IMG/VR virus record: IMGVR_UViG_3300023100_000003
Location: 30,755 to 94,754 of that record
Reading direction: 5' to 3' (one strand)
Source: a virus
Taxonomy: Duplodnaviria > Caudoviricetes
Length of the DNA stretch: 64,000 nucleotides
Part shown: positions 1 to 64,000 of the stretch, in pieces
Layout of the letters: each line of letters opens with the position of its first letter
Numbering within the stretch: position 1 is the stretch's first letter
Position numbers and translations under genes: made by a program
Notes under the pieces: generated by a model
Seen by the model: only the letters and a program-made list of their open reading frames with translations
The model's database searches: none
What the model was told of the DNA's origin: nothing

Positions 1-1252
1 CTTCACTTGCTGAACAGAAAGGTCGAAACCTGTCTAGTTTTGACTTATTAGTAGGTCTTACTTTAGAACTAAAACCTTCTTCAGATAGTTTTAACTGCAT
101 CATCTTAGCAGCAGCTTTACCCGCTGCTCCAGGATCTTGAGGTAGAATAATTTCTACTCTTGATCCGTCACGTTTTCCGTTCTCTACTATATGTTTATGT
201 ACTTCACCATAAGTACCTCTAAACCTTGTTACTTCTTCAATTACATAAGTTCCATCTCTAAGGAAATGCATTTTTACAGAAGCGGTATAGTCTGGATTTG
301 GAGTAGTTTCTGATTTCTTATTACCCGCAATATCATATGCACGACAGGATTTTATTATATCTTTTGGGTGAGGCGCTTGAGGTATTTCAGTACACCATTC
401 TGATTTCCAAAATCCGCTTGTCTCTTCACGAATATTCCAGTTACCATAAAGGTCTCGTTCTTTTCGAACTTTCTTTAAACCTTGTAGGTTTGCTAAATAT
501 CCGGGATTTGCTTTTATAAGCGGAGGGTTGTCAAAAATATTTGCACCGATCATAGTCATAGAAAGAGGCAGAACATCAGCACCAAACTTTTCTATTAACT
601 CTTCTCTTGTATCTCCCCAAACCATCTCATTATCAATACGTATGAACCATCTGCGAACACCACACTTATCTGGGTCAGCACGTCCTGCATGTTCATGACC
701 TTCAGGCAACAACCACCAATCCACCCAATCTCTTAGGAAACTTGAAGGTGAAGGGTTGCAGGTTAAAACCATTTGAGGTTTCATTTTAGCTTTGGTACGT
801 AAACGAGACAAAACCATTAGGGCATGGTCGAGCTGGATTTCTGTCGCCTCATCTATCAAACAGAATGAAAACTGACCACCACGCATCGACTCAGCATCTT
901 TATCTGTTTCAAGATGGCTGAACACTATTTCAGCTTTAGATGGGAATATAAATTTTTGAGCTTTGTGATTTACTTTCACTTGATTATTGGTAAAGGCACT
1001 ATACATACCTTTAGCTTCGTCGAAAATAAATCCTGATTTCATGATCGTAGAAGAATTTCTACGAATAACTATCCCTCTAAAATGAGGATCATCTACCCAT
1101 TTTAGAAGTTTTAATAATGACGTGTAAGTCTTCCCAGACCCCATAGATCCACCATATACAATGATGTCACTTAAGTCATCTTGTAAAAGTAGAGCTTGTT
1201 TGAGTGATGCGGGTCCAAAGGAATACATAGACTCTTCAGGAGCATCTATCAT
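1..1252 (-). CDS. terL: Terminase large subunit (N-terminal part; runs off the left edge; not in the ORF track)
   Basis: Manual minus-strand translation from ATG at 1252 gives MIDAPEESMYSFGPASLKQALLLQDDLSDIIVYGGSMGSGKT (Walker A), then FCLIDEATEI (Walker B), LTCNPSP (coupling motif) and RAYDIAG (start of the RNase H-like nuclease domain). Confidence 0.9.
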   Translation of the reverse strand, partial: MIDAPEESMYSFGPASLKQALLLQDDLSDIIVYGGSMGSGKTYTSLLKLLKWVDDPHFRGIVIRRNSSTIMKSGFIFDEAKGMYSAFTNNQVKVNHKAQKFIFPSKAEIVFSHLETDKDAESMRGGQFSFCLIDEATEIQLDHALMVLSRLRTKAKMKPQMVLTCNPSPSSFLRDWVDWWLLPEGHEHAGRADPDKCGVRRWFIRIDNEMVWGDTREELIEKFGADVLPLSMTMIGANIFDNPPLIKANPGYLANLQGLKKVRKERDLYGNWNIREETSGFWKSEWCTEIPQAPHPKDIIKSCRAYDIAGNKKSETTPNPDYTASVKMHFLRDGTYVIEEVTRFRGTYGEVHKHIVENGKRDGSRVEIILPQDPGAAGKAAAKMMQLKLSEEGFSSKVRPTNKSKLDRFRPFCSASE

Positions 1253-1261
1253 TCTTTATTC

Positions 1262-1537
1262 CTAAACAGCTAAGGCCACACTAACAGGGCTTACCGTAAC
1301 GGATTTAGCTACTTTATAATTTGCACTACCAGATAACACTTTGAAAGGAACAGTGGCTGTGAGACGGTTAGCATCTCCTGTAGTAACAAAACCAGCACCA
1401 TGTTCAACAAGAATGTCTACATATTCACCACCAGTTAAACCACTAGCAGATACTACTTTAGTACTACCACTCTTAACCCCAACAATAGCTGCTGAAGTTT
1501 CTGCTGCTGTCTTAGCAGTGATAAGGATTACTGACAT
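1262..1537 (-). CDS. Small hypothetical protein, possibly virion-associated
   Basis: 91-aa Ala/Thr/Val-rich ORF directly upstream of terL on the same strand. Confidence 0.6.
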   Translation of the reverse strand: MSVILITAKTAAETSAAIVGVKSGSTKVVSASGLTGGEYVDILVEHGAGFVTTGDANRLTATVPFKVLSGSANYKVAKSVTVSPVSVALAV

Positions 1538-1814
1538 TATTATTGCCTTTGATTATTTTAAGGAAAATATTTATGATATAAAATAGAATCCCTGAACAGA
1601 CATTTCTGCTCTAATTGCATGGTGTGGTTCAGGGAGGGAAAAAGGGGAGTTTCTACTAACACAAGAAACTGATAACCAGTGTGTCTAACAAGACAAGACA
1701 TCTTTATGCAGATGTTATTAGATTGCTTGAGTAGATTAAGTCCGGCTTCCTCTACGACTGTTTATCCAGCATTTCCAGCTCATGGTGGTGCATCTGATAT
1801 TAACCAAGCAAATT

Positions 1815-1891
1815 TGGTCTCTTCTGAATGATTCGAACATTCGGTTTCTTCGTCCCAAACGAAGCGACTTGACCAGCTAGCCTAAGAAGAG
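1815..1891 (-). tRNA. tRNA-Pro (TGG)
   Basis: Reverse complement CTCTTCT TAGGCTAGCTGGTCAAGTCG CTTCG TTTGGGA CGAAG AAACC GAATG TTCGAAT CATTC AGAAGAG A CCA folds as a cloverleaf with encoded CCA. Confidence 0.92.
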
Positions 1892-1895
1892 ATAT

Positions 1896-1971
1896 TGGAT
1901 GCTGAAGCCTTGGATTCGAACCAAGAATAAAAGGTTATGAGCCTCTTGTGATACCATTTCACTAGCCAGCA
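1896..1971 (-). tRNA. tRNA with CAT anticodon (Met/Ile2 class), atypical acceptor stem
   Basis: Reverse complement TGCTGGC TA GTGA AATGGTA TCAC A AGAGG CTCATAA CCTTT TATT CTTGG TTCGAAT CCAAG GCTTCAGCA T CCA; the 3' acceptor strand has 2 extra nt. Confidence 0.8.
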
Positions 1972-2149
1972 ATAATTAAAGATGGTACGTTATTATCCAT
2001 CTACGTCTCTCTGTTATCACAGGTACTCCTTGCAGCAGTTGTACCTTGATGTGGAGTGTAGCCCAACTTAATAAGACTTCTAGAAGCCTAGGAAATATCC
2101 AGAAGGACGTTAAGTTGTTCCTTCCCAGACAACCGTTAACTTAATAACT

Positions 2150-2280
2150 TATGTTAGGGAAAAGTTCGAGTCTTGTTCGCAGTCATGCCAAGAGAAACAT
2201 GGAGGAAAAGGGAATCACCTAGGAGGGAAATGATCACCTTACTGCTTTGAGGACATAACGAGGAGGAGAGGTTATGTTTA
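2150..2280 (-). ncRNA. Putative structured RNA with CU-rich (anti-Shine-Dalgarno-like) loops
   Basis: Minus-strand hairpin ACATAAC-CTCTCCTCCTC-GTTATGT (2253-2277) and a GCAGT/ACTGC-closed structure (2179-2245) containing TTTCCCTCCTA and TTTTCCTCC. Confidence 0.45.
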
Positions 2281-2283
2281 TTC

Positions 2284-2706
2284 TTATTTGTCTTCTGTAG
2301 ATCGTACCGTTAAGCTGAGCTTTGATACATTATTGGGCTTAGGTACTTCTTCCACAGGTACTTTAGCTGGGGTGGAATCTTCCTTAGAATAAAGCTCTTT
2401 AATGGCTTCTTCAAATTTATCCATAAGCGTCTTAGCTGCTGTACATCTTACATTAGCTGATACTTGATTCATCTTAGCTAAGTCATCTTCTACAACAAGC
2501 TCATCCTTAGATGAATCCTTCTCTTTAGATTTAACTTTAGAGATATCAATACCCGCAAGCTTAGCTAATTCTTCAGCAGCTGGTTTATAATAAGGTTTCA
2601 GGGTTGCTATGATTTCTCTCTTGATGAGAGCTTGACGTTCTGTTACTTCGGAATTAGGAGGTCTACCAGCACCCCTCTTAGGGGAGTCTTTAAACTTTGT
2701 AGCCAT
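2284..2706 (-). CDS. Candidate terminase small subunit / basic DNA-binding protein
   Basis: N-terminal KRGAGRPP motif, helical body, located upstream of the tRNAs and terL. Confidence 0.4.
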   Translation of the reverse strand: MATKFKDSPKRGAGRPPNSEVTERQALIKREIIATLKPYYKPAAEELAKLAGIDISKVKSKEKDSSKDELVVEDDLAKMNQVSANVRCTAAKTLMDKFEEAIKELYSKEDSTPAKVPVEEVPKPNNVSKLSLTVRSTEDK

Positions 2707-2819
2707 TTGTTTATCTCTTATACTTTTTTAATCTACTATATATAGTATCTCATATATTTCTATATAATACCATTTTATGGTAAAATATTTTTGTCAATAT
2801 AGTTAACACTTTTTAACAT

Positions 2820-3023
2820 TTATTCTTCCCAATCATATTCGCTATGGATTATTCCTGTAATATCTTGAAATGCATAATCTTTGACCACCAGAGAATCTAC
2901 ATTGATTATATACTTTCTAATACAATCCTCGCAGAAGTCCTCTTTATATAAAGTACCGTCTGATAATGTCTTATATTCTTCTTCCTCTGAAAGAGGTGCC
3001 CCACATGATGTGCATTTATTCAT
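2820..3023 (-). CDS. Small zinc-finger protein
   Basis: CTSC...CEDC. Confidence 0.6.
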   Translation of the reverse strand: MNKCTSCGAPLSEEEEYKTLSDGTLYKEDFCEDCIRKYIINVDSLVVKDYAFQDITGIIHSEYDWEE

Positions 3024-3063
3024 ATTTATTATATCTTATGGTTAAGCCCTTATGAAAGGGCAC

Positions 3064-3876
3064 TTAATTTCCTAGTCCTTGAATACATAATCTCATACTT
3101 TTAGGTAATTTACCATTATATGCTTCTCTTATTTTGACAACATGTCTGAGAGTATATTCTGGAGAATTTATATATTTATCATATATCTGATTTAACTCTT
3201 TGGATCTTTCTCTTCGAGTAATAATAGTGTAAACAGAATTATAGGACAACCCTAACAAATCACCTATAGCTTTAGAAGATACTCCATTCCTATTCAGAGC
3301 AAAAATAACAAGAATATTTTGCCAAACTTCTTTATAACTTCTGCCTAGGGATTGCGACAAATAAAATAAATCGTAAGGCACCCCATTTCTTTGAAAATCT
3401 TCTTTAGTACACAATTTTCTGATTGTTGATTCTACATACCCACAAGTGTCTCTATAAGTTATAAATCTATCTGTTAAATAAATCCTATAATCTTCATCTC
3501 TCACTGGAGCAGGGCATAATCCCATTTCATACATGTGTATAGTGTTTTCAGAACGAGTAGCCCATTCCAAATTATCTAATTTATTATTGAGCTTATTACC
3601 ATCTTTGTGATTGACTTCAGGTTTATTCTCAGGATTGGGGATAAAGGCTTCTGCTACAATTCTATGCAGATAAAGTGAACTAGCTACACCATCGTCAGCT
3701 GTAAGGCAAAGTAACCTGTAAGTTTTAGAATCTCGTGATTTATCGTACATAACTGCGCCTACCATTCTGTAAGGCTCTCCCTTCCTCAGAACACTAAAAA
3801 CTTCAGAATCTTTCGTCACATAATATCTTCCTTCAAATCCTTTTATCCATTTCCTGTCTTCATTCATTTCTATCAT
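3064..3876 (-). CDS. HNH homing endonuclease (NUMOD4-like N-terminus plus HNH domain)
   Basis: WIKGFEGRYYV N-terminus; LHRIVAEAFIPNPENKPEVNHKDGNKLNNKLDNLEWATRSEN. Confidence 0.9.
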   Translation of the reverse strand: MIEMNEDRKWIKGFEGRYYVTKDSEVFSVLRKGEPYRMVGAVMYDKSRDSKTYRLLCLTADDGVASSLYLHRIVAEAFIPNPENKPEVNHKDGNKLNNKLDNLEWATRSENTIHMYEMGLCPAPVRDEDYRIYLTDRFITYRDTCGYVESTIRKLCTKEDFQRNGVPYDLFYLSQSLGRSYKEVWQNILVIFALNRNGVSSKAIGDLLGLSYNSVYTIITRRERSKELNQIYDKYINSPEYTLRHVVKIREAYNGKLPKSMRLCIQGLGN

Positions 3877-4274
3877 AACCCGCGATACTCCTTCTCTTTC
3901 AAGTAAAACTCATAATGATTCAATGTCTGATTCACTTCACAATACTCTATAACAGAGATTAAGTGATCATTACTCATATCTCGCAGAGATACCCAATGCA
4001 ATGGCTCTGTTCCTTTCTTACCAAATGATCCTCTAGCGAGGTGTAACCTGACAACTTCAAAGGGTGCATCTGAGAACACAGATAAATCTTCATAATCATC
4101 TGGATCACCCATACGCTTACAATAGTCTAATCCACCATCTACACTCAGCTTACCACAACTACAGGGTACACAGTGATGTCTATATCGACTTATCACAACA
4201 TCATTACAGCTCTTACACATAGCTTTGTTGGCTATAATCTTAACGTAGTCTTTATTATCTGATAACACAATCAC
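3873..4274 (-). CDS. Phage zinc-binding hypothetical protein
   Basis: CKSC...SRYRHHCVPCSCGKLSVDGG. Confidence 0.65.
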   Translation of the reverse strand: MIVLSDNKDYVKIIANKAMCKSCNDVVISRYRHHCVPCSCGKLSVDGGLDYCKRMGDPDDYEDLSVFSDAPFEVVRLHLARGSFGKKGTEPLHWVSLRDMSNDHLISVIEYCEVNQTLNHYEFYLKEKEYRGL

Positions 4275-4282
4275 CTCCTATA

Positions 4283-5384
4283 TTAGCTTATACTAAATGT
4301 TTTTAATGCTTTCATTATCTCTGTATATGACTGAGTAGAGGGTGGATACCTTTTCTTCAATTCACATTCAGTTGCAAACAATGTAATCTCTTCGTCTTCT
4401 GATGGAAGCCCTATATCATAATTATGAGCTTTAATAGGGCCATGATCATAGATACTACCATTGTAACTGGTTTTACAATTAATGGGTAATACATCCTCAA
4501 TGGTATACACTCCATTAAACTGAGGATGAGTTAAACTAGTGAATGTTACTTCTTCTCCAATACTGTACTTAGGATTACTCATACTACCCTCCATCACATT
4601 TAACAGGGATTACAACGTCATCACAATAATTATCATCGTATACTTTGTATACAGTATATGCTAACAAGAAAACCACAATTGTTATACAACAGACGGATTG
4701 TTTATATTTCATTTCTGTAGTTCTTCCATCATCCACTTAAACTCTTTGTATTCTTTTAGTAGAGCATCATAATCTTGTGCAGAAACCCAATCACCTCTAA
4801 CAACTGTAGTTTCAAACATCTCCTTACCATCATTCCAGATACCATAGTAATCATTAAATGTTTCATACCGTTTTACATTCTCAAAATCTTGCATATTTAT
4901 TCTCCAAAATATTGCCATAGCACAGCATTACAAACACTATGTACAGCACCAATTGTTAAGCCAGTATTATGGCAATGATGTAAGTGTACAGGATACTTAA
5001 AGAAAGAGCTAGGGAATAATGATTCTTTTATTTTAAACTTAAGTACTTTATCGCTTGGATCAAGGTTAAGTGAATTACCACAATGAGAACATTTACCATT
5101 CTGTATTCTTATGTACTCTTCTCTAACCAAACGTCTTTCTGGTTGAGTTAGTCTGTTATAATCTACTGGTAGTTTCATAGTGAGCTAAACACCTGAGCAA
5201 GCTCTACTTCATACTTAGCTTTTTTATTAGTCATAGGATCAAATCCATCAGTAACATTAAGACCAACCACTATCCACTGCTTACCAAAAGCTTCATATAC
5301 CTTATGTCTATATCCATCGCAATACTCTACGTATTCGTCTTGGGTGATGCTAAATTTTATTTGATTCATCTTACTTAACCTCAA
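4283..5384 (-). other. Cluster of small hypothetical CDS (4283-4597, 4709-4894, 5175-5369) flanking the EndoVII gene
   Basis: Tightly packed co-directional ORFs. Confidence 0.6.
4897..5178 (-). CDS. Endonuclease VII-like (His-Me finger) nuclease
   Basis: QNGKCSHCG...LHHCHNTGLTIGAVHSVCNAVL matches the EndoVII pattern DH.H.TG.VRG.LC..CN. Confidence 0.75.
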   Translation of the reverse strand: MKLPVDYNRLTQPERRLVREEYIRIQNGKCSHCGNSLNLDPSDKVLKFKIKESLFPSSFFKYPVHLHHCHNTGLTIGAVHSVCNAVLWQYFGE

Positions 5385-6666
5385 TTACACAATTATGGCT
5401 ACTACCCAACACTTGTTCAAAACATCCTCTCATAACTTCTATCCCCTCATCTTTAAATCGTTCTTTAACAATTATACTATCATGCACAGGAATGATAACT
5501 TCTCCAATACTGTTGAAATGGCCTATCACTAGATCCATTATTTTACTATCAATATTCTGTAATAGCAATCCCTTAGGTTCATGGAACCATAATCTAATGT
5601 AATCATTCCGTTCTACGATAGCTTCAATGATTGCAGTATAGTCTATAAACTTAGGACATTTACCTTCTTCTACGAGTTTAGGTACAACCCCCTCTACGAA
5701 CATCATGTTAGCTAGATTTCTCCTTGACTCCCACCAACTAGCTACCCCTTTTGGATCAACACTAATACCACTATTCAAGAGTATTAAAGATGCAAACTTA
5801 CCAAAGTATCTGCATGTACGATCTTCATAATTAGGCAAAGTAATTGCATAGGGGTCAAAATCAACATCAAGTTCAATTCCATCTAAGGTAGCTGCTATTC
5901 TGGGGTGTAATGACTTGAAGTCAATCTCTACAGTTGGTTCTCCATCTATCCTAATCTTAGGTCTAATACCACGTTCCATAATCTTAGCTCCATCACCTAT
6001 AACAAAACTTCGCCCACCTTGCTCAAATGATGAGTTATTGTAAACTTTCTTTAGTTGAATATCATAACACTCTTCCCCGACTTCTATCATACTACTTCTA
6101 GTCATCTTGTTATACTTGTTTAGCATTTGAACTACTTCTTTCTGATAAAAGGGTAGAGGTGTTACTACTGGCTTCTTGTCAGAGTTTCTTATTTCCAAGA
6201 CTGAAGGTATTGTAGGTATCCTACTCTTGTAACAAATAGTCTTAAGATGTTCGTACAACTCTTCACTTAGCCTCATACTGGAGCTTATTGTCTTATCTGG
6301 AACTAATATACCACCCTTCATTACCCAAGAGCCTATACACCCTACAGTTAGATTACCTCTACCTGAGTAGTGCAACCAATCGAAAACACTTCTAGAGAAT
6401 GTGTAGGATACTTTACGGTTAACTTTAGTTCCATTATAGATCAAAGGTAAGCTGTAAGTCTCTTTATGTAAAACTACAGGAACTTCATCTCTACCAAAAG
6501 ATACTTGATACATTGCATTATATACAAAACAAGCAACAGCTTGGTATATCTTTGTTTTCTTGCTTTCTGTAAGCTTCAGTATTACTTGTTGGCCATACTC
6601 TTCTATGTATTCGTTATACAGATTTTCTACAGTGGTAGTAAGGTATTTAGGAACCTTATAATCCAT
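5371..6666 (-). CDS. Family-A/T7-RNAP-related polymerase without exonuclease domain (TV-Pol-like)
   Basis: QGGRSF, motif A IDGEPTVEIDFKSLHPRI, O-helix-like RYFGKFASLILLN, LQNIDSKIM, motif C IPVHDSIIV; likely start MDYK at 6666. Confidence 0.75.
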   Translation of the reverse strand: MDYKVPKYLTTTVENLYNEYIEEYGQQVILKLTESKKTKIYQAVACFVYNAMYQVSFGRDEVPVVLHKETYSLPLIYNGTKVNRKVSYTFSRSVFDWLHYSGRGNLTVGCIGSWVMKGGILVPDKTISSSMRLSEELYEHLKTICYKSRIPTIPSVLEIRNSDKKPVVTPLPFYQKEVVQMLNKYNKMTRSSMIEVGEECYDIQLKKVYNNSSFEQGGRSFVIGDGAKIMERGIRPKIRIDGEPTVEIDFKSLHPRIAATLDGIELDVDFDPYAITLPNYEDRTCRYFGKFASLILLNSGISVDPKGVASWWESRRNLANMMFVEGVVPKLVEEGKCPKFIDYTAIIEAIVERNDYIRLWFHEPKGLLLQNIDSKIMDLVIGHFNSIGEVIIPVHDSIIVKERFKDEGIEVMRGCFEQVLGSSHNCVIEVK

Positions 6667-6907
6667 TAGATAAATACTAATAATACATCTCCATACTACT
6701 ACTCCTTCATTAGTGAACAAAAAGTTAATAAAATAGCTCTCTAACCCAAGCACAGCAAGGGTTTCAGGGTTAAAAAGAGGTTAAATAAATCCCTCTACAT
6801 AAGTACTACTATACACCTCTTTTTCTAGAATACTAGCCCCTCCTATAGATTTGTTTGTTATTTAAACCGATGAAGTTATAACCCAAATATCAACTACCTC
6901 TATTTCC

Positions 6908-6952
6908 ACGTCTACAAGCCATTTTAACCCTTTACCTAGGCCGTAGTATTCC
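6908..6952. repeat. Dispersed intergenic element, copy A (ACGTCTACA-N27-TAGTATTCC)
   Basis: The same two 9-mers recur at 25099-25143 and, inverted, at 33558-33601. Confidence 0.8.
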
Positions 6953-7085
6953 TTTTACTATAAAACGTTCCTATGACGCTTATACGAAGCCGTATGGCTA
7001 TTGTAGCATTACACATCAACCATTATAAACACATATTAGAATAGTACAAGCATTATTTAATATAAAATATATTTACTCTTACCTC

Positions 7086-7114
7086 TTGTATTTAAGCATA
7101 CCTCATGGTAATAT
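7086..7114 (+). promoter_or_regulatory. sigma70-like promoter for the rightward arm
   Basis: TTGTAT-N17-TAATAT with TG upstream of the -10. Confidence 0.55.
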
Positions 7115-7155
7115 TCTCTTATGAACTTAAAGAAGTGTTCATTTATCAATATCTT

Positions 7156-7873
7156 AAACAACAAAGGAGTCTATATGACACAAGAGAAAGCAGTAAATAC
7201 TAAAGTAGTACACCTAAAACTATCCAATCCACGTACTAGCTTATTCGTTAATGCAGTGATTACAGCTGTAGAGGATGGATGGAGTAGACTAGCAGATCCA
7301 GCTAAGGTACATACAGGAAGTCCATTACGTATATTATTACAGAAAGAAGTACCTGTAGATAGCTTCTGGCCACAAGAGACATCATGGAATTGTCATGCGG
7401 ATTCATTTCCTACAGAACCTGTAGACGATACAGAACTATGGGAAAATGGTGAATTAGGTGCAAGTGTTGGACATACTGTAGTTAGTGATGTTCAAATTAC
7501 AGGTATAGATCCTATCATCCAAGCAGTTATTGATATTCCTGTAGATCTATCTTCAGAAGAAGCTATGAATGAATTGGCTGATCTTACTGAAGAATTGGGT
7601 TTAGATGAGCCTATGGACAATCCTCTAATTAAACCTGAAGATAATACTAGTGCTTCTGATCCTGAACAACCACTAGATGTTGTGTCAAGTGATATTGTAA
7701 ATAAAACATCAGATGGATTTGAGCAACGTCCTTACACTTCAGAAGAACTTCAAGACTGGAATTGGGCAAATCTGACTAAGCTCGGAGCCAGTGTTAAAGC
7801 TGAGAAAGGAAAGAAGCCTGAACTAATTGCAGCTATTGTTAAACTATCACAAGAGCAATGGGGAAGTGTATGA
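7156..7873 (+). CDS. Acidic hypothetical protein with possible C-terminal HeH/Rho-N-like helical module
   Basis: AAGGAG RBS before MTQEK; C-terminal YTSEELQDWNWANLTKLG...KKPELIAAI. Confidence 0.6.
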
Positions 7874-8705
7874 GTTTCAAACTTCTAGCTACTGAACTAA
7901 GAAAAGCTTTAGCCGATATTGAGGAAGCTGAAGCAAATGGTTTTATGCATTGTGAAGCTGTATTTCAAACTTATGGAGTAGATGGTGTGTTTACAGTTTT
8001 GAAATATTCTGATTTATGGGAGAAAGCACATCCTACAGATATGCGATTAGATTGGGGAAGATTTCAGAATGTAACTAAGAGACGTAAATTTGTTAATGGA
8101 GGTTTAGTGTAATGTCTATTAAAAAATATAATTTCACTGTAACTAAAACTTATGAAGTAGAAGTTAAAATTGATTCCGATAAAATTAATGAGGATTTCCT
8201 AGCAACTTTTAGAACCTATATGTGGGATGTAGAAGATGAAGGAGATATTGCAAACCATATTGCCAGATGTACTGCTTTTGATTTTGATCCCGAAGGTGTT
8301 GGTTTGCTTAAGAAATGGGACGAATCTGAAGAACAACAAATGTCAAGATGGGGTTTCAACTCTAAAGTGCTATATGAAGATGATGAGGTGGATTTAAGTA
8401 GTGAGTAAATATTCCTTTACCTAATAAGAAACTTACTATATAATAACCTTACACCAACCAAAAAGGAGATACCTAATGAACAAGATACTAAACACAATCC
8501 TAAAGAATAGAATATCAAATATAATCTTTACATTTCTTTTAACTGTTTTAACTTTTACAGGAGCTTGTTTTGTTAGTGCTGGTGTAGGGAGTCTTATAGT
8601 AATATTTGTTAGTGGTGGGGTAGCATTTAAAGTAATAGAGTGGTCAGACAGCAGACACAAGGAGCTGAATGGTCTTAAATTAAATAATTTGGAGTAGTAT
8701 ATTTT

Positions 8706-9446
8706 ATGAAAAGATCTAGTTATAACCCAGATGAAAATACATTGAAAGCTAAGAAAGAACGTGGACAGACACGTAGAGTAAATACTAAGTTCGAAGATGA
8801 ACATCATAAAGTTGAACCTATTCAAGCTAAAAATGAATTTCAGAAGAAAGTACTGAAAGCTTTCAAAACCAAACAGATTATAGCACTTATCACTCCTGCC
8901 GGTTGTGGCAAAAGTTACCTAGCGATGAGCCAAGCAGCAGATTGGTTTGTAAATGGAGATATTGATAAAATTACAATCGCCAGAACTGCTGTAGGAATGG
9001 GACGTACTCACGGATTTTTGAAAGGCAGTTTGGAGGAAAAGTACACCCCTTTCCTGATGCCACTTATCGAAGTCTTTACTAAACGGTATGGGCAGGGGAA
9101 GTATGAAACAGCTTTAGCTGCTGGAAATATCTCGATGACTGCTACCGAACATTTGAGAGGCCGTAACATTGAGGGGGTGGCGATCCTAGATGAGAGTCAA
9201 AACACTACTCCAGAAGAAATGTATAGTATCATCACCCGTCTAACGGAGGAAGGTAAACTATTCATATTAGGTGACCCTACACAGACAGATATTAAATCTT
9301 TAAATGGGTTAAGTTGGCTAAAAGAGTTTGTAGAAAAACATTCTCTACAAGAGTATATTGAAATAATTGAGGCTACTAGCGATGAAATCGTTCGTGGTGG
9401 TCTTTGTAAAGCCTTCGTTAAGGCTAAAGAATCAGAGAAAGTATAG
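8706..9446 (+). CDS. phoH: PhoH-family ATPase
   Basis: TPAGCGKSYLA, GFLKGSLEEK, HLRGRNI, ILDESQN, ILGDPTQTD. Confidence 0.93.
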   Translation: MKRSSYNPDENTLKAKKERGQTRRVNTKFEDEHHKVEPIQAKNEFQKKVLKAFKTKQIIALITPAGCGKSYLAMSQAADWFVNGDIDKITIARTAVGMGRTHGFLKGSLEEKYTPFLMPLIEVFTKRYGQGKYETALAAGNISMTATEHLRGRNIEGVAILDESQNTTPEEMYSIITRLTEEGKLFILGDPTQTDIKSLNGLSWLKEFVEKHSLQEYIEIIEATSDEIVRGGLCKAFVKAKESEKV

Positions 9447-9456
9447 GAGATACTAA

Positions 9457-10008
9457 ATGACATGTATTTTAGCTTGTATTAAAAACAAGAAAGTTCATAT
9501 GATGGGGGATAAGCAAGGAAGTAATGGTTTCATCTACAGCAACTACAGTAAAATTTCAAAAGTATTTAAGAACAAAGAATTTCTTATTGGATATACAACA
9601 TCTTTCAGGATGGGGCAGTTACTCCAATATAACTGGGAACCCCCTGTAAAGTCTTCAGATGATTCAGAAGAAGTGTACTTATTCAACAAGGTTGTAACCA
9701 GTATTCTTAATTGTTTCAAGGCCAATGATTTTGGCTATAAAGATAAGGCTAATTGGGAAGGTGGTAATTTCCTTATTGGTTGGCGGGGAAGATTATTTGA
9801 AATGCAACCAGAAATGTCTTTATTAGAACATACAGATTTTACATCTGTAGGTAGTGGTGAATATCATGCTGTTGCAGCAATGAACACTCTGAGGATAACA
9901 AGAACTTATGACACAGACCCTAAGAAATTTCTAGAGACTGCCCTACTAGTAGCTTCAAGATGTGTTCATGGAGTTTCAATAGAATATAATTATATTAGTG
10001 AGGTGTAA
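9457..10008 (+). CDS. HslV/proteasome-beta-like Ntn peptidase
   Basis: N-terminal M-T-C-I (Thr nucleophile), MGDKQ, SKVF, SVGSGEYHA. Confidence 0.75.
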   Translation: MTCILACIKNKKVHMMGDKQGSNGFIYSNYSKISKVFKNKEFLIGYTTSFRMGQLLQYNWEPPVKSSDDSEEVYLFNKVVTSILNCFKANDFGYKDKANWEGGNFLIGWRGRLFEMQPEMSLLEHTDFTSVGSGEYHAVAAMNTLRITRTYDTDPKKFLETALLVASRCVHGVSIEYNYISEV

Positions 10009-10708
10009 TTTGCAATTAAAGAAAGTGGTAAACCATTATAAATTTAAAAGAGTTAAAGATAACCCGAATAGTTATCGTTGTTGTGTACATGTCATTTTGT
10101 CTCAGGAGTGGCGTGAAACTAGATTAAGAACAGGGTATCTTTTAGGAGATCATCTTTATATCGTAAAAGAATCTGGAGTATTCCCTCATGGTAGATTTGA
10201 ATACTACTGTTATTTCGTAGGAGAAATTGGAGCTGTCCATTACAGGAAAGATAATATAATGTTCTTCAAAGTAAGAACACAAAATCCATTTTAAGTATAA
10301 GGAATAATAATGAGTCATATTTTAGATCAATACATCGACTGTGATTTCCAAGTCGAGTTACAAGAAATTATCGAGGCGTTCTGTACGGGAGACGATTATG
10401 AGCAAGAAAGTGAAAACTACAACGGTTACTTATTCCCAAGTACAGGAAGCAGCAGAGGATTATAAACACCCAAGTAAACATTATATCATTGATGCAATGG
10501 GAGATTATGTTTACTTCCATTGTAGGGAGCGTAGTGATGCTCAGAAAGCTGTAGATGAAGAGTATGGTAAAGGAAAATATTCAATAAGATTAGCGTCTAC
10601 AGAGAAAGGTGGTGGAAATGTTAGCTGTAAAGGTTTTACTAATTCGAAAAGCCTCAGCGGCCAGAGATTAGTAAGTATAAGAAATTCACAAGGGAGAGGA
10701 TGTGATTA

Positions 10709-11158
10709 ATGAATAGAATATTTGTAGATATGGATGGAGTGATTGTAGATTTTGAATCTGCTATGAAAGAAGCTAACTTACGTGGTGATGAACTTAAGAA
10801 AATGAAAGGTGCATATCTGAATATGAGACCTATTGAAGGAGCTATTTCTGCTGTACGTAGTTTAATTGGTATGGGGTTTGAGGTGTGGATTGCTACTAAA
10901 CCTCCTACAGGAGTACCTCACGCCTATTCAGATAAGGCAGAATGGATTATGAATCACCTTCCAGAGCTTAAGAGACGTATCATCATTACACACGATAAAG
11001 GTTTATTAGGAGATGCTGATGATTTTCTTTGTGATGATCGTCCACATAAAGCTAACTGTGAAAAATTTCAAGGAATATTAATTCCATTTGTTGATGGGTA
11101 TCATTGGCCAGATGCTTTGGATTATTTCAGGTTTGCTAAGACCATGAGAAGTTTATAA
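10709..11158 (+). CDS. HAD-family 5'(3')-deoxyribonucleotidase
   Basis: IFVDMDGVIVDF, WIATKP, KAEWI, LCDDR. Confidence 0.88.
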   Translation: MNRIFVDMDGVIVDFESAMKEANLRGDELKKMKGAYLNMRPIEGAISAVRSLIGMGFEVWIATKPPTGVPHAYSDKAEWIMNHLPELKRRIIITHDKGLLGDADDFLCDDRPHKANCEKFQGILIPFVDGYHWPDALDYFRFAKTMRSL

Positions 11159-11331
11159 TGAAAGATGATGAAATTATTTATGGTGCTGCTCGTGGAGCAG
11201 GCAAAACATGGATACTGTTTGAAGAAATGTTTTTAAAGATGAAATTCTGGAAAATCAAATCTCCTGTGATCCGTGAATATGCTAAGAGGCAACATCGGTT
11301 AGGGAATAAGTTACCTAGAGGTTGTCAATGA
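11158..11331 (+). CDS. 57-aa micro-protein with terminase-like P-loop (below ORF-track cutoff)
   Basis: MKDDEIIYGAARGAGKTWILFEEMF...; overlaps the upstream stop (TAATG) and the downstream start (ATGA). Confidence 0.65.
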   Translation: MKDDEIIYGAARGAGKTWILFEEMFLKMKFWKIKSPVIREYAKRQHRLGNKLPRGCQ

Positions 11332-11816
11332 AAAAGAAACATTTGGAAATGTATATGGCTATTGCTGAAGCTGTGGCATCAACTAGTTCAGCTATTCGCC
11401 TTAAGGTAGGAGCAGTTGCAGTAAAAGGCAATATGGTTATTGGAACTGGTTACAATGGACTAGCGTCTGGAATAGATGGTGCTTGTGAAAATAAAATCTA
11501 TATGAAAGGGGCTGGTGCTTGGTTAGATCCTAGTTTAATTGAAAAAGAATACCCATATACCTTTAATGGAGAACGCTATAAGTTAGAAACTCGCCCTGAA
11601 GTTCACCATGCCGAAAAGAACTTAATTATTAATTTGGCTAAGAGTACAGAGAGTAGTAATGGTTGTAGTATCTTCCTAACCCATAGCTGCTGTGCTGATT
11701 GTAGTAGAATGCTTTTAGATGCAGGTATTGAAAAACTTTACTACAGGAATGATTATAGAAGTGATGAAGGATTGAAATATTTAAAATCAAATAGTGTGGA
11801 GGTAATTAAATTATGA
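11328..11816 (+). CDS. dCMP deaminase
   Basis: RLKVGAV, GTGYNG, VHHAEKN, THSCCADC. Confidence 0.9.
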   Translation: MKKKHLEMYMAIAEAVASTSSAIRLKVGAVAVKGNMVIGTGYNGLASGIDGACENKIYMKGAGAWLDPSLIEKEYPYTFNGERYKLETRPEVHHAEKNLIINLAKSTESSNGCSIFLTHSCCADCSRMLLDAGIEKLYYRNDYRSDEGLKYLKSNSVEVIKL

Positions 11817-12989
11817 CAGATTGTTTTTATAAACAACCACCAAGTAACGGTTTCTTTGGTAAAGCTCCTGTCATGTCAGAAGTTCAAAGACAAGAAGCAA
11901 TTGATTACGGGAAACCATATTGTAAAAGAGACGGGGACATGAAATTAACTTTTTACTATTACAAAGATTGTTGGTACTTAACAGAATATGAGGAGATAAA
12001 GAATGACAGACGATACTAAAGACGAAGGTGTTAAACCACCAAAGAAGAGTAATGTAAAACCTTTACACAAAGGTATTGTAGTTGATAATAAGCCTGAACC
12101 TGTGTTTGTGGATAAGAATGTTGTAGATGAACTAGAAAGTCTCCTTAACGAATCTAAACAAGGAAATATTGTTGGGTTGGTTTACACGACAGCTAATAAA
12201 GATTATACTAGCGACTACAACATCGTAGGATCATTTCCAGTTCCTGATAGAACACAAAATGTGTTAAGAGTATTGGATGATGATTTCTATGAATTCATTA
12301 CACGACCACTAATTTGTGGAACAGGAGATTTAGAGGAATATGATTGACCCCATCATTATCAATGGTAACGAAAAATGGTTAGATAAGCTTTGTGAGCTGT
12401 ACCAAGGACAAACAATAATATTCAGGGATGCCACAGACAAGACATACACAAATGCTTTAATAGATTTATCCAGAAGTCGTAGCATGATAATTGGGGTTTA
12501 TAACAATACCACTGACATTGGTAAAATATTTGAACGTAGGAAGAATAAGAGGATTAAAGAGTGAAAAAAGTAGGTGATTATGATTGGAGACAACTTTCAA
12601 TATGGGATTTTAGTCCAAGACCCTGTATTGAGAAGTTTGTAAAAAGTAGTTGTGGTAAGCATGTATTTCATTATTATTTATTAAGGGTTGTAGAGATAAC
12701 ATCGCCCAATAGTTGGCGTAATGAAGTAGTAACATCTGTAGAAGGTGTACCAGAAGATATACTTAATTGGAAATGTCCTGAGTATAGGGTTAAACAATGA
12801 CAACAGATAAACTATTCCACATAATTAGTCTTTTAGAGCTTGAAGTTGGATACTTACGTAATGTATACTGGCAATATAAAGCGAACATGAAGACAGAACA
12901 AGATCTTATTATAGCTTATAATAACTTCAGATCTCATATCAGTACGATATGTATGGGAGATGATTAAATAATTATCCATAGGAGGGTAA

Positions 12990-14141
12990 ATGAAATACAT
13001 AGTGGAACAAAAGAAGCTTGAATCGTTATTAGATAGTGAAGTGTGGGATCTACTGGCAGAACATAATGCTATCGTAGCTGGAGGAGCTATCACATCTCTA
13101 TTTTGTAGTAGAGAGATAATGGACATTGATGTTTATTTTCGATCTGAAAGAGATCTGGTTAAGGTATTAGCTGCTATATTTAGCATTGAAAGTATTTCTG
13201 ACCATGAGATAGGAAGTTTTTCTGTACATGTGTCAGGTTTAAGTCAACGTACAATTATCTGTTCTAACCAAGAGCAAATGATTCAATTCATGACATTCAA
13301 ATACTTCCCAGATGTACAGGATATCTTCGATACATTTGATTTCACTGTGTGTATGGGAGCTTATGATTGTAAGACACAAGATTTCACATTACACCCAGAA
13401 TTCTTTAAACACAATTCCCAGCGTTACCTTAAGTTCAACACAGGAACAGCTTTCCCTCTTATGAGCCTCATGCGTGTAGATAAATATAGGCAGAAAGGTT
13501 ATGAGATTAGTAAAGCTGAATTACTTCGTGTAATCTTCTCTTGTATGCAATTAAACTTGAATTCTTGGGAAGAAGCTAAAGATCATATTGGTGGGATGTA
13601 CGGATATGATATGTCTAAAGCTTTTGAGGAAGATAAAGACTTCACTCTAGTTGAGCTATCAGAACAGTTATCAACGCTTCAAGAACGTGGTACAGAGCTT
13701 TACACACCTATTGGCCATGCTAATAAAGGCTTCTGGGAAATTGCAGAAGAACTATTCTACCGTCCTGAAGAAATATTACCTGAACCAGAATTACCTGTGT
13801 TTGATGATGAGAAATATTTATACAAATGTGTACAATCAGATGGTACAAGTTATTATGGTTCCTCATATGGTAAAGTGGATTACATTGTAGGTAGTATTAT
13901 TGATGTCCCAAGTGGTGGATTGTTTTTCCATAGCTCAAGTAAGAATCCTTATGTACAGGATGATAATTGGGTTGAGTGTGAATTATTAGAAGGTGCCTTT
14001 AGTTCAGAGTATGGTAATCAGAAGAGAGTAGTCCATGGTGGGAAGGTTAAAGTAATACGTAGATTTAAAGTTAATAGTAGCCGTAATAGTTGGAGTGAGC
14101 TACAGACGTGGATGTTTAGTAAATTTGGTAATGAGGAATAA
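12990..14141 (+). CDS. Pol-beta-superfamily nucleotidyltransferase (CCA/poly(A) polymerase head-like)
   Basis: AIVAGGAITSL...DIDVYF and FDFTVCMGAYD; GGAGG RBS. Confidence 0.75.
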   Translation: MKYIVEQKKLESLLDSEVWDLLAEHNAIVAGGAITSLFCSREIMDIDVYFRSERDLVKVLAAIFSIESISDHEIGSFSVHVSGLSQRTIICSNQEQMIQFMTFKYFPDVQDIFDTFDFTVCMGAYDCKTQDFTLHPEFFKHNSQRYLKFNTGTAFPLMSLMRVDKYRQKGYEISKAELLRVIFSCMQLNLNSWEEAKDHIGGMYGYDMSKAFEEDKDFTLVELSEQLSTLQERGTELYTPIGHANKGFWEIAEELFYRPEEILPEPELPVFDDEKYLYKCVQSDGTSYYGSSYGKVDYIVGSIIDVPSGGLFFHSSSKNPYVQDDNWVECELLEGAFSSEYGNQKRVVHGGKVKVIRRFKVNSSRNSWSELQTWMFSKFGNEE

Positions 14142-14145
14142 TAAC

Positions 14146-15195
14146 ATGGATAATACACAGAAAGTAGTTTGGTATAAAAGTGAAGATGGTATTTACGTAA
14201 GTAAACCTACATTCAACTACACTGGAAATAGGGATCGTATCAATGTAGCTTTAATAAACGATAAAGTACCAACGGATACTCATCTCTATGGCTGGCAATT
14301 TGTTGAAGGTGAAACAGAGCTTAAATCTTTAAAAGATAAGAAAACTGGCCCTATCTGCAATATCCGATATGAACTTATCAATCCAAGTTTAGCTGGTGAT
14401 AAAATTCCTCTGGTGTTGACAGATAAACAAGTCAATGAAGAGGAAGATTGGGAAGATGATGATGAGCCTTACAGTTGGCATAATCCTGAATTTAATAGTT
14501 TAAGATCTTTATATGAACGTAAGTATGACAGAGAGCCAGCTTTCTTTGTAGAGGTTCCTTTTGAAGCTGAATATTTGGGAGAAATCCTTGCTGACAATGT
14601 TAACAACATAAGTAATGCAACTTACAAGATTAATCGTGGACATTACGCTAGTGATGGTTTTCAAGATATAAACATTAAAGATGTAGTTAAGTATTATGAA
14701 TTAGAACAAATGTTAGTTTCAGATTTATTATTACATAATCGTCCTTGCTATCTCGATTCACCTACTACATACAAAATAGTTCGTAATTACATTAAAGATA
14801 ATATCAACCCTAAAACAGCTATAGTATCTTCTGATTATGATTTCTGTTTTACTGTGGAAAAGAAGATATCAGTCAAGCCTTGGGTTAATCGTAGAGAGAT
14901 TCTTACTAGTAGAGGTAAATCTTATCGTCCACTAAAGTTTACAAGCAGCAATGTGGAATACAAGAAAATTAAAGTATTTGAAATGACTAATTCTAAAGAT
15001 AAGTATCAAGGCTATAGTGTTATTGATGGATTCAAAGGAGATAATCTAAAGAATTTGATTGACAATATTAAACTCTTCTTAGATGAATTATTAGAATTCA
15101 TTAATCAGGAAGTATCAGAATGTGAACACTGTAAAGGTACTGGTCACTTAGTGATGGATACTTTTGATAAGAATAAGCGTACTCAAGATGATTAA
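14146..15195 (+). CDS. Hypothetical protein directly downstream of the nucleotidyltransferase
   Basis: Long ORF with SDYDFCFTVEK and C-terminal CEHCKGTG; likely start MDNTQ. Confidence 0.65.
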   Translation: MDNTQKVVWYKSEDGIYVSKPTFNYTGNRDRINVALINDKVPTDTHLYGWQFVEGETELKSLKDKKTGPICNIRYELINPSLAGDKIPLVLTDKQVNEEEDWEDDDEPYSWHNPEFNSLRSLYERKYDREPAFFVEVPFEAEYLGEILADNVNNISNATYKINRGHYASDGFQDINIKDVVKYYELEQMLVSDLLLHNRPCYLDSPTTYKIVRNYIKDNINPKTAIVSSDYDFCFTVEKKISVKPWVNRREILTSRGKSYRPLKFTSSNVEYKKIKVFEMTNSKDKYQGYSVIDGFKGDNLKNLIDNIKLFLDELLEFINQEVSECEHCKGTGHLVMDTFDKNKRTQDD

Positions 15196-15547
15196 GTTGA
15201 TTATTGCTGGAGGTAGAAACTTTGATGACTATGCTCTCCTAAGAACTACTCTTGACAACTTACTCTCTAAGACAGATTATAGAGATTGTACAATTATATC
15301 AGGTTGTGCTAAGGGAGCAGATCGTTTAGGGGAGAGGTATGCTCACGATTACCTTATGGAAATCTGGAAGATGCCTGCTGACTGGAATACCCATGGTAAG
15401 GCTGCTGGGTACATTAGAAATAAAGAAATGGCTGAAGTAGCAACCCATTGTGTATGTTTCTGGGATGGTGACTCTAAAGGCACTAAACACATGATTGACT
15501 TAGCTAAACAATATAATTTAATATTGAGGGTGATTATGTATGACTAA
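15188..15547 (+). CDS. SLOG-superfamily protein (YspA/DUF2493-like)
   Basis: LIIAGGRNF, IISGCAKGADRLGE, PADWNTHGKAAGYIRNKEMA, FWDGDSKGTKHMI. Confidence 0.88.
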   Translation: MIKLIIAGGRNFDDYALLRTTLDNLLSKTDYRDCTIISGCAKGADRLGERYAHDYLMEIWKMPADWNTHGKAAGYIRNKEMAEVATHCVCFWDGDSKGTKHMIDLAKQYNLILRVIMYD

Positions 15548-15699
15548 ATTCCCAATGAAGAAACCTAAGTTTAAAACAGGATACTATGCTAAGAAGTATA
15601 GAAAAGCTAAAAGCTTATATTCTCCAAGCTGTGATTTTTCATCAAAGTCTTCTAGTACTAAGAATACCTTCATGCCCTCTCAATGTATAGGAGATTGAT

Positions 15700-16092
15700 G
15701 TGGAAATCTGCACTGACTACTATCCTAGGAATCTCCCTAAAGGAGATAGGGAGAATAATGATTGTACAATAATAGCTTTTGCTAAAGTGTTTAATGTAGA
15801 TTATAAAATTGTATCTGATCATTTGTTGAAGTTTGGCAAGAAGAGAAACAGAGGTATGACATACACTCAGATTGTTGCTTTCCTTGAAACTCTCACTAAG
15901 TTTAAAGCAATCCCTGTTAAAGGTAGATTACCAAAGTTACAATGTAAGAAGTTCATTCAACAAAACCCTACAGGAACTTACTTCGTAACTTATAATACAC
16001 ATGCTCTTGCTATTATTGATGGTATCCTGTATGATCATAGTGATACAACTAGACGATTTATTGAAAACGCTTGGAGGATAGAAAAGATATGA
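15700..16092 (+). CDS. Phage hypothetical protein with Cys/His papain-like pattern
   Basis: NDCTIIAFAK...THALAIIDGILYD. Confidence 0.5.
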   Translation: MEICTDYYPRNLPKGDRENNDCTIIAFAKVFNVDYKIVSDHLLKFGKKRNRGMTYTQIVAFLETLTKFKAIPVKGRLPKLQCKKFIQQNPTGTYFVTYNTHALAIIDGILYDHSDTTRRFIENAWRIEKI

Positions 16093-18901
16093 GCAGCATA
16101 TATAACTTTGTAGTAGAACTACAAGATCTTTGTAATAAATATGAATTAGAACTTAAAGCAGACAGAGAAGAAAATATTGGTATTTATCCTCAAGATAAAC
16201 CTATGGTGTTGGGTACTCAAACCTACACTTGGGGTAAAACTATTTATGTTGATATTGTAAAAATGGATGATGCAGATGAGTAATTTTAAACCACAATGGT
16301 TCTCAGACGATAGTATTATTGAACAAAACATAGTTCCTATTATCAATAAAGAAGGGAATGAAGACTTTGGTGTGTCACTTACAGTGACGACAGGGTATGC
16401 TTGTGTAGAAGTAGTGTTAGACTATAATGAGCTTAGGAATATAATGAAATATTTTGATGATGTAGCTTTTGATCAGTATGAGGAAGATGTTTATGAGTGA
16501 TTTTGAGGGTGCTGTAGCCATTAGTAAAGAAGTGGCTAGTGTTGCTATGGAGAAGTATAAAGAAGCTTACACACAGTCTGAAGAGGCTTTAAATGCTATC
16601 ATAGAAGAACAGCAAGGAATAAAGAAAAGAGTATTCTCTCACTGGCGCTGGTTAGTTCCTATAGATAAGTGGACTTTAGCTGTTCGAAAGCATGTCGGCA
16701 GTTGGTACTTCAGTTACCATCATGTAGCATTGTCTGAATTTGGTTTAGCTTACGAAGATTATAAAATATTAGACAGCTTAAGTGTTTCTCTTGATATTCG
16801 ATCTATGTTAGATATATCTTGTGGAGATAAATTATTATTTAGTCTTGAACAAGCTAAGTTTATAGAAGAATGGAGTAATAAATGAGTGAAATAAACTTCG
16901 GTAAATATAATGACTTCTTTGTTGAGGATAAAGTTGACCCATCTGGAGACTTGGAGATAGGAATACCAGAACATCAATCTGAATACGTAGTTCACAGTTG
17001 GCTTAATAAGGTATCAGCTTTGGAGTTGATTATTCACTTAAATAAAGTATTTGATTTAGGGATAAAAATAGATGAGTGATATACCCAAATGTATATGCCC
17101 TGTTAACACTCCAGAGCTGTATTATCACTTTCCAAAGTGTCCTTACAAAGTTTACATGATTGCAATTAAGAAAGAGGATAAAGAATAAATGATTGAAGAA
17201 CTAATACAACGAATAGAAAAGCTTGAAGCTCAAGTATCTCTTTTGAATGGAATGAGTAGTGTGATTGATAAATCTGGACCTAACCATTTGATGCAGGGAA
17301 CTACAACATCTCCTAGTTTAGGGTATAACTCAGAGTTAACAGGTAGTAATTTTAGAAATGTAGATTTCAATGAAAAGTTAAGAGCTGCTGCTGAAGCGTT
17401 TAGAGATAACTATCGATTGGATTGTGTAGGGAGTGATAGTGGAATAGGTAAAGCTAATATTGAAACTAAGGAGAATAAATAATGGTAGACACATATGGTA
17501 TTATGATGGAGAAAGACAATTGGGGAGATTGGGTTCAGAAGACTGACTATGAAGCTCTAGAACATGAAAATGATACTCTTCAGAAGAGAATAGAGGAACT
17601 TGAAGAAACTATAGAAGATCTCTTTGAAAGGTTACAAGAATATGAATAATCCACAACGTGTAGTATGTGCTGCAAACAGAAACTCAAAAGGTCTAATAAT
17701 TTGTGGGGCTAGACATTGGGATGATATTATGTGTACTGTAGTAGATGCATTAAGTGTCAGTGACTTAGACTGGGAACAAGGGTTTATCGATAATTATGGT
17801 AAATTCTTAACCAGAGAAGAAGCTAGTGTCATAGCTGTGGAACAGGACCAGTTGAAGGGTTATTATAAAGATTGCCCTACTGGATATTTATTTAGTGAAC
17901 ATTTGTATTAGGAGATAAAGTGACTAGAACCAACTGTAGACGTACACGTTATAGACGTAGTGTAAGACAGATGAGTCTACTAGACGGAGCTTTCTTCCGT
18001 AAGGTAGACTTCAAATATGATGGGCAAAAGGTTTACAAGCTTCAATACACTAGTAAGTGGAAAATAAGAGATACTCATTATAGAGATGGGTTAAAGTGGC
18101 AAACAGCTAAAAGAATTGGAAGGTGATATGAATAAAGAAATATTAGAGCGTATAGAAATTATTCAAGAGGTTTACCCTAACACAGTTATGAACACCATAT
18201 ACCAAGCAGTGTGTGCCCACCTGTATGATTATACAGATGATAAATTCACAGAAATATCTGATGAAGAACTATTGGCTTGTTTAAAAGCTGAAATACATAC
18301 AATAATGAATGGGTGAGATATGACTAGTCTATGTAAACACCCAGACAAGAACCATAAGCTATGCTCAGGAGGGTGTGAGAAGGAATGTCAACGTATGAAA
18401 AGAGAACCTATCTTGTGGGGAACTATCCTAAAGGATAAGAAAGATATTAAAGTAACATTTGGAAAGAAGGAGATAAAGAGTGACTAAGAAACAACTATTA
18501 AAAAGAATAAGGGATATAACATACAAACATTTCCATGATTCAGATGGGATAGAAAAACTACTCAGAAAGAATCCTGAGTTGGGCATACCCAAAGACTGTA
18601 TGGTATTTCTAGACTCAGTCAAGATTGCAGAAGAAGTGTACAGTTTATTTAAGAAACAGGTAAGTGAGGAAGGGAAGTGAGTAAATATTTAAGTAGAGAA
18701 ACAAGAAACAAACTAAAAGAAAGATTTGATATATCTAGAGCTGGCTATGTATACACATCCCCAACAACTGGTAAAGAAATTGTTGTAAGGGCAGAAGACC
18801 TACATGATCTACATGATTTTCTAGTATTCACCTCAACCAAAGAATACCATGAATGGGTTAAAATGAAACTAATGGATCTCAGTAATGACAGACTTCGATG
18901 A
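16089..18901 (+). other. Run of small hypothetical CDS
   Basis: Abutting or overlapping ORFs with GGAG RBS, including an unannotated 55-aa ORF at 17482-17649. Confidence 0.65.
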
Positions 18902-19583
18902 ACTCCCAGAAGAGATAGTACAAGCCCACATAGATGGGTTAGAGTACCACATGAAGCAGGGATTGATATCACGTAAACAACTAGAATATATTAACTCTGT
19001 ATCTAAACGTAAGCTTAATGAGTTACTGTCAGAAGACAATACCAAAGAGTACTTAAACAAGGAACAAGGCAGTAAAGCCTATACCAAGATCTTAGAGACA
19101 GGGATAACAGCACAGGAAGCATTAGAGTATGTAGCTGAGTATTATGGTAAAGACATAGAGTGGGTAGAAGAGGTAAAGAACAACAACTACATCCATGCTA
19201 AACAAGTATTCATAGACCATCAAGAACATGATGTACAGAAGGCTATGAAGCAAGATGGTACACTACGTCCTAAAGCTTTAAAGACAAGCAAAACACCTAA
19301 TAGTCAACTCAGGGAGCTACATGCTCAGCGTAAGCTGCATAGCACTTTGAATGACTTGAAGAGTACCACTACAAATCTATCTACAGAAGTAGAAGATTTA
19401 CAAGCTAAATCTGTTATCACTGATTCTAATGTAGATTTGGTAATGAACATACTAGATGTAGACCAACTCTCTCTGAAAGAGAAGGCCAGTAAGCTCAAAG
19501 CTCATGGCTTTACTCAGACCAAAATATCTACCTACTTAGGAGTTACTACACGTACCCTAAAGAGATGGTGGAAAGATATCTAA
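18885..19583 (+). CDS. Coiled-coil protein with C-terminal helix-turn-helix
   Basis: LKEKASKLKAHGFTQTKISTYLGVTTRTLKRWW. Confidence 0.7.
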   Translation: MTDFDELPEEIVQAHIDGLEYHMKQGLISRKQLEYINSVSKRKLNELLSEDNTKEYLNKEQGSKAYTKILETGITAQEALEYVAEYYGKDIEWVEEVKNNNYIHAKQVFIDHQEHDVQKAMKQDGTLRPKALKTSKTPNSQLRELHAQRKLHSTLNDLKSTTTNLSTEVEDLQAKSVITDSNVDLVMNILDVDQLSLKEKASKLKAHGFTQTKISTYLGVTTRTLKRWWKDI

Positions 19584-19991
19584 TTAAGAATTATTCTTAT
19601 ATGTCCCCTTTTTGTCACCTTCATTGGTGACTTTTCTCTTCTTTATAAAGGAAAATTTATATTTCCTGCTAATCCCTTTCCCCATATTTTATAATCCCCC
19701 TATAAAAACACACCTTAGTATTATGTATCTATGAAATATCTGTAGGTAGGAATATCTTATAACGGAGTTATAGACAGTAATTAGTACAGCAAATACACCC
19801 CCTTGGGATACCAAGATAACGAGACTTGGTGCTTATGTTACGTAATTCTAATACTATCAATATCTTAAGTCCGTGAGGACTAGTGTTTAACAAGGTCCCC
19901 CACCGACCTATTGTTCTCTCCGAGCTTATTGAAATATCTACCACATCTCACAATCATTGTCAATAGTATAATCGATAATAAATAACTATTC

Positions 19992-20542
19992 TACAGCGTA
20001 GCTGTAATAGGATATGACTATCATCACTGTAAGTGATACATAAGTACATATAAGAGTAGTAGAGAGATAAATAAACAATAAAGAATGATAAGATGATAGA
20101 GATAAGAGATATACATTATATACGTGTTCCATGTCATAAGCTATGCTTATGTGCGTGTTCACAGTCTACGACTGTTTCACGTGGAACAATAGACTGTGAT
20201 AGAGTATTAATAGTATAGCTTACGCTATAGGGTGAGTGTTGTTGGTTTAACAACCAAGGGATGAATAGATATAACCATAGGGTGTATGTACGCTATCGCA
20301 TAAAATTGTACTATTCTTAGCAGTAATACTATCTATAGCGTAGCTATAATAAGTTATTGATTACTAAAGTAATAATGTATATTCGTAGCTACGCTACATA
20401 TAGGTGCTATCTTGTGTTTACACACAACATGTAGTGCTATTATTGATTAGTTTATTTATGTATTTCCTTACAATAATCAATGGATATAATAAATGTTATA
20501 AGCATAGCTTATGATAGATGTTAATAGTCTAAGCTACGCTTA
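19992..20542. repeat. Array of eight mini-hairpins with C-GTA-G / C-GTAA-G / C-ATA-G loops
   Basis: Inverted repeats at 19992-20006, 20135-20151, 20161-20175, 20214-20229, 20334-20348, 20385-20397, 20498-20512, 20530-20542. Confidence 0.85.
20173..20188. promoter_or_regulatory. parS: parS (ParB/Spo0J binding site)
   Basis: TGTTTCACGTGGAACA, an exact fit to the widespread chromosomal consensus TGTTNCACGTGNAACA. Confidence 0.8.
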
Positions 20543-20550
20543 AATAAAGC

Positions 20551-20579
20551 TTGCACTAAGGTACAGATAAGACTAATAT
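20551..20579 (+). promoter_or_regulatory. Early sigma70-like promoter
   Basis: TTGCAC-N17-TAATAT. Confidence 0.65.
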
Positions 20580-20934
20580 AAGTACATACAAGAGACAAAC
20601 AACAAACAAAGGCAAAGCAAATGAAAAGGTTCTTAGTGTATGCCATCATCATTGGAACAATAGGAAATGTTATGTTGTCTAGTGCATCAAACTCTACTGT
20701 AATGAACTCCACAGCTGTTAAACTCTCTCAATTAGGTGAATAAGATGAACGACATTAAATACATTGAAATACAGTTTTTAGTTAAGGTTAACAAACCTAA
20801 GATTAAAATTACTTTGGTTAATCTTATGAGTCGTGATGATGCACTCTTTATTGCTGATCAGGTTAAGTTAGATAAATCAGTATTTAGTGTTACCTGTTGG
20901 ACTGAAAAGAATACTTTTATCTAGTAAATAGTTG

Positions 20935-20963
20935 TTGACAGTAGCCAATAGTAAGCCTAGAAT
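20935..20963 (+). promoter_or_regulatory. Strong sigma70 promoter
   Basis: TTGACA-N17-TAGAAT followed by a 5' hairpin GAGAC-AATAAA-GTCTC. Confidence 0.85.
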
Positions 20964-21713
20964 GTACCACATAGGGAGACAATAAAGTCTCTCACAAACA
21001 AGAGATAATCATCATGTTTATAGCAATCTGTGTAATCACTGTGTTAATGTTGGTTGTTGGTGTAGCTTCTGAATGTGAGGTGTTTTAATTATGACTACAG
21101 AATCTAAAGAAAGAATGTATAAAGTAGGTTACTATTGTTCGCCTAAAAGTGTATCATTCTTTATAAACATGGGTTTTAGAGTGGATGAAAGCACTTTAGC
21201 AGTGTATCAAGATGAACTAAAGCCTATGACCCACAAAGAAGCCTGTACCTTTAAATCTAAGATGATGAAACCATCTAACCATTTTCTTTATGAGGTGTAA
21301 CATGAACATTATCCGTGTAACATTTAATGACGGTTCAAGCCATGAACAGCCATACACCCTTGAAGTGGTGGCTATGTGGGTAAAGGTTAATAACCTAATG
21401 GCTGAACAGAAAGAATTCCCTGAACCACATATTAAACTGATTGAGATATTCTAATGGAAAGCTTCTTACTTGTTCTTACCTTATGTGGTAGCCTTCATGA
21501 TGGAGGCAATAGCTGTGAGCAGTTTATAGTAGGTACAGATCAATCACAAATAGAATGTCTATCCACTATCAAGGCTGTCCATAATAATACCTCAACACGC
21601 GTTAAAACGCTTATAGATGATGCTACTAACGACTGGTTTGCTACTATAAATACTAGCTCTCTTGAATGTATTGAAGAAGATAAAGATTAATTACATTATT
21701 CATTAAATAATTG

Positions 21714-21742
21714 TTGACAATAGAATACAGTAGGTCTAGAAT
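21714..21742 (+). promoter_or_regulatory. Strong sigma70 promoter
   Basis: TTGACA-N17-TAGAAT with AT-rich upstream region. Confidence 0.85.
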
Positions 21743-22379
21743 TCAAATCATAAGGTGAGCAGTTAGCGAACCTAACCACAAATAGGTGATTAAGATGTCT
21801 AAGATTGATAAAGAACTTGTAAACGAACTTGGTGAACTCCTAAACGCAAAGATCCCTTTAAGTACTTTATCATTGGCCGTTGATCGTTACAAACTCAATA
21901 ACTTAAGTGAAGAAAGGTTCCTTTGGGATTGCTTATGGGCTGTGCCTACTGTAATAAGTAAACCTTGGTTCAATAAAGTTTATGCACTTGATTGTAAAGA
22001 TACCCATATCACTACAGCCTTAAAAGCTTGGTTTAAAACTACTGGTTTAACATACTAATCAATCACTAAGTTAAACTGTGCGTATTATCATTCAATTAAA
22101 TAAGGTGATTAAAGTGATCAATTCAATGTTTATTTACCCAATGGCTACAGTCTTTGTTATTGTTATAGTGTGTGGTATTGTAGGGGTTGTTATGTCAAGT
22201 TATAACCACCGTGATGAGGACTTTTAATCATGTTTCTATCTATCATCCTCCCTTGTGTTGCTATCGCTCTTTGTGGAGCTGTTGTAACATTAGCTCTGTT
22301 AACTTTCTTTTGTTCTTATTTGTTGTCTAATAAATAATATTCTTATAACATCTTAGTATAAGAAATAATGAATAATTGC

Positions 22380-22408
22380 TTTACATTGTCATTAAGTAAG
22401 TCTAATAT
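22380..22408 (+). promoter_or_regulatory. sigma70 promoter
   Basis: TTTACA-N17-TAATAT. Confidence 0.65.
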
Positions 22409-23805
22409 ACATACATGAGCTAGGGGATGAGCCTACTAGCAAACCCAAAGAGAATCGAGATTATGAAAAACATCACTGAACACAAAGGAACCCTGTACAT
22501 TGTTGAGCGTTTGAAATCAAGTGTTAATGGTAACCCTCGTTATAGTTGTTTGTTAGTAATGGATGGTACAGAATCTATTGCTTTTAAAACTGGTGTTGAT
22601 AGTAGTTTTGGGTACTCAATCACTAACTACCGTGATAAAGAAGTTGTTGTAAGTCTTGGTACTGTACGTAATCAAACTACCCTTAATGATATTAAACTAG
22701 CTTAGGTGATACCATGCAAGCAAAAGTTTGGGTTGATATTAGAAAAGGTAGAAAAATAGCCTGTTCTGATAAAATCGTAGTCGGTAAACTTATGGAGCTT
22801 ATGTTAAGAGAAAACTCCGAGACTGATTACCAATTGGGATTAATTGAGCTTAGAAAGGGTTCATCTTTTAATTTCAAGTGTGAAGGTTATTCTGTTACCG
22901 TTAAACCACTACATAATTATGTAGATCATTATTAAATCTTAATCAGGAACTAAACAAAATGAACACATTTGCTAACGTAACAAACATCCGTAAGAACACA
23001 GTAAGTGCTTATAAAATTATCTCTATGTTCAACCTTATAGGTGCATTAGAAAAAGCCTACGTAGTGGCCTGTAATAGCCTTAGAACAGCGAATAAGATTA
23101 AGGATATAACATTGTCTAAGTTTGCCCGTGGTCGTGCTCTAAAGCTTATTCATGCAATCCGTACTGAGTTAAAGAAGTATTGCAGTAAAGGTTTTAGTTT
23201 GCTAGAATCTATTGCATATCGTGGTGTACTTCTGCCGAAGCTCTAATCCTCCTTACAGTCGTTTTAGTATTGTTAATAAAATTTAATAGGTAATATCATG
23301 ATCTTTAATAATGTAGTATTGACCAGCGAAACAATAGAATCGACTAAACAATGGTTTATTAACAATGCTAAAGCCTGTATAGCTGAAGCTGTTAGTGGTG
23401 AAGTCTTTGTCAATGATTTAGAAAGCTATATTGATAGTCAGAACAGACGTATTAAAGACTTTGAAGCTAATTTGAATCAGAATAACTTCACATTTATGCA
23501 AAGAGCTTATTTCCATCAAACTGGCCATGATGTGGCCCTATTACATTTATAGGTGATTTTATGTTAAATTCAAAAGATGAGTTAATAGGTTTTGTTAAAG
23601 GGTTTAGCTGTAAAGAGTCGGCATTTGACGCAATGAAGTTAGTACATGTTGCCGAACCTTTGGCGGAATGGTTTTATAATACATATTCTTTACGAAATAA
23701 AAACAAGAGTCAGAAAGAAGCATTTTTTGATTTTTATGAAGAGAACATTGTTATACGGTAAAAGGTTCTTATAAAGATTTAATCTAAATAAATGTTGTAA
23801 TTTAC

Positions 23806-23834
23806 TTGCATACACTCTTAGTATCCCTTATACT
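23806..23834 (+). promoter_or_regulatory. sigma70 promoter
   Basis: TTGCAT-N17-TATACT. Confidence 0.7.
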
Positions 23835-25066
23835 AATCACAACAAAGCAAGAAACACTTAATTAATTACTAACCTAGGAATAAAGATCATGACTACACTA
23901 CTTCAAGCCTGTAAAGAAATCGTTAAAAACTCAATAAATTATGATGGGTATGAGAAAGGAACTATTAAAGATATTTACTATGTGGAGTATGGCCACAATG
24001 GAATCAATCAAAAAGCTTGTGAAAGCTATTTGAGAGGATTACCTAGTGTTTGTACAGTTCCTTTTGCTGATTATGAAATCCTTGAAGTGTTAAAATCAAA
24101 AGGTGTTAGTCGTAAAGGTGTAAATGCTCAAGATCGATTGATTGATGATTATTGGGAAGCGTGTGGGTATGCATTTTATAAACTGTTGGGGAATTAATCA
24201 TGAAACAACAAATGACTAAACAAGCGAAAGAAGCTCACAAGAAACTACGCAAGTCTCGTAGAATATCTCGTGGTAAGCAATGGCAATCGGTGGCTTAATA
24301 TGAACTTACCAAAACTTGCAGGTGATAAAGATCAACCATCCCGCTCAGTACAGGTTTTATTCCTTGTAGGTGTGAATATTAAGCAAGGGTTTTACTTTTA
24401 CAATTGTAATAAATTTTGCACTATTCATCACCTTATCATGGATTCTTATTATTGTGATCAAGTTATTGAATGGTGGCCAATGCCTGAACTTGGAACAGGA
24501 AATAAAATAATATGAAATTACTATCCATTGAAGAAGCTGACAAACTTATCTGTAAAGCTTGGCAAGATGTGCATAAATATGGTCTAGGGCAATATAGGTT
24601 TGGTCAATCATTGTCTAATCTATTACCAAATTGTATTAATGAACATCTATTATATACAGAGAATGACTTCTATTATTGTATTGATTCCGATAAAGTGACA
24701 GAGTTATTCTACAAACATTGTGTTGAATCCACTGAGGGATAGTATTATGCCAATGACTAAAGAAGAAGAAAACGAACTAAATGCTAAAGTGCAAGCTAGT
24801 TTAACTAAATCAAGAAACTTTTCATCTAATTGTAAAGATGTTGAAGTTAATGCAGAAAAGCTATTTAGATTAGGCGCTAGTCTATACGAAACTGGTAGTA
24901 CCATACTAGCTGAAAAGCTATATACAATCTCTGATAATCTCTTACATTCAATTGAGGAAATTAGAAATTACGATAGGCAAATTACAAATGAACGTTATCA
25001 AGATGCTATGCAATCTAGTAACAATATGATTCGAGCAGCTTTAGCTGTTTGTTCTAAGTAATAACA

Positions 25067-25080
25067 GCCCCGCAAGGGGC
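25067..25080 (+). terminator. GC-rich hairpin after a gene cluster (weak U-tract)
   Basis: GCCCC-GCAA-GGGGC. Confidence 0.5.
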
Positions 25081-25098
25081 CATCCTTCCTTCCTAAAT

Positions 25099-25143
25099 AC
25101 GTCTACATTCAATTCTATTGCCTCCCCTATACCCTAGTATTCC
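25099..25143. repeat. Dispersed element, copy B
   Basis: ACGTCTACA-N27-TAGTATTCC. Confidence 0.8.
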
Positions 25144-25292
25144 TTTCTATATCCTTCCTGTAATCGCTTCCTATTAAGTCTAACTAATATCTCTGGAGTT
25201 TACACTATTAGTAATCTATGGTATTTATCGCCGTATCTTCTTATATATATCTAAACTAGGACATACTTTCTATTGTTATTCTAAAATAGTAT

Positions 25293-25321
25293 TTGTGTTT
25301 AATCTAACATAAGCCTAATAT
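25293..25321 (+). promoter_or_regulatory. sigma70-like promoter
   Basis: TTGTGT-N17-TAATAT; shares ATAAGNCTAATATAAGTACAT with the promoter at 20551. Confidence 0.6.
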
Positions 25322-26319
25322 AAGTACATCAAGAACGTAAACATAAACAAACAGGTGATTAAATGATTAAAGTTCATGGAGATAGTTTAAATGAATGCGT
25401 AGACACATTTATCAAACTCATCCCTTATAAATCCTATGAATATAGTGGAAAATGGTTTATTGCTTATTTAAACGGTCAAGGTTATGGCTCGCAGTACATG
25501 AAAACACTTAAAAACAAAGCTTTAAAACTTAATATAGAAACTTTTCAAGTGGTTACTGTAGGTAAATCTAAATGAGTGAAAGTTATCAAGAACTTGAATT
25601 CCATAGAATGGTCGATGATGCTAAGCTCCACGACTGGCCTAATAGTAATTGCCCCTTATTAGAGGATGAAGCTATTATATGGGCAAGCGATGAGATAAAA
25701 CAATTGAGAATACGAGTTGCAAGTTTAGAAGAAAAATGTAAACTTCACAATATACCAACTGGAGTAATGATTTATGAATAAGATTAAACCTTTATCTTTT
25801 CTCCCTAATCAAGATAGTTTTGAATTTGTTGGTATCAAGAAAGATGATGTAGAAATAGATTGCAAAGTTATTTTCAGTCTTGAAGGGCAGCATATTGTTG
25901 TTAATCGTTACACTAACGAAAGAATATTCAACCAATTAAAAGGCTGGAAATAATTATGTCAAGAGAGCAGTCATTAATACAACGTAACAGGGAGCTAACA
26001 AAGCTCTTATCAAAAGCTAATGTAGAATTAAAGCTTTTGATTATGCACTCTACTCACGGTAAGATCGAGCCAGAATATTTACAGATAGCTAAAGATTTAA
26101 CAGAAGTAATTAACCAATCATTAAACATTATCGAGGCTTAATATCATGCAAAAGACAATCGTAAACAATTCAGGTTCTAAAGTTGGAATATTCTACCCCA
26201 TCACATGTAAACTAGTATTAGAATCAGGTAAAGTTTTAAAGATGGATAAATCAACCTTCCTTTCATATTGTGATGATATGGAATGGAAAACACTTTAACT
26301 AATCATAGGATAAACTAAA

Positions 26320-26949
26320 ATGAAATACATAATCTTAATATTAACACTCTTATCTTTCCCTGCTTTCGCTTATGATAGTTATGACTGGAAGAATGAGCCA
26401 GACTATACACCTTATTTAAAACTTAGTGTTGGTAGAGTTATAAACCAACCTGATGATATCACTAACAGTAAAACTAAAGAGAGAATTCCTTTATTCCAAG
26501 GGGATAACTTTAACTATTCTATAGAAATGGGAATTAGTGTTAAGAAGGATGATTCTAACAAAGAATTTAGATTAGGTTTAGGGATAACAGACTTACTTAA
26601 TCAAGGTGACAGCTCTAAATATATGTCACCCTATAAAGTTGAGGTATTTGGAGATCATGTTATAAATTATAGTAAGGGATACTTTACTTCTATTGGTGTA
26701 GGGTATAAAATAGCTTGTGATAGTAGAGTAGTTAGTAAAGCTAGAGATCCAGACTTTCTAACAGAAGAAGAATACTTCAAGATTAATGAGGGATACTTAG
26801 GGAAGATAACAGCTAGGTTTAGTATAGGTAGGAATTTCAAACATTACACTTTATCTTTAGACCACCATTCTCAATATTTTACAGGAAAACCTGTTAATAA
26901 TGAATGGGAATACCATGTAACTAGTTTTAATATATCTAAAACATTTTAA
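26320..26949 (+). CDS. Secreted, outer-membrane beta-barrel-like protein
   Basis: Signal peptide ending AFA, alternating amphipathic beta segments, C-terminal Phe (SFNISKTF). Confidence 0.6.
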   Translation: MKYIILILTLLSFPAFAYDSYDWKNEPDYTPYLKLSVGRVINQPDDITNSKTKERIPLFQGDNFNYSIEMGISVKKDDSNKEFRLGLGITDLLNQGDSSKYMSPYKVEVFGDHVINYSKGYFTSIGVGYKIACDSRVVSKARDPDFLTEEEYFKINEGYLGKITARFSIGRNFKHYTLSLDHHSQYFTGKPVNNEWEYHVTSFNISKTF

Positions 26950-27591
26950 GGGGAAATGTATGAGTAACTCACACAATATAATTGATTTGATGAATGAATG
27001 TCAAAAATGGAAAGATGAATGTCAAACTCTTAATTTACTTATTTCAGATCAAAGAAAGGAATTAGTGAGAGTTAATGGTTTAAGAAAAGAAGCAGAATCA
27101 AAGCTTGCTGAGTATAAACAAGACCTTTATTTTGCAGAAAAAGATATAGAGGAACTAAAGAAATCGCAACCAATCGCCAATAATAGCGAGCCTTTTGGAT
27201 GGTTTAGCAATCAAGGAGACTTTACCCGAAACGAAAACACGGTAAAAGAATGGCGCAACGTAGATTGGAAACCGCTTTACGAACACCGCGAGCCAGAAAC
27301 CAACGATCAGTATGCAATTGGGTTTAATGACGGGTATAAAGCAGGAGATGAGGGTGACTGCGAATTGTTGGCGCACGTATTGGCTCATTCAAATATGGAT
27401 GACTACACGCCTAAACAAGCCACCCCAAATAAGGCAGAAGTGGGACAGATTATTAACAAAGTTGCTGAATTTGTAGAAGTTCAAGAGAACGGGCCGTTTG
27501 ATGTAAAAGTATTAGCCACTGCTATTCGTGCGAATTTAAAGTACGGAGACTTCTTTAAAGATTTACTCCCACCGCTAAAGGGTGATGACAA

Positions 27592-27807
27592 ATGAAACAT
27601 TTAACCTTATTTCTGTGTTGTATTTTATTAAATGGATGCATGCGAGCAGGAACTCATCCATTAGAAATAGAGAAAGCTAGTAAGCTTTGTGAGAGTAATG
27701 GTGGGTTGTATTCTTTATATGGTTCTTCTATGTGGAGGCCTACGGAAGTTAATTGTAAAAATGGGGCGAGGTTTATATTACAATCTTCGCAAGTTGTTGA
27801 ACCATAA
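27592..27807 (+). CDS. Small lipoprotein
   Basis: Lipobox LNGC. Confidence 0.7.
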   Translation: MKHLTLFLCCILLNGCMRAGTHPLEIEKASKLCESNGGLYSLYGSSMWRPTEVNCKNGARFILQSSQVVEP

Positions 27808-28143
27808 AAATTAACTAAAAAGGAGGTATTATGGACATCTTAAAGGATAATGAAGATGTGGACAAGTACATACAAGGCGATGATATATTATTTGAGGAAT
27901 GGTGGATAAGAAGATCACCTTTCTTTAATGCAGGTATAAGGAAAGAAGTGGTATTTAAAAGATGGAAGACTATCAAAAACAAGCTAGATAGGTTTATAGA
28001 GCAAGATAAGGCTTAGGGTATACTCAGCTATTGGTTTTAGGTTAAAGTGGCTGTAAGAGCGATTTAGGACGTATAGAATTGATTGGAGAATATCATGCAA
28101 AGAAGTAAGTTTAATATGTTGTTTAATTAAATTAACTATTTTC

Positions 28144-28172
28144 TTTACAAGCTATACTAAGTGGTGTATATT
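28144..28172 (+). promoter_or_regulatory. sigma70 promoter
   Basis: TTTACA-N17-TATATT. Confidence 0.65.
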
Positions 28173-28208
28173 CAGTTCATACAAGCAACCAACACAAGGT
28201 AACAAGAT

Positions 28209-28901
28209 ATGCCAAATGCACAAACAGCTTACTACACAACCAATCACAATCCTAAAGTGATTAGTGATAACCTTGATGAAGTGAGATATGACGAAGAAAA
28301 CATGGTGTTGTATGTTAAGTTCAACCATAACGGTGTGTGTGCTAAGTATATGGGTGTAACTAAAGAATACTATGATGGGATGATGGCTGCACCAAGTGCC
28401 GGAACATTCTTCTATCATAATATTCGTCAAAGTTTCCCTTTTAAATACATTACAGAGATTAAATCCTTTAAGAAAGGAGAAGATATTCTTAGTGATATAT
28501 CGTTAGCTCATAGAAAGCTTAATGAATTAGATGCAGCTGAAAAGAAAGCTCAAGCACAACTAAAGAAAGGGATTATAGATCAGGATAAGTTTGACACAAC
28601 ATTAGAGGTGATTAATGGACTTAGGAAGAGGGCTGGAGACGCTTTAGATAGAGAGATGGGGGTTTATGTATCCCCTGCTGCAAAACGTCGTGAGGAGAAG
28701 CTCAGAGAGAAAGAGCTACAACAGAATTTAGCTATACAGTTAGCTATTTTAGAGCAGAAGAAAGAGATTAAAGTTTATAATCTCAAGAAGATTGGGATGG
28801 GGGTTTTAATAGCGGCTACTGTAGTGTTTACATTTAGTCACATTTTAGTAGGTTTAATTGTATTGGGTATTCTTATACCAAAATTTAAGGAGATTAGATA
28901 A
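28209..28901 (+). CDS. KTSC-domain protein with coiled coil and C-terminal transmembrane segment(s)
   Basis: SDNLDEVRYDEENMVLYVKF...YMGV...YDGMMAAPSAGTFFYHNIR; hydrophobic C-terminus. Confidence 0.8.
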   Translation: MPNAQTAYYTTNHNPKVISDNLDEVRYDEENMVLYVKFNHNGVCAKYMGVTKEYYDGMMAAPSAGTFFYHNIRQSFPFKYITEIKSFKKGEDILSDISLAHRKLNELDAAEKKAQAQLKKGIIDQDKFDTTLEVINGLRKRAGDALDREMGVYVSPAAKRREEKLREKELQQNLAIQLAILEQKKEIKVYNLKKIGMGVLIAATVVFTFSHILVGLIVLGILIPKFKEIR

Positions 28902-29949
28902 TGAATTGTTTTAATACACTAACTTGCAATTGGTCTTTTGGTATGATTGGGGAGCAAGCAAAAGAAGCTATAGAACTGGCTAAACTAACCAAAAGAACTA
29001 TTGAGTTTACATTTAATGAATGCCAAATTATAGTTACTGAATCTGACACACTTGCTACTATTGGTGAGCAGTACCATAATAAACTGAGGACTAATAGAGA
29101 TGCTAACTAGAAAAGAATTAACAGCTTGGACTGATGCACTAAGAGCTAATCCAGAGCAACAGCTAACGGGGAGATTGACAAATTGTGATAATACCCGTTT
29201 TTGTTGTCTCGGAAAGTTATGTCAAGTTATGGGGCTAGTACCTACTCAAGTTCCTATTCCATTCAGCGAGTCTTTTAATTTAGGATACGGAAATCAATAC
29301 TCAATCTTACCATCTGAGATGGAAGTATTTGGTGATTATAGAGGGGAATTCTGTGCACTACATATGCCAAACTTAGGAGAATACCATTCAGCAGCTTGTG
29401 CTAATGATGATGGAGTATCATGGTTAGAAATAGCAGATCATTTTGATAAATACTACCCGTGTAGTGATGATAAACAATTAGAGGTAGGTGTATGAAAATA
29501 TCAGGTTACTTAGCAATACTTACAGTGATATTTATAGTATTCACTTCTGTATGTGCTGAATTAGATTTAGTACCTTTAGGGTGGGGAATGGGAACTATAT
29601 CTGTATTTTGTTCTGTATGTTGTTTAGTTAAATACTTGGGTAATGAATAATGGATACAAAAGTTATTGGTGATACTATGACAGTAGGCAACAGATTAATT
29701 AAAATACAATTACCTATTTTGAAACATGGTTACACTTGGGCATTGTGGTATAACCCTACAGAAATACATGTAGGAGATAAAACTAACATAACGGGAGTAA
29801 GTGGTATAGGGTGTAATTGTTCAACATTGCAAGAGACTAAAGATTATGCAATCAGTATATTGAAGTCTTATATAGAAATATTAGAGAATTACACAGAAGA
29901 GAATGTTATTTACGATAACGTGGGGAGACCCAACTTTTAAGGAGGTGTT

Positions 29950-30144
29950 ATGAAAATTATTATTAGTTTAATATTGATGTTAGGCTTATCTGGATGTCAA
30001 CCAACTATGACCAATGATGAGATAATTGCAGAGAAAGATAAATGCTTAAAGGGTGGGATGAGTTACACTATTCATTTAAACGGTCTTAATATGAAAGTTA
30101 ATCGAGTTCAGTGTACTTATCCTAGTGGGAAAGACATAAAATGA
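29950..30144 (+). CDS. Small lipoprotein
   Basis: Lipobox LSGC. Confidence 0.7.
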   Translation: MKIIISLILMLGLSGCQPTMTNDEIIAEKDKCLKGGMSYTIHLNGLNMKVNRVQCTYPSGKDIK

Positions 30145-30358
30145 TATTTGGTAAAACAACAGAACAAATGGAAGCAGAAGTACAGGAATACCTCAGAGAG
30201 TTACAAAAAGGATATATTTGGTTTGCTTGGTATCCTGTTCAATTAGATAATGGTAGATGGATTTGGTTAGAGAAGGTTAGAGTATTTCCTCCTGTATACC
30301 AATCTTATGATAAGTTAATTTTATTAAGCCTTCCACCAAACAGATACACCTTACCAAA

Positions 30359-30559
30359 TTAATATGAACCGCCCTTACTAAACCATTTATCTCCCTTATA
30401 CTGGACTAATGGAAGGGACTCAGGGAGGAATACAGTTTCTTGTTTACTTTGACAGATAGAGCAAGTAGGATGTGATTCAGATATCCTATGAGATACTTCA
30501 GTGATTGTATTGTGATTAGAGCAGGTAGGTAGGGTACAGCGGATGTTGTATGTAATCAT
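30359..30559 (-). CDS. FmdB-family zinc-ribbon protein
   Basis: MITYNIRCTLPTC...EVSHRISESHPTCSIC...VQYKGDKWF matches the MP.Y.Y.C..C...C..C...FKG.G[FW] pattern; start at 30559. Confidence 0.75.
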   Translation of the reverse strand: MITYNIRCTLPTCSNHNTITEVSHRISESHPTCSICQSKQETVFLPESLPLVQYKGDKWFSKGGSY

Positions 30560-31101
30560 GTTAGTATGAATCTTAATGTTATTAGTTAGTATTATATAAC
30601 TGTCCTTTGGTGAGTAAATTCTGGATAGAACTTCCCTATAGATCTCCATACCCCATAAGGAGCCTAAGAAGAACTATAAGTTAAATCCTCAGAATCTACT
30701 ACCTAAGACATCTGTCCTTTGGAGCCGCAATATTCTCTGCACTACAGGCAGCATACAATTAAGTATGGGATAAGATAATAGACAGCTAATCTACATCTCG
30801 TGATGTGCTTCCGCTTTAGCCAGCGTCATAGCCCTGTCACATCAACTCATCTAAGAGCAACTTCCTCAGGTTGAACATGCCTTCTTTGTTCTACTATTGG
30901 TACAGAAGAGGTTATCCCAGAAAACTCCCAATAGACAACTAAATCTTTAGTCATACATCTATGTTACCACGACAATTCAATTCTGTCTATTAGTATTTAA
31001 CTATCAAGTCAATAGTTTTAATTAATAATACCATTAATCCCCATATAACCATTATGACTATAACCTATAACTATTCAATCTAAAAGATAGTGATCTTTTT
31101 G

Positions 31102-31130
31102 TTGACGTATGTTTACGTTCTACATAGAAT
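31102..31130 (+). promoter_or_regulatory. sigma70 promoter
   Basis: TTGACG-N17-TAGAAT. Confidence 0.75.
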
Positions 31131-31322
31131 GGCTTCCAACAGAGCAAGACACTATTTAGCGTAACTACACAAACAGATATAACTAAATAGTGTTTTGAGT
31201 TGAAGGATTTAGTTAATAGGATATATAAGTTACAAGGGATAAGCTTACGCTTATAACACATAACACCAAGGAATGTGAGACTAATTAAGAACCATTAATT
31301 TGAAATTATTAGGAGATTCATT

Positions 31323-32246
31323 ATGAACGTAATCGCAAGTAATATTGTAAACAATAAGCCATGGTCTGGGTTAGGAGCTAAGATTGATCCTAGAGATAGT
31401 TTAGAGACAGCACTAGAGAAAGCAGAATTAGATTGGACTGCTAAAAGAACTCAAGTGTTATTCAATGTAGATAACAATCTTAAGTTAGGTAGTAGTCAAG
31501 TGTTGTATCGTTCTGATAACTGTTTCCAATTAGGGATAGTAACAGATAAATACAATATTGTTCAACCTAGTGAAGTTATTCAAGGTTATAGAGATTTAGC
31601 AGCATTGAAGAACTGGCCACTAGAATATATGGGAATCTTGGATGGTGGTAGACGTATCTGGGCTTTAGCTAGAACAGATCGAACCACAGGAATAAAAGAT
31701 AGTGAGATGACTACTTATCTACTCCTTACCACTACATATGATGGCTCTAGTGGAACGATTGGTAAGTTTATGAATCTCTCTAAGGATTGCACCAGTATTA
31801 GTCTAGCTGTAGCTGATAACCTTGCTTATGCTAAATTTAGTGTGAATCATAAAACTGTATTCGATGCAGATAAGCTATCCCAGAAACTAAACTTGATAGA
31901 TAAAGCAGGTAAGAACTTTGATGAATATGTCAATGTATTAGCTAAGAAGAAGTTATCTGGTGCTCAAGTAGGAAGATTCTTGATTGATCATTTTGAAGGA
32001 AAGAATGTAGAGGTTGATAAACTATCATCAAGACAAGCTAATATCCTTAAGGGATTGGTAGAGAATTTCGATAGTCATACAGAAACATCAATGAGAGGAA
32101 CAGCTTTAGGACTTGTTAAAACCATAGCCCAACATGTAGACTACAATGTAGGAAGAAACGTCAACAATCGTATGAGAGCTGCTTGGTTTGGATTAGGGGA
32201 TAAACTTAAAGTTGACAGCTTTAATAATCTCCTTAAAATGGCCTAA
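31323..32246 (+). CDS. DUF932/DUF945-family phage/plasmid protein
   Basis: KPWSGLG, AELDW, LGIVTDKYNIVQP, GILDGGRRIWALA, YLLLTTTYDGS, AWFGLGDKLK. Confidence 0.85.
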   Translation: MNVIASNIVNNKPWSGLGAKIDPRDSLETALEKAELDWTAKRTQVLFNVDNNLKLGSSQVLYRSDNCFQLGIVTDKYNIVQPSEVIQGYRDLAALKNWPLEYMGILDGGRRIWALARTDRTTGIKDSEMTTYLLLTTTYDGSSGTIGKFMNLSKDCTSISLAVADNLAYAKFSVNHKTVFDADKLSQKLNLIDKAGKNFDEYVNVLAKKKLSGAQVGRFLIDHFEGKNVEVDKLSSRQANILKGLVENFDSHTETSMRGTALGLVKTIAQHVDYNVGRNVNNRMRAAWFGLGDKLKVDSFNNLLKMA

Positions 32247-32538
32247 CACTTAACTTAATATTAGATGAGGTATTCCATATGTCAAATGTACAATGTTCGT
32301 CCTGCAAACAACACAAGAAACAAGAGAACTTTACATCGCTTACTTTACAATCAGAGGCTCCAGTATGTAATGCATGTGATCTGAAGATGTTGCAACGTAG
32401 ACTAGAAGGATTTGATAGAAAGATAATTTCCTTAAAGCAACAACAGAGAGTGATTAAGGAAGTAGCCAAGCTTAGTGACAAACCTGTCGTAAAAGAAAAG
32501 AAACAGACATCACTAGGGTTCTTATCCAACCTCCTATC

Positions 32539-32568
32539 AAACGCCCACTAAAAGGGCGTTTTTCTTTT
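32539..32568 (+). terminator. Rho-independent terminator
   Basis: AAACGCCC-ACTAAAA-GGGCGTTT followed by a T-tract. Confidence 0.85.
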
Positions 32569-33557
32569 ATGGAGAGTTAATTACCAAACATTTAGTTATA
32601 TTTAAAAACACCTTTTATATGAATCCTTATACGAAAAGAATCTTTGCTATGTTATGTAGCACACATTATAATAGATTCTTAAACAATCACTACAAAGGTG
32701 CAAAAATATATGATAAACACTCTCAAAGCCCCACTGCAAATAATACTCATAGGGCTGAGGAAGGTAGGAGTTCTAAAACCTTTATTATGTAGATATTGGA
32801 ATTGGAGGGTACAACGTAATTTATCTATGTTGAAAGAATTAGAAGAGTTACAATCATGTCTAAGAAATCATCCTTCACGTGATAAAAAAGATTGCCTTAA
32901 AGTAGAGAGTCTGATAAACTGCTTACATCATGCAAATTCCAGTGCCTATATGGAATTGTTTAAACTTAACGGAGTGGGAGGTGTCGTATGAATTATAAAT
33001 TTGGTGAACTAAACGATGCACCTATAGAATTTGGATCTTCTTTAGGTGTTAAATTTAGCTGTGATAGGGGCGATTTAAGGAATACTGTAGAAGTGAGAGT
33101 ACCTTTATGGGTCCATGAAAATAGAACTTCTGAAGGACTACATAAGATTCTAACCTCATCTTATTTTGAATTTGCATATTGGCACGCTATCAACATTCAC
33201 CCAGTCCTTAACGGATTTAGAGGTTTTGATACTATTAGGTTTGAACAATACCTTTGTGACTATTAGGAGATTATATGAAGACTAAATATTATTGGAAAGA
33301 ACTAACAGAAGATGGATTGTTAAGAAATGCCACTTATTGTAATCCTCCTTACGGATGGGAATCATTGAATGTATATGGCTCTGGCTTTGAATCTAAAGAA
33401 CAAGCTATTAAATATTTAGATGATATGAGCCATGACCCGAAGTACAGTTGTACAATACATCACGAATTAGTGTTAGTTGAAGTGTATTGTCCAGAGAAGG
33501 TGTTCTAAGATAGATTCTGGCTGTGTAGAACGCTATCCTAGCCATTTTAAAGCTTAG

Positions 33558-33601
33558 GGAATACTAGGGTAGCCAAGAACATTAAAATTGATTGTAGACG
33601 T
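33558..33601. repeat. Dispersed element, copy C (inverted orientation)
   Basis: GGAATACTA-N26-TGTAGACGT. Confidence 0.8.
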
Positions 33602-33916
33602 TAGGAGACAGGAAGAATGAATATTATTAAGTATGGTATTAGAAAGATTGGAGATAAACTCCCAGTGACTTACTACACATCTTCCAATGAAGGTGGATAT
33701 GCTTGTGTTGGAGAGACATACTCTTTAGCAACAACACACTATGATTCTGATCAAATCTGGGCTACTGATTCCTATGAACAAGCTGTGCATGTGTTAAATA
33801 ACTCCACTGCTTGGTACAATGCAGGTTATAATAGTCCTACTCACAATCTGGAAATTGAGCTATATGAAATTGTTAAGGTAGAAACTATTATTTCTATAGT
33901 GGGTAGTAAATAACAT

Positions 33917-33944
33917 TTGACTTTATCTTTAAATCTGGTAAAAT
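33917..33944 (+). promoter_or_regulatory. sigma70 promoter (extended -10)
   Basis: TTGACT-N16-TAAAAT with TG upstream of the -10. Confidence 0.65.
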
Positions 33945-35937
33945 ACTAAACTAGACAATCATTATTTAAATGGAGATAGTATGAGTAATAAAGAACTGTT
34001 AGATTATGCTGTAGAGAATATTAAAGAGTGGGATGACGATTATACTCATTTGAGAAGTGATGATAGTAATTCACCTCTATTCTTTAGTAAGAATGATATT
34101 TGGATGATTTACAAAGATGGTACTTGGACATACGAAGATGGTTCACGAAATGATTACAAAGGTATCTATGGGGCACAATTCAGAACTCCCACAGCACAAG
34201 TAATTACTAAACAAGAGTGGGTGGAAGCTACCCTAGAAGCAAAGGAGAAAAAGAATATGAGTACAAAGATTGAACGAGATAAAGAGTATGATTTGAAGTT
34301 GACAGGACAAGATTTGATTCTATTGCAAATGTTATTAGGGAAAACATCAGGTAACTTACTTTGGTATACGTTTAAAAAAGTTAAGGATATATGTGGCAAT
34401 AATGCTATATTTGTTCCACCGGCCGTCTTACCTCCCATAAAGATAGATGATCGTGTAATTAATACTATGTTAGATAAGTTATTCAAAGAACCTGAATCTG
34501 AAGAAGAACGTAACTTACGTGAACTTAAAGAACAATATGCTTTGCTTGGTGATAAGATCAAACAGATGGAAGTAAAATGATAAATCATTTCCTTGCATTG
34601 TAGAAACAGTTGAAGTAGAATAGATAAACAGGATAACATTCACTATGAGGAATACTAAAATGAAAAAGAATACACAATCAAAGAAAAAGACTTTATTTGG
34701 AAGTTATACACCTCCAGCTCCAATTGAAGTAACACGTAACGAAGATGGTAAGATCATTAATGTACGTAAAGTGGCTCACATTCGTTCGCAGGGTAATAAA
34801 CAATATGCTTATAATGCGACCAAGGGTTGGCGTGTAGTGTCAAAATACCATACACATTCTTTATTAAATAAGTTGTTTATGAATGCAGGTTATGGTAACA
34901 TATACTCAGATGAGACATTGAAGAAAGCATACGGTTGGTAGGGCAATACTCCGTATTAGGTATTGATGTTAACAAGGAAAAGTGACATCATTTTACAAGG
35001 ATAAGTTGAGTCTGTTAGTAAACTCGGAATATGGGGAAGCCAAACCCCTAAACTAACCATGTTGAGTCATGAAATCTGGCAATAAATTTATAAATCTTAG
35101 GAGAATTTGATTATGATAGAAATACCTAAACCAGATAGAACATATGCTGATCATAGTTATCCTGCATACAGTCTTAAAGCTGTAGAATCATTATTAAATT
35201 CTCTGGGATTCGAGATCAAGTATTTTGATGACTCAGAAAAACAATTCATAGTTAAAAAGGTGATATCATGAAGCTTACACCGAAATATTGGGCAATGTGG
35301 GATAACACGATTGAAGATGTTCAGATTGATACTTGTAGCAAGAATTTACAAGCTTGTTGGAATAAGCTGTATAACTTGGTGGGTACAGAAGGTGCTCACG
35401 AGTTGGTAGAAACAGGTAAACTAGTTCCTGTGTTAATAAGTATAACTAGAGTATTTCCTTGTTCCCAAGCAAACACAGATGAGGTTAAAGGTGAATAACA
35501 TGGATGACATTAGATATAGCTTTGAGTATGCTTTTAAAGCAAGTAAAGTAGGTTACAATGATAAACAAATTTCAAGTATGTTAGTTTGGAATGAGGATCA
35601 TGAAATGTATGAAAATACCCAAGTAGACACAGCATTCTATTGGTATTCAAAAGGTTTTACTACTGGTGAGAGAGGTTAACATGAATGTTACATATTGTCC
35701 TAAAACTGGTAAACCCTATAATCTTGAATATGATGATCATGTTGAGATAGGAATACACAAAAAGGGTAGCAGAATAGTTCTGCCATTATTTTCCCGTGAG
35801 TGGCAAGTGTGCCCTATGGTAAATAAGTTTGAGATTATCTTAACTTCAAACGAGCAGATAGATAGTCTAATTGAACGTCTTATAAATCTCAAGAAGCTTA
35901 AGGCAAAGTATAACGAACCAGCAGGAGAAATTATATT

Positions 35938-36144
35938 ATGAAATATTTAGGATTGATTATAGTAACTTTGTTATTATCAGGATGTTTCTATCAAAAAGCG
36001 GATGTGAGTGATTTAGATGCTGCTGACAAATACTGTAAATCTGTGGGCAGTGAAGTAATGGCTATAGATATATGGGGATCAGGTAGCGAAGTTGTTTATT
36101 GTAGAAACAGTCTAAGTAAGCAATTACACACCGGAACTAACTGA
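35938..36144 (+). CDS. Small lipoprotein
   Basis: Lipobox LSGC. Confidence 0.7.
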   Translation: MKYLGLIIVTLLLSGCFYQKADVSDLDAADKYCKSVGSEVMAIDIWGSGSEVVYCRNSLSKQLHTGTN

Positions 36145-36453
36145 GGGAGATAATCATGAACGAATTTTGGCAGTGCAGAGATGGTCGTAAATTGTTAGTG
36201 GAAGATATGGAACATGCTCACGTACTCTCTTGTTTAAATTTAATGGTTTCAAAGTTTCCTGTGACATTTAAACATTTTAAACCTTCGCCAGAAGCTATAG
36301 CCAACCCTGAGATAGCAAAAAGAGGTTTATGTAAGTTAATAAATATGGTCCGAGAATTAAATACTGTCGATGAACACTGTTACCCTCACAATGGACATTT
36401 GTCAGATTGGGATTGGTATTGGAGTAAGAAAGACTACTAGGGGATAATCATGC

Positions 36454-36969
36454 ATGACGTTATTAAAAGAAACGAACAAAAGATCAGAGCTTGGGCGATC
36501 ATGTATGCTGCTGCTTACAATGCTCCTCTTAGGGCTGTGGTCGTCAAGAACGGACACCACCAAGACTGTACATATCCCTGTTGTAGAAAATAAAGTACCA
36601 GAAGATAGTGAAGATCTTAAATGCTTAATAAAAACTTTATGGTTCGAATCACGAGGTGAAGGTGATAAGGGTATGAAACTCGTAGCTGAAGTTATTATTA
36701 ATAGAACTAAACATAAAGCTTTCCCTAATACAATATGTGGTGTTATTAAAGAACGTTCAGCCTTCCATGTAACGTCTAAGAAGCTTCATCGTAAGATACC
36801 AACATGGTGGTATAGACATATAAAGAAAATCGCTCTACGATCAATACAGGACGGTACAAAGACATTACCTGATAATATTCTTTGGTACAAAGTATGTAGT
36901 GCAGATAGTTCATTCTTTAACACAAGAAAATTACATTTACGATATAAGAACCATTGTTTCTTTAAATAG
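36454..36969 (+). CDS. SleB/Hydrolase_2-family cell wall hydrolase
   Basis: CLIKTLWFESRGE, VAEVIINR, FPNTICGVI, NHCFF. Confidence 0.88.
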   Translation: MTLLKETNKRSELGRSCMLLLTMLLLGLWSSRTDTTKTVHIPVVENKVPEDSEDLKCLIKTLWFESRGEGDKGMKLVAEVIINRTKHKAFPNTICGVIKERSAFHVTSKKLHRKIPTWWYRHIKKIALRSIQDGTKTLPDNILWYKVCSADSSFFNTRKLHLRYKNHCFFK

Positions 36970-36978
36970 GAGATTAAA

Positions 36979-38115
36979 TTGAAAAAATACCCTTTAAGTT
37001 TATCAGCAGATTACTGTTCAGGATGGACTGTAGCGAACGCTATACGTGAGATTCTACAGAATTGCTTGGATAGTCCAGCACCATTTGAGTATTGCTTTGA
37101 TGGAGATATCCTTGAACTCACAAGTAAAAATGTAGAACTACCATCTAGCACATTATTGTTAGGTAACTCTGGTAAACGTAATGATCCTTCTAGTGTTGGA
37201 GGATTTGGTGAAGGGTACAAGATTGCTTTATTAATCCTAGTGCGAGAAGGTTTTGATGTAGAGATCAGAAACGGTAGTAAGATATGGATTCCTTCTTATG
37301 AGTATTCAGAATTATTTGAATGTGAAGTATTAACTATCACGGAAGAATACTTAGGTGGTAATAGTGATTTAACATTTGTAATTAATGGAATCAATGATGA
37401 GATACGTGAAGAAATAAAACATGACTGCCTTTACTTACAAGAAGATCTAGGAGAAGTATTAGAAGGTACTATAGGACGTATCCTGAAAGATGTTAAGAAT
37501 AAGTTGTATGTTGGGGGTTTGTTTGTAACTGATATCAAAGGTTATGAATACTCTTTTGATTTCAAACCTCAATACTTAACATTAAATCGTGATCGTAAAA
37601 CTGTGGAGAGTTGGGATCTTAATTACAATACTTCTAAATTGATTAAGGAGGTATTAGATCCAACAGAAATAGCTAAACTTGTAGAGAATAACACTCAAGA
37701 TATTCAAAACCTACAACACAGGGATAAATTAGAAGAAGTTGCAGATGTTCTATATGATCGTTTAACTGAAGAGTACGGGCAAGATGTAGTAGTAGCTCAG
37801 TACCACAGTGATTCAAAAGATTTGGAAGATTTAGGATATAAGAATGTAGTAAGTTTATCTCATACTAACTATCACTCAATTATTCAGAAGTCTCCAAAGT
37901 ATCAAGCAAGTTTTGAAAAGATAACTGAAGATCTAAATCTTCCAGAAGAAGATACAAGGAGTCCGGTGGAGCTATTAGAACATTGGTATGAACATGAATC
38001 TGAATCAGGAGACTGTGGTCATTGGATTAAGTTTGAAAAGATGTTAGAAGTTTTCAAAAGTAGAGGTGTGTCTTGGGACACGAAGTGGGATGCAAATGAT
38101 CCAATACCATTTTAG
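36979..38115 (+). CDS. GHKL (HATPase_c) ATPase
   Basis: WTVANAIREILQNCLD, LLLGNSGK, GGFGEGYKIALL. Confidence 0.82.
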   Translation: MKKYPLSLSADYCSGWTVANAIREILQNCLDSPAPFEYCFDGDILELTSKNVELPSSTLLLGNSGKRNDPSSVGGFGEGYKIALLILVREGFDVEIRNGSKIWIPSYEYSELFECEVLTITEEYLGGNSDLTFVINGINDEIREEIKHDCLYLQEDLGEVLEGTIGRILKDVKNKLYVGGLFVTDIKGYEYSFDFKPQYLTLNRDRKTVESWDLNYNTSKLIKEVLDPTEIAKLVENNTQDIQNLQHRDKLEEVADVLYDRLTEEYGQDVVVAQYHSDSKDLEDLGYKNVVSLSHTNYHSIIQKSPKYQASFEKITEDLNLPEEDTRSPVELLEHWYEHESESGDCGHWIKFEKMLEVFKSRGVSWDTKWDANDPIPF

Positions 38116-39097
38116 GAGGTGTTATGGCGAGAGATAGTATTGTAAATAAGAGTAGTATTCCTTCTGAAGCTTGGAGTAAATCTCCTCTAGCTCAAGTAGG
38201 TCTACCAGAAGAGTATGAGTGGATAGAAAGACAGTATGGATGTAACTATGCCCAGTATTTAGATTCAGGTTGGACATTAGAAACACTACAGAAAGAAAAA
38301 TTAATTAAACGTAAGACTACCATTAAACAACAAGAGGAAGTAAATATGAACAATACAGCACGTAAGACAGTAACAGTAAACTTAATTGATCGTGATTCAG
38401 CATTAGATGATAAACATGCTTTGGTTGCAGCTTTTGGTGAATTCACTACCACCAAGTCTGGAGAAGCTTTGATCCGTTCTATTATCATGGAACCAGATAA
38501 TCAAGTAGCAGCAGCTATTGCAGAACATAATAAGGTTCGTGTAGCACAAGTTAATCGTGAGATCCTTAATCGCACTGGTAACAAAGTAATGCTTGAACCA
38601 GTAGAAGAAAGCGATCTGTTCTGGGAAATTCAATAATACCCACAGGGGACTGAAAAGTTCCTTAGTTTAAGACATACTAAATCAATTTTAATATGAGGTA
38701 TTTTTATGCAGGCTTTAGATAGTAACACCTACTACCTTAACGAATATTTATTTCAACAAGACACATTACAGAGAGAATGGGATATGACGAAGGCTGATAA
38801 AAGAGATTCCTGTGTAGAGCTTGCACGTAAAATACTTCTACAGGAAGTGGACAATTACACATTCAATATTGCATTCGGAAGATATATCAATGATTCGGAT
38901 GAGAAGTATGAGTGGATTCTTTCTGTTCTTGAAGATATCGAGAATCGTGAATGTGATTTAGAACTACAACGAGCTATTACAATAGAAGCTTTAGAATCAG
39001 CCGCATATTGTTTATTTGACGTTGAGTTAGAAGAGTTATTAGATGCTCGTTCATTAGAGCAAATACAAATTGATAGTATGGTAGTTGAGGTGGGGTT

Positions 39098-40957
39098 GTG
39101 AGCGATAAAGAAAACGGTGTAAGGATAAATCAACACTTTCATTGTATAGCAAATGAATTTGATGATAAAGATAGTTGTAATAGTAGTGATGCGTTATGTG
39201 TGTATGAAAAGCAAGATGGAGAAAACACAACATATGATGCTTTCTGTTTCTCTTGTGGACAACATTTTCACAAAGAAGAAGTACATAATTCAACATTGGC
39301 TCCAATTCTAGGAATCACTGAAGGAGAAGTAACTGAACGTAAAAAATTTACTTTTGCATCAAAGACAGAAGCTCTTAGTGGTGAACAGATTGGTAAGTTG
39401 AAAGAGTCAGTTGGTTTTACAAACATTCCATATCGAAAAATTACACCAGAAACATTGATGTTCTTTGGTCATATGGTTAAACGTAATTCCAAAGGTGTAC
39501 CTACTGAAATTTATTATCCTGAAACAGAAGAGGATAAAGTAGTAGGATTTAAAATTAGAATTCTACCCAAAAAATTCAGTAAGATTGGTAGAACAGGAAA
39601 AGGTAGTCAGTTATCTGGTCAATTCCGATACAAGGGGAATCATAAACGTGTTCTGTATGTTGGTGGAGAAAATGACAAAGCGGCTTCTTGGCAAGCTTTA
39701 CAAAAATACAGTGTACATGTAGTTAGTCCTACTTGTGGTGAAGGTAGTGCAGCAGCTCAAGCAGCAGCTCAATATGAATTCTTCGATAGGTACGAGGAAA
39801 TCTATGTCGGGATGGATGACGATTCAGCTGGTCAAAAAGCTACTGCTGAAATTGTTAAAGTATTACCAGCTGAGAAAGTAAAGATTGTAAAGTGGAGTAG
39901 TAAAGACCCTCATAAGCTTTTGGAAGATGGGCAAGATGAACAGTTAAGACGTGATTTCTTTAATGCTAAAAGTTTCTTGGATGTTGGTATTAAATCAAGT
40001 ACAGAAATTCTTGCAGATGTACACGATGTGTTGGTGGCAGATTTGATTACACTACCTGACTATATGTGGCGAATGCAGAAGATGATGAAACGAGCATTTA
40101 GTACGAACGGTAGGGTTGTAAACATTATTGGCTCTACCTCTTGTGGTAAGAGTACCCATACTAATAACATGTTGTACCACTGGATATTCTCTGAAGGCAT
40201 GAAACCTTTGATTATATCTCTTGAGATGACAGCCGGTGAGTATGCTGTTGATTTACTATCTCTCCACTTAAAGAGAAATCTTGATTGGTTTGAAGAAGGG
40301 ATGGATGCTTGGAACTATTTACAACAAGAAGATGTCAAATCATTATATGATAACTTGTTTAATGACTCAGAATACAATGAACGTTTTAGAATTGTAGATG
40401 ATCGTGATGGTACGATTGAAGCCATTAAGAAAATGATCGAACGTGGTGTAAAACAATACGGTTGTAACATTGTAGTAATTGACGTACTTACTGATTTACT
40501 TCGATTCTTACCAATGGATGAGCAAGAGAAGTTTATGTCATGGGAAAAGAACTTTGTTAAGTCTGGGGTTAGTATTGTGAACGTACTCCATACAAGAAAA
40601 CCAGAACGTAAGAAAGATGGCACGTTGGAGAAGATTACACAATATGATGCTCTAGGTAGTGGTACGTTTGTTCAGTCTGCCCACATTAATATTGTAATCA
40701 ATCGTGATAACATGCACTCTGATCCAACAGAAAGAAATACCACGTATGTAGATATGCCGAAGTGTCGTAGAGGTACTACTGGTATTGCTGGTGAATGGTA
40801 TTATGATCCTGAGACAAGGCAAGTGTATGACAAGCAAGATTTCTTTAGTCAGTCAGTACGAACTGAGAATCCAAATTATGAACCAACATACACACCTCCA
40901 GTAGAAGAACCTACTATTGATTATAGTGAAGATGATATTGTGGAATTAGATTATTAA
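39098..40957 (+). CDS. T7 gp4-like primase-helicase
   Basis: Zn finger (C...CNSSDA...CFSC), TOPRIM YVGMDDDSAG and KDP, Walker A GSTSCGKST, ISLEM, IVVID, KCRRGTTG. Confidence 0.92.
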   Translation: MSDKENGVRINQHFHCIANEFDDKDSCNSSDALCVYEKQDGENTTYDAFCFSCGQHFHKEEVHNSTLAPILGITEGEVTERKKFTFASKTEALSGEQIGKLKESVGFTNIPYRKITPETLMFFGHMVKRNSKGVPTEIYYPETEEDKVVGFKIRILPKKFSKIGRTGKGSQLSGQFRYKGNHKRVLYVGGENDKAASWQALQKYSVHVVSPTCGEGSAAAQAAAQYEFFDRYEEIYVGMDDDSAGQKATAEIVKVLPAEKVKIVKWSSKDPHKLLEDGQDEQLRRDFFNAKSFLDVGIKSSTEILADVHDVLVADLITLPDYMWRMQKMMKRAFSTNGRVVNIIGSTSCGKSTHTNNMLYHWIFSEGMKPLIISLEMTAGEYAVDLLSLHLKRNLDWFEEGMDAWNYLQQEDVKSLYDNLFNDSEYNERFRIVDDRDGTIEAIKKMIERGVKQYGCNIVVIDVLTDLLRFLPMDEQEKFMSWEKNFVKSGVSIVNVLHTRKPERKKDGTLEKITQYDALGSGTFVQSAHINIVINRDNMHSDPTERNTTYVDMPKCRRGTTGIAGEWYYDPETRQVYDKQDFFSQSVRTENPNYEPTYTPPVEEPTIDYSEDDIVELDY

Positions 40958-40971
40958 ATAATAGGAGAAGT

Positions 40972-43197
40972 ATGAAGTCTTTATATGTTTACGACTTGGA
41001 AAGTTATCCAAATTGCTGGTTATGTTGTATTGCAAATTTAAGTGAAAGAAAGATCAAAGTGTTTGAGATATCATTTCGCAAAGATCAACGTAAAGAGTTG
41101 TTTGAGTATTTACGTGAAGTTTACAAAGTGAATGGTCATTTAGTGGGTTTTAATTGCGTTTCTTACGATTACCCATTATTGCACCAGTTACTGAAGAACA
41201 AAACATTATCAGCAAAGGAATTATTTGAATACGGAAATAAAATGATTAAGGCACAGTATTCAGATAACAAGTGGCAATATGTTGTAAAAGATAAAGATGT
41301 AATGCTTCCTCAAATTGATTTATTTAAGATTCACCACTTTGATAATCGGGCTAAGGCTACATCATTGAAAATGATTGAGTTCAATGGTCGCTCTGATAAC
41401 ATCCAAGAGTTGCCGTATGAAGTAGGTAAGTATTTAACTTCAGAAGAAATTGATAATTTAGTTAGATATAACATTCATGATGTTAAGGAGACTATCAAAT
41501 TCTACGAAGAATCCAAAGAACAAATAGCCTTTAGAGAGAAGTTAAGTGAGCAATATGGCTTCAATGCACTTAATTGGAATGATACAAAGATTGGTGCTGA
41601 ATACTTTGTGATGGAATTAGAAAAAGCTGGTGTTAAATGTTACGATGGAAAAGGTAAACCAATACAAACTAAACGTCCATTTATTGATTTACAAGATTGT
41701 ATACTTCCTTACATTGAATATGACAGACCAGAGTTTAAAGCAATCATTACTTGGTTGAAGAGACAACGTATTACAGAAACTAAAGGTGTGTTCAGTGATA
41801 TTATGGAACACCAATTAGGAGATGTAGCTAAATACGCTGACTTAACTACTAAGCGTGAAAAGCTTAAAGTTAAACCAACAGAAGATGATATTAAAAAGTT
41901 CAAAGAAGAGAAACCTTTATGTTGGGTGGAAGAGATTGAACTGAAAGCTAAGTTACCAAAGAAAGATGGTGGTGGATTTAAGAAGTCTCACTATTTATGC
42001 TGGAAGATATGTGAATCATTGAATGTTAATGTAGATGGTTTGCAATATGTTTATGGTACAGGTGGCATTCATGCTGCTGTAGAAAAGAAAGTAATTGTAT
42101 CAGATGAAAAAAGAGTAATTAGATCTTATGATGTTAGTTCTTTCTATCCAAACTTAAGTATTAAGAATCTGTTTTACCCTGAACATTTGGATGAGAAGTT
42201 TTGTGAAATTTACGAATACATCTACAACTTAAGAAAACAGTATGATAAGAAGTCTGCTGAGAATGCAATGTTGAAGTTAGCTTTGAATGGTACTTATGGT
42301 AAATCAAATGATCAATACAGTCCTTTCTTTGATCCCAAGTTTACTATGCAGATTACATTGAATGGTCAATTGTTATTAACTAAAGCGATTGAAATGGTAA
42401 AGACAATACCTACCGTTGAAATCTTAATGGCAAACACAGATGGTTTTGAATTTATTGTTGATCGTGAGTATGAACATCTTACTGCTGAGAAATGTAAAGA
42501 ATGGGAAGCAATGACCAATCTAGTTTTAGAAGATGTTACTTATGATAAAATGGTTGTACGTGATGTGAACAATTACATTAGTATTAAAACTGATGGTTCA
42601 ATTAAGATGAAAGGAGCTTATGAATGGCAAGGTTTACCTCATAACAAGAACCAATCAGCTCTTGTAGTTAAGATGGCTGCTGAGAAGTATTTAGTTGAAG
42701 GGATTGATCCTGAAGAGTTCATTCGTAATCATAAGAACAAGTTTGATTTCATGTTACGAACTAAGGTTCCAAGAACTAGTAAATTGATTACTGTGGATAA
42801 AGAAGGTAAAGAAACTCAAGTACAAAACATTTGTCGTTATTATGTGAGTAATGAAGGTGAGGAACTTGTTAAGGTTATGCCTCCTATTGAACTAACTAAA
42901 ACTGAACAAGTTTGGGTTAATCATGAATTGATGGATTCAGTGGTTATTTCATCTAAACCTGATATCAACAGATATTCAAAGAAAGGTTATGTGTTTAGTA
43001 AAGAGATCGAAACCAATTGCCCAGATCGTAGGTTCATGATCGAAGCTGGATGGAAGTGTAAAGTAACTAATGACATAAAAGCTTTTGATTGGGATATTGA
43101 TTATAAATATTACATTGATCGTACTTGGAAGTTAGTGAACTTTGCAGATGGTGAGGACAATGAAGACTTAGAAGAAAGTATAGATAATGTAGAATAA
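40972..43197 (+). CDS. Family B DNA polymerase with 3'-5' exonuclease domain
   Basis: Exonuclease motifs YDLE, GFN..YD, YNIHDV; polymerase motifs YDVSSFYPN, KLALNGTYGK, NTDG. Confidence 0.92.
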   Translation: MKSLYVYDLESYPNCWLCCIANLSERKIKVFEISFRKDQRKELFEYLREVYKVNGHLVGFNCVSYDYPLLHQLLKNKTLSAKELFEYGNKMIKAQYSDNKWQYVVKDKDVMLPQIDLFKIHHFDNRAKATSLKMIEFNGRSDNIQELPYEVGKYLTSEEIDNLVRYNIHDVKETIKFYEESKEQIAFREKLSEQYGFNALNWNDTKIGAEYFVMELEKAGVKCYDGKGKPIQTKRPFIDLQDCILPYIEYDRPEFKAIITWLKRQRITETKGVFSDIMEHQLGDVAKYADLTTKREKLKVKPTEDDIKKFKEEKPLCWVEEIELKAKLPKKDGGGFKKSHYLCWKICESLNVNVDGLQYVYGTGGIHAAVEKKVIVSDEKRVIRSYDVSSFYPNLSIKNLFYPEHLDEKFCEIYEYIYNLRKQYDKKSAENAMLKLALNGTYGKSNDQYSPFFDPKFTMQITLNGQLLLTKAIEMVKTIPTVEILMANTDGFEFIVDREYEHLTAEKCKEWEAMTNLVLEDVTYDKMVVRDVNNYISIKTDGSIKMKGAYEWQGLPHNKNQSALVVKMAAEKYLVEGIDPEEFIRNHKNKFDFMLRTKVPRTSKLITVDKEGKETQVQNICRYYVSNEGEELVKVMPPIELTKTEQVWVNHELMDSVVISSKPDINRYSKKGYVFSKEIETNCPDRRFMIEAGWKCKVTNDIKAFDWDIDYKYYIDRTWKLVNFADGEDNEDLEESIDNVE

Positions 43198-43200
43198 CAT

Positions 43201-43229
43201 TTGACATTACCTTATAAAAATGCGATAAT
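43201..43229 (+). promoter_or_regulatory. sigma70 promoter
   Basis: TTGACA-N17-GATAAT with TG upstream of the -10. Confidence 0.75.
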
Positions 43230-44017
43230 GTACAGGCTAGAATTAAATTAACTAAAATGGAGAAATATATGGCAGCTAAAAAGAAAGCATTAAATCTTAA
43301 AGAGATTTTAAAACCAGTGATTGGTAAAGAGGTTACTTTAAAGGCTCTGGTAGATACAATTGACGAAGATGAGGAATGTGATTATGTCCGCTTATTACTT
43401 TCAAAAGACAATGATCTGAAGTATGGTGACGATGATGAGGTATATGGAGACTATTGTGGGGAGAGTATTTGGATATCTAAACCTCTCTATGAACACCTTA
43501 TTCGTGAGCAAACACCAGAACTAAAGAAAGTGATGTTACAAGAAAAGATTGCTGCTAAGACACAAGAAATAGCTGATCTTAAGAAAGAACTATCAGGTCT
43601 ATAAAGGAGAAAGTATGAATAAAGTTTATGAAATGATTACAAGTTATTGGTGGGTAGTACTAATGTATCTCACTAGTTGTATTGGTACGGGAACATTTAC
43701 AGTCAACGATTGGAACTTCACACTGAAGTGGGCACATGTTGTAGGAGAGCTAGGGTTAGCTTTTACATTCATTCATTTGTTTTTTGAATATAAAGAAAAT
43801 CAGCAATTAGAAAAGTTAAAAGAGGAAGATGTAGTATGAGTAATAGTAAGTTTCAATATGATGTAGTAAGTAAAACAGGTTCAAAGGTATTTGCAGAAGG
43901 TGTAACAACACGAGCTGAAGCACGTCAACTGAAGAACTTGTTTCAACCAGCAAGTATCATTCAACGTAAATATCAATTAGTATCAAACAAGACAATTCGA
44001 TAAGAGAGGAAGTAATT

Positions 44018-45025
44018 TTGAGTAAGTTTTCAAACGCATTTAGTAATTTAGGTGGTACACAACAATCAGAGGATTTCGTAGCTATTGATTGGAAAGTCGT
44101 GAATCAAGAACGAGCTGATATCTTTGATACAAAAGACAAAGCTAAAAGCCGTGTAGGGATTATTTCAGGTATCATTGATCTTGGGGTTCAACCTGTAGAA
44201 GATGGTCATAAGAAATCTGATGTAGCTTTAGAAGATGAAGAGGCTTACATTGCAGAACATGAGGGTAATTATTTTGATGACTTTACTGATCCTCAGACTA
44301 AGAAAACTGAACGTCATGTATTCTGGCCACAGAAAGCTCAACGAGCTGTAGGGATCACAGTAGATCTACCTCAGTATGAATATGATTGGGGTGGTGATAT
44401 TGGTAAGAAACCTTTCCGATTCTTATTGAACGGGGAGTTCATTCATAAGGGGATGAAGCGTACTGACATCGTATTAGCTCGTACATATGATCTGAAAGAA
44501 ACAACTAAAGACTTTGCTCCACGTTGGTCATTAGCTAAGAACTCATTACTGTACAAAGCAGCAGTAGCTACTAATGTTATCAAAGTAGGTGAACCTTTCA
44601 GTAAGAAACAAATTGGGGAGCTTATTGGTAAACCAGCATTGTTTGAAGTACGCTTCTGGTTAGAAGATGGTTATGCTAATGAGAAGATTAGTTTTAAAGG
44701 TGAAGTACCAGAAGGGATGAATATTCCTGAAGTAGATGAAGATACTTTGTATTATATTAACCTTGATGGTGAGAATGATGAAGCTGCTGTGAAGCAACTA
44801 CGTAAATCAGTTAAGAATACTATCAAGAATTCCGTGTCGTATGAGGGTAGTAAACTTCAGGCTGACTTTGGTAAGTACTTTGAAACAAAAGCTCCTGTAG
44901 ACGCTCCTGTGGTGGAAGAAGAGGCTGTTGTAGCTGAAGTTAAGGTAGAAGCTAAACCTGCTAAGAAAGTTAAACCAGAAGCAGTACCTGTAGATTTTGA
45001 TGATCCAGATTCAATTCCATTTTAG
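44018..45025 (+). CDS. Putative single-stranded DNA-binding protein
   Basis: IIDLGVQ N-terminal motif, position in the replication module, acidic tail VDFDDPDSIPF resembling the SSB C-terminal tip. Confidence 0.7.
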   Translation: MSKFSNAFSNLGGTQQSEDFVAIDWKVVNQERADIFDTKDKAKSRVGIISGIIDLGVQPVEDGHKKSDVALEDEEAYIAEHEGNYFDDFTDPQTKKTERHVFWPQKAQRAVGITVDLPQYEYDWGGDIGKKPFRFLLNGEFIHKGMKRTDIVLARTYDLKETTKDFAPRWSLAKNSLLYKAAVATNVIKVGEPFSKKQIGELIGKPALFEVRFWLEDGYANEKISFKGEVPEGMNIPEVDEDTLYYINLDGENDEAAVKQLRKSVKNTIKNSVSYEGSKLQADFGKYFETKAPVDAPVVEEEAVVAEVKVEAKPAKKVKPEAVPVDFDDPDSIPF

Positions 45026-45068
45026 GTTCTAACAATAACGTAGTGACACGCTAAACAATAGTATTGAT

Positions 45069-45097
45069 AGGACTCCAAAAGAGTCCTTTATTATTTT
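45069..45097 (+). terminator. Rho-independent terminator
   Basis: AGGACTC-CAAAA-GAGTCCT followed by a T-rich tract. Confidence 0.75.
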
Positions 45098-45611
45098 AGG
45101 AGATAGTAGATGGGAATTAGTTACGGTGGAGGAATGTTGATTGGCTGCGAAGGCTTACCAACAGAACCAGAATGGTGGGATGAAGATGAACGAGGTGAAT
45201 GGAGAGATTATCTTTTAGAAGATAAAGAGCTTGATCGATATTCACAATATTATGATGCAGGTGACGATAATTGTTATTTTGGATTTGCTGTTGGAGATGT
45301 CAAATTCCAAGATATGAACGCTGATTGGTTCAATAAAATTAAGAAGTTAGCAATTGAGTTTGAAAAGATAACTGGTGAAGAACCTTATCTCATTGGAACA
45401 CAGGATATTTATTAATGACTAACTTATGTGTCTACAGCCCAGATGATAAATCATTTGAACTGGATAATATGGCTTACAAGTTAGAAGCTCCAGAATTACA
45501 TTTATGGATAGCTCACAACTTAGTCTTATTCAAACAAGATAAAAGAACATTACAAGAAGCTTACGATAGCATTCTTGCAAACATTAAAGAAATTAAATAG
45601 AGGAAATAAAC

Positions 45612-45920
45612 ATGCCAAGAATTAAAAAGTACAAAGCTCCAAAACAATACTCACTCCCAGAGTCAATTCAAAACCGTCAACTTCTTGATGCTCTTTTGAA
45701 CGAAATTGTAGAACACAAAAACAAAGCTAAATATTATGCAGATCTTGTTAAAGGTAATGTATCTGTATTAACAGATCCCGATGGCAAGTTAAATCTGGAT
45801 AGTAAATATGTAGCTAAGCTTATTAAAGCTAAAATGGACTTATATAAAACTACTAAAGAAGCCGAAGGATTACAGGCAGCAACTGATGATGTTCGTTTAT
45901 TAGGTAATAAAAATGATTAG
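45612..45920 (+). CDS. Putative dsDNA-binding protein (T4 DsbA/GapR-like)
   Basis: About 100 aa, helical, LLDALLNEIVEHK...LNLDSKYVAKLIKAK. Confidence 0.35.
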   Translation: MPRIKKYKAPKQYSLPESIQNRQLLDALLNEIVEHKNKAKYYADLVKGNVSVLTDPDGKLNLDSKYVAKLIKAKMDLYKTTKEAEGLQAATDDVRLLGNKND

Positions 45921-46989
45921 TTATAGAGATTATAATATCTTAATAAGTAAGCTTGTTTGTAATAGGTTAGAGAAAGAAGATATTCGTAATCTAGTAGAAC
46001 TCTTTGGAGAGTTTGAAAATCTTTTAGATGAAGCTGACTTAGAAGATTTTTATGGTACAGAAGGTTGGCGTCGTAGATTTGGATGGGTTGATTAATTATG
46101 GGATGGAGTGGAGGAACAGAAATATTTGATTGTGTTGCTGAAGATCTATTAGCACTTGAAGACACTTTAGATTATGTTAGTGGAGATTTACATGATCAAA
46201 TATTTAGTATATTAGTTAAATTACTAAACACCTTAGAATGGCAGGACTGGGATAACTTAGGTGAAAGTAAGTATTGGACCCATCCTGTTATTGGAAAGAT
46301 TCTTGGTAATGATTTCGAGGAGGAAGAGTGAGTTTATTTGACGACATTAAAACGCTATTGGCTAGGATAAAAAGATCAACATTTCTAGAAACAAATGATT
46401 CTGGTGCTTTCTATGTAGATGAAGATAGTGAAGAACTTCATTGGAATTCTGACGGTAATTTAGAAGACCTATATGAAGGAAATGGTAGTAGTTATACAGT
46501 AGAAATTAATGGTGCTTGCTGGGAACAAGATGGTTGTTCATTCTTCAATACGGATAACGGTTGTGGTGAAACTATAACTATGGTTTTCGATAGTCGTTGT
46601 GAAGTTGATTATGATGATCTTGAAGAGATGTTTAATGGAGATGAGGAAGAATGACAAATATTGATCTTCTTAAAACACAGTTAGATGATTTCTTGAAATT
46701 GATTCAAGCGGATGATGTAGATATTGACCAGAAAGGGTGTGTGTTTTGGTGGACGGTTTTGAATGTAATTGCAAGAGCAGGGCATACAGTACCAATTCCA
46801 TGTGTGAGAACTGCTCCACTTAAAGCACAATTAATATTCTACTCGATCAGTTATGTAATTGAAATTACAAATATGTATTGGTGTACTGTGCTTAAGACTG
46901 AAGAAGATGGAAGTTTATCATGTGTAGAAGTGATTGATTACACTGACTGGCCATCTTTAGCTAAGTATTTTGAAAAGAGGGATGAGTGA

Positions 46990-48027
46990 TTGGAAGTAAA
47001 TAACAAACAAACTGTGTTTGACCTTATTATCTGTGACTTTGACACTCCATTGTTCCAAGCAGCTAAGAATGTACAAGAAGATTATGTTCTTGTTACAAAT
47101 AAAGTTACTGGTAAAACATGGGAATGGTCAGAGTTCAGAAATAAGACAGAGTTTCAAGGTAGGAATCGTACAGGTGAAGTTGGGGGGTGGTTGGAAGCAA
47201 TTAATAACTTCTTAGGAACTTCCCTTACACGAGACGATTTTGAAATTGAACACTTAGTGAGACTTAAAAAAGATATCATTAATCATTTAGAAGAAGCAGA
47301 GAAACAATTTGCTTATGAAGTTAAACGTATTAAAGATCTAGGTGTAGCTAAAGACTACAAACTTTGTATAGGTGGGGAACATAACTTTAGATATGAAGCT
47401 GCTACTATCCTTCCCTACAAAGGAGAACGTAAAGAGAAGCCAATATTGTTCAGTACTTTACGAGATAAGGTGTTAGCGCAATATAAAAGTAAATTAGTTA
47501 TTGCTGAAAACTGTGAAGCGGATGATGTTTTAGGTATCTATGGTACAGAGAATCAAGCTATATTCAGAAAGACAGGTAAATATAAATATCTTCTAGCTTA
47601 CATTGATAAAGATATTAAGCAGATTTGGGGGCCAACATTATTCTTAAATAAAAAAGAAGAAGGTATTAAATTCCTAACTCCTTTTGAAGCTGCACATCAC
47701 TTTGCATTCCAGTGCCTGAAAGGGGATTTGTCTGTAGATAACATCCAAGGTCTTCCAGACTTAGCTCCAGAAATACGTGAGAAGTATGGGGTTAAGAAAG
47801 GAAAGGGTTGTGGTGAAGCTGGAGCTTTGAAAGTACTAGAAACTTGTACTGAAGTGAAGGATATATTTGAGCGTGTAATTGAATGTTATAAGGCACACTA
47901 TCTTACTGAGTATAAGTTTTACTTACGTGAAAATGCACAGTTGTTATGGATGCAAAGAAAGAAAGATCAACGGTTTGATATATTTACAGATTTATTTGAC
48001 AAACTAAACATTAACTATGAGGAATAA
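46990..48027 (+). CDS. 5'-3' exonuclease (T7 gp6/FEN-like)
   Basis: CDFD, NFRYE, YKGER, EADDVL, IDKDIKQI, GDLSVDNIQG. Confidence 0.9.
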   Translation: MEVNNKQTVFDLIICDFDTPLFQAAKNVQEDYVLVTNKVTGKTWEWSEFRNKTEFQGRNRTGEVGGWLEAINNFLGTSLTRDDFEIEHLVRLKKDIINHLEEAEKQFAYEVKRIKDLGVAKDYKLCIGGEHNFRYEAATILPYKGERKEKPILFSTLRDKVLAQYKSKLVIAENCEADDVLGIYGTENQAIFRKTGKYKYLLAYIDKDIKQIWGPTLFLNKKEEGIKFLTPFEAAHHFAFQCLKGDLSVDNIQGLPDLAPEIREKYGVKKGKGCGEAGALKVLETCTEVKDIFERVIECYKAHYLTEYKFYLRENAQLLWMQRKKDQRFDIFTDLFDKLNINYEE

Positions 48028-48731
48028 AAAATGGAAGAAATTACACTAGAAACCCTAAATCGTCGTTACGCAGAGTATTCATTTTTAGTACAACATCATG
48101 AGATGTTAGCTAAACACTATTCTCGTGAACAATTCAATGCAGAGTTAGCTATTCAACAAGCTAGTAAAAGTAGCGAACCAGATCTAAGTGTATCTGTTGA
48201 TGAGTAACTTTAACTTATCAGAGTTCAACTCAATTCTAAATTACTTTGAACATAAAATCAGAGAAATCAATATTGAGAAGAACAGTACATCTTTGGAAAG
48301 TTATGCTCAAAAACAGATGTACGAGTATGAACTTCAGTTTTGGTATAAGTTGAAATTTGAAGCAGAGAAAGATTTTATGAAAGGTTTATTCAACAAACAA
48401 TTAGAGAATTAATTATGACAACAACAAAACGTACAAAGAAAGTAGCACCAGAAGCTCCTAAAGCAACCCTTAAAGTAGCTAAAGTTGTAGCTCCAAAGAA
48501 ACCAACTATTAAATCATTACAAGCAGATCTTGATTTTGTAACTGATCAATTAACGTTGGCTAATGGGGTTGCTTTAGAGTTGAGGAAAGAAGTAGAAGAT
48601 CTTAGAAGTGATGCTTTATATTATGCTAATCAACTAGGTTATAGTGAACAACAAAAGAAATTAGCTGCTGAAGAACGTGACAAATTAGAAAATATGTCTC
48701 CGTGGGAATTCTTTAAATATAAAGTTGGTTT

Positions 48732-49373
48732 GTGATTGTGGCGTTCGGTAAAGGTGGTAAGCGAGTTGATAAACGGAAGGGAGTTAAAAGAGAGATACAC
48801 AATATTCCAGACGAGCTAGATTTACAAATCTGGAATGATGAATTCTTAAAACTCTCTAAACCTTTAGATGAAAATGGATACCGCAAGCCTATTACTGAGA
48901 CTGAGTTAGTTGGTTGGGTACGCAAAAAGCTTGATGATATTTGGATGAAATGTCCAATGAAATTGGCCTTTGTAGCTTCAAAGCGTGTACCCGATTATTC
49001 TCCAGATACACGTAGAGCTTCAATGTATATTTGTAATATATGTAAGGAAGGTTTTTCCTTAACTGAAGTCCAGTGCGACCACATCGAAGGTGAACATGAG
49101 TTTACCCGTTTGGATCAATTAGTTGATTTTGCGAACAAAAGATTCATGGTTGGTTATAAAGATTTACAAGTATTGTGCATACCTTGTCATCAACTAAAGA
49201 CTCACGCAGAACGTCATGGTTTAACTCTAGAAGAAGCCAAAATAGATAAAGAGGTAATTACCATCTCTAAAGCTAAACAAAGTAAACAATGGTTAGAAGA
49301 ACGTAATATTGTTCCTGCTAAGAATGAGGAACAGCGTAAGCAACAAATACGGGAGGTACTGTTTAAATGTTAG
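48732..49373 (+). CDS. HNH endonuclease
   Basis: CNIC...VQCDHIE...LQVLCIPCHQLKT. Confidence 0.85.
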   Translation: MIVAFGKGGKRVDKRKGVKREIHNIPDELDLQIWNDEFLKLSKPLDENGYRKPITETELVGWVRKKLDDIWMKCPMKLAFVASKRVPDYSPDTRRASMYICNICKEGFSLTEVQCDHIEGEHEFTRLDQLVDFANKRFMVGYKDLQVLCIPCHQLKTHAERHGLTLEEAKIDKEVITISKAKQSKQWLEERNIVPAKNEEQRKQQIREVLFKC

Positions 49374-50069
49374 ATGATGTAATTCAAGTTTATATTGAAA
49401 GAGCACACAAAGTACTGCCATCTAAAGCAAAGATTCTTGTGGGATTAGATCATGATAAATTTCTTAGTAGATTATTAGAGCTTGGTAATGATTATTTAGA
49501 AGAGACTAAAACATTTGCTTTCTTGTTTGATACAACCCCTCAAGATCTAATCATGAGCGAAATGAAAGACTACAAAGATATTATTAATAACTTCCCTAAT
49601 AGTAATCGAATAGCAGACAGAGCTTTATATATTGGAAACTACTATGAGCAAGACTGGATTAGTATTGTCAATCAATGTCTTTCTGGTTGGTTCGGAACAG
49701 ACGATTATGAAATTGTGGAGTGGGTACGATGAAATATAAATATAGTAAGTTAGCGAAAGAACATTATAAATCTTACACAATGGAGCAACTTATTAATATG
49801 CAATCTGTATATGACTGTTGCACAGGTAAGACCACAGGATCACTTCTAGGTTTGATCAGTACAGTAATATTAAATCCTGAATTAGATTTCGATATTAAAG
49901 TATACACACAAGTAAGCAGCTTTCAATATCAAGGTAGCGGTGGGATTGCAGACTGTTTAGATGAGTTAATAAATAAGCTAGGTTTGAACTATCTAATTCA
50001 CAGTAGGAAACATGCTACTTTAGTTTATAAACCTTATGGATATGTAACCAAAGATTGGGTAGAGGTTGA

Positions 50070-51086
50070 ATGAAATATAATTTAAAAGATGAAGCAACAA
50101 AATTAAAAGTTATTGAATTAGATAATGCTGGTAAATCAAGTACTGAGATATCTGAAGAGTTAGGCATCGCATATCGTACAATACGAGATTTTTTAAGTAA
50201 GACTTCTTGGGTACAGTGGTGGGCAGCTCAAACTGTTATAGAGTGCTTTAAGGAACACGCTAAGGAGCCTAAGGAGTCAATTATAGGAGCCTTATTAAAT
50301 AATCCACAAAAGACTTTATGGGATAATTTTAATCAAACTGTAAAAGTAGAGAAAGAAATTCGTAAAACAGATTCAGGTGAAGATAATAGTCGTATCTTAA
50401 TTATTTCAGATATCCATATTCCATATCATCATCCCGATAGTTTGGAGTTCTTACAGTACTTAAAAGATAAGTATAACCCTACAAGAATTATCTGTATGGG
50501 AGATGAACTTGATAAACATGCACTAAGTTTCCATGATAGTGATCCTAATTTACCAAGTGCTGGCGATGAATTAAGAATGTCTCTACCAGTGATAGCTAAG
50601 ATTAAAGAGATGTTTCCAGTGATGGATATTCTTGAATCTAATCATGGTAGTTTGTTGTATCGTAAAGCTCATGCTAATGGAATACCAAAACAGTATCTCA
50701 AGAGCTACAATGAAGTATTAAATGTAGATAGTAATTGGAAGTGGTGGTATGATATGACCATTACATTACCTAACGGAAATAAGTGCTACTTCCACCACGG
50801 TAAGAGTGCTAACGTTACTAAGACTTCACAGACTATGAGTATGTGTGCTGTACAGGGGCATTACCACGAGACCTTTAAGATTGAGTACTGGGGAAACCCT
50901 AATGGTTTGTTCTGGGCTATGCAGACAGGTTGTTTAATTAATGATAATGCTCTTGCTTTCAATTATAATAACGTTAATTTAAAGCGTCCTATAATTGGTA
51001 CTGGACTAATCATTGATAGTATGCCAATATTAGAGCCAATGGTTCTTTCGGAAGATGGACGCTGGATAGACCGTAAACAAACTTAA
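50070..51086 (+). CDS. Calcineurin-like metallophosphoesterase with N-terminal HTH
   Basis: ISDIHIP, MGDELD, SNH, FHHG, QGHYH. Confidence 0.9.
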   Translation: MKYNLKDEATKLKVIELDNAGKSSTEISEELGIAYRTIRDFLSKTSWVQWWAAQTVIECFKEHAKEPKESIIGALLNNPQKTLWDNFNQTVKVEKEIRKTDSGEDNSRILIISDIHIPYHHPDSLEFLQYLKDKYNPTRIICMGDELDKHALSFHDSDPNLPSAGDELRMSLPVIAKIKEMFPVMDILESNHGSLLYRKAHANGIPKQYLKSYNEVLNVDSNWKWWYDMTITLPNGNKCYFHHGKSANVTKTSQTMSMCAVQGHYHETFKIEYWGNPNGLFWAMQTGCLINDNALAFNYNNVNLKRPIIGTGLIIDSMPILEPMVLSEDGRWIDRKQT

Positions 51087-51101
51087 TATAGGAGATACTA
51101 A

Positions 51102-51959
51102 ATGGGTAAACTAATCATTCCTTGCTGTATAGCTACCAAAGATATACCAGACGAGGAAACATATAACAAGATAGAGGAGCTGTTCTTATATAATGGTAAG
51201 CGTTACGAAGATGGGTATCATTATATCGTAGAGGAGATGTGGCCTTACTTCGGGATAGATTCTGATAAAGACGTGATATTCTTTACTGGTATTAAAGATT
51301 ACAATCAAGACGATTTCTGTGAAGAAGATGTGAAACAGTATTCCTTACAAGAACTCCTTGATTTAGCTTCCTCAGAGCCTCTACAAGACGTTTCAGAAGA
51401 GAAGGAAGGCTTAGTATTAAAGCCCCCTACCGTAGTACTCCCTGAAGAAGATAATGCTGTGGTGACGGATTTAGACAAGCCAAAAGCTATCCAAGACTAT
51501 AAGGAAGGGGAGTTGGTTAGGATAATCAGTGAAAAACACAGTCATGGGTTTGAAATAGGTCAGATTGTGGTGTTGTCAGAGTATATTTCAGTAGAAGATG
51601 ATAATCAATATGATGAATCTTACTGGGTAGCTTTCAATACTGAACATGACGATAGTTGGCACATTACCGAGAGTGAGTTTGAACCATTTATGGATGCTCC
51701 TGATGTAGTGGAGAAACCTAGTGCTACACTGCTTTGGGATAATGAAATGGGCAATCTAATTAGATCAGCTACTCAGTTTGAGTCAGTAGATAGAGAATAT
51801 GACCTCGTAATTGGTAATTCTTCAGGTGAAGTTAAAGCTAGTGTGAATGTACAAGTTCTAATACACTTACCAACACAGGTTGTATCTTTAGGTAAGGATG
51901 ATGCTTATAAGCTATATCGAGAGCTAAGGGCTATCTTTAAGGAGGAGTTACGTGGGTAA
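51102..51959 (+). CDS. Acidic hypothetical protein with SH3-like module
   Basis: YKEGELVRII...HGFEIGQIVVL...WHITESEFE. Confidence 0.6.
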   Translation: MGKLIIPCCIATKDIPDEETYNKIEELFLYNGKRYEDGYHYIVEEMWPYFGIDSDKDVIFFTGIKDYNQDDFCEEDVKQYSLQELLDLASSEPLQDVSEEKEGLVLKPPTVVLPEEDNAVVTDLDKPKAIQDYKEGELVRIISEKHSHGFEIGQIVVLSEYISVEDDNQYDESYWVAFNTEHDDSWHITESEFEPFMDAPDVVEKPSATLLWDNEMGNLIRSATQFESVDREYDLVIGNSSGEVKASVNVQVLIHLPTQVVSLGKDDAYKLYRELRAIFKEELRG

Positions 51960-52647
51960 TCATAAAATTGGAGATGTAGTTAAGGTTACTTGCTGTAAGA
52001 ATAGTCATGATTTCAATGTTGGACAATTAGTCCGGTTAGTTAGTAATGATGTAGAAGATGATTGGAAAGCAGAAGTACTTGATGGCAGTGACTACTGGCA
52101 CTTATCTGAAGATGAGTTTGAGTCTTTAGATAAAGCAAAGATTATCAATAAACCTAAAATCTTAGTAGTAGGGCACGCCAGACATGGGAAGGATACTGTA
52201 GCCCAAATACTTAAAGATGGATGGGGATTAAACTTCTGTAGTAGTTCTTATGCAGCAGCTGAGAAAGTAGTATTCCCTGTACTATCTAAAGAATATGGTT
52301 ACACTACACTTGAAGAGTGTTATGCCGATAGAGTGAACCACAGATCTGAATGGAAAGCTTTGATTACAGAATATAATGCATTTGATAAAACACGTCTAGC
52401 AAAAGAAATTATGTCTGAGAATGATATATATGTTGGAATGCGTTGTCATAAAGAATTAGGAGCTTGTGTAGAAGCTAAAATATTTGATCATATTGTTTGG
52501 GTAGATGCTAGTTATCGTAAAGAACCTGAACCTATTTCAAGTAACACTATTAAGAAAGAAAATGCAGATTATGTGCTAGATAATAATGGGAGTATGAACG
52601 ATCTTATTTTAGAAACCTTTAAGTTTATGAGGCGGGTGTATGCTTAA
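51952..52647 (+). CDS. Deoxynucleoside monophosphate kinase with N-terminal SH3-like module
   Basis: GHARHGKDTVA P-loop, YVGMR, ADYVLDNNGS. Confidence 0.82.
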   Translation: MGNHKIGDVVKVTCCKNSHDFNVGQLVRLVSNDVEDDWKAEVLDGSDYWHLSEDEFESLDKAKIINKPKILVVGHARHGKDTVAQILKDGWGLNFCSSSYAAAEKVVFPVLSKEYGYTTLEECYADRVNHRSEWKALITEYNAFDKTRLAKEIMSENDIYVGMRCHKELGACVEAKIFDHIVWVDASYRKEPEPISSNTIKKENADYVLDNNGSMNDLILETFKFMRRVYA

Positions 52648-53230
52648 ACGAATTGGAGTAGATGTTGATAATACTGTTGTGGATGTTGGAGCTGGTTGGT
52701 TTAGGGATTTAATGAATAAATATCCTTATGATAAATCACTACTAGCCAAAGCTATTTGTGTAAATAAATATCCGTATAACCTTACAGAGTTATTTGACAT
52801 ACCGGAAGATGAAGATGGTTTTGCTTACTTTAAGTCTTCTCACTTATACTCAGGACTAAAACCTATTGAAAATAGTGTTGAAGTGCTACGGGAACTTAAA
52901 GCTAAAGGTTATCAATTAGTTTTCATTACTCGAATAGTAGGTAATTCAGCTAAGAGTAAATGTGAGTGGATTCATAAGCACTTTCCCTTTGCAGATGGTA
53001 TTCTGTTAGCTGGAGGAGATTGGCACGAGAAAGAGAAGAGTTTTGTAGATGTTGGGTATATGATTGAAGATTCTCTTAAACAGTTGGTAGCTATGCCAGA
53101 GGACGTAATAAAACTACACTATGAAACTTCCTATTACCAAACAGGTGTAGTTCCTCCAGAACATAATTTCACTCCAGTCAGAGATTGGCAAGCAATTAGA
53201 AAATATTTTGAAACAGAAGGGCAAGAATGA
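52640..53230 (+). CDS. Second HAD 5'(3')-deoxyribonucleotidase
   Basis: IGVDVDNTVVD, FITR, KCEWI, MIED. Confidence 0.82.
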   Translation: MLKRIGVDVDNTVVDVGAGWFRDLMNKYPYDKSLLAKAICVNKYPYNLTELFDIPEDEDGFAYFKSSHLYSGLKPIENSVEVLRELKAKGYQLVFITRIVGNSAKSKCEWIHKHFPFADGILLAGGDWHEKEKSFVDVGYMIEDSLKQLVAMPEDVIKLHYETSYYQTGVVPPEHNFTPVRDWQAIRKYFETEGQE

Positions 53231-53684
53231 GTAGTGAGAGTATTAGAGAATTGATAGACGAATTTTATACTAAACAGAAACGTAAGTATAATGAAGAACT
53301 AGAAGCTGAGAAGCTTAAACAAGAGGAAGAGGATAATGAACCAAGACGAACAACTGACACAACAAGTGATGGATCAAGTTAAAGAATTTAAGATAATTAA
53401 TTCGATCTGGTCCTATTACGAAACGATATTAGCTGCTATAATTGCAGTTGTAGGATTGGTGATGATCCTTAATAACCACTCATTATACGGAATGATAATT
53501 GCTTTAGTAGGGACTATAGTATTTCTGTATGCTGAGATTAAACGATTGAATAATTTAGTATCATTTCATAGTTCAAGTATATGGGAAGCTGTGATTTTTC
53601 AGAATGAAGCTTTAACAGACGTGGACACTACATTAAGAACATTAGGGCTTTATGACAAAGCTAATGAGATTTTAGAAGGAGGTG

Positions 53685-54224
53685 ATGGTGTCAATTAATT
53701 TTAATAGTATTGCAGAACGAGTTAATACTTGGAATAGTATTGCAGGAATGGATACTGAAGATGATAAAGCTTTAGAAGAACAGATTAAATTGTATGTAGA
53801 ACTTTGCCATGAAGAGACTGGGGAGGGTTACGACGCTGTAATAGCTGATACTGGAGAACGTTTAGCTAACCCAGATTATCAAGAAGTATTAGATATGGCT
53901 GTAGATAACTTTGTTGTTCTTAGTCGATTAATTACTTTACTATCTAGACGTGGATTTAGTGTTAATACTGCATTTGAAAGAGTGTTAGAAAATAATGATA
54001 CTAAGTTTATAGATAACACTTATGAAGGTCTAGGTGGTGATTTACCAGAAGTGATCTTAGAGAATATTCATTACTACAAACAAAAGAATATCGAAGTGAT
54101 ATATAAGTATAATAAAGATCATGATAAGTTTATTTTGTTTAACAGGGCTACAGGAAAGATATTAAAACCTAAAGAGTTTGAGTCTGTAAATATTAGTGAT
54201 TTAGTACCAGAGGACCTGTTATGA
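53685..54224 (+). CDS. MazG-like / PRA-PH nucleoside triphosphate pyrophosphohydrolase
   Basis: EETGE, EVLDMAVD, AFERVLENNDTK, GKILKP. Confidence 0.8.
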   Translation: MVSINFNSIAERVNTWNSIAGMDTEDDKALEEQIKLYVELCHEETGEGYDAVIADTGERLANPDYQEVLDMAVDNFVVLSRLITLLSRRGFSVNTAFERVLENNDTKFIDNTYEGLGGDLPEVILENIHYYKQKNIEVIYKYNKDHDKFILFNRATGKILKPKEFESVNISDLVPEDLL

Positions 54225-54494
54225 TAAACGAAGATATTCTAGATTGTGTAGTTAAACTAAACACTGAGTTAGCTGAACAAGGCTTTGAAGAAGGTGATAT
54301 TGAATTCTCTGTTAGCTCTAATGGTTGGGTGGTGAATGTAGAAGTATTAGGTGTCTGTATTTGGAGTACAGAAGATGATAATAGAGATTACAATGAACAA
54401 ACTGAAGAATACCAATTACTAGAAGACTATCTACGTAGAGAATTTAAAGCACTAGTAGCTAGAATTAATAGCATTCAACTTTAAGGAGAAATAA

Positions 54495-55379
54495 TTGACA
54501 GAATATTATGGTGAAGAAGGTTATATAGAATTAATTAAAGATATTCTTGATGATGGGATTGAACAAGTTGATCGTACTGGCGTAGGAACAATATCAATCT
54601 TTGATGCTAAGGTTATTTATCCAGAAGATAGTTTTGCTTGTTTCTCTACAGTCAAACCTGCTGCTTTAAGAATGGCTTTTGAAGAGTTGTGGTTCTTCCT
54701 TAGAGGGGAGACAGATACTAAGAAGTTAGAAGCTAAAGGTATTAACTTTTGGAAAGGGAACAGTTCACGAGAGTTTTTAAATAAGAGGGGACTAACAGGT
54801 TTACCTGAAGGAAACTTAGGTGCTGCTTACAGTTCTCAATTTAGAAACTTTGGAGGCTATACCCAAAAAGTACAAGGTGTAGATCAATTAAAAACTCTTG
54901 TAGAAGATTTAAAGAGAGATCCTTATTCTAGACGATTGATGATTGATTTGTGGAATCCAGCGGAACACGGTTCAATGTGTCTAACTCCTTGCTGGTTTAA
55001 CTTTCAAGTTGTAGTGATTGGAGAATATTTACATCTGAAGTTACGTAACCGTTCATTAGATGCTGTGTTTGGATTTAGCTTTGCTGTACAACAATATCGT
55101 CTACTACAGTATTGTCTGTGTAAGATGTTTGGATACAAACTAGGTCGCTTATCTGCTGATCTTAGTCATGTGCATATCTACCTAAATCAGATTGAATACG
55201 CGAAAGAATTAGTAACAAGAGATTTAGGTAAACAAGGTCAAATTATTTTACATAAAGACTTTAAAGAGTTGAATAATATAGATGATCTACTAAACTTACA
55301 ATGGGAGGATTTCACAATCCATAACTTAGAAGTTAATACGAAAGAATTTGTTACACCACGTCCACCAATGTCGGTTTGA
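54495..55379 (+). CDS. thyA: Thymidylate synthase (divergent active-site motifs)
   Basis: DRTGVGT, ELWFFLRG, DQL, SRR, LTPC, RSLD, HIYLN. Confidence 0.85.
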   Translation: MTEYYGEEGYIELIKDILDDGIEQVDRTGVGTISIFDAKVIYPEDSFACFSTVKPAALRMAFEELWFFLRGETDTKKLEAKGINFWKGNSSREFLNKRGLTGLPEGNLGAAYSSQFRNFGGYTQKVQGVDQLKTLVEDLKRDPYSRRLMIDLWNPAEHGSMCLTPCWFNFQVVVIGEYLHLKLRNRSLDAVFGFSFAVQQYRLLQYCLCKMFGYKLGRLSADLSHVHIYLNQIEYAKELVTRDLGKQGQIILHKDFKELNNIDDLLNLQWEDFTIHNLEVNTKEFVTPRPPMSV

Positions 55380-56072
55380 ATATGAACTTATATGAATTCA
55401 TAACAGCTAATCCAATATGGACATTTGCATTTATATGGTTTCTATTTTGTACAATAGAACATTGTTTAGATAATATTTGTGACACAATAAGAGGTAGGAG
55501 AAAGAGAGATGAAAAAGTTTGATATTGTAAACAAGAATGGATTAAGACTAGATATCTTGGATGATAATGAAGATGATTGTTGTGAGGAACAATACATTAG
55601 AATAATTGAATTAAAAGAAGCGTATGCTTTACTAAGTAAGTTAGTAGAGTTTATTAAGATGAAAGAAACATCGAATGATGACCAACAAAGTTAAGGAGTA
55701 TTTGTGTATCACAATTTGTCGATAAGCGATTTGATGGGGGTTGATGGCTTTAAAGAAGCTTATGGAACCAAAGATGAAGCAACAATTAAACGTATTTTAT
55801 TTGAAAACGGTATGGATGTAGCTAAGCCCTATGAAGAGAATGTATGTGGGCACAGAAACCTGAAGAATCAGCACGTACATTGTAGTAGATATGAAGGTAT
55901 TGAGAGGACAGATTACTTTTGGCTGAAAGAATCAGGATGTGCAACACTAGAAGCTTGGATTGCATCATCGAATGACTTAAGTTTTAGAGAAGAGATGAGA
56001 AGTTTATCAAAAGAAACTAATAAATCCGCTGAACGAGAATACGTAAGTAAGAATTATACTAAGGAGTGATGT

Positions 56073-58895
56073 TTGAAAGAGGTTGATACAGTAGTAGCGT
56101 ATAATGGTATTTTAATTGACTATGTAAGAGATAAACTAATCCCAGAGAAAGGATTAGTATTACTTACAAAGAAAGGTTTCTACAAGAAAGAACATGAAGA
56201 CTCTCCTCAAGAGAGTTTTGCAAGAGCAGCTACTTGTTATTCATTCGGAGATTATGAATTTGCTCAACGTATTTACGATTATGCTAGTAAGGGTTGGTTT
56301 ACTAATGCTTCCCCGGTATTAAGTAACGCAGTAGATATTGAATGGCCTACATTCTCGTCAGAACAATTCGAAGAAGCTGGTGAATGGTTAGAAGAAAATG
56401 TAATTCCTGATGGAATGCCAATATCATGTTTCTTATCAATGATTACAGATAGTAAGAAAGGTTTGGTGGATACAAACACAGAAGCTAGATGGTTAAGCAT
56501 GATGGGAGGTGGTATCGGTATCTATGCAGCTAATAGAGCACCAGATGAAAAGTCTACAGGTATTATGGCCCATTTACGTGGATATGATGCTGATGCTTTA
56601 TCTTACAAACAAACTGAATCCCGTAGAGGAAGTATTGCAGTTTATTTAGATGTAGATCATCCAGAAATTATTTCTTTCTTGGAGATGCGTAATCCTGTAG
56701 GGGGAGATTCTAATAAGAAATGCTTCAACCTTAATAATGCAGTAAACATTACTGATAAGTTTATGAGAGCTGTTATTAATGGTGAAGAGTATGAGCTGGT
56801 TGATCCTAAGCACGGTAACACTGGAAGATTCTTAAAAGCTCGTGAAGTGTGGACTAAGATATTACAAACACGATATGAAACTGGGGAACCCTACTTAAAC
56901 TTTATTGATACCATTAATAAGAATATTCCTAGTTGGATAACTAAACCAACTTATAAAGTACAACAAAGTAATTTGTGTGTTGCACCAGAGACTCAAATAT
57001 TAACCCGACAAGGCTATATACCAATTTCTGAATTAGAAGATTGTGATGTTGATGTTTGGAATGGAGAAGAATGGTCTGAAGTGTACCCTAAGAAAACTGG
57101 CGTTAACCAAAAGTTATTGAAAGTTACAACTAGTTCGGGTCAAGTTCTTGAATGTACAGAATATCATAAGTGGTATGTGTTTACTGGCTATGGTAAACCT
57201 TACATTGAGAAAAGAACCTATGAACTTAAAGAAGGTGATAAGTTAATCAAGTTTGATTTACCTGTGATTGAAGGGGTTAAAGATTTAGACTATGCATATG
57301 ATAATGGTTTTTTCTCTGGCGATGGAAGTCACTCTCAAGGAATACCTATAATTTACTTATACAATGAAAAAAGATTATTGAAAGATAAATTTACAAGTGT
57401 ATACAGTTGGTATGATCAAGAAGACAATAATAGAATCATTGGAAGGTCTAAATTATTAAAAGAAAAATACTTTGTCCCTACCAGTGATTATTCTGTTAAA
57501 TCACGGTTAGATTGGTTGGCGGGGTATCTCGATGCTGATGGATGTGTATATAGAAATGGAACCAATGAGGCAATTACAGCTTGTAGTATAAACTATACTT
57601 TCTTGCAAGAAGTTCAGCTTATGTTACAAACGTTAGGAGTTTCTTGTAAAATACATAAAATGTCTGATAGTGGCATGAAAATGCTTCCTGCAAACGATGG
57701 TAGTGGCGAGAATAAATTATTTTCTTGTAAAGAATCCTACCGTTTACTGATAACTAGTTATGATTCATTTAAATTATTATCCTTAGGACTTGAAACTTTC
57801 AGATTGAAAATAGAAACCAGACGTCCACAAAGGGATGCAAAGCAGTTCAATAAAATTGTATCTGTAGTAGACGAAGGTAGGCATGATGATACTTGGTGTT
57901 TTACTGAACAAAAAAGAAATATGGGGATGTTTAACGGAATTCTTACAGGAAACTGTAATGAAATAACTCTCATGACAAGTAAGAAACGTACAGCAGTTTG
58001 TTGTTTGTCTAGTCCAAACATTGATAAATATGATGAATGGAAAGATACAACAATGATTCAAGACTTAGTTCGTTATCTTGATAATGTGTTGGAATACTTT
58101 ATTAGGTTAGCTCCTGTAGAATTAAGTAAAGCTGTTTACTCAGCTAGTAAAGAAAGAGCAATTGGTTTAGGAGCTTTAGGATTTCACTCTTACTTACAAT
58201 CTAAACGTATTCCTTTTGAATCTGGTGGATTTAATAGTGCAGCTAGTGAAACACATAGAATCTTCTCAAACATTAAGGAAGAAGCTGTAAAGGCTAGTAA
58301 GCAGTTAGCTAAAGAACGTGGGGAATGTAGTGATTGTCTTGGTAGTGGAATGCGTAACAGTCATTTAATGGCTATTGCACCCAATGCTTCAAGTAGTGAT
58401 ATTGTTGGTGTATCTCCTAGCTGTGAACCTTTAGCTGCTAATGCATTTTTATCTGAAGGTAGAGCTGGTAGTTTCTTGATTAAGAATCATAGACTGAAAG
58501 AAGAATTACAGGAACTTAATTTAGATACAGACGAGTTTTGGGAACAAGTAGAACAGGATAAAGGTAGTATTAGAAACATCAAAGGATTACCTGATTGGAT
58601 GTATGGTGTTTATAAAACGTTCTCTGAGATAGATCCTAAATGGGTAATAGAACTTGCATCCATCAGACAACCACATGTTTGTCAAGGTATGTCTAATAAT
58701 ATCAAAGTTAGGAAAGACATTACATTCCAAGAGATGAGTGATATACATATATTAGCTTGGGCTAAGAAGCTGAAAGGTTTGTATTACTGTAGAGCAGAGA
58801 AACCTGTACAGACAACAAACACAGATGTCACACAACCTTTGAATCGTGTGAATGTAGAGATTAATTTTGAAACCTGTTTAAGTTGCGAGGGATAG
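56073..58895 (+). CDS. nrdA: Class I ribonucleotide reductase alpha subunit containing an intein
   Basis: ISCF, GGGIG, RRGSIAVY, GEPY, SNL|C.EI after splicing, RAIGLG, AIAPNASS, LYY, C-terminal CLSCEG. Confidence 0.95.
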   Translation: MKEVDTVVAYNGILIDYVRDKLIPEKGLVLLTKKGFYKKEHEDSPQESFARAATCYSFGDYEFAQRIYDYASKGWFTNASPVLSNAVDIEWPTFSSEQFEEAGEWLEENVIPDGMPISCFLSMITDSKKGLVDTNTEARWLSMMGGGIGIYAANRAPDEKSTGIMAHLRGYDADALSYKQTESRRGSIAVYLDVDHPEIISFLEMRNPVGGDSNKKCFNLNNAVNITDKFMRAVINGEEYELVDPKHGNTGRFLKAREVWTKILQTRYETGEPYLNFIDTINKNIPSWITKPTYKVQQSNLCVAPETQILTRQGYIPISELEDCDVDVWNGEEWSEVYPKKTGVNQKLLKVTTSSGQVLECTEYHKWYVFTGYGKPYIEKRTYELKEGDKLIKFDLPVIEGVKDLDYAYDNGFFSGDGSHSQGIPIIYLYNEKRLLKDKFTSVYSWYDQEDNNRIIGRSKLLKEKYFVPTSDYSVKSRLDWLAGYLDADGCVYRNGTNEAITACSINYTFLQEVQLMLQTLGVSCKIHKMSDSGMKMLPANDGSGENKLFSCKESYRLLITSYDSFKLLSLGLETFRLKIETRRPQRDAKQFNKIVSVVDEGRHDDTWCFTEQKRNMGMFNGILTGNCNEITLMTSKKRTAVCCLSSPNIDKYDEWKDTTMIQDLVRYLDNVLEYFIRLAPVELSKAVYSASKERAIGLGALGFHSYLQSKRIPFESGGFNSAASETHRIFSNIKEEAVKASKQLAKERGECSDCLGSGMRNSHLMAIAPNASSSDIVGVSPSCEPLAANAFLSEGRAGSFLIKNHRLKEELQELNLDTDEFWEQVEQDKGSIRNIKGLPDWMYGVYKTFSEIDPKWVIELASIRQPHVCQGMSNNIKVRKDITFQEMSDIHILAWAKKLKGLYYCRAEKPVQTTNTDVTQPLNRVNVEINFETCLSCEG
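56976..57953 (+). mobile_element. Intein with LAGLIDADG homing endonuclease (326 aa) in nrdA
   Basis: Begins CVAPETQIL, block B LECTEYHKW, endonuclease motifs NGFFSGDG and LAGYLDADG, ends GILTGN with +1 Cys. Confidence 0.93.
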
Positions 58896-59900
58896 ATGTC
58901 AGTATTCGAAGAAAGTTTAAGTTATAGACCGTTTAAGTATCCGTTTGCAGTAGAAGCAGAAAAGAAACAAGTTATTGATACATATTGGCATGAGGGGCAA
59001 ATTGATCTACAAGACGATTTGAGACAGTACTATTCAAAAGATGGTTTAAAGACTCCTAATTGTTCTCATGAATACAATAAATATGTTCTTGATACTTTGT
59101 TATTGTTTTTTACTCAATTAGATATGAGTGTTGCACAGGGTTATGTTGAGTTACTTCCTCATACAAAGAACAATGAAATTAAATCATTATTTCTGACACA
59201 TGGATCAAAGGAAGTTAGACATCAAAGAGCTTATGCTCTTGCAGGAGAAACCTTTGGATTTACAGATGCAGATTGGAATGCATTTAGACAGTACAAAGAA
59301 ATGACTAGTAAGATTGATGTGATGACTTTCAATTCTGTTCCTGTTAGTACTCCACTAGGTTATGCATTAAAGCTTACTCAGGTGTTGCTAGGGGAAGGTA
59401 TTGGATTGTTTGCAGCATTCACCAGTCTATTGAACTTCAAGCGATACGGCCTTCTTATAGGCTTTAATGATATTAACCAGTGGTCATTGCTTGATGAGTT
59501 TTTACATGTTGAAAACAACATTACAGTATTGAAGCAGATCATACCTGAACTCGATGATAGTGAAAGAAATAACCTTATTGAAGTCACTAAAGTTCTAGTA
59601 AAAGATTTTGTTGATGCTGAACATGCTGTTATTGATTTGTTGTACGAGAAAGGTAGTCTGGAAGGTATTGATAAAGAAGACTTTAAGAATTACATCAACT
59701 ATTTAGGAAAGAACATATTGTTCAAAATAGGTTATGTTGGGAGTCTTGAAGTACCTAATAACCCTTTAAAGTGGATGGATAGTATGTTGAGTGCAGAACG
59801 TCATGGAGCTTTCTTTGAAAAGAAAATTACTGACTATTCTCATAAGAAACTTGAAGGTGATATTGATTACAATAAGTATAAGGTATTACTTGACAACTAA
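58896..59900 (+). CDS. nrdB: Ribonucleotide reductase beta subunit
   Basis: FFTQLD, EVRHQRAY, EGIGLFAAF, DEFLH, FFE. Confidence 0.93.
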   Translation: MSVFEESLSYRPFKYPFAVEAEKKQVIDTYWHEGQIDLQDDLRQYYSKDGLKTPNCSHEYNKYVLDTLLLFFTQLDMSVAQGYVELLPHTKNNEIKSLFLTHGSKEVRHQRAYALAGETFGFTDADWNAFRQYKEMTSKIDVMTFNSVPVSTPLGYALKLTQVLLGEGIGLFAAFTSLLNFKRYGLLIGFNDINQWSLLDEFLHVENNITVLKQIIPELDDSERNNLIEVTKVLVKDFVDAEHAVIDLLYEKGSLEGIDKEDFKNYINYLGKNILFKIGYVGSLEVPNNPLKWMDSMLSAERHGAFFEKKITDYSHKKLEGDIDYNKYKVLLDN

Positions 59901-59918
59901 GTTAGTATAAGCGATACT
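59890..59918 (+). promoter_or_regulatory. sigma70 promoter
   Basis: TTGACA-N17-GATACT. Confidence 0.6.
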
Positions 59919-59928
59919 AAACCTGTAA

Positions 59929-59968
59929 CCTCACGTGACTTCAGGTTGCGTGGGGATTTTTTGTTTTT
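59929..59968 (+). terminator. Rho-independent terminator
   Basis: CCTCACGTGAC-TTCAG-GTTGCGTGGGG followed by TTTTTTGTTTTT. Confidence 0.8.
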
Positions 59969-61504
59969 ATGGGAGGAGTAAATTATGGTAAATATAATTA
60001 TGAGAGCTGTGTTTGTTTTATTCCCTGCAATACTAGTAGGGTTAATAGTTACATTAATAACTAACCCTGAAATAGGGATGATATTTGCAGCAGGTATGAT
60101 AGGACTTGGATTAGAGTGTACATCTCCTAAGAAACAAAGAGGAGAAGGTGATCACTATCCTTGGGATTAGTGGTTGATAGAGGTAATATTAGATATTAAG
60201 GTAGGTAATAAAATGAATGGTAAATTAATAGTAGGTGTTTGCTTGATTGTATGTTTGGTTAGTGGTATTATAGCTCTTAGCTTAAATACTAAGTATGTAT
60301 TATTGTCAGTGGTGTACAATACAGCATCAAGGACAACTAGTGTAGTGAATACTAGATTTAATAGTTTGGAGAATTGTTTAGCTGCAAAACAGGAGTTGAT
60401 TAAGGGGAGTGAATTTCCTTATCAACAATATTTCGAGATTCGTGGAGGGTGTTACAAATTATGATTAAAATATATCGTGGTATAGCAGGTATTGTTGGCT
60501 ATGAGTATAATGGGAAAGTTTACCCATTTGGGGATTACGACCTTCCTTACGAAGATATTTGTAAGGAAATTCCTAGTGAAATGTATGCGTACTATACAGA
60601 AAATTATCCAGAAGATTTTAAAATAGACTTCCCAGAAGGATTGTTAGACTCTAACCTAATAGCTACGTATACTCCTGAAGATGGGATTAAATACGTATGA
60701 AATGGTCTATATTTTGTTTAGTTATAGGATTTATCTGTGTGGTTGTAGGCTTCAAGATTGATGCACCTTTTGTAATTGCTATAAATGCTTTTGCTATGGG
60801 ATTACATTTTAAAGATATTGTTCAGGAGATGGAAAATGGCAACAGTAACAATTAATGATAACTGGCGTATCCAGATTGATTCACTAAATCACACACTGGA
60901 ACAATATGTACAAGGTGGTGCATTGATTACCGCTGGTCCTAAGAAAGGAAAGATTAGTGAACCTAGGTGGGTAACTAATGGTTACTATCCAAACATATCA
61001 CAGTGTCTGAGAGCTGTTGTAAGAGTGGAGGCTGCTGCACTATCAGATACAGATTTAAATGGTTACATCACGCGTTTAGAACGGCTACAAGAGGAGATTA
61101 AGATATGTTGAACATAAAATCACAAGAATTACTAGATCTTATTCATAAAGAATTTGAGAGTATCTCTAAATGTAGTTATGTGGACAGTTCTACTATTTAT
61201 TTAGGTGAAGTAGATGGTATTGAATTTACTATCACATTATCTAGAGATGAAGAAAGCTTCATGGAGGAAGGTGATCATATGGATAACGCTATTATTACTA
61301 AATCTCAAGGAGATCAAAGTTGAAAGTAGAAGTTAAAGAGAAAACATTCCATCCTATCACTATTACACTTGAGTCTTTTATAGAATTAAGTTCTTTATTA
61401 AATGTTTTAGAGAGACAAGATTATTATAGAAGTGATTATGATATACTTCTAGAGTTAACAAAGAAACTAAGGTTAATACATAAATCTAATTGGTAAATTT
61501 TAGA

Positions 61505-61560
61505 CAAAAGAAAACCCCAACACCATTACAGTGAAGGGGCTATAAGCTATTATTATTTTA
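61505..61560. terminator. Terminator between convergent arms
   Basis: A-tract then CCCC..CAC-CATTACA-GTG..GGGG hairpin; reads as hairpin plus U-tract on the minus strand. Confidence 0.6.
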
Positions 61561-61614
61561 TATTGTTATTCCCTTCCTTAAGAATATTTATTATTCTTCC
61601 CTTCTTACATTGAA

Positions 61615-62832
61615 TTAGTATTCTGTAAATTCAATAGTAATCTTCAAACTACCACCAGTAATAGTCACACCATTAAGATTAATGGCCATTGCTTGTGCAA
61701 CACCAACTAATGTCAAACCTTTACCACGTTCACCAAAGTTAATGTAAGCAATGTTATCATCTGTAGATGTAGCAGGACCGAATGCCGCTGTGATAATAGC
61801 GACATCCCCTGTAGTAGTACCTGTAGTAGGGTTAGCTGTGTAAATCGCTCCTACAGCAGTTGCAGCAGCATCAGTAGAGATCATTGGAACAGCAGTAGAT
61901 GCAGTAGAACTACCACCACTATTTGCTGTACTTCTTTTCTTAATATAAATATCTACCAATCCACCTGTAGTTTGAGTACCAGATATAATTATCTGAGTAA
62001 TCTCTACAGTTTTAGAAGCACTACCTATCAATTGGAATACATCACTTGCTGTAGCAGCAGGAGTAACAACAAAAGCTGTACGGTAAGTTGCTTTATGACG
62101 TTGTTGATCTTTGACTACCAAACTACCGTAGATATCTGTAATTGGCATAATGTAATCACCAGACGCAGAAACATTGGAAGTGAGGGAATCATTACGTAGT
62201 GCTAAAGAAGCAACACCTACATCCCCACTAGCTGCTACAGCATCTTCAGCTTTACCTAAAGAAGTAGCAGATGTACCCCCAGTACCTAAGTTAGCAGTGA
62301 TAGTTCCCGTTGCAGTAACGTTTAAGTTAGCAGCAGTAGCTTGAGCTACGATAGTAGAAGTTCCTGTGAAAGCCTCTTGGCAAAAATTACTATGAGCTTG
62401 AATACTCCCACCACCAATAGTTGTAGCTATTCTTAATCTCATGTATCTGAAATTAATAGCACCAACATAAATAATACTGGTTGCAGTTGCAGTGATAGCA
62501 GTTACGATAGGTAATTGAGCTAATACAGCTTGGTTAAATACAGGTATTGCTTGGAAGTTTACGTTATCATTACTACCTTCAAATATGAATGTACCTGATG
62601 TGCCAGTACTCACTACTTGAACAGCGAATGATTTATAAGCTTGAACATCTGTAGCAGATGTACCTGAAGTTGCTGTAAGAATGTTGTTTACTGTAGTAGT
62701 TTGAGTAGCTTGGCCTGTTACGGCCAAATTAGTCATTACTACGTTTACTGTAGATTGATCAGAAGCTAACACTACAGGAGTACTATTTGCAGCAGTAGCT
62801 TGCCCAAGGGGCGGTGTAGCGGAATATGCCAT
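61615..62832 (-). CDS. Virion structural / tail-fibre-associated protein
   Basis: 405 aa, Thr/Ala/Ser/Gly-rich and beta-type (FEGSNDNVNF, RYMRLRI); overlaps the stop of the fibre gene. Confidence 0.65.
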   Translation of the reverse strand: MAYSATPPLGQATAANSTPVVLASDQSTVNVVMTNLAVTGQATQTTTVNNILTATSGTSATDVQAYKSFAVQVVSTGTSGTFIFEGSNDNVNFQAIPVFNQAVLAQLPIVTAITATATSIIYVGAINFRYMRLRIATTIGGGSIQAHSNFCQEAFTGTSTIVAQATAANLNVTATGTITANLGTGGTSATSLGKAEDAVAASGDVGVASLALRNDSLTSNVSASGDYIMPITDIYGSLVVKDQQRHKATYRTAFVVTPAATASDVFQLIGSASKTVEITQIIISGTQTTGGLVDIYIKKRSTANSGGSSTASTAVPMISTDAAATAVGAIYTANPTTGTTTGDVAIITAAFGPATSTDDNIAYINFGERGKGLTLVGVAQAMAINLNGVTITGGSLKITIEFTEY

Positions 62833-64000
62833 TAGATAACACTCCAGTTAGCGCCAGTAGAAATTAAGTCCACAGAAGCTTGTGGAGCGAGTGTAATAGT
62901 TGTTGTACCATCAATTGTTTGTGAGCTAGTTGTACTAACTACCACAGAAGCTGAATGGTTATTCTTGATTGTGTAGCGGTTAGTATTTCCTACAGCAGTT
63001 GGTAATGTTGGAGCATGAGCACCAGCTAAGAGATATACATAATCTGTACTAGGAGCTGAAGCAGCTGTAAAGCTACCACTTGTAACTATAATAGAACGAG
63101 ATATTCCACCAGCACTTACCCCAGCACTCCATGCACTAAATGTACCTGATGTTTTACGTCTTGTGTACATTACATTATTGATAATATCCCACGCTACTTG
63201 ACTAGCTGTGTTAGAATCAACATGTGTGTGGTTAAGAAGTAATCCAGTAGCTACAACAGGAATACCAGTTGCACCAGTTGAAGTGTTAATGAACTTACCA
63301 GTAACAGCAATAGTATCCCAGTTATCATTACTTACAGGAGCAGTACCTAAACCATAATCCCCTACCTTTAACAGTCTACCAGCTGTGACATCAATTGAAG
63401 ATGAAGTAACATTGGCAGGAGCTAAGTAGTCTGTACCGGATGTAGCAGCTGATATAGCTGTACCATTACCTTTTAACAGTCCTGTGACACTCGTAGAGAT
63501 CGTTATAGCTGGGGTGGTAGTAGCAGTAGCCACTGAACCTGCAAAGCCATTGGCACTGACTACAGAAGCCGTAGTGACCGTTCCTGACCCACCACCAGAG
63601 ATTACAATATCACCACTACCGATAATGGAAGTACCATTAATAGTTTTTAGATCAGTTCCACTTACTGCTGCACTTATTGCAGTGCCATTTCCCTTAAGAA
63701 TACCTGTAACAGATGTTCCTAGGGTGATAGCTGGGGTACTTGTAGCTGTCGCTACAGATCCACTCAACCCATTAGCAGATACTACGGACACTGTGGTTAC
63801 TCCACCAGATGTAGCTGCTGTCCAAGATCCCCATGTACCAGATGCCTTATTACGTGTATAAACAGCACCACTAGCTGTATTCCAAGCCATTTGAGTTGCT
63901 GTGTTAGCATCAATGTAAGTGTTGGTCATTAATAGACCAGCAGTAGCTTCTGGAATACCTGTAGCTGATGTAGATGTGTTACGATATTTACCACTAGCAA
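62832..64000 (-). CDS. Tail fibre protein, C-terminal part (continues beyond the right edge)
   Basis: Repeated SVVSANG..GSVATAT.TPAIT..TSVTG.LKGNGTAISAA units and knob-like repeats (Q.AW...YTR.K.SGT[WF]..W); the frame stays open to the edge. Confidence 0.8.
   Translation of the reverse strand, partial: ASGKYRNTSTSATGIPEATAGLLMTNTYIDANTATQMAWNTASGAVYTRNKASGTWGSWTAATSGGVTTVSVVSANGLSGSVATATSTPAITLGTSVTGILKGNGTAISAAVSGTDLKTINGTSIIGSGDIVISGGGSGTVTTASVVSANGFAGSVATATTTPAITISTSVTGLLKGNGTAISAATSGTDYLAPANVTSSSIDVTAGRLLKVGDYGLGTAPVSNDNWDTIAVTGKFINTSTGATGIPVVATGLLLNHTHVDSNTASQVAWDIINNVMYTRRKTSGTFSAWSAGVSAGGISRSIIVTSGSFTAASAPSTDYVYLLAGAHAPTLPTAVGNTNRYTIKNNHSASVVVSTTSSQTIDGTTTITLAPQASVDLISTGANWSVI

Follow-up and report, generated by a model that had tools for sequence, protein, structure and literature searches.

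A TV-Pol/divPolA2-type polymerase gene heads the late arm of an uncultured leaf-litter phage

The closest described relatives of the polymerase in the present study are known from computational work. TV-Pols were predicted from their genomic context to be primase-polymerases (Iyer, Abhiman and Aravind, 2008, PMC2579912), and divPolA2, which is represented by AUR84708 of Vibrio phage 1.063.O and was reported in 110 barbavirus genomes, was proposed to be a repair DNA polymerase, as the first option, or an RNA polymerase (Yutin et al., 2024, Virol J 21:200, PMC11348598). The suggestion of a minimal RNA polymerase or a primase, which was also made in a sequence-only reading of the locus described here, had thus been put forward for the family in 2008 and 2024 (PMC2579912, PMC11348598). 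The sole functional precedent is CcPol-MP of SCCmec, a proven A-family primase that lacks a working exonuclease and starts DNA chains for a mobile element (Bebel et al., 2020, PMC7581432; Rice, 2023, PMC10061031); CcPol keeps the sugar-discriminating residues of Pol I and clusters with canonical PolA (PMC7581432, PMC10201439). The piPolB of pipolins, an integrative-element polymerase that primes its own synthesis, is alike by analogy, but belongs to family B, an unrelated polymerase family. We found no assay of a core TV-Pol or divPolA2 enzyme in the literature, which agrees with the view of the sequence-only reading that the activity of this group is largely untested, the only 'TV-Pol' assayed being the staphylococcal CcPol.

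The window analyzed here, a stretch of 64,000 nucleotides (positions 30,755 to 94,754 of IMG/VR record IMGVR_UViG_3300023100_000003), derives from an uncultured phage of 94.7 kb, and the listed sequencing runs that contain it comprise one leaf-litter metagenome, probably its source, and no RNA sequencing run. The polymerase CDS (5371..6666, stop codon included) lies on the minus strand, a point that the sequence-only reading had left unstated while correctly giving the 431-aa ORF and its motifs, and runs from the ATG at 6666 to the stop codon at 5371; it was delimited by ORF calls, a match to PHROG 4756 (E 1e-72), and homologue alignments. An alternative in-frame GTG at 6753 would add 29 aa and yield a protein of 460 aa. 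Since homologue alignments begin at residues 1-4 of the 431-aa form, the ATG is the likelier start on sequence grounds.

The minus-strand arm opens with the polymerase gene, followed by small genes and further on by those for TerL, portal, capsid, and tail proteins, so that its placement at the head of a late-oriented arm was well founded. Downstream of the gene, an endonuclease VII-like protein and an HNH endonuclease are encoded directly before the terminase genes, and a 69-aa ORF overlaps the polymerase gene; a complex prediction of its product with the polymerase returned a score of 0.00, which carries no verdict. The 367-bp divergent intergenic region upstream (6754..7120, no strand assigned) presumably carries promoters for both arms. 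A single sigma-70-like site at 7029-7000 points toward the polymerase gene, with promoter-like sites in the region not exceeding the shuffled background, and scans for promoters and terminators likewise stayed at the level of shuffled sequences. The GC-skew minimum coincides with the strand switch, where it is confounded by the direction of transcription. An Rfam search of positions 1-22000 returned two tRNAs and nothing else.

Regarding family membership, the polymerase is a new member of a family that has already been described computationally (TV-Pol in 2008, divPolA2 in 2024) rather than a novel type of enzyme. Its sequence places it in the phage clade named divPolA2 (PHROG 4756): tblastn searches matched Rheinheimera Barba phages (E 8e-47; 115 Rheinheimera phage records) and positions 25484-26749 of MG592441 (E 7e-26, 99% coverage), a locus that is AUR84708 itself. 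As in divPolA2, the protein combines a palm and fingers bearing the catalytic residues with an N-terminal globular domain, has no exonuclease and no canonical thumb, shows structural ties to mtRNAP and N4 RNAP, and occurs beside a regular PolB; a variable neighborhood and paralogues in some genomes are further shared traits. The differences are that the protein is just 25-29% identical to published members and that, in the uncultured leaf-litter phage, its gene heads the late arm.

The wider relationship with TV-Pols was approached through bacterial relatives. The core matched 80 bacterial loci (E 6e-25 to 4e-5), including those in Reinekea blandensis MED297 and alpha proteobacterium HTCC2255, and the TV-Pol paper names a Reinekea sp. 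and an unnamed alpha proteobacterium among its species (PMC2579912); the correspondence with published members is one of organism names, not of the accessions of that paper. Tyrosine integrases lie nearby in 45 of the 80 loci and serine resolvases in 18 of the 80, with type I restriction-modification genes in a few, and because these surroundings are the context given in the TV-Pol paper (PMC2579912), they support the link. A profile comparison (hhalign) with Ma-LMM01 gp030 and six homologues gave a probability of 85.8% (E 5.3e-6, 169 columns). In the Ma-LMM01 genome, gp030 was the sole match, and we infer that it is the TV-Pol listed by Iyer et al. for that phage; ICP1 gp100 was also recovered as a family member (hhalign Prob 100). 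Two palm Asp residues, the beta-hairpin Arg (R219), the fingers Asp (D271), and the RxxxK helix (R286/K290) are all shared with TV-Pols, as is the lack of a nuclease. Two long helices, which here precede a winged-helix-like unit, might correspond to the two antiparallel N-terminal helices that serve as the TV-Pol thumb. TV-Pols are linked to D5-like helicases, integrases, resolvases, or transposases, a contextual and not a structural trait; integrases and resolvases are seen beside the bacterial relatives, whereas the present phage is of a virulent type with a complete replisome and has no D5-like helicase, recombinase, integrase, resolvase, or transposase near the gene. Taken together, the protein is almost certainly a member of the TV-Pol/divPolA2 family, and the original impression that its motif set fits the TV-Pol group was upheld by the core residues, the bacterial matches, and the gp030 profile.

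An AF2 model of the protein (pLDDT 93.8) showed the right-hand palm and fingers of the family-A/T7-RNAP type that the sequence-only reading had proposed to look for, and its top fold matches were family A DNA polymerases and single-subunit RNAPs. The N-terminal domain (residues 1-150; 6217..6666, minus strand) consists of long helices at 7-28 and 34-55 followed by the winged-helix-like alpha/beta unit, and is possibly, from the model, a DNA-binding domain or a substitute for the thumb; when used alone as a query, it gave winged-helix matches at background level only. The absence of an exonuclease was also confirmed, in that no DnaQ/RNase H-like chain was present among the fold matches listed and residues 1-150 were modeled as winged-helix-like. 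The polymerase core, with palm and fingers, spans the remaining approximately 280 residues (151-431; 5374..6216, minus strand).

The motifs quoted beforehand, both palm aspartates and an O-helix-like R...K, were verified by alignments and coordinate checks, all on the minus strand. A GGR motif (G217-R219; 6010..6018) lies in a predicted beta-hairpin with strands at 204-209 and 217-223, and its R219 is the counterpart of the template-contacting Arg of TV-Pol/PolA. Motif A, EIDFKSLHPR (5899..5928), contains the catalytic D249, with H254 at the position of the Pol I steric-gate Glu. The conserved fingers Asp lies in DPY (D271, Y273; 5848..5856). Motif B or the O-helix, RYFGKFASLILLN (5773..5811), reads R286-x3-K290-x3-L294-x3-N298 within helix 282-299 of the model, and motif C, VHDS (5476..5487), provides the catalytic D396 in the HDS form of T7 RNAP, unlike the HDE of Pol I. 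Alignments that span phage and bacterial relatives show no variation at R219, D249, and K290, in the case of D249 in four of four alignments. Depending on the alignment, R235, H254, R286, N298, D271, H395, and D396 are either invariant or conserved to at least 90%; D396 does not vary in alignments A1 and A2 and reaches at least 90% in A4. The catalytic set of D249, D396, R219, R286, K290, and D271 thus changes little or not at all between phages and bacteria. The polymerase is very probably catalytically active. Tyr occupies the position of N298 in Pol I and in the T7, mitochondrial, and N4 RNAPs. Where CcPol retains counterparts of Pol I E710 and F762, the present protein has His and Leu. H254, L294, and N298, which stand at positions that in Pol I and T7 RNAP decide between DNA and RNA synthesis, match neither class, so that the product could be DNA or RNA.

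Sequence databases offered no closer classification. Neither single-protein nor profile searches of Pfam, NCBIfam, PADLOC, and the PDB yielded anything relevant; 42 members had no match in Pfam or NCBIfam, and a PDB sequence search gave no match. A canonical family A DNA polymerase (Pfam DNA_pol_A) was rejected as an identity because there was no profile match and H254, L294, and N298 occupy diagnostic positions, the fold alone being common to both. Assignment to the T7-like single-subunit RNAPs (Pfam RNA_pol) was not supported either: the HDS motif C is common to both, but there was no profile match, N298 replaces Tyr, and no repeated promoter-like motif was found. The protein is approximately half the size of T7 RNAP, with a much shorter N-terminal domain, and differs from T7-like RNAPs, including N4 RNAPII, in the motif B Asn and the missing RNA_pol match. 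In hhalign comparisons of the family profile with single T7 RNAP and T7 DNAP sequences, no significant match was obtained; only motif C lined up with T7 RNAP, and only motif A with T7 DNAP.

The polymerase is accessory to a replisome that consists of a T7-gp4-like primase-helicase and a PolB. The PolB at 40972-43197 matched phrog_1252 and PF10108, and its motifs YDVSSFYPNL, KLALNGTYGK, and NTDG agree with the PolB consensus, which substantiates the earlier statement that replication is already covered. Two side leads of the sequence-only reading did not hold. The altered TOPRIM motif at 39.66 kb, considered a candidate need for the enzyme, proved to keep its catalytic residues when aligned to T7 gp4: an acidic residue is kept at each TOPRIM position (GGEND, MDDDSAG, SKD; presumably E157, D159, D207, D209, and D237 in T7 numbering), and Cys/His residues able to form a zinc site are present. 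The mini-hairpin array at approximately 20 kb, regarded as a candidate template, is real in this genome (8 of 46 such hairpins within 800 bp), but is absent from two complete relatives of approximately 94 kb that carry the polymerase, in which a general hairpin count found at most 3 per 800 bp; the hairpin core AGCGTAGCT was scattered or absent in five relatives. Family members are found both in phages with a PolB (this phage, Barba) and in phages with a PolA (ICP1), the replisome of ICP1 having been described (PMC9040626). In the ICP1 transcriptome paper and the supplements consulted, gp100 is not mentioned.

The family is very large, with 3217 matching clusters at 50% identity (E up to 1e-3). 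The median gap before the gene was 133 bp in 74 viral loci versus a background of 11 bp, and in 52 of these 74 one of the two nearest upstream ORFs is on the opposite strand, which fits a promoter-proximal gene beside a control region. In 17 of 80 viral loci, TerL follows downstream of the gene on the same strand. A small ORF commonly overlaps or abuts the gene (43 of 51 start between -20 and +20 nt from its stop), with sequences not alike between clades. Among seven longer family members, no informative extra domain was found, except that one, at a bacterial locus, has a GIY-YIG/NUMOD homing-endonuclease part in the same ORF; a search for longer fused forms of 1036-2955 aa found none, which is weak evidence given the odd length range.

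Considering these results, our preferred, if tentative, reading is that the polymerase is a site-directed primase-polymerase that helps to start replication. The N-terminal domain would position the enzyme on a specific phage DNA site, the core would start or extend a short chain, and the replisome would take over this chain for origin firing or restart. The precedent of CcPol-MP and the primase-polymerase prediction for TV-Pols speak for this reading, whereas the apparently intact primase of the phage makes the need for a second one less evident, and the lack of a nearby D5-like helicase or recombinase, of any neighbor conserved by BLAST across the family, and of a mapped origin, the GC-skew minimum being confounded, also count against it. 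No MP-like partner, a small OB-fold protein, was identified beside the gene, and its position upstream of TerL in some relatives could instead mean late expression. A specialized, primer-requiring DNA polymerase for repair, gap filling, or end processing is an unlikely alternative; it would work on phage DNA that is damaged, nicked, or undergoing recombination, perhaps late in replication or ahead of packaging. Repair is the option first listed for divPolA2 (PMC11348598), and the small open core without an exonuclease, altered fidelity residues (N298 for Tyr), accessory status beside a full replisome, and the two endonucleases before the terminase genes would suit it, but neighbors are not conserved, the link to bacterial integrases is not accounted for, and the promoter-proximal position and the two to three paralogues per genome (PMC11348598) are left without a reason.

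Similarly unlikely is a minimal single-subunit DNA-dependent RNAP, expressed by host RNAP from the divergent region and transcribing the packaging and structural arm that it heads. The layout resembles that of phiKMV-like phages, in which the structural genes come directly after the RNAP gene. However, the motif B position is Asn, no word of at least 12 nt is repeated promoter-like in the genome, intergenic motifs of either arm are not enriched over shuffles, and in Barba phages and the clade of loci L016-L018 the gene precedes replication genes, not structural ones. Bacterial relatives in integrase- or resolvase-linked elements also have no obvious role for a transcriptase, and known single-subunit RNAPs have N-terminal domains to which the one here bears no relationship (PMC11348598). 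An improbable extension is that divPolA2/TV-Pol enzymes, including ICP1 gp100, are the smallest single-subunit DNA-dependent RNAPs known, with a core of approximately 280 residues steered by the winged-helix domain, and transcribe a class of phage genes or lay the RNA that fires an origin. Least probable is a chiefly selfish gene that serves the replication of a mobile element spreading among phages, with little or no benefit to them. In bacteria, its relatives are carried as cargo by integrative elements, the tree mixes viral with bacterial sequences (approximately 10 label changes), the gene is patchy among related phages with 1 to 3 copies per genome and variable neighbors, the region of the ICP1 copy differs among ICP1 isolates, and the homing-endonuclease part mentioned above points the same way; nevertheless, catalytic residues are strictly conserved despite great sequence divergence, the gene was found in the barbavirus genomes (PMC11348598) and matched in the Rheinheimera phage records counted above, and no flanking recombinase or terminal repeats were found here.

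The family is absent from Pfam and NCBIfam and mostly labeled 'hypothetical', even though it is present in well-studied phages such as ICP1 (gp100), and the copy described here contributes a further divergent member and clearly illustrates the gene at the head of a late arm. If these enzymes were the smallest RNAPs, this would explain the programme switch in ICP1-like and Barba-like phages, which are thought to be without an RNAP of their own.

The polymerase gene encodes 431 aa on the minus strand of the window, and its ORF translation runs from an ATG at 6666 to a stop at 5371. An in-frame GTG at 6753 is an alternative start that gives a product of 460 aa; the alignments of homologues begin at residues 1-4 of the shorter form. 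The motifs quoted in the sequence-only reading were all found at verified coordinates, namely, EIDFKSLHPR as motif A, RYFGKFASLILLN as motif B, and VHDS as motif C, together with GGR and DPY. A strong Shine-Dalgarno-like GAAGGAG and then a five-codon mini-ORF (MEMYY plus stop) lie at window 6677-6708 on the minus strand, with the mini-ORF ending 10 nt ahead of the ATG at 6666. Since this ATG has no obvious ribosome-binding site of its own, translation of the polymerase might rely on reinitiation after the mini-ORF.

Searches of Pfam, NCBIfam, PADLOC, and PDB sequences returned no match for the polymerase or for 42 diverse family members; PHROG 4756 ("unknown function") matches it at E 1e-72. 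The family comprises 3217 representatives at 50% identity within E 1e-3. Matching records in the phage collection number 217, every one below 32% identity, and come from Rheinheimera Barba phages, Vibrio phages including ICP1, and Aeromonas and Pseudoalteromonas phages; the 40 of these 217 that were listed are annotated "hypothetical protein". In a tblastn search, the polymerase matched AUR84708 (in MG592441), a divPolA2 representative (Yutin et al., 2024; PMC11348598), with E 7e-26 and 99% query coverage, which places the gene in divPolA2. This family was described from 110 barbavirus genomes, which also encode PolB, as well as from other phages; some genomes hold two or three paralogues, and the gene neighborhood is variable. 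Its members have an active palm, neither an exonuclease nor a canonical thumb, and an N-terminal globular domain the kind of which its authors left undefined; they proposed that the protein either serves in repair or is an RNA polymerase (PMC11348598). The role suggested in the sequence-only reading, which included a minimal RNA polymerase, had thus already been published.

The assignment to TV-Pol (Iyer et al., 2008; PMC2579912) also holds, on bacterial matches, element context, and a profile match to gp030 of the cyanophage Ma-LMM01. In a scan of one genome per species, 80 bacterial/prokaryote loci matched residues ~176-431 of the polymerase (E 6e-25 to 4e-5), including Reinekea blandensis MED297 and alpha proteobacterium HTCC2255; the TV-Pol species list contains a Reinekea sp. 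and an unnamed alpha proteobacterium (PMC2579912). The top neighbors at these loci were tyrosine integrases (45/80) and serine resolvases (18/80), with type I restriction-modification genes nearby in a few of the 80, the same context of integrase/resolvase and type I restriction-modification genes that was described for TV-Pol elements (PMC2579912). Ma-LMM01 gp030, which adjoins IS605-type transposases and is probably the cyanophage member of that paper (PMC2579912), matched the family profile together with six homologues (Prob 85.8%, E 5.3e-6, 169 columns spanning the beta-hairpin through motif C), and was the sole match in its genome. When sequences from phages, ICP1, bacteria, and Ma-LMM01 were aligned together, R219, R235, D249, H254, D271, K290, and H395 were invariant, and Y273, R286, N298, D396, and S397 were at least 90% conserved. 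Since Yutin et al. name TV-Pol once, in the Background and apart from divPolA2 (PMC11348598), that paper, in our reading, leaves unstated that the two families are the same. In a FastTree phylogeny of 137 sequences, the polymerase fell in a viral-only clade of 24 (support 96), and about 10 changes were needed between viral and bacterial labels. At one Bacteroidota MAG locus (L168:7260-9398), the polymerase ORF runs on into GIY-YIG and NUMOD homing-endonuclease domains, which could represent a fusion or read-through of an adjacent gene.

An AlphaFold2 model built on a 40-sequence alignment (pLDDT 93.8, pTM 0.87) bore out the kinship suggested from motifs. Foldseek against the PDB placed family A DNA polymerases at the top (prob 1.0, E 1.7e-5, TM only about 0.3). 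A structure search independent of Foldseek gave, as figures without column labels, 14.1, 233, and 4.0 for apicoplast Pol; 13.2, 336, and 7.2 for yeast mtRNAP; 13.0, 243, and 4.5 for Aquifex Pol I; 12.7, 244, and 4.2 for Pol nu; 12.7, 255, and 3.4 for T7 RNAP; 12.3, 228, and 4.4 for Klenow; 8.1, 350, and 6.8 for N4 mini-vRNAP; and 7.0, 170, and 5.5 for N4 RNAPII, by which DNA and RNA polymerases are tied. The DNA polymerase matches start mostly at model residues 150-160.

Motif A, which comprises D475...E480 in T7 DNA polymerase and DYSQIELR in Klenow, lines up with the corresponding T7 DNA polymerase stretch in an alignment that is not significant as a whole, and His254 would therefore occupy the position of the steric-gate Glu. 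The motif B spacing, R-x3-K-x3-L-x3-N, suggests that Leu294 takes the position of Phe762/Tyr526/Met635 and Asn298 that of Tyr766/Tyr639, in the numbering of Klenow, T7 DNAP, and T7 RNAP; motif C reads HDS, as in T7 RNAP, rather than HDE. The staphylococcal CcPol, the only "TV-Pol" to have been assayed, uses dNTPs and groups with canonical PolA (PMC7581432, PMC10201439); it also keeps the Glu and Phe at the positions of His254 and Leu294, and is on these counts a poor guide to this family. His254 could either block or bond the 2'-OH, so that the product could be DNA or RNA and these residues do not tell the two apart.

The virus record is a complete genome of 94,754 bp by CheckV, of which the window takes up the right-hand 64 kb. 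A simple ORF map opens the minus-strand arm with the polymerase gene, followed by small ORFs, two tRNAs, TerL, portal, capsid, and tail genes; the observation that it heads the late-oriented arm was, therefore, correct. Between the polymerase and terminase genes, the small ORFs encode an endonuclease VII-like protein (4897-5178, -), DUF7695, an HNH_3 homing-type endonuclease (3064-3876, -), and a zinc ribbon. The tRNA genes (1818-1891 and 1900-1970, -; one tRNA-Pro, anticodon UGG) occupy a 452-bp gap between a 140-aa putative TerS and the genes ahead of TerL. The plus-strand arm begins 367 bp away and carries PhoH, a Gad1 homologue, a T7-gp4-like primase-helicase, DNA polymerase, exonuclease, and ribonucleotide reductase. 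The 366-aa homologue of Gabija anti-defence 1 (14095-15195, +) matches Pfam at E 6.8e-64, and the gene ahead of it (12990-14141) has a weak match to a PHROG of nucleotidyltransferases.

The position of the polymerase gene is regular across viral loci. BLAST found no conserved neighbor among 80 viral loci; in 74, the gap ahead of the gene had a median of 133 bp versus a background of 11 bp, the directly upstream ORF was on the opposite strand in 31 (background 22%), and an opposite-strand ORF lay within two ORFs in 52. Same-strand TerL was downstream in 17 viral loci and portal in 8, while Barba phages and one further clade have a primase-helicase there instead. Several contigs carry two paralogues (L019+L023 on one 93,452-bp contig, L024+L032, L031+L033, L046+L069, and L071+L073), and the ~94-kb phage group has two polymerase lineages, the present type and that of loci L016-L018, singly or together. 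ICP1 reference ORF100 (gp100) belongs to the family (Prob 100, E 4e-50), and its region differs among isolates: the reference (NC_015157, 53113-54780) carries ORF100, ORF101, and a Mom-like ORF102, and in isolate 1992_Ind_M4 the copy encodes 434 aa and the next ORF 339 aa.

Regarding function, we tentatively favor a site-directed primase-polymerase that would help to start replication. The 741-aa DNA polymerase of this genome (40972-43197, +), previously taken as PolB, is indeed assigned to family B by PF10108 and by comparison of its motifs with the PolB consensus; a PF10108-type exonuclease is its sole Pfam match, no PDB sequence matched at E up to 0.01, and its motif C is NTDG, where DTDS is usual. 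The supposed alteration of the primase-helicase TOPRIM motif did not survive alignment with T7 gp4, in which an acidic residue is kept at each position compared (GGEND, MDDDSAG, SKD; E157, D159, D207, D209, and D237 of T7 gp4); with N-terminal Cys/His residues of a potential zinc site also retained, the proposed need for an additional primase is not evident. The hairpin array proposed as a template is real, C-G-closed mini-hairpins with 3-nt loops clustering at 19759-20540 (8 of the genome's 46 within 800 bp), but two complete ~94-kb relatives with the polymerase gene lack an equivalent, none of their 800-bp stretches holding more than 3. In five relatives, the core word common to the hairpins is dispersed or missing.

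An RNA polymerase, one of the two published proposals, is unlikely in our estimation; the fold matches include RNA polymerases, and a search of the genome for promoter-like repeats found none. According to a review, ICP1 has no predicted RNAP, and its PolA and gp4-type primase-helicase are gp58 and gp57 (PMC9040626). We hold the other proposal, a repair polymerase, to be equally doubtful, and a selfish passenger to be improbable. The polymerase is a real and almost certainly active accessory enzyme of a family so far known from computation, and its gene adds one member to a family already described.

Follow-up and report, generated by a model that had tools for sequence, protein, structure and literature searches.

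Rows of C-GNA-G-type mini-hairpins in a conserved non-coding module of an uncultured aquatic phage and its relatives

A gene-free stretch of ~1 kb in the 94,754-bp (~95 kb) genome of an uncultured aquatic phage carries an array of short palindromes with the features of C-GNA-G mini-hairpins. Because related phages keep the same arrangement, selection probably acts on the shape into which this DNA folds. Tentatively, we interpret the hairpins as cis-acting folded-DNA signals of a replication origin or priming hub, a reading that is quite possible but short of probable. What sets the locus apart is a C-GNA-G structural code that is arrayed and that compensatory changes appear to have preserved in a family of uncultured aquatic myophages. 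Itself a Barba-like myovirus, the phage is neither T5-like nor a schitovirus; a Gram-negative bacterium of aquatic habitats is its probable host. Unless genome positions are specified, coordinates are those of the window, i.e. the 64,000-nucleotide stretch that was analyzed (positions 30,755 to 94,754 of IMG/VR record IMGVR_UViG_3300023100_000003). The array stretch has no ORF of at least 60 aa, and since none of the peptides from six-frame translation of the array is conserved among relatives, we rejected it as coding DNA. The only conserved coding sequence of the region is a 40-aa gene, with tblastn matches in relatives L203 (57%) and L209 (47%); in L203, gene calling likewise gave a 40-aa gene at this location.

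All eight perfect palindromes reported in the initial annotation were found where it had placed them, with stems and loops as described (H1 to H8 in Table 1). Six of them have C:G-closed G..A loops (GTA in five, GTAA in one); H2 and H7 carry ATA and not GNA. The triloop GNA copies (H1, H3, H5, H6, and H8) all have GTA. The same closure with 5′-G/3′-A loop ends is also seen in two extra members in the gap and in the solitary copy at 31239. Four copies (H1, H5, H6, and H8) contain GCGTAGC and account for four of the five GCGNAGC sites in the genome, GCGTAAGC is present at 20218 (H4) and 31243 (copy at 31239), and the second stem pair of H3 is T:A, not G:C. Four copies lie on each strand. Several are related to one another: H1 and H5 are a 26-nt direct repeat, H2 and H7 are one 17-mer in mutually inverted orientation, and H1/H5, H2/H7, and H4/H5 are recent duplicates. 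As assessed using nearest-neighbor DNA parameters, without any GNA bonus, the hairpins have modest energies of −2.2 to −5.1 kcal/mol. Extrusion of stems of 5–7 bp would require supercoiling as well as the special loop. Their use as terminators was rejected because T-runs are absent 3′ of the hairpins.

Table 1. Features of the module and of the genes and hairpins discussed with it (window coordinates)
Feature	Position	Strand	Remarks
Small PolA/T7-RNAP-superfamily polymerase, 460 aa, without exonuclease domain	5371-6753	-	PHROG 4756
Conserved 232-aa protein, C-terminal helix-turn-helix (HTH)	18885-19583	+	Directly upstream of module
Intrinsic terminator of upstream operon	19614-19640	+	GTCACC-TTCATT-GGTGAC, then T-run
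Module 5′ part, conserved	19734-19938	+	AAATATC repeats, C-rich box, GTTTAAC motif (about 19886)
AAATATC repeats	19734; GGAATATC at 19751; 19932	+	Module 5′ part
Extra class member TATAAC-GGA-GTTATA	19758-19772	+	Same gap; GGA loop
Extra class member AGTCC-GTGA-GGACT	19868-19881	+	Same gap; GTGA loop (GNNA)
H1 TACAGC-GTA-GCTGTA	19992-20006	+	Contains GCGTAGC; DNA fold -3.9 kcal/mol, z -3.8
AT-rich (75-78%), purine-rich (68-78%) tract	20044-20110	+	Possible unwinding element
H2 CATAAGC-ATA-GCTTATG	20135-20151	-	ATA loop, not GNA
10-bp inverted repeat enclosing parS	20159-20199 (arms 20159-20168 / 20190-20199)		Sequence repeat
H3 ACAGTC-GTA-GACTGT	20161-20175	-	Made from one arm of the parS-bracketing inverted repeat
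Exact host-type parS, TGTTCCACGTGAAACA	20173-20188	-	0 mismatches to 16-bp consensus TGTTNCACGTGAAACA
H4 TATAGC-GTAA-GCTATA	20214-20229	-	Contains GCGTAAGC
TTGGTT-TAAC-AACCAA hairpin with TGGTTTAACA	20242-20257	+	Inside gap
H5 TATAGC-GTA-GCTATA	20334-20348	+	Identical hairpin in relative L203 at 2995
H6 GTAGC-GTA-GCTAC	20385-20397	-	18-nt inverted repeat with H5 region
H7 ATAAGC-ATA-GCTTAT	20498-20512	+	ATA loop
H8 TAAGC-GTA-GCTTA	20530-20542	-	Triloop GTA
Conserved 40-aa gene	20621-20743	+	Right edge of module
Solitary ninth hairpin ATAAGC-GTAA-GCTTAT	31239-31254	-	Second non-coding region 30650-31322; DNA fold z -8.1
Toprim-DnaB primase-helicase	39098-40957	+	Pfam Toprim_2 + DnaB_C; only recognizable priming enzyme

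The d(GCGNAGC)/d(GCGNNAGC) mini-hairpin DNA, reportedly the work of Hirao and colleagues, shares with the array copies the C:G closure, the G...A loop ends and, in the copies listed above, the GCGTAGC or GCGTAAGC sequence itself. To our knowledge, the C-GNA-G mini-hairpins described so far are individual signals, namely the three promoters of N4 and a few priming sites. Whereas these natural examples are single, here 8–10 copies on both strands are arrayed over 0.8 kb and arrays recur in relatives; the literature that we searched contained no account of arrays of this kind. Closure by C:G together with a G...A loop makes DNA triloop hairpins unusually stable, an effect not known for RNA, and GCGNAGC/GCGNNAGC mini-hairpins occur at the G4, St-1/alpha3, and RSF1010 ssiA priming sites (PMC13037366).

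Across the entire 94,754-bp genome, 11 hairpins belong to the class C-[GTA/ATA/GTAA]-G and have stems of 5 bp or more, whereas dinucleotide shuffling (30 replicates) gave 2.0 ± 1.6. Of the 11, eight fall within 550 bp (0.6% of the genome). The contrast is also seen when the analysis is anchored on bare C-GNA-G pentamers: at least four further Watson-Crick pairs flank six of the eight pentamers in the gap but only 2/203 outside it, and in 12 related phages, the counts of which are not phylogenetically independent, 23/39 in the syntenic gaps versus 12/932 elsewhere (odds ratio 110, p = 1.7e-27). Four control pentamers show no comparable pairing (C-ANG-G 2/38, G-GNA-C 4/50, C-ANA-G 9/101, and C-GNG-G 0/15). 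Overall, the density of this hairpin class within gaps is 25x that outside them, compared to 2–5x for other hairpin classes. Small clusters are also found on unrelated phage contigs, and the exact 15-mer of H5 has 49 matches in IMG/VR, which is about the number expected by chance, none of them in a relative.

The gap is a conserved non-coding module, always directly downstream of the conserved HTH gene, and AAATATC repeats and a GTTTAAC motif are common to it in different phages. Relatives were found by a word-index protein search with the 232-aa protein; back-translated searches of IMG/VR and JGI metagenome contigs with this protein yielded no relatives, and DNA searches of GenBank phages (50,697) with the gap and the replication region yielded no matches. 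The gap after the HTH gene is at least 1 kb in most relatives and ~0.5 kb in L210, while a contig end cuts it in L204–L206. Its 5′ block can be aligned between this genome, L203, L211, L212, and L207. The latter four relatives carry their own C-G(N/NN)A-G arrays with different stems, in line with the observation in the initial annotation that the outer stems differ yet remain paired. Within the genome, TACAGC, ATAAGC, TATAGC, GTAGC, and ACAGTC stems are all perfectly self-complementary, and between relatives stems vary widely (TATACC, GTTAGC, ATCAC, TAGCC, ATTGC, ACATC, and TGTGC, among others). At one homologous site, for example, the hairpin reads GTTAGC-TAC-GCTAAC, ATAGC-TAC-GCTAT, or ATAGC-TGC-GCTAT. 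Comparison of L211 and L212 reveals compensatory changes in at least three hairpins, plus loop-only GTA to GAA changes, the middle loop base being variable at homologous sites. As also noted there, both strands are used, with 13 copies on the plus and 18 on the minus strand and both orientations in each array-bearing relative. G001, Barba19A, and L209/L210/L214 lack arrays yet retain the module, so the hairpins cannot be essential to its core function; repeats of other kinds take the place of arrays in other relatives. In relatives, G-CTGG-C hairpins form a second family.

This distribution bears on whether the palindromes might simply have proliferated without function in an AT-rich spacer, by duplication, inversion, or slippage, or as a selfish mini-palindrome. 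The recent duplicates, the patchy occurrence of arrays on the HTH tree and the small clusters on unrelated contigs would all fit. We nevertheless consider this very unlikely, since loop-class specificity is very strong relative to the matched control pentamers, compensatory changes at homologous positions span relatives of 60–74%, and the location is always the same, inside a conserved module.

A further possibility is that the palindromes are duplex operators or iterons for a dimeric protein, such as the neighboring HTH protein, as at the lambda origin. The 232-aa protein has 33 homologs (49–74% identity); an HTH_23 match is present at the C terminus of all 16 aligned members (best E 8e-7), and sigma-70 region 4 matches in eight. 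Its AF2 model (pLDDT 80.8) consists entirely of helices, and no PDB structure matches the fold as a whole. Attempts to identify the protein further, by a profile search of PDB sequences and a fold search, yielded the HTH only. The array does adjoin this HTH gene and an AGC-RTA-GCT core is shared by seven of the eight hairpins, as an operator array might be expected to show. On the other hand, stems vary within and between genomes while remaining self-complementary, whereas the HTH domain is nearly invariant among relatives, and a dimer reading sequence predicts neither symmetric compensatory drift nor conservation confined to the central C-G.A-G. Unlike these hairpins, palindromic iterons of the lambda kind are near-identical repeats read by one initiator. 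Operators of this type are thus highly improbable here, and the HTH protein is instead a candidate binder of the invariant repeats of the module.

The initial annotation had concluded that selection acts on DNA structure and not on an RNA. The first half of this claim, selection on hairpin structure, stands; that it operates on DNA is, judging from the sequence comparisons, most likely. Were the hairpins read as RNA, they would lie in a long structured leader or in a non-coding RNA belonging to the downstream operon, or else in transcripts from both strands, with stem-loops that stabilize, process, or regulate. Compared to shuffled sequence, both strands of the region do fold more stably (z −4.5 and −3.3), RNA helices would be expected to show compensatory changes just as DNA hairpins would, the G-CTGG-C hairpins in relatives are strand-specific (5/5 on the plus strand), and the gap sits between a terminator and the next gene. 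Against this, the asymmetry expected from wobble pairing is absent (46 G.T vs 56 A.C), and Rfam returned only tRNAs at gathering thresholds, with sub-threshold snoRNA noise at E ≤ 1. Because G..A loops with C:G closure occur in both orientations, any one transcript would contain half of the copies as C-UNC-G, and the features that are kept stabilize DNA triloops but are not known to do so for RNA (PMC13037366). An RNA-level function is therefore improbable.

In the reading that we favor, the C:G closing pair and the G...A loop would together make a d(C-GNA-G)/d(GCGNAGC) mini-hairpin, whose loop may allow stems of 5–7 bp to be extruded when the DNA is negatively supercoiled, or to be maintained when it is single-stranded; such mini-hairpins would also resist SSB. 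The HTH protein would bind the invariant repeats, the AT-rich DNA would then open, and hairpins on either strand would direct the phage primase-helicase, or another polymerase, as landmarks or as points of entry. parS would dock host ParB. The scheme is analogous to ssiA/ssiB of RSF1010 oriV and to the G4-type origin. The former signals are read by the RepB′ primase and the G4, St-1, and alpha3 origins by DnaG, as folded single-stranded DNA, and all resemble the array in having mini-hairpin stem-loops, on opposite strands, near repeats and AT-rich DNA. The context is also origin-like: the HTH gene is syntenic, AAATATC repeats are 6–19x enriched in homologous gaps on one strand only, TTGACA units in the homologous gap of G001 are spaced by 22/22/36/22/21 bp, an AT/purine-rich tract is present, parS recurs in the module, and sigma-70-like promoters are depleted (4 vs 11.6 expected), a depletion on which we rejected such promoters as the explanation for the region.

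Several observations weigh against an origin or priming hub. RSF1010 has two ssi signals, whereas here there are eight to ten hairpins with much shorter stems, and searches of the genome for RepB′ (RepB_primase), Prim-Pol, and SSB families gave no match, i.e. a RepB′/AEP primase is absent. The modest energies, the ATA loops of H2 and H7, and the absence of arrays from some module-bearing relatives count in the same direction. An origin based on DnaA boxes was rejected because these are not enriched (none in this gap; 0.55 vs 0.48 per kb overall). GC skew gives no origin signal either, as it follows gene orientation. Published work on Barba phages mentions neither this non-coding region nor an origin or termini. 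If the hairpins do prove to be origin or priming signals, they would offer a sequence-independent route to phage origins, which are not known for most phages.

The initial annotation had also named a TV-Pol-like enzyme as a possible reader of the hairpins. Its fold is real: the AF2 model of the 460-aa polymerase (pLDDT 87) matches Pol I in Foldseek (prob 1.0), is about as near apPol (Z 13.9) as yeast mtRNAP (13.4) and T7 RNAP (12.9), with N4 mini-vRNAP at 8.2, and has an HDS-type motif C; a sequence profile gave no PDB relative, so that only fold comparison placed the protein. The link of this enzyme to the hairpins was nonetheless weakened, since homologs are also encoded by Barba19A and G001, in which the corresponding gaps are without hairpins, and the sequence rules of N4 promoters failed. 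In N4, promoter hairpins require C:G closure, 5′G, and 3′A for supercoil-driven extrusion and SSB resistance (PMC4496689). The invariants of the array coincide with these determinants, which favors the reading as folded DNA. Copies in the array share this geometry with P1–P3, including a 5–7 bp stem and a 3-nt loop, and might on that model be promoters from which the polymerase makes short transcripts or primers on both strands, which would suit both its closeness to T7/mitochondrial RNAPs and the depletion of sigma-70-like promoters. N4 vRNAP needs a purine at the loop center (−11), however, whereas GTA is found in 16 of 23 triloops from five phages, and the −17..+1 context (−8G, +1C) has no conserved equivalent, flanks being unconserved beyond T/A stem extension. 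Furthermore, N4 promoters face early genes, whereas these copies lie in both orientations with no genes between them, and only one is near a gene start, antisense to that gene. The N4 virion RNAP has ~3,500 aa, whereas the largest ORF here encodes 941 aa. We therefore rejected membership of the N4 promoter class for the T loop center, the unconserved flanks, and the lack of a giant RNAP, and we regard hairpin promoters of this kind as quite unlikely.

Within the array lies an exact host-type parS, expected by chance 3.4e-4 times per genome. The same module contains an exact parS in L211 and 15/16 matches in L207 and L213, but the site is confined to four of 12 related phages and does not strictly co-occur with arrays. 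A family search found no ParB_N in the phage genome. As parS overlaps H3, extrusion and ParB binding would be mutually exclusive. Host-type parS sites bound by host Spo0J/ParB are known from the virulent Bacillus phages phi29 and Nf (PMC2731898), which likewise carry the chromosomal consensus without a ParB of their own (PMC2731898). They differ in having five dispersed sites, whereas here a single one is embedded in a hairpin array, and, given the probable Gram-negative host, spore entrapment of the phi29 type is not applicable. A possible consequence, which we advance with little confidence, is that the hub senses the topology of the entering genome and switches between docking host ParB and starting phage replication or priming. 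Equally speculative is the notion that rows of SSB-resistant C-GNA-G hairpins combined with a host centromere site define an undescribed DNA-shape hub in virulent phages.

The parS also raises the question of whether the region controls entry, as does T5 iss (Repeat Region 3, left terminal repeat), which is located near the inner end of the long terminal repeat, ~8% from the left end. Like the module, iss is ~1 kb, untranslated, conserved, rich in repeats and palindromes, and provided with sites for a host chromosome protein, although these are paired DnaA boxes in T5 and parS here. The region would dock a host protein (ParB on parS; DnaA in T5) after the first early/anti-defense block, with DNA shape pausing, organizing, positioning, or compacting the genome. 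This would be supported by the exact parS that recurs in relatives, by its overlap with H3, by the ~12-kb block upstream that encodes Gad1 (anti-Gabija) and PhoH, and by phi29, an earlier example of a virulent phage with host parS (PMC2731898). Conversely, the T5 lineage is unrelated to this Barba-like phage, parS is limited to a minority of relatives and uncoupled from the arrays, DnaA boxes are not enriched, and the record, classified as linear, lacks end repeats and any similarity between its two ends. On balance, an iss-type region is rather unlikely; were it correct, it would be relevant to how injection-stop regions of the T5 type function, a long-standing question. A terminal repeat was also rejected, as a 16-nt hairpin common to genome positions 436 and 94495 lies outside any end similarity. 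Contigs of five relatives stop within the gap, which is not evidence for a physical end because these are mostly unitig-like assemblies, breaking at repeats.

TGGTTTAACA is a single or near-single copy in the genomes of this phage, G001, and Barba19A, and in all three one copy lies within the gap.

All eight mini-hairpins reported by the initial annotation (H1-H8) are present, with perfect stems of 5-7 bp and loops of 3-4 nt. Their assignment to the C-GTA-G type holds for six, which are C-G(N/NN)A-G hairpins (C:G-closed, with a G..A loop), and fails for H2 and H7, which carry an ATA loop and are one 17-mer in opposite orientations. The genome-wide count that had been proposed as a check covered C-[GTA/ATA/GTAA]-G hairpins with a stem of at least 5 and gave 11 members versus 2.0 ± 1.6 in dinucleotide shuffles, with eight of the 11 lying within 550 bp. 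GCGNAGC as such is not enriched in the genome (5 observed versus 5.5 expected), and four of its five copies, all GCGTAGC, are in the array. A second non-coding region of ~670 bp contains a ninth hairpin, has AATAGGATAT in common with the H1 flank, shows no match to Rfam and adjoins a 96-aa minus-strand ORF.

Coordinates of features in the window and in related or unrelated sequences
Feature	Sequence	Position	Strand	Remark
tRNA gene pair, adjacent	window	1815-1891, 1900-1970	minus	
460-aa polymerase	window	5371-6753	minus	
Gad1 homolog	window	14095-15195		E 7e-64
232-aa HTH gene	window	18885-19583		
Intrinsic terminator	window	19614-19640		ends upstream operon
Class hairpin	window	19758		GGA loop, same gap
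Class hairpin	window	19868		GTGA loop, same gap
Class hairpin	window	31239		outside gap
parS	window	20173-20188		exact
parS	L211	3254-3269		exact
parS	L207	5168-5183		15/16
parS	L213	4166-4181		15/16
TGGTTTAACA gap copy	window	20243-20252		
TGGTTTAACA gap copy	G001	74128		
TGGTTTAACA gap copy	Barba19A	33966	minus	
40-aa ORF	window	20621		
Second non-coding region	window	30650-31322		
Ribonucleotide reductase large subunit	window	56073-58895		intein
TTGACA units	G001 (L031)	74460-74590		six
CTGG-loop hairpin	L203	3351-3366	plus	
CTGG-loop hairpins	L211	3398-3417, 3603-3616	plus	
CTGG-loop hairpins	L212	4448-4461, 4648-4665	plus	
Hairpin cluster	L034	13439-13652		unrelated
Hairpin clusters	L052	7072-7153, 7943-7998		unrelated

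The record (94,754 bp, with the window as its final 64 kb) is complete as assessed by CheckV. Structural genes occupy the minus strand as far as window position ~6.75 kb, followed on the plus strand by ~54 kb of early and replication genes, including PhoH, Gad1 (anti-Gabija, in the early block), a Toprim-DnaB primase-helicase, a DNA polymerase and a ribonucleotide reductase, the large subunit of which is split by a LAGLIDADG intein. Rfam finds both genes of a tRNA pair and ARAGORN only the first (Pro, tgg). The closest cultured relatives are Rheinheimera 'Barba' myophages (66% identity in DNA polymerase), and G001, an uncultured 99.6-kb relative, shows 62% identity. A TV-Pol-like enzyme had been proposed to start at the hairpins. 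The candidate is predicted to be a compact 460-aa polymerase of the PolA/T7-RNAP superfamily without an exonuclease domain; its fold is matched by family-A DNA polymerases as well as by single-subunit RNA polymerases, the two within 1 Z unit of each other, so that it may act as either. Since this protein (PHROG 4756, 'unknown function') is also encoded by Barba19A (gp041) and G001, which lack arrays, nothing ties it to the hairpins.

The array stretch is non-coding. None of its six-frame peptides is conserved in relatives, and the first conserved gene 3' of it is a 40-aa ORF. The promoter of the downstream operon must lie within 19000-21500, where sigma-70-like matches are depleted (4 versus 11.6 ± 3.1 in shuffles). 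Directly upstream of the gap, the 232-aa gene has 33 homologs (49-74% identity), and all aligned members of the family have a C-terminal HTH. In most relatives fetched (G001 and the metagenomic contigs L203-L215), a non-coding stretch of 1 kb or more comes after it, the exceptions being L210 (~0.5 kb) and L204-L206 (cut by the contig end); the equivalent gap in Barba19A measures 1.27 kb, with inverted local orientation. The 5' third of the gap is alignable across five phages. Common to the gaps are AAATATC repeats, 6-19-fold enriched and on one strand only, and TGGTTTAACA, which is single or near-single copy in the window's phage, G001 and Barba19A, each with a gap copy. A block of ~60 nt surrounding it is common to G001 and Barba19A. 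Outside the shared core, repeats differ lineage by lineage: the G001 gap has iteron-like TTGACA units spaced by 22/22/36/22/21 bp. Three DnaA-box-like sites, confined to one strand, accompany them there, along with TTGCATA palindromes. Five contigs (L204, L205, L206, L213, and L214) terminate within the gap, in three cases 150-200 nt past the HTH gene stop; the likely cause is that the assembly broke at repeats or that strains vary, and a physical end is possible.

The module also holds an exact host-type parS, expected 3.4 × 10−4 times per genome, which is enclosed by a 10-bp inverted repeat and overlaps H3. Where parS recurs in relatives (L211, L207 and L213), it is always in this module; L212 has two hairpins in its place. 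No ParB is encoded in the phage's own genome; phi29 is a precedent for host parS on a virulent phage (PMC2731898).

Same-class arrays with different stems occur in four relatives: L203 (TATACC-GTA-GGTATA, TATAGC-GTA-GCTATA, TTGTTAGC-TAC-GCTAACAA, and GTTAGC-GTA-GCTAAC), L207 (C-GCA-G, C-GTA-G, and C-GAA-G), and L211 and L212 (C-GTA-G, C-GTTA-G, C-GGTA-G, and C-GGA-G). In the HTH tree, arrays fall in three subclades and are missing from one well-supported clade. Such palindromes might have spread neutrally or might serve as duplex operators. Across 12 phages, class density is 2.11 per kb in gaps versus 0.08 per kb outside (25-fold), other hairpin classes being 2-5-fold denser in gaps, and G..A loops make up 31/60 of C:G-closed hairpins in gaps versus 27/161 outside (p = 6 × 10−7). 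When hairpins were not pre-selected, bare C-GNA-G pentamers had at least four further pairs in 23/39 cases in gaps versus 12/932 outside (odds ratio 110, p = 1.7 × 10−27), and four control pentamers showed no comparable pairing in this test. At a homologous site compensatory changes alter the stem, and the base in the middle of the loop varies (TAC/TGC, i.e. GTA/GCA on the other strand); between L211 and L212, at least three hairpins show compensatory pair differences. Density, bare-pentamer pairing and compensatory changes thus argue for selection on the hairpin class.

The evidence favours selection at the level of DNA rather than RNA, as originally suggested. Class hairpins are in mixed orientation (13 plus, 18 minus), wobble-type mismatches are without strand bias (G.T 46, A.C 56), the array matches no Rfam family, and the features that stay constant, C:G closure and a loop with 5' G and 3' A, are those of DNA stability. 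In favour of function as RNA structure, folding of each strand beats shuffles and the second hairpin family of relatives (G-CTGG-C) is confined to one strand. The constant DNA features are also needed for N4 promoter hairpin extrusion at physiological supercoiling and for SSB resistance (PMC4496689), but as N4-like promoters the hairpins fail in three of five defining features. The same features define the very stable GCGNAGC/GCGNNAGC DNA mini-hairpins, which occur at the G4, St-1/alpha3, and RSF1010 ssiA priming sites (PMC13037366).

The best-supported reading is that the hairpins are DNA-shape signals inside a conserved non-coding hub. By analogy, an ssi-like origin or priming role would be the likeliest for this hub, a tentative ranking based on synteny with the HTH gene, the invariant one-strand repeats, an AT/purine-rich tract, the iteron-like units of a homologous gap and the presence of hairpins on either strand. 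Against it, DnaA boxes are not enriched in gaps, neither an AEP primase nor an SSB was found in the genome, and arrays are dispensable to some of the relatives, which lack them. A T5 iss-like region for host docking or entry is a rival to this origin or priming role.

In the second covarying family in relatives, the loop is CTGG without exception and its closing pair is G:C; all copies are on the plus strand, and their stems differ by compensation between L211 and L212. The window's own gap has none. CTG is the preferred start triplet of Escherichia coli DnaG. Small intergenic clusters of short hairpins including C-GTA-G are also present in two unrelated IMG/VR contigs, and the motif is therefore not limited to this phage family.

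Follow-up and report, generated by a model that had tools for sequence, protein, structure and literature searches.

The 16-mer TGTTTCACGTGGAACA, which lies in the largest non-coding block of a lytic-looking phage genome, is kept by selection as judged from its conservation among relatives, and it probably serves as a nucleation site for the chromosomal ParB protein of the host. The genome studied, G000, is an IMG/VR record of 94,754 bp that is rated 100% complete by CheckV; the window, i.e., the whole stretch of 64,000 nucleotides analysed here, comprises its bases 30755-94754. The 16-mer occupies positions 20173-20188 of the window, and its reverse complement TGTTCCACGTGAAACA is an exact match, on the reverse strand, to the chromosomal parS consensus TGTTNCACGTGAAACA (PMC7022226), as the original prediction of a canonical parS at this place had stated. 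The question of additional sites elsewhere in the genome was answered in the negative, since this is the sole parS with up to one mismatch in the entire record. The single-copy state was established for G000 alone, most relatives being partial contigs. Half-sites of parS were not enriched in G000 (19 observed versus 19.5 expected).

The gene content of G000 resembles that of a virulent Barba-like myovirus. The left 37 kb form a leftward (minus-strand) arm, at the head of which a 460-aa protein of PHROG 4756 (function unassigned) is encoded at 5371-6753 on the minus strand, and the next 54 kb carry rightward early and middle genes. The latter encode PhoH, an HslV-like peptidase, dCMP deaminase, primase/helicase, DNA polymerase, an exonuclease, a phosphoesterase, a MazG-like enzyme, thymidylate synthase, ribonucleotide reductase and several HNH endonucleases. 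Nucleotide metabolism also includes a dNMP-kinase-like gene, and the endolysin is a single-domain Hydrolase_2 protein of 171 aa. The genes examined, with only part of the small ORFs among them, cover replication, nucleotide metabolism, lysis and homing endonucleases. The DNA polymerase is 66% identical to the enzyme of the Rheinheimera Barba phages. Both Barba and Alteromonas phage PT11-V22 are myoviruses, and the annotated features of the stretches inspected in them include no lysogeny gene. Six-frame searches of the G000 genome gave no match at E ≤ 1 to Phage_integrase, the search for integrases covering the tyrosine type only. Likewise, no match at E ≤ 1 to ParB_N, HTH_ParB, CbiA or AAA_31 was obtained in six frames, so that the absence of ParB claimed for the window extends to the whole 94.7-kb genome and neither parA nor parB is found in its remainder.

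The parS site is located, as originally described, in the main non-coding block (19584..20620, with an alternative end at 20735), the longest ORF-free stretch of the genome. Directly upstream of this block lies a plus-strand gene for a 232-aa helix-turn-helix (HTH) protein (18885..19583), which was used as the synteny anchor, and the first small gene after the block (20621..20743, plus strand, 40 aa) is conserved in the relatives L151 and L157/L158. The 5' part of the block contains a terminator-like hairpin followed by repeated (G/A)AAATATC motifs, and the 3' part contains about 15 short hairpins within 600 bp, parS and two further 16-bp palindromes. The (G/A)AAATATC(T) motif, present at 19732-19741 and 19930-19939 in G000, is common to 8 of 10 blocks (L151, L156, L157, L159, L163, L164, L167 and G001 are listed) and may be an iteron or a promoter element specific to the phage. 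The two palindromes, TTGGTTTAACAACCAA and TTGTGTTTACACACAA, are situated at 20242-20257 and 20412-20427. Relatives share a related motif, GTG..TTAACAC, some 40-60 bp past the parS position; it is conserved even in the distant G001, as TTGGTTTAACACACCAA (L028 14120-14145).

The short hairpins form an array at 19992-20545; their stems of 5-7 bp covary, their C-GTA-G (or ATA/GTAA) loops are conserved, and both orientations occur. Hairpins of the same type occur in relatives with and without parS, for example TATAGC-GTA-GCTATA and GTTAGC-GTA-GCTAAC in L151 and TATAGC-TAC-GCTAT in L164. The array is probably an origin or regulatory element; hairpin promoters serve some phage single-subunit RNA polymerases. 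Mimicry of a bacterial oriC, with DnaA boxes beside parS, was considered and rejected, as no DnaA box with up to one mismatch was found in the G000 block; the distant relative G001 has three DnaA boxes. A coding role of the parS region was rejected as well, since the small ORFs across the site are not conserved between lineages.

Relatives were gathered by way of homologues of the HTH protein and then the contigs encoding them. Public assemblies yielded 33 homologues, with identities of 49-74%. The only cultured homologue of the gene just upstream of the block is that of phage PT11-V22, and a megablast search of the locus against cultured phages gave no match. In viral contigs, a locus search returned nothing with the HTH protein as a single query and only L162 with an HTH alignment; elsewhere it gave one 1.2-kb metagenome contig ending before the block, and nothing in bacterial genomes. 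The ORF-free block downstream of the HTH gene is syntenic in all relatives, and the distant relative G001 (99.6 kb) has the same layout, with the HTH gene followed by an ORF-free block of 1.5 kb. In the parS-positive relative L165, a protein of the Gad1 family (PF25705), a family of anti-Gabija counter-defence, is encoded at positions 1-936, several kilobases before the HTH gene.

Conservation of the site was assessed in 11 lineages including G000, each with about 1 kb or more of sequence downstream of the HTH gene. A parS with up to one mismatch was found at a matching distance past the HTH stop codon in 5 of the 11 (4 of the 10 besides G000). The site is TGTTTCACGTGGAACA at +590 bp in G000, TGTTTCACGTGGAACG at +475 bp in L156, AGTTCCACGTGGAACA at +474 bp in L163, and TGTTCCACGTGAAACA at +548 bp in L164/L165 and at +575 bp in L195. 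The original prediction had proposed conservation at this locus as a check, and the outcome is in its favour. The proteins adjoining these syntenic sites are only 52-62% identical between lineages, and the non-coding flanks are essentially unalignable. Between the ~1-kb blocks of G000 and L156, parS is the sole blastn match, and L164 and L195 share only a 29-nt match spanning parS and a 23-nt match near the block start.

These data bear directly on the possibility that the site arose by chance, or that it is a scrap of host DNA carried along without a function. The expectation for an exact 16-mer is 3.4e-4 per genome at the base composition of G000, and single matches of this kind do arise when many windows are scanned, so that the one site in G000, taken by itself, could still be a look-elsewhere match in a large scan. 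A site with one mismatch in PT11-V22 (L176, NC_048847.1 8468-8483, TGTTGCAAGTGCAACA) looks like such a case; it was judged to be due to chance because it lies inside the tail-sheath gene and its mismatch falls in the CACGTG core. For G000, the look-elsewhere explanation is excluded by the syntenic retention of parS in four more lineages. A site with up to one mismatch is expected by chance ~2e-4 times in a 1.2-kb block, so that the chance of four more matches in ten blocks is ~3e-13. Moreover, the five lineages keep the site at the same place within diverged flanks, 16 bp alone are shared with no host-like flank, and the same letters in reversed order are at least 60-fold rarer in viral contigs. 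Chance and passenger DNA are effectively refuted by the conservation result, and we regard them as very improbable.

The substitutions among the lineages are confined to positions 5 and 12 and the two outermost bases, and the resulting variants coincide with natural chromosomal sites of Myxococcus (TGTTCCACGTGGAACG) and S. pneumoniae (AGTTTCACGTGAAACT) (PMC7022226, table 1). By sequence, the phage variants fall within natural chromosomal parS variation of the type tolerated by ParB. In two lineages parS has the opposite orientation, a change that a symmetric dimeric reader tolerates.

In the tree of the HTH protein, lineages with parS are spread over all major branches, the most divergent one (L195) among them, and each of these lineages has sisters without parS. 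No parS-like site with up to three mismatches was present in the contigs L151, L157/158, L159/160/162, L167, L193/194 and L170/171, only 1 kb of the last being covered by the search. The absence of sites with up to two mismatches from G001, and of sites with up to one mismatch from Rheinheimera phage Barba19A, was established too. Since 6 of the 11 lineages, G001 and Barba19A do without it, parS is dispensable. A ATTAATAGT motif lies just downstream of parS in G000, L156 and L195; together with the spread over the tree and the constant position, this favours ancestral presence of parS in the group followed by repeated loss. The close relatives L164 and L167, whose flanks align at ~75-80% identity, differ by a segment of ~45-60 bp, which contains parS in L164 and unrelated sequence in L167, so that parS behaves here as a small accessory cassette. 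Such presence and absence in close relatives suggests a host- or condition-dependent accessory trait rather than a core replication element.

Since the site is a palindrome in a regulatory or origin-like block and lies directly downstream of an HTH gene, it could also be the operator of a phage-encoded dimeric DNA-binding protein, its identity to parS being convergent or incidental. The further 16-bp palindromes of the block, TTGGTTTAACAACCAA and TTGTGTTTACACACAA, are in line with this possibility. However, ParB_N and HTH_ParB were missing from the six-frame searches, and the adjoining HTH protein does not resemble ParB. It is all-helical with a C-terminal HTH and a weak HTH_23 match, and a fold search of its AlphaFold model (pLDDT 81) against the PDB gave no match at E ≤ 0.001, ParB-like or other. 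The HTH gene, moreover, occurs equally in parS-positive and parS-negative relatives, and none of the genes in the flanks co-occurs with parS. Finally, chromosomal parS is constrained at the same 14 positions and tolerates the same variants. An operator of this kind is therefore unlikely, and the same observations, i.e., no ParB-like gene, an HTH gene shared with parS-negative phages, no co-occurring flanking gene and constrained positions that are exactly those of chromosomal parS, make recognition by host ParB the best reading.

The hairpin-rich surroundings raise another possibility, namely that the 16-mer is a structural element (hairpin or cruciform) of the origin-like array and its likeness to parS a by-product. 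About 15 short hairpins share the same 600 bp, and the L156 sequence can also be read as a mini-hairpin, CACGT-GGA-ACGTG. In G000, parS is bracketed by a fully complementary 10-nt inverted repeat (TCACAGTCTA at 20159-20168 and TAGACTGTGA at 20190-20199) and its first 3 nt are overlapped by the mini-hairpin ACAGTC-TAC-GACTGT at 20161-20175, a member of the C-GTA-G array; both features had been described in the original prediction and are real. Neither was found in the relatives, and the single-strand DNA fold at parS (-8.2 kcal/mol, z -1.9) is only marginally better than that of shuffled sequences. The proposal that extrusion of the hairpin would disrupt one arm of parS is thus not supported. 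In addition, the stems of the array covary freely between copies and between phages, whereas the 16-mer is sequence-invariant across lineages, and a loop-less 8+8 palindrome makes a poor hairpin. Together with the weak local fold and the unconserved nesting repeat, these properties render a purely structural role still less probable than an operator.

Co-option of host ParB, as put forward in the original prediction, stands as the best reading of the sequence, the site being conserved and the phage having no ParAB of its own; what the phage would gain from it is speculation. Counting against this reading are the dispensability of the site, the half-sites that are not enriched, and the other palindromes and the hairpin array of the block, the array being probably read by some phage protein. 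The ParB specificity of the G000 host is an assumption. Base modification of the phage DNA, if present (the phage has nucleotide-metabolism genes), might alter recognition by ParB.

The nearest cultured relatives infect Rheinheimera and Alteromonas, which are non-sporulating Gammaproteobacteria, and among the gamma-proteobacteria the par genes are reported missing in Enterobacteriaceae and Pasteurellaceae only (PMC7022226). A spore-forming host is unlikely, judging from these relatives and from the 171-aa single-domain Hydrolase_2 endolysin. Scanning bacterial genomes with the DNA polymerase gave a hit of 60% identity on a 5-kb contig binned in a Flavobacterium metagenome-assembled genome (MAG) from Lake Mendota. 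The binning was distrusted, because Shine-Dalgarno motifs precede 57% of the rightward ORFs of G000 compared with a background of 10%, which is unlike Bacteroidota. The MAG itself (G007) has three clustered parS sites, one of them the identical 16-mer. A class-level scan centred on G006, in which ~1-Mb genomes were sampled and which serves as a positive control for the pattern only, detected the parS pattern in 113 of 201 bacterial genomes of one class, with 0 control matches.

The original prediction had held such a site to be undescribed for a virulent phage. This is not borne out, as the virulent Bacillus phages phi29 and Nf carry host-type parS sites according to the part of PMC2731898 that cites Meijer et al. 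2005. By the same account, the five sites of phi29 are bound by the host protein Spo0J and help to move the genome into the prespore, i.e., the segregation machinery of the host moves the phage genome while lytic growth is on hold. G000 resembles phi29 in being a virulent-looking phage with a chromosomal-type parS and neither ParB nor ParA of its own. The two differ in that phi29, a protein-primed podovirus of 19 kb, infects a spore-former and has five sites that act in prespore entrapment together with Spo0A boxes, whereas G000 is a 95-kb Barba-like phage with one site, at a fixed place within a hairpin-rich block. We found no literature on orphan host-type parS sites in large or Gram-negative virulent phages.

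Among other elements, a close parallel is SGI1, whose parS mimics bind the ParB of the IncC helper plasmid, stabilise SGI1 and destabilise the plasmid (PMC10954446). Like G000, it is a parasitic element that carries a cis site alone, the rest of the partition system belonging to another replicon, and its amplified copies titrate ParB and thereby destabilise the owner replicon. SGI1 is, however, an island that targets a plasmid ParB by means of two sites and the helper protein Sci, and its mechanism was demonstrated experimentally; the parS of G000, an uncultured phage, is of the chromosomal type. Chromosomal parS sites include the same 16-bp sequence, within their range of natural variants, but cluster near oriC beside parAB, whereas the G000 site is on a virus without par genes. 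One site nucleates ParB, and one chromosomal parS together with the par operon stabilises plasmids (PMC7022226).

Partition as an episome is also known from temperate phages. P1 (parABS) and N15 (sopAB) encode their own ParA and ParB and have their own, non-chromosomal centromeres, so that their DNA is segregated by a ParABS-type system. No match to such ParA and ParB genes at E ≤ 1 exists anywhere in G000.

Among viral contigs at large, at least 119 carry the exact 16-mer, compared with 2 for the same letters reversed, an over-representation of at least 60-fold. Among the matches listed, ParB_N is encoded by 2 of the 39 carrier contigs of at least 15 kb; of the 17 carriers that are at least 90% complete, again among the matches listed, 16 lack ParB_N and 14 lack a tyrosine integrase. 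This excess in complete viral genomes without ParB suggests that the strategy is common and under-appreciated.

Several carriers have distinct arrangements of sites. G232 (IMGVR_UViG_3300035565_000044, L074), a 100.5-kb record with direct terminal repeats that is rated 100% complete and has no ParB_N and no integrase, contains six dispersed sites with up to one mismatch, at 2962, 26540, 34372, 38782, 71090 and 75638. G238 (L085, 116.7 kb) has 24 sites in two clusters and G218 (L050, 169 kb) has 13, mostly near the record ends. Both encode a tyrosine integrase, and no ParB_N match reached the threshold; these records may represent phages whose arrays of host-type parS are very large, or else elements that resemble plasmids or islands. 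A further set of contigs of ~11 kb (one of 6.7 kb), mostly from metagenome 3300045988 (L067, L088, L099, L089, L038, L053, L075 and L107), carries pairs of exact parS sites ~42 bp apart near the contig end. L067, L088 and L099 have parS at both ends in inverted orientation, as does L089 with single sites, and these contigs resemble small linear elements whose terminal inverted repeats carry parS. L061, a parS-bearing contig with distant tail-gene similarity to G000, has its site at a non-homologous place.

If host ParB does read the site, purifying selection would keep the 16-mer in a lineage that lacks ParB and ParA of its own. During infection, ParB-CTP dimers of the host would close on parS and slide onto the adjoining phage DNA, and the phage genome would become a client of the host ParABS system (and of SMC where present). 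Whenever lytic growth is stalled, as in a slow-growing or starved host, the phage DNA could then be positioned by, or carried along with, the host nucleoid, and as phage copies multiply, ParB would unavoidably be titrated from the host origin. SMC loading, local silencing or a shielding of the phage DNA may be further consequences. A benefit of partition for a fast-lysing phage is not obvious. Positioning or carriage is favoured by the precedents of phi29, SGI1 and the stabilisation of plasmids by a single parS; carriage during stalled growth, with ParB titration as a second effect, is nevertheless a speculative proposal, to which we give rather low credence.

Host-type parS on a virulent phage was already known from phi29 and Nf. 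What is new here is its occurrence in a large Barba-like lineage, its fixed syntenic position by an origin-like hairpin block, and its cassette-like gain or loss between close relatives. The pairs L164 and L167, and G000 and L151, offer natural cases of presence and absence for comparison.

More broadly, it is conceivable, though doubtful at present, that the borrowing of host ParB through an orphan parS is a widespread strategy of lytic phages that is independent of sporulation. The site would tether or partition the genome in stalled infections, i.e., the carrier state or pseudolysogeny in starved hosts of this aquatic Barba-like group, would strip ParB from the host origin once the phage DNA is amplified, and would be acquired and lost as a ~50-bp cassette according to the ParB specificity of each host. 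If host ParB does load on the G000 site, a 16-bp cis element would suffice to plug a virulent phage into the chromosome segregation of its host, and the spore-entrapment paradigm of phi29 would extend to large phages whose aquatic hosts probably do not sporulate. Carrier states and pseudolysogeny, which matter ecologically but are obscure in mechanism, would also become accessible at the molecular level.
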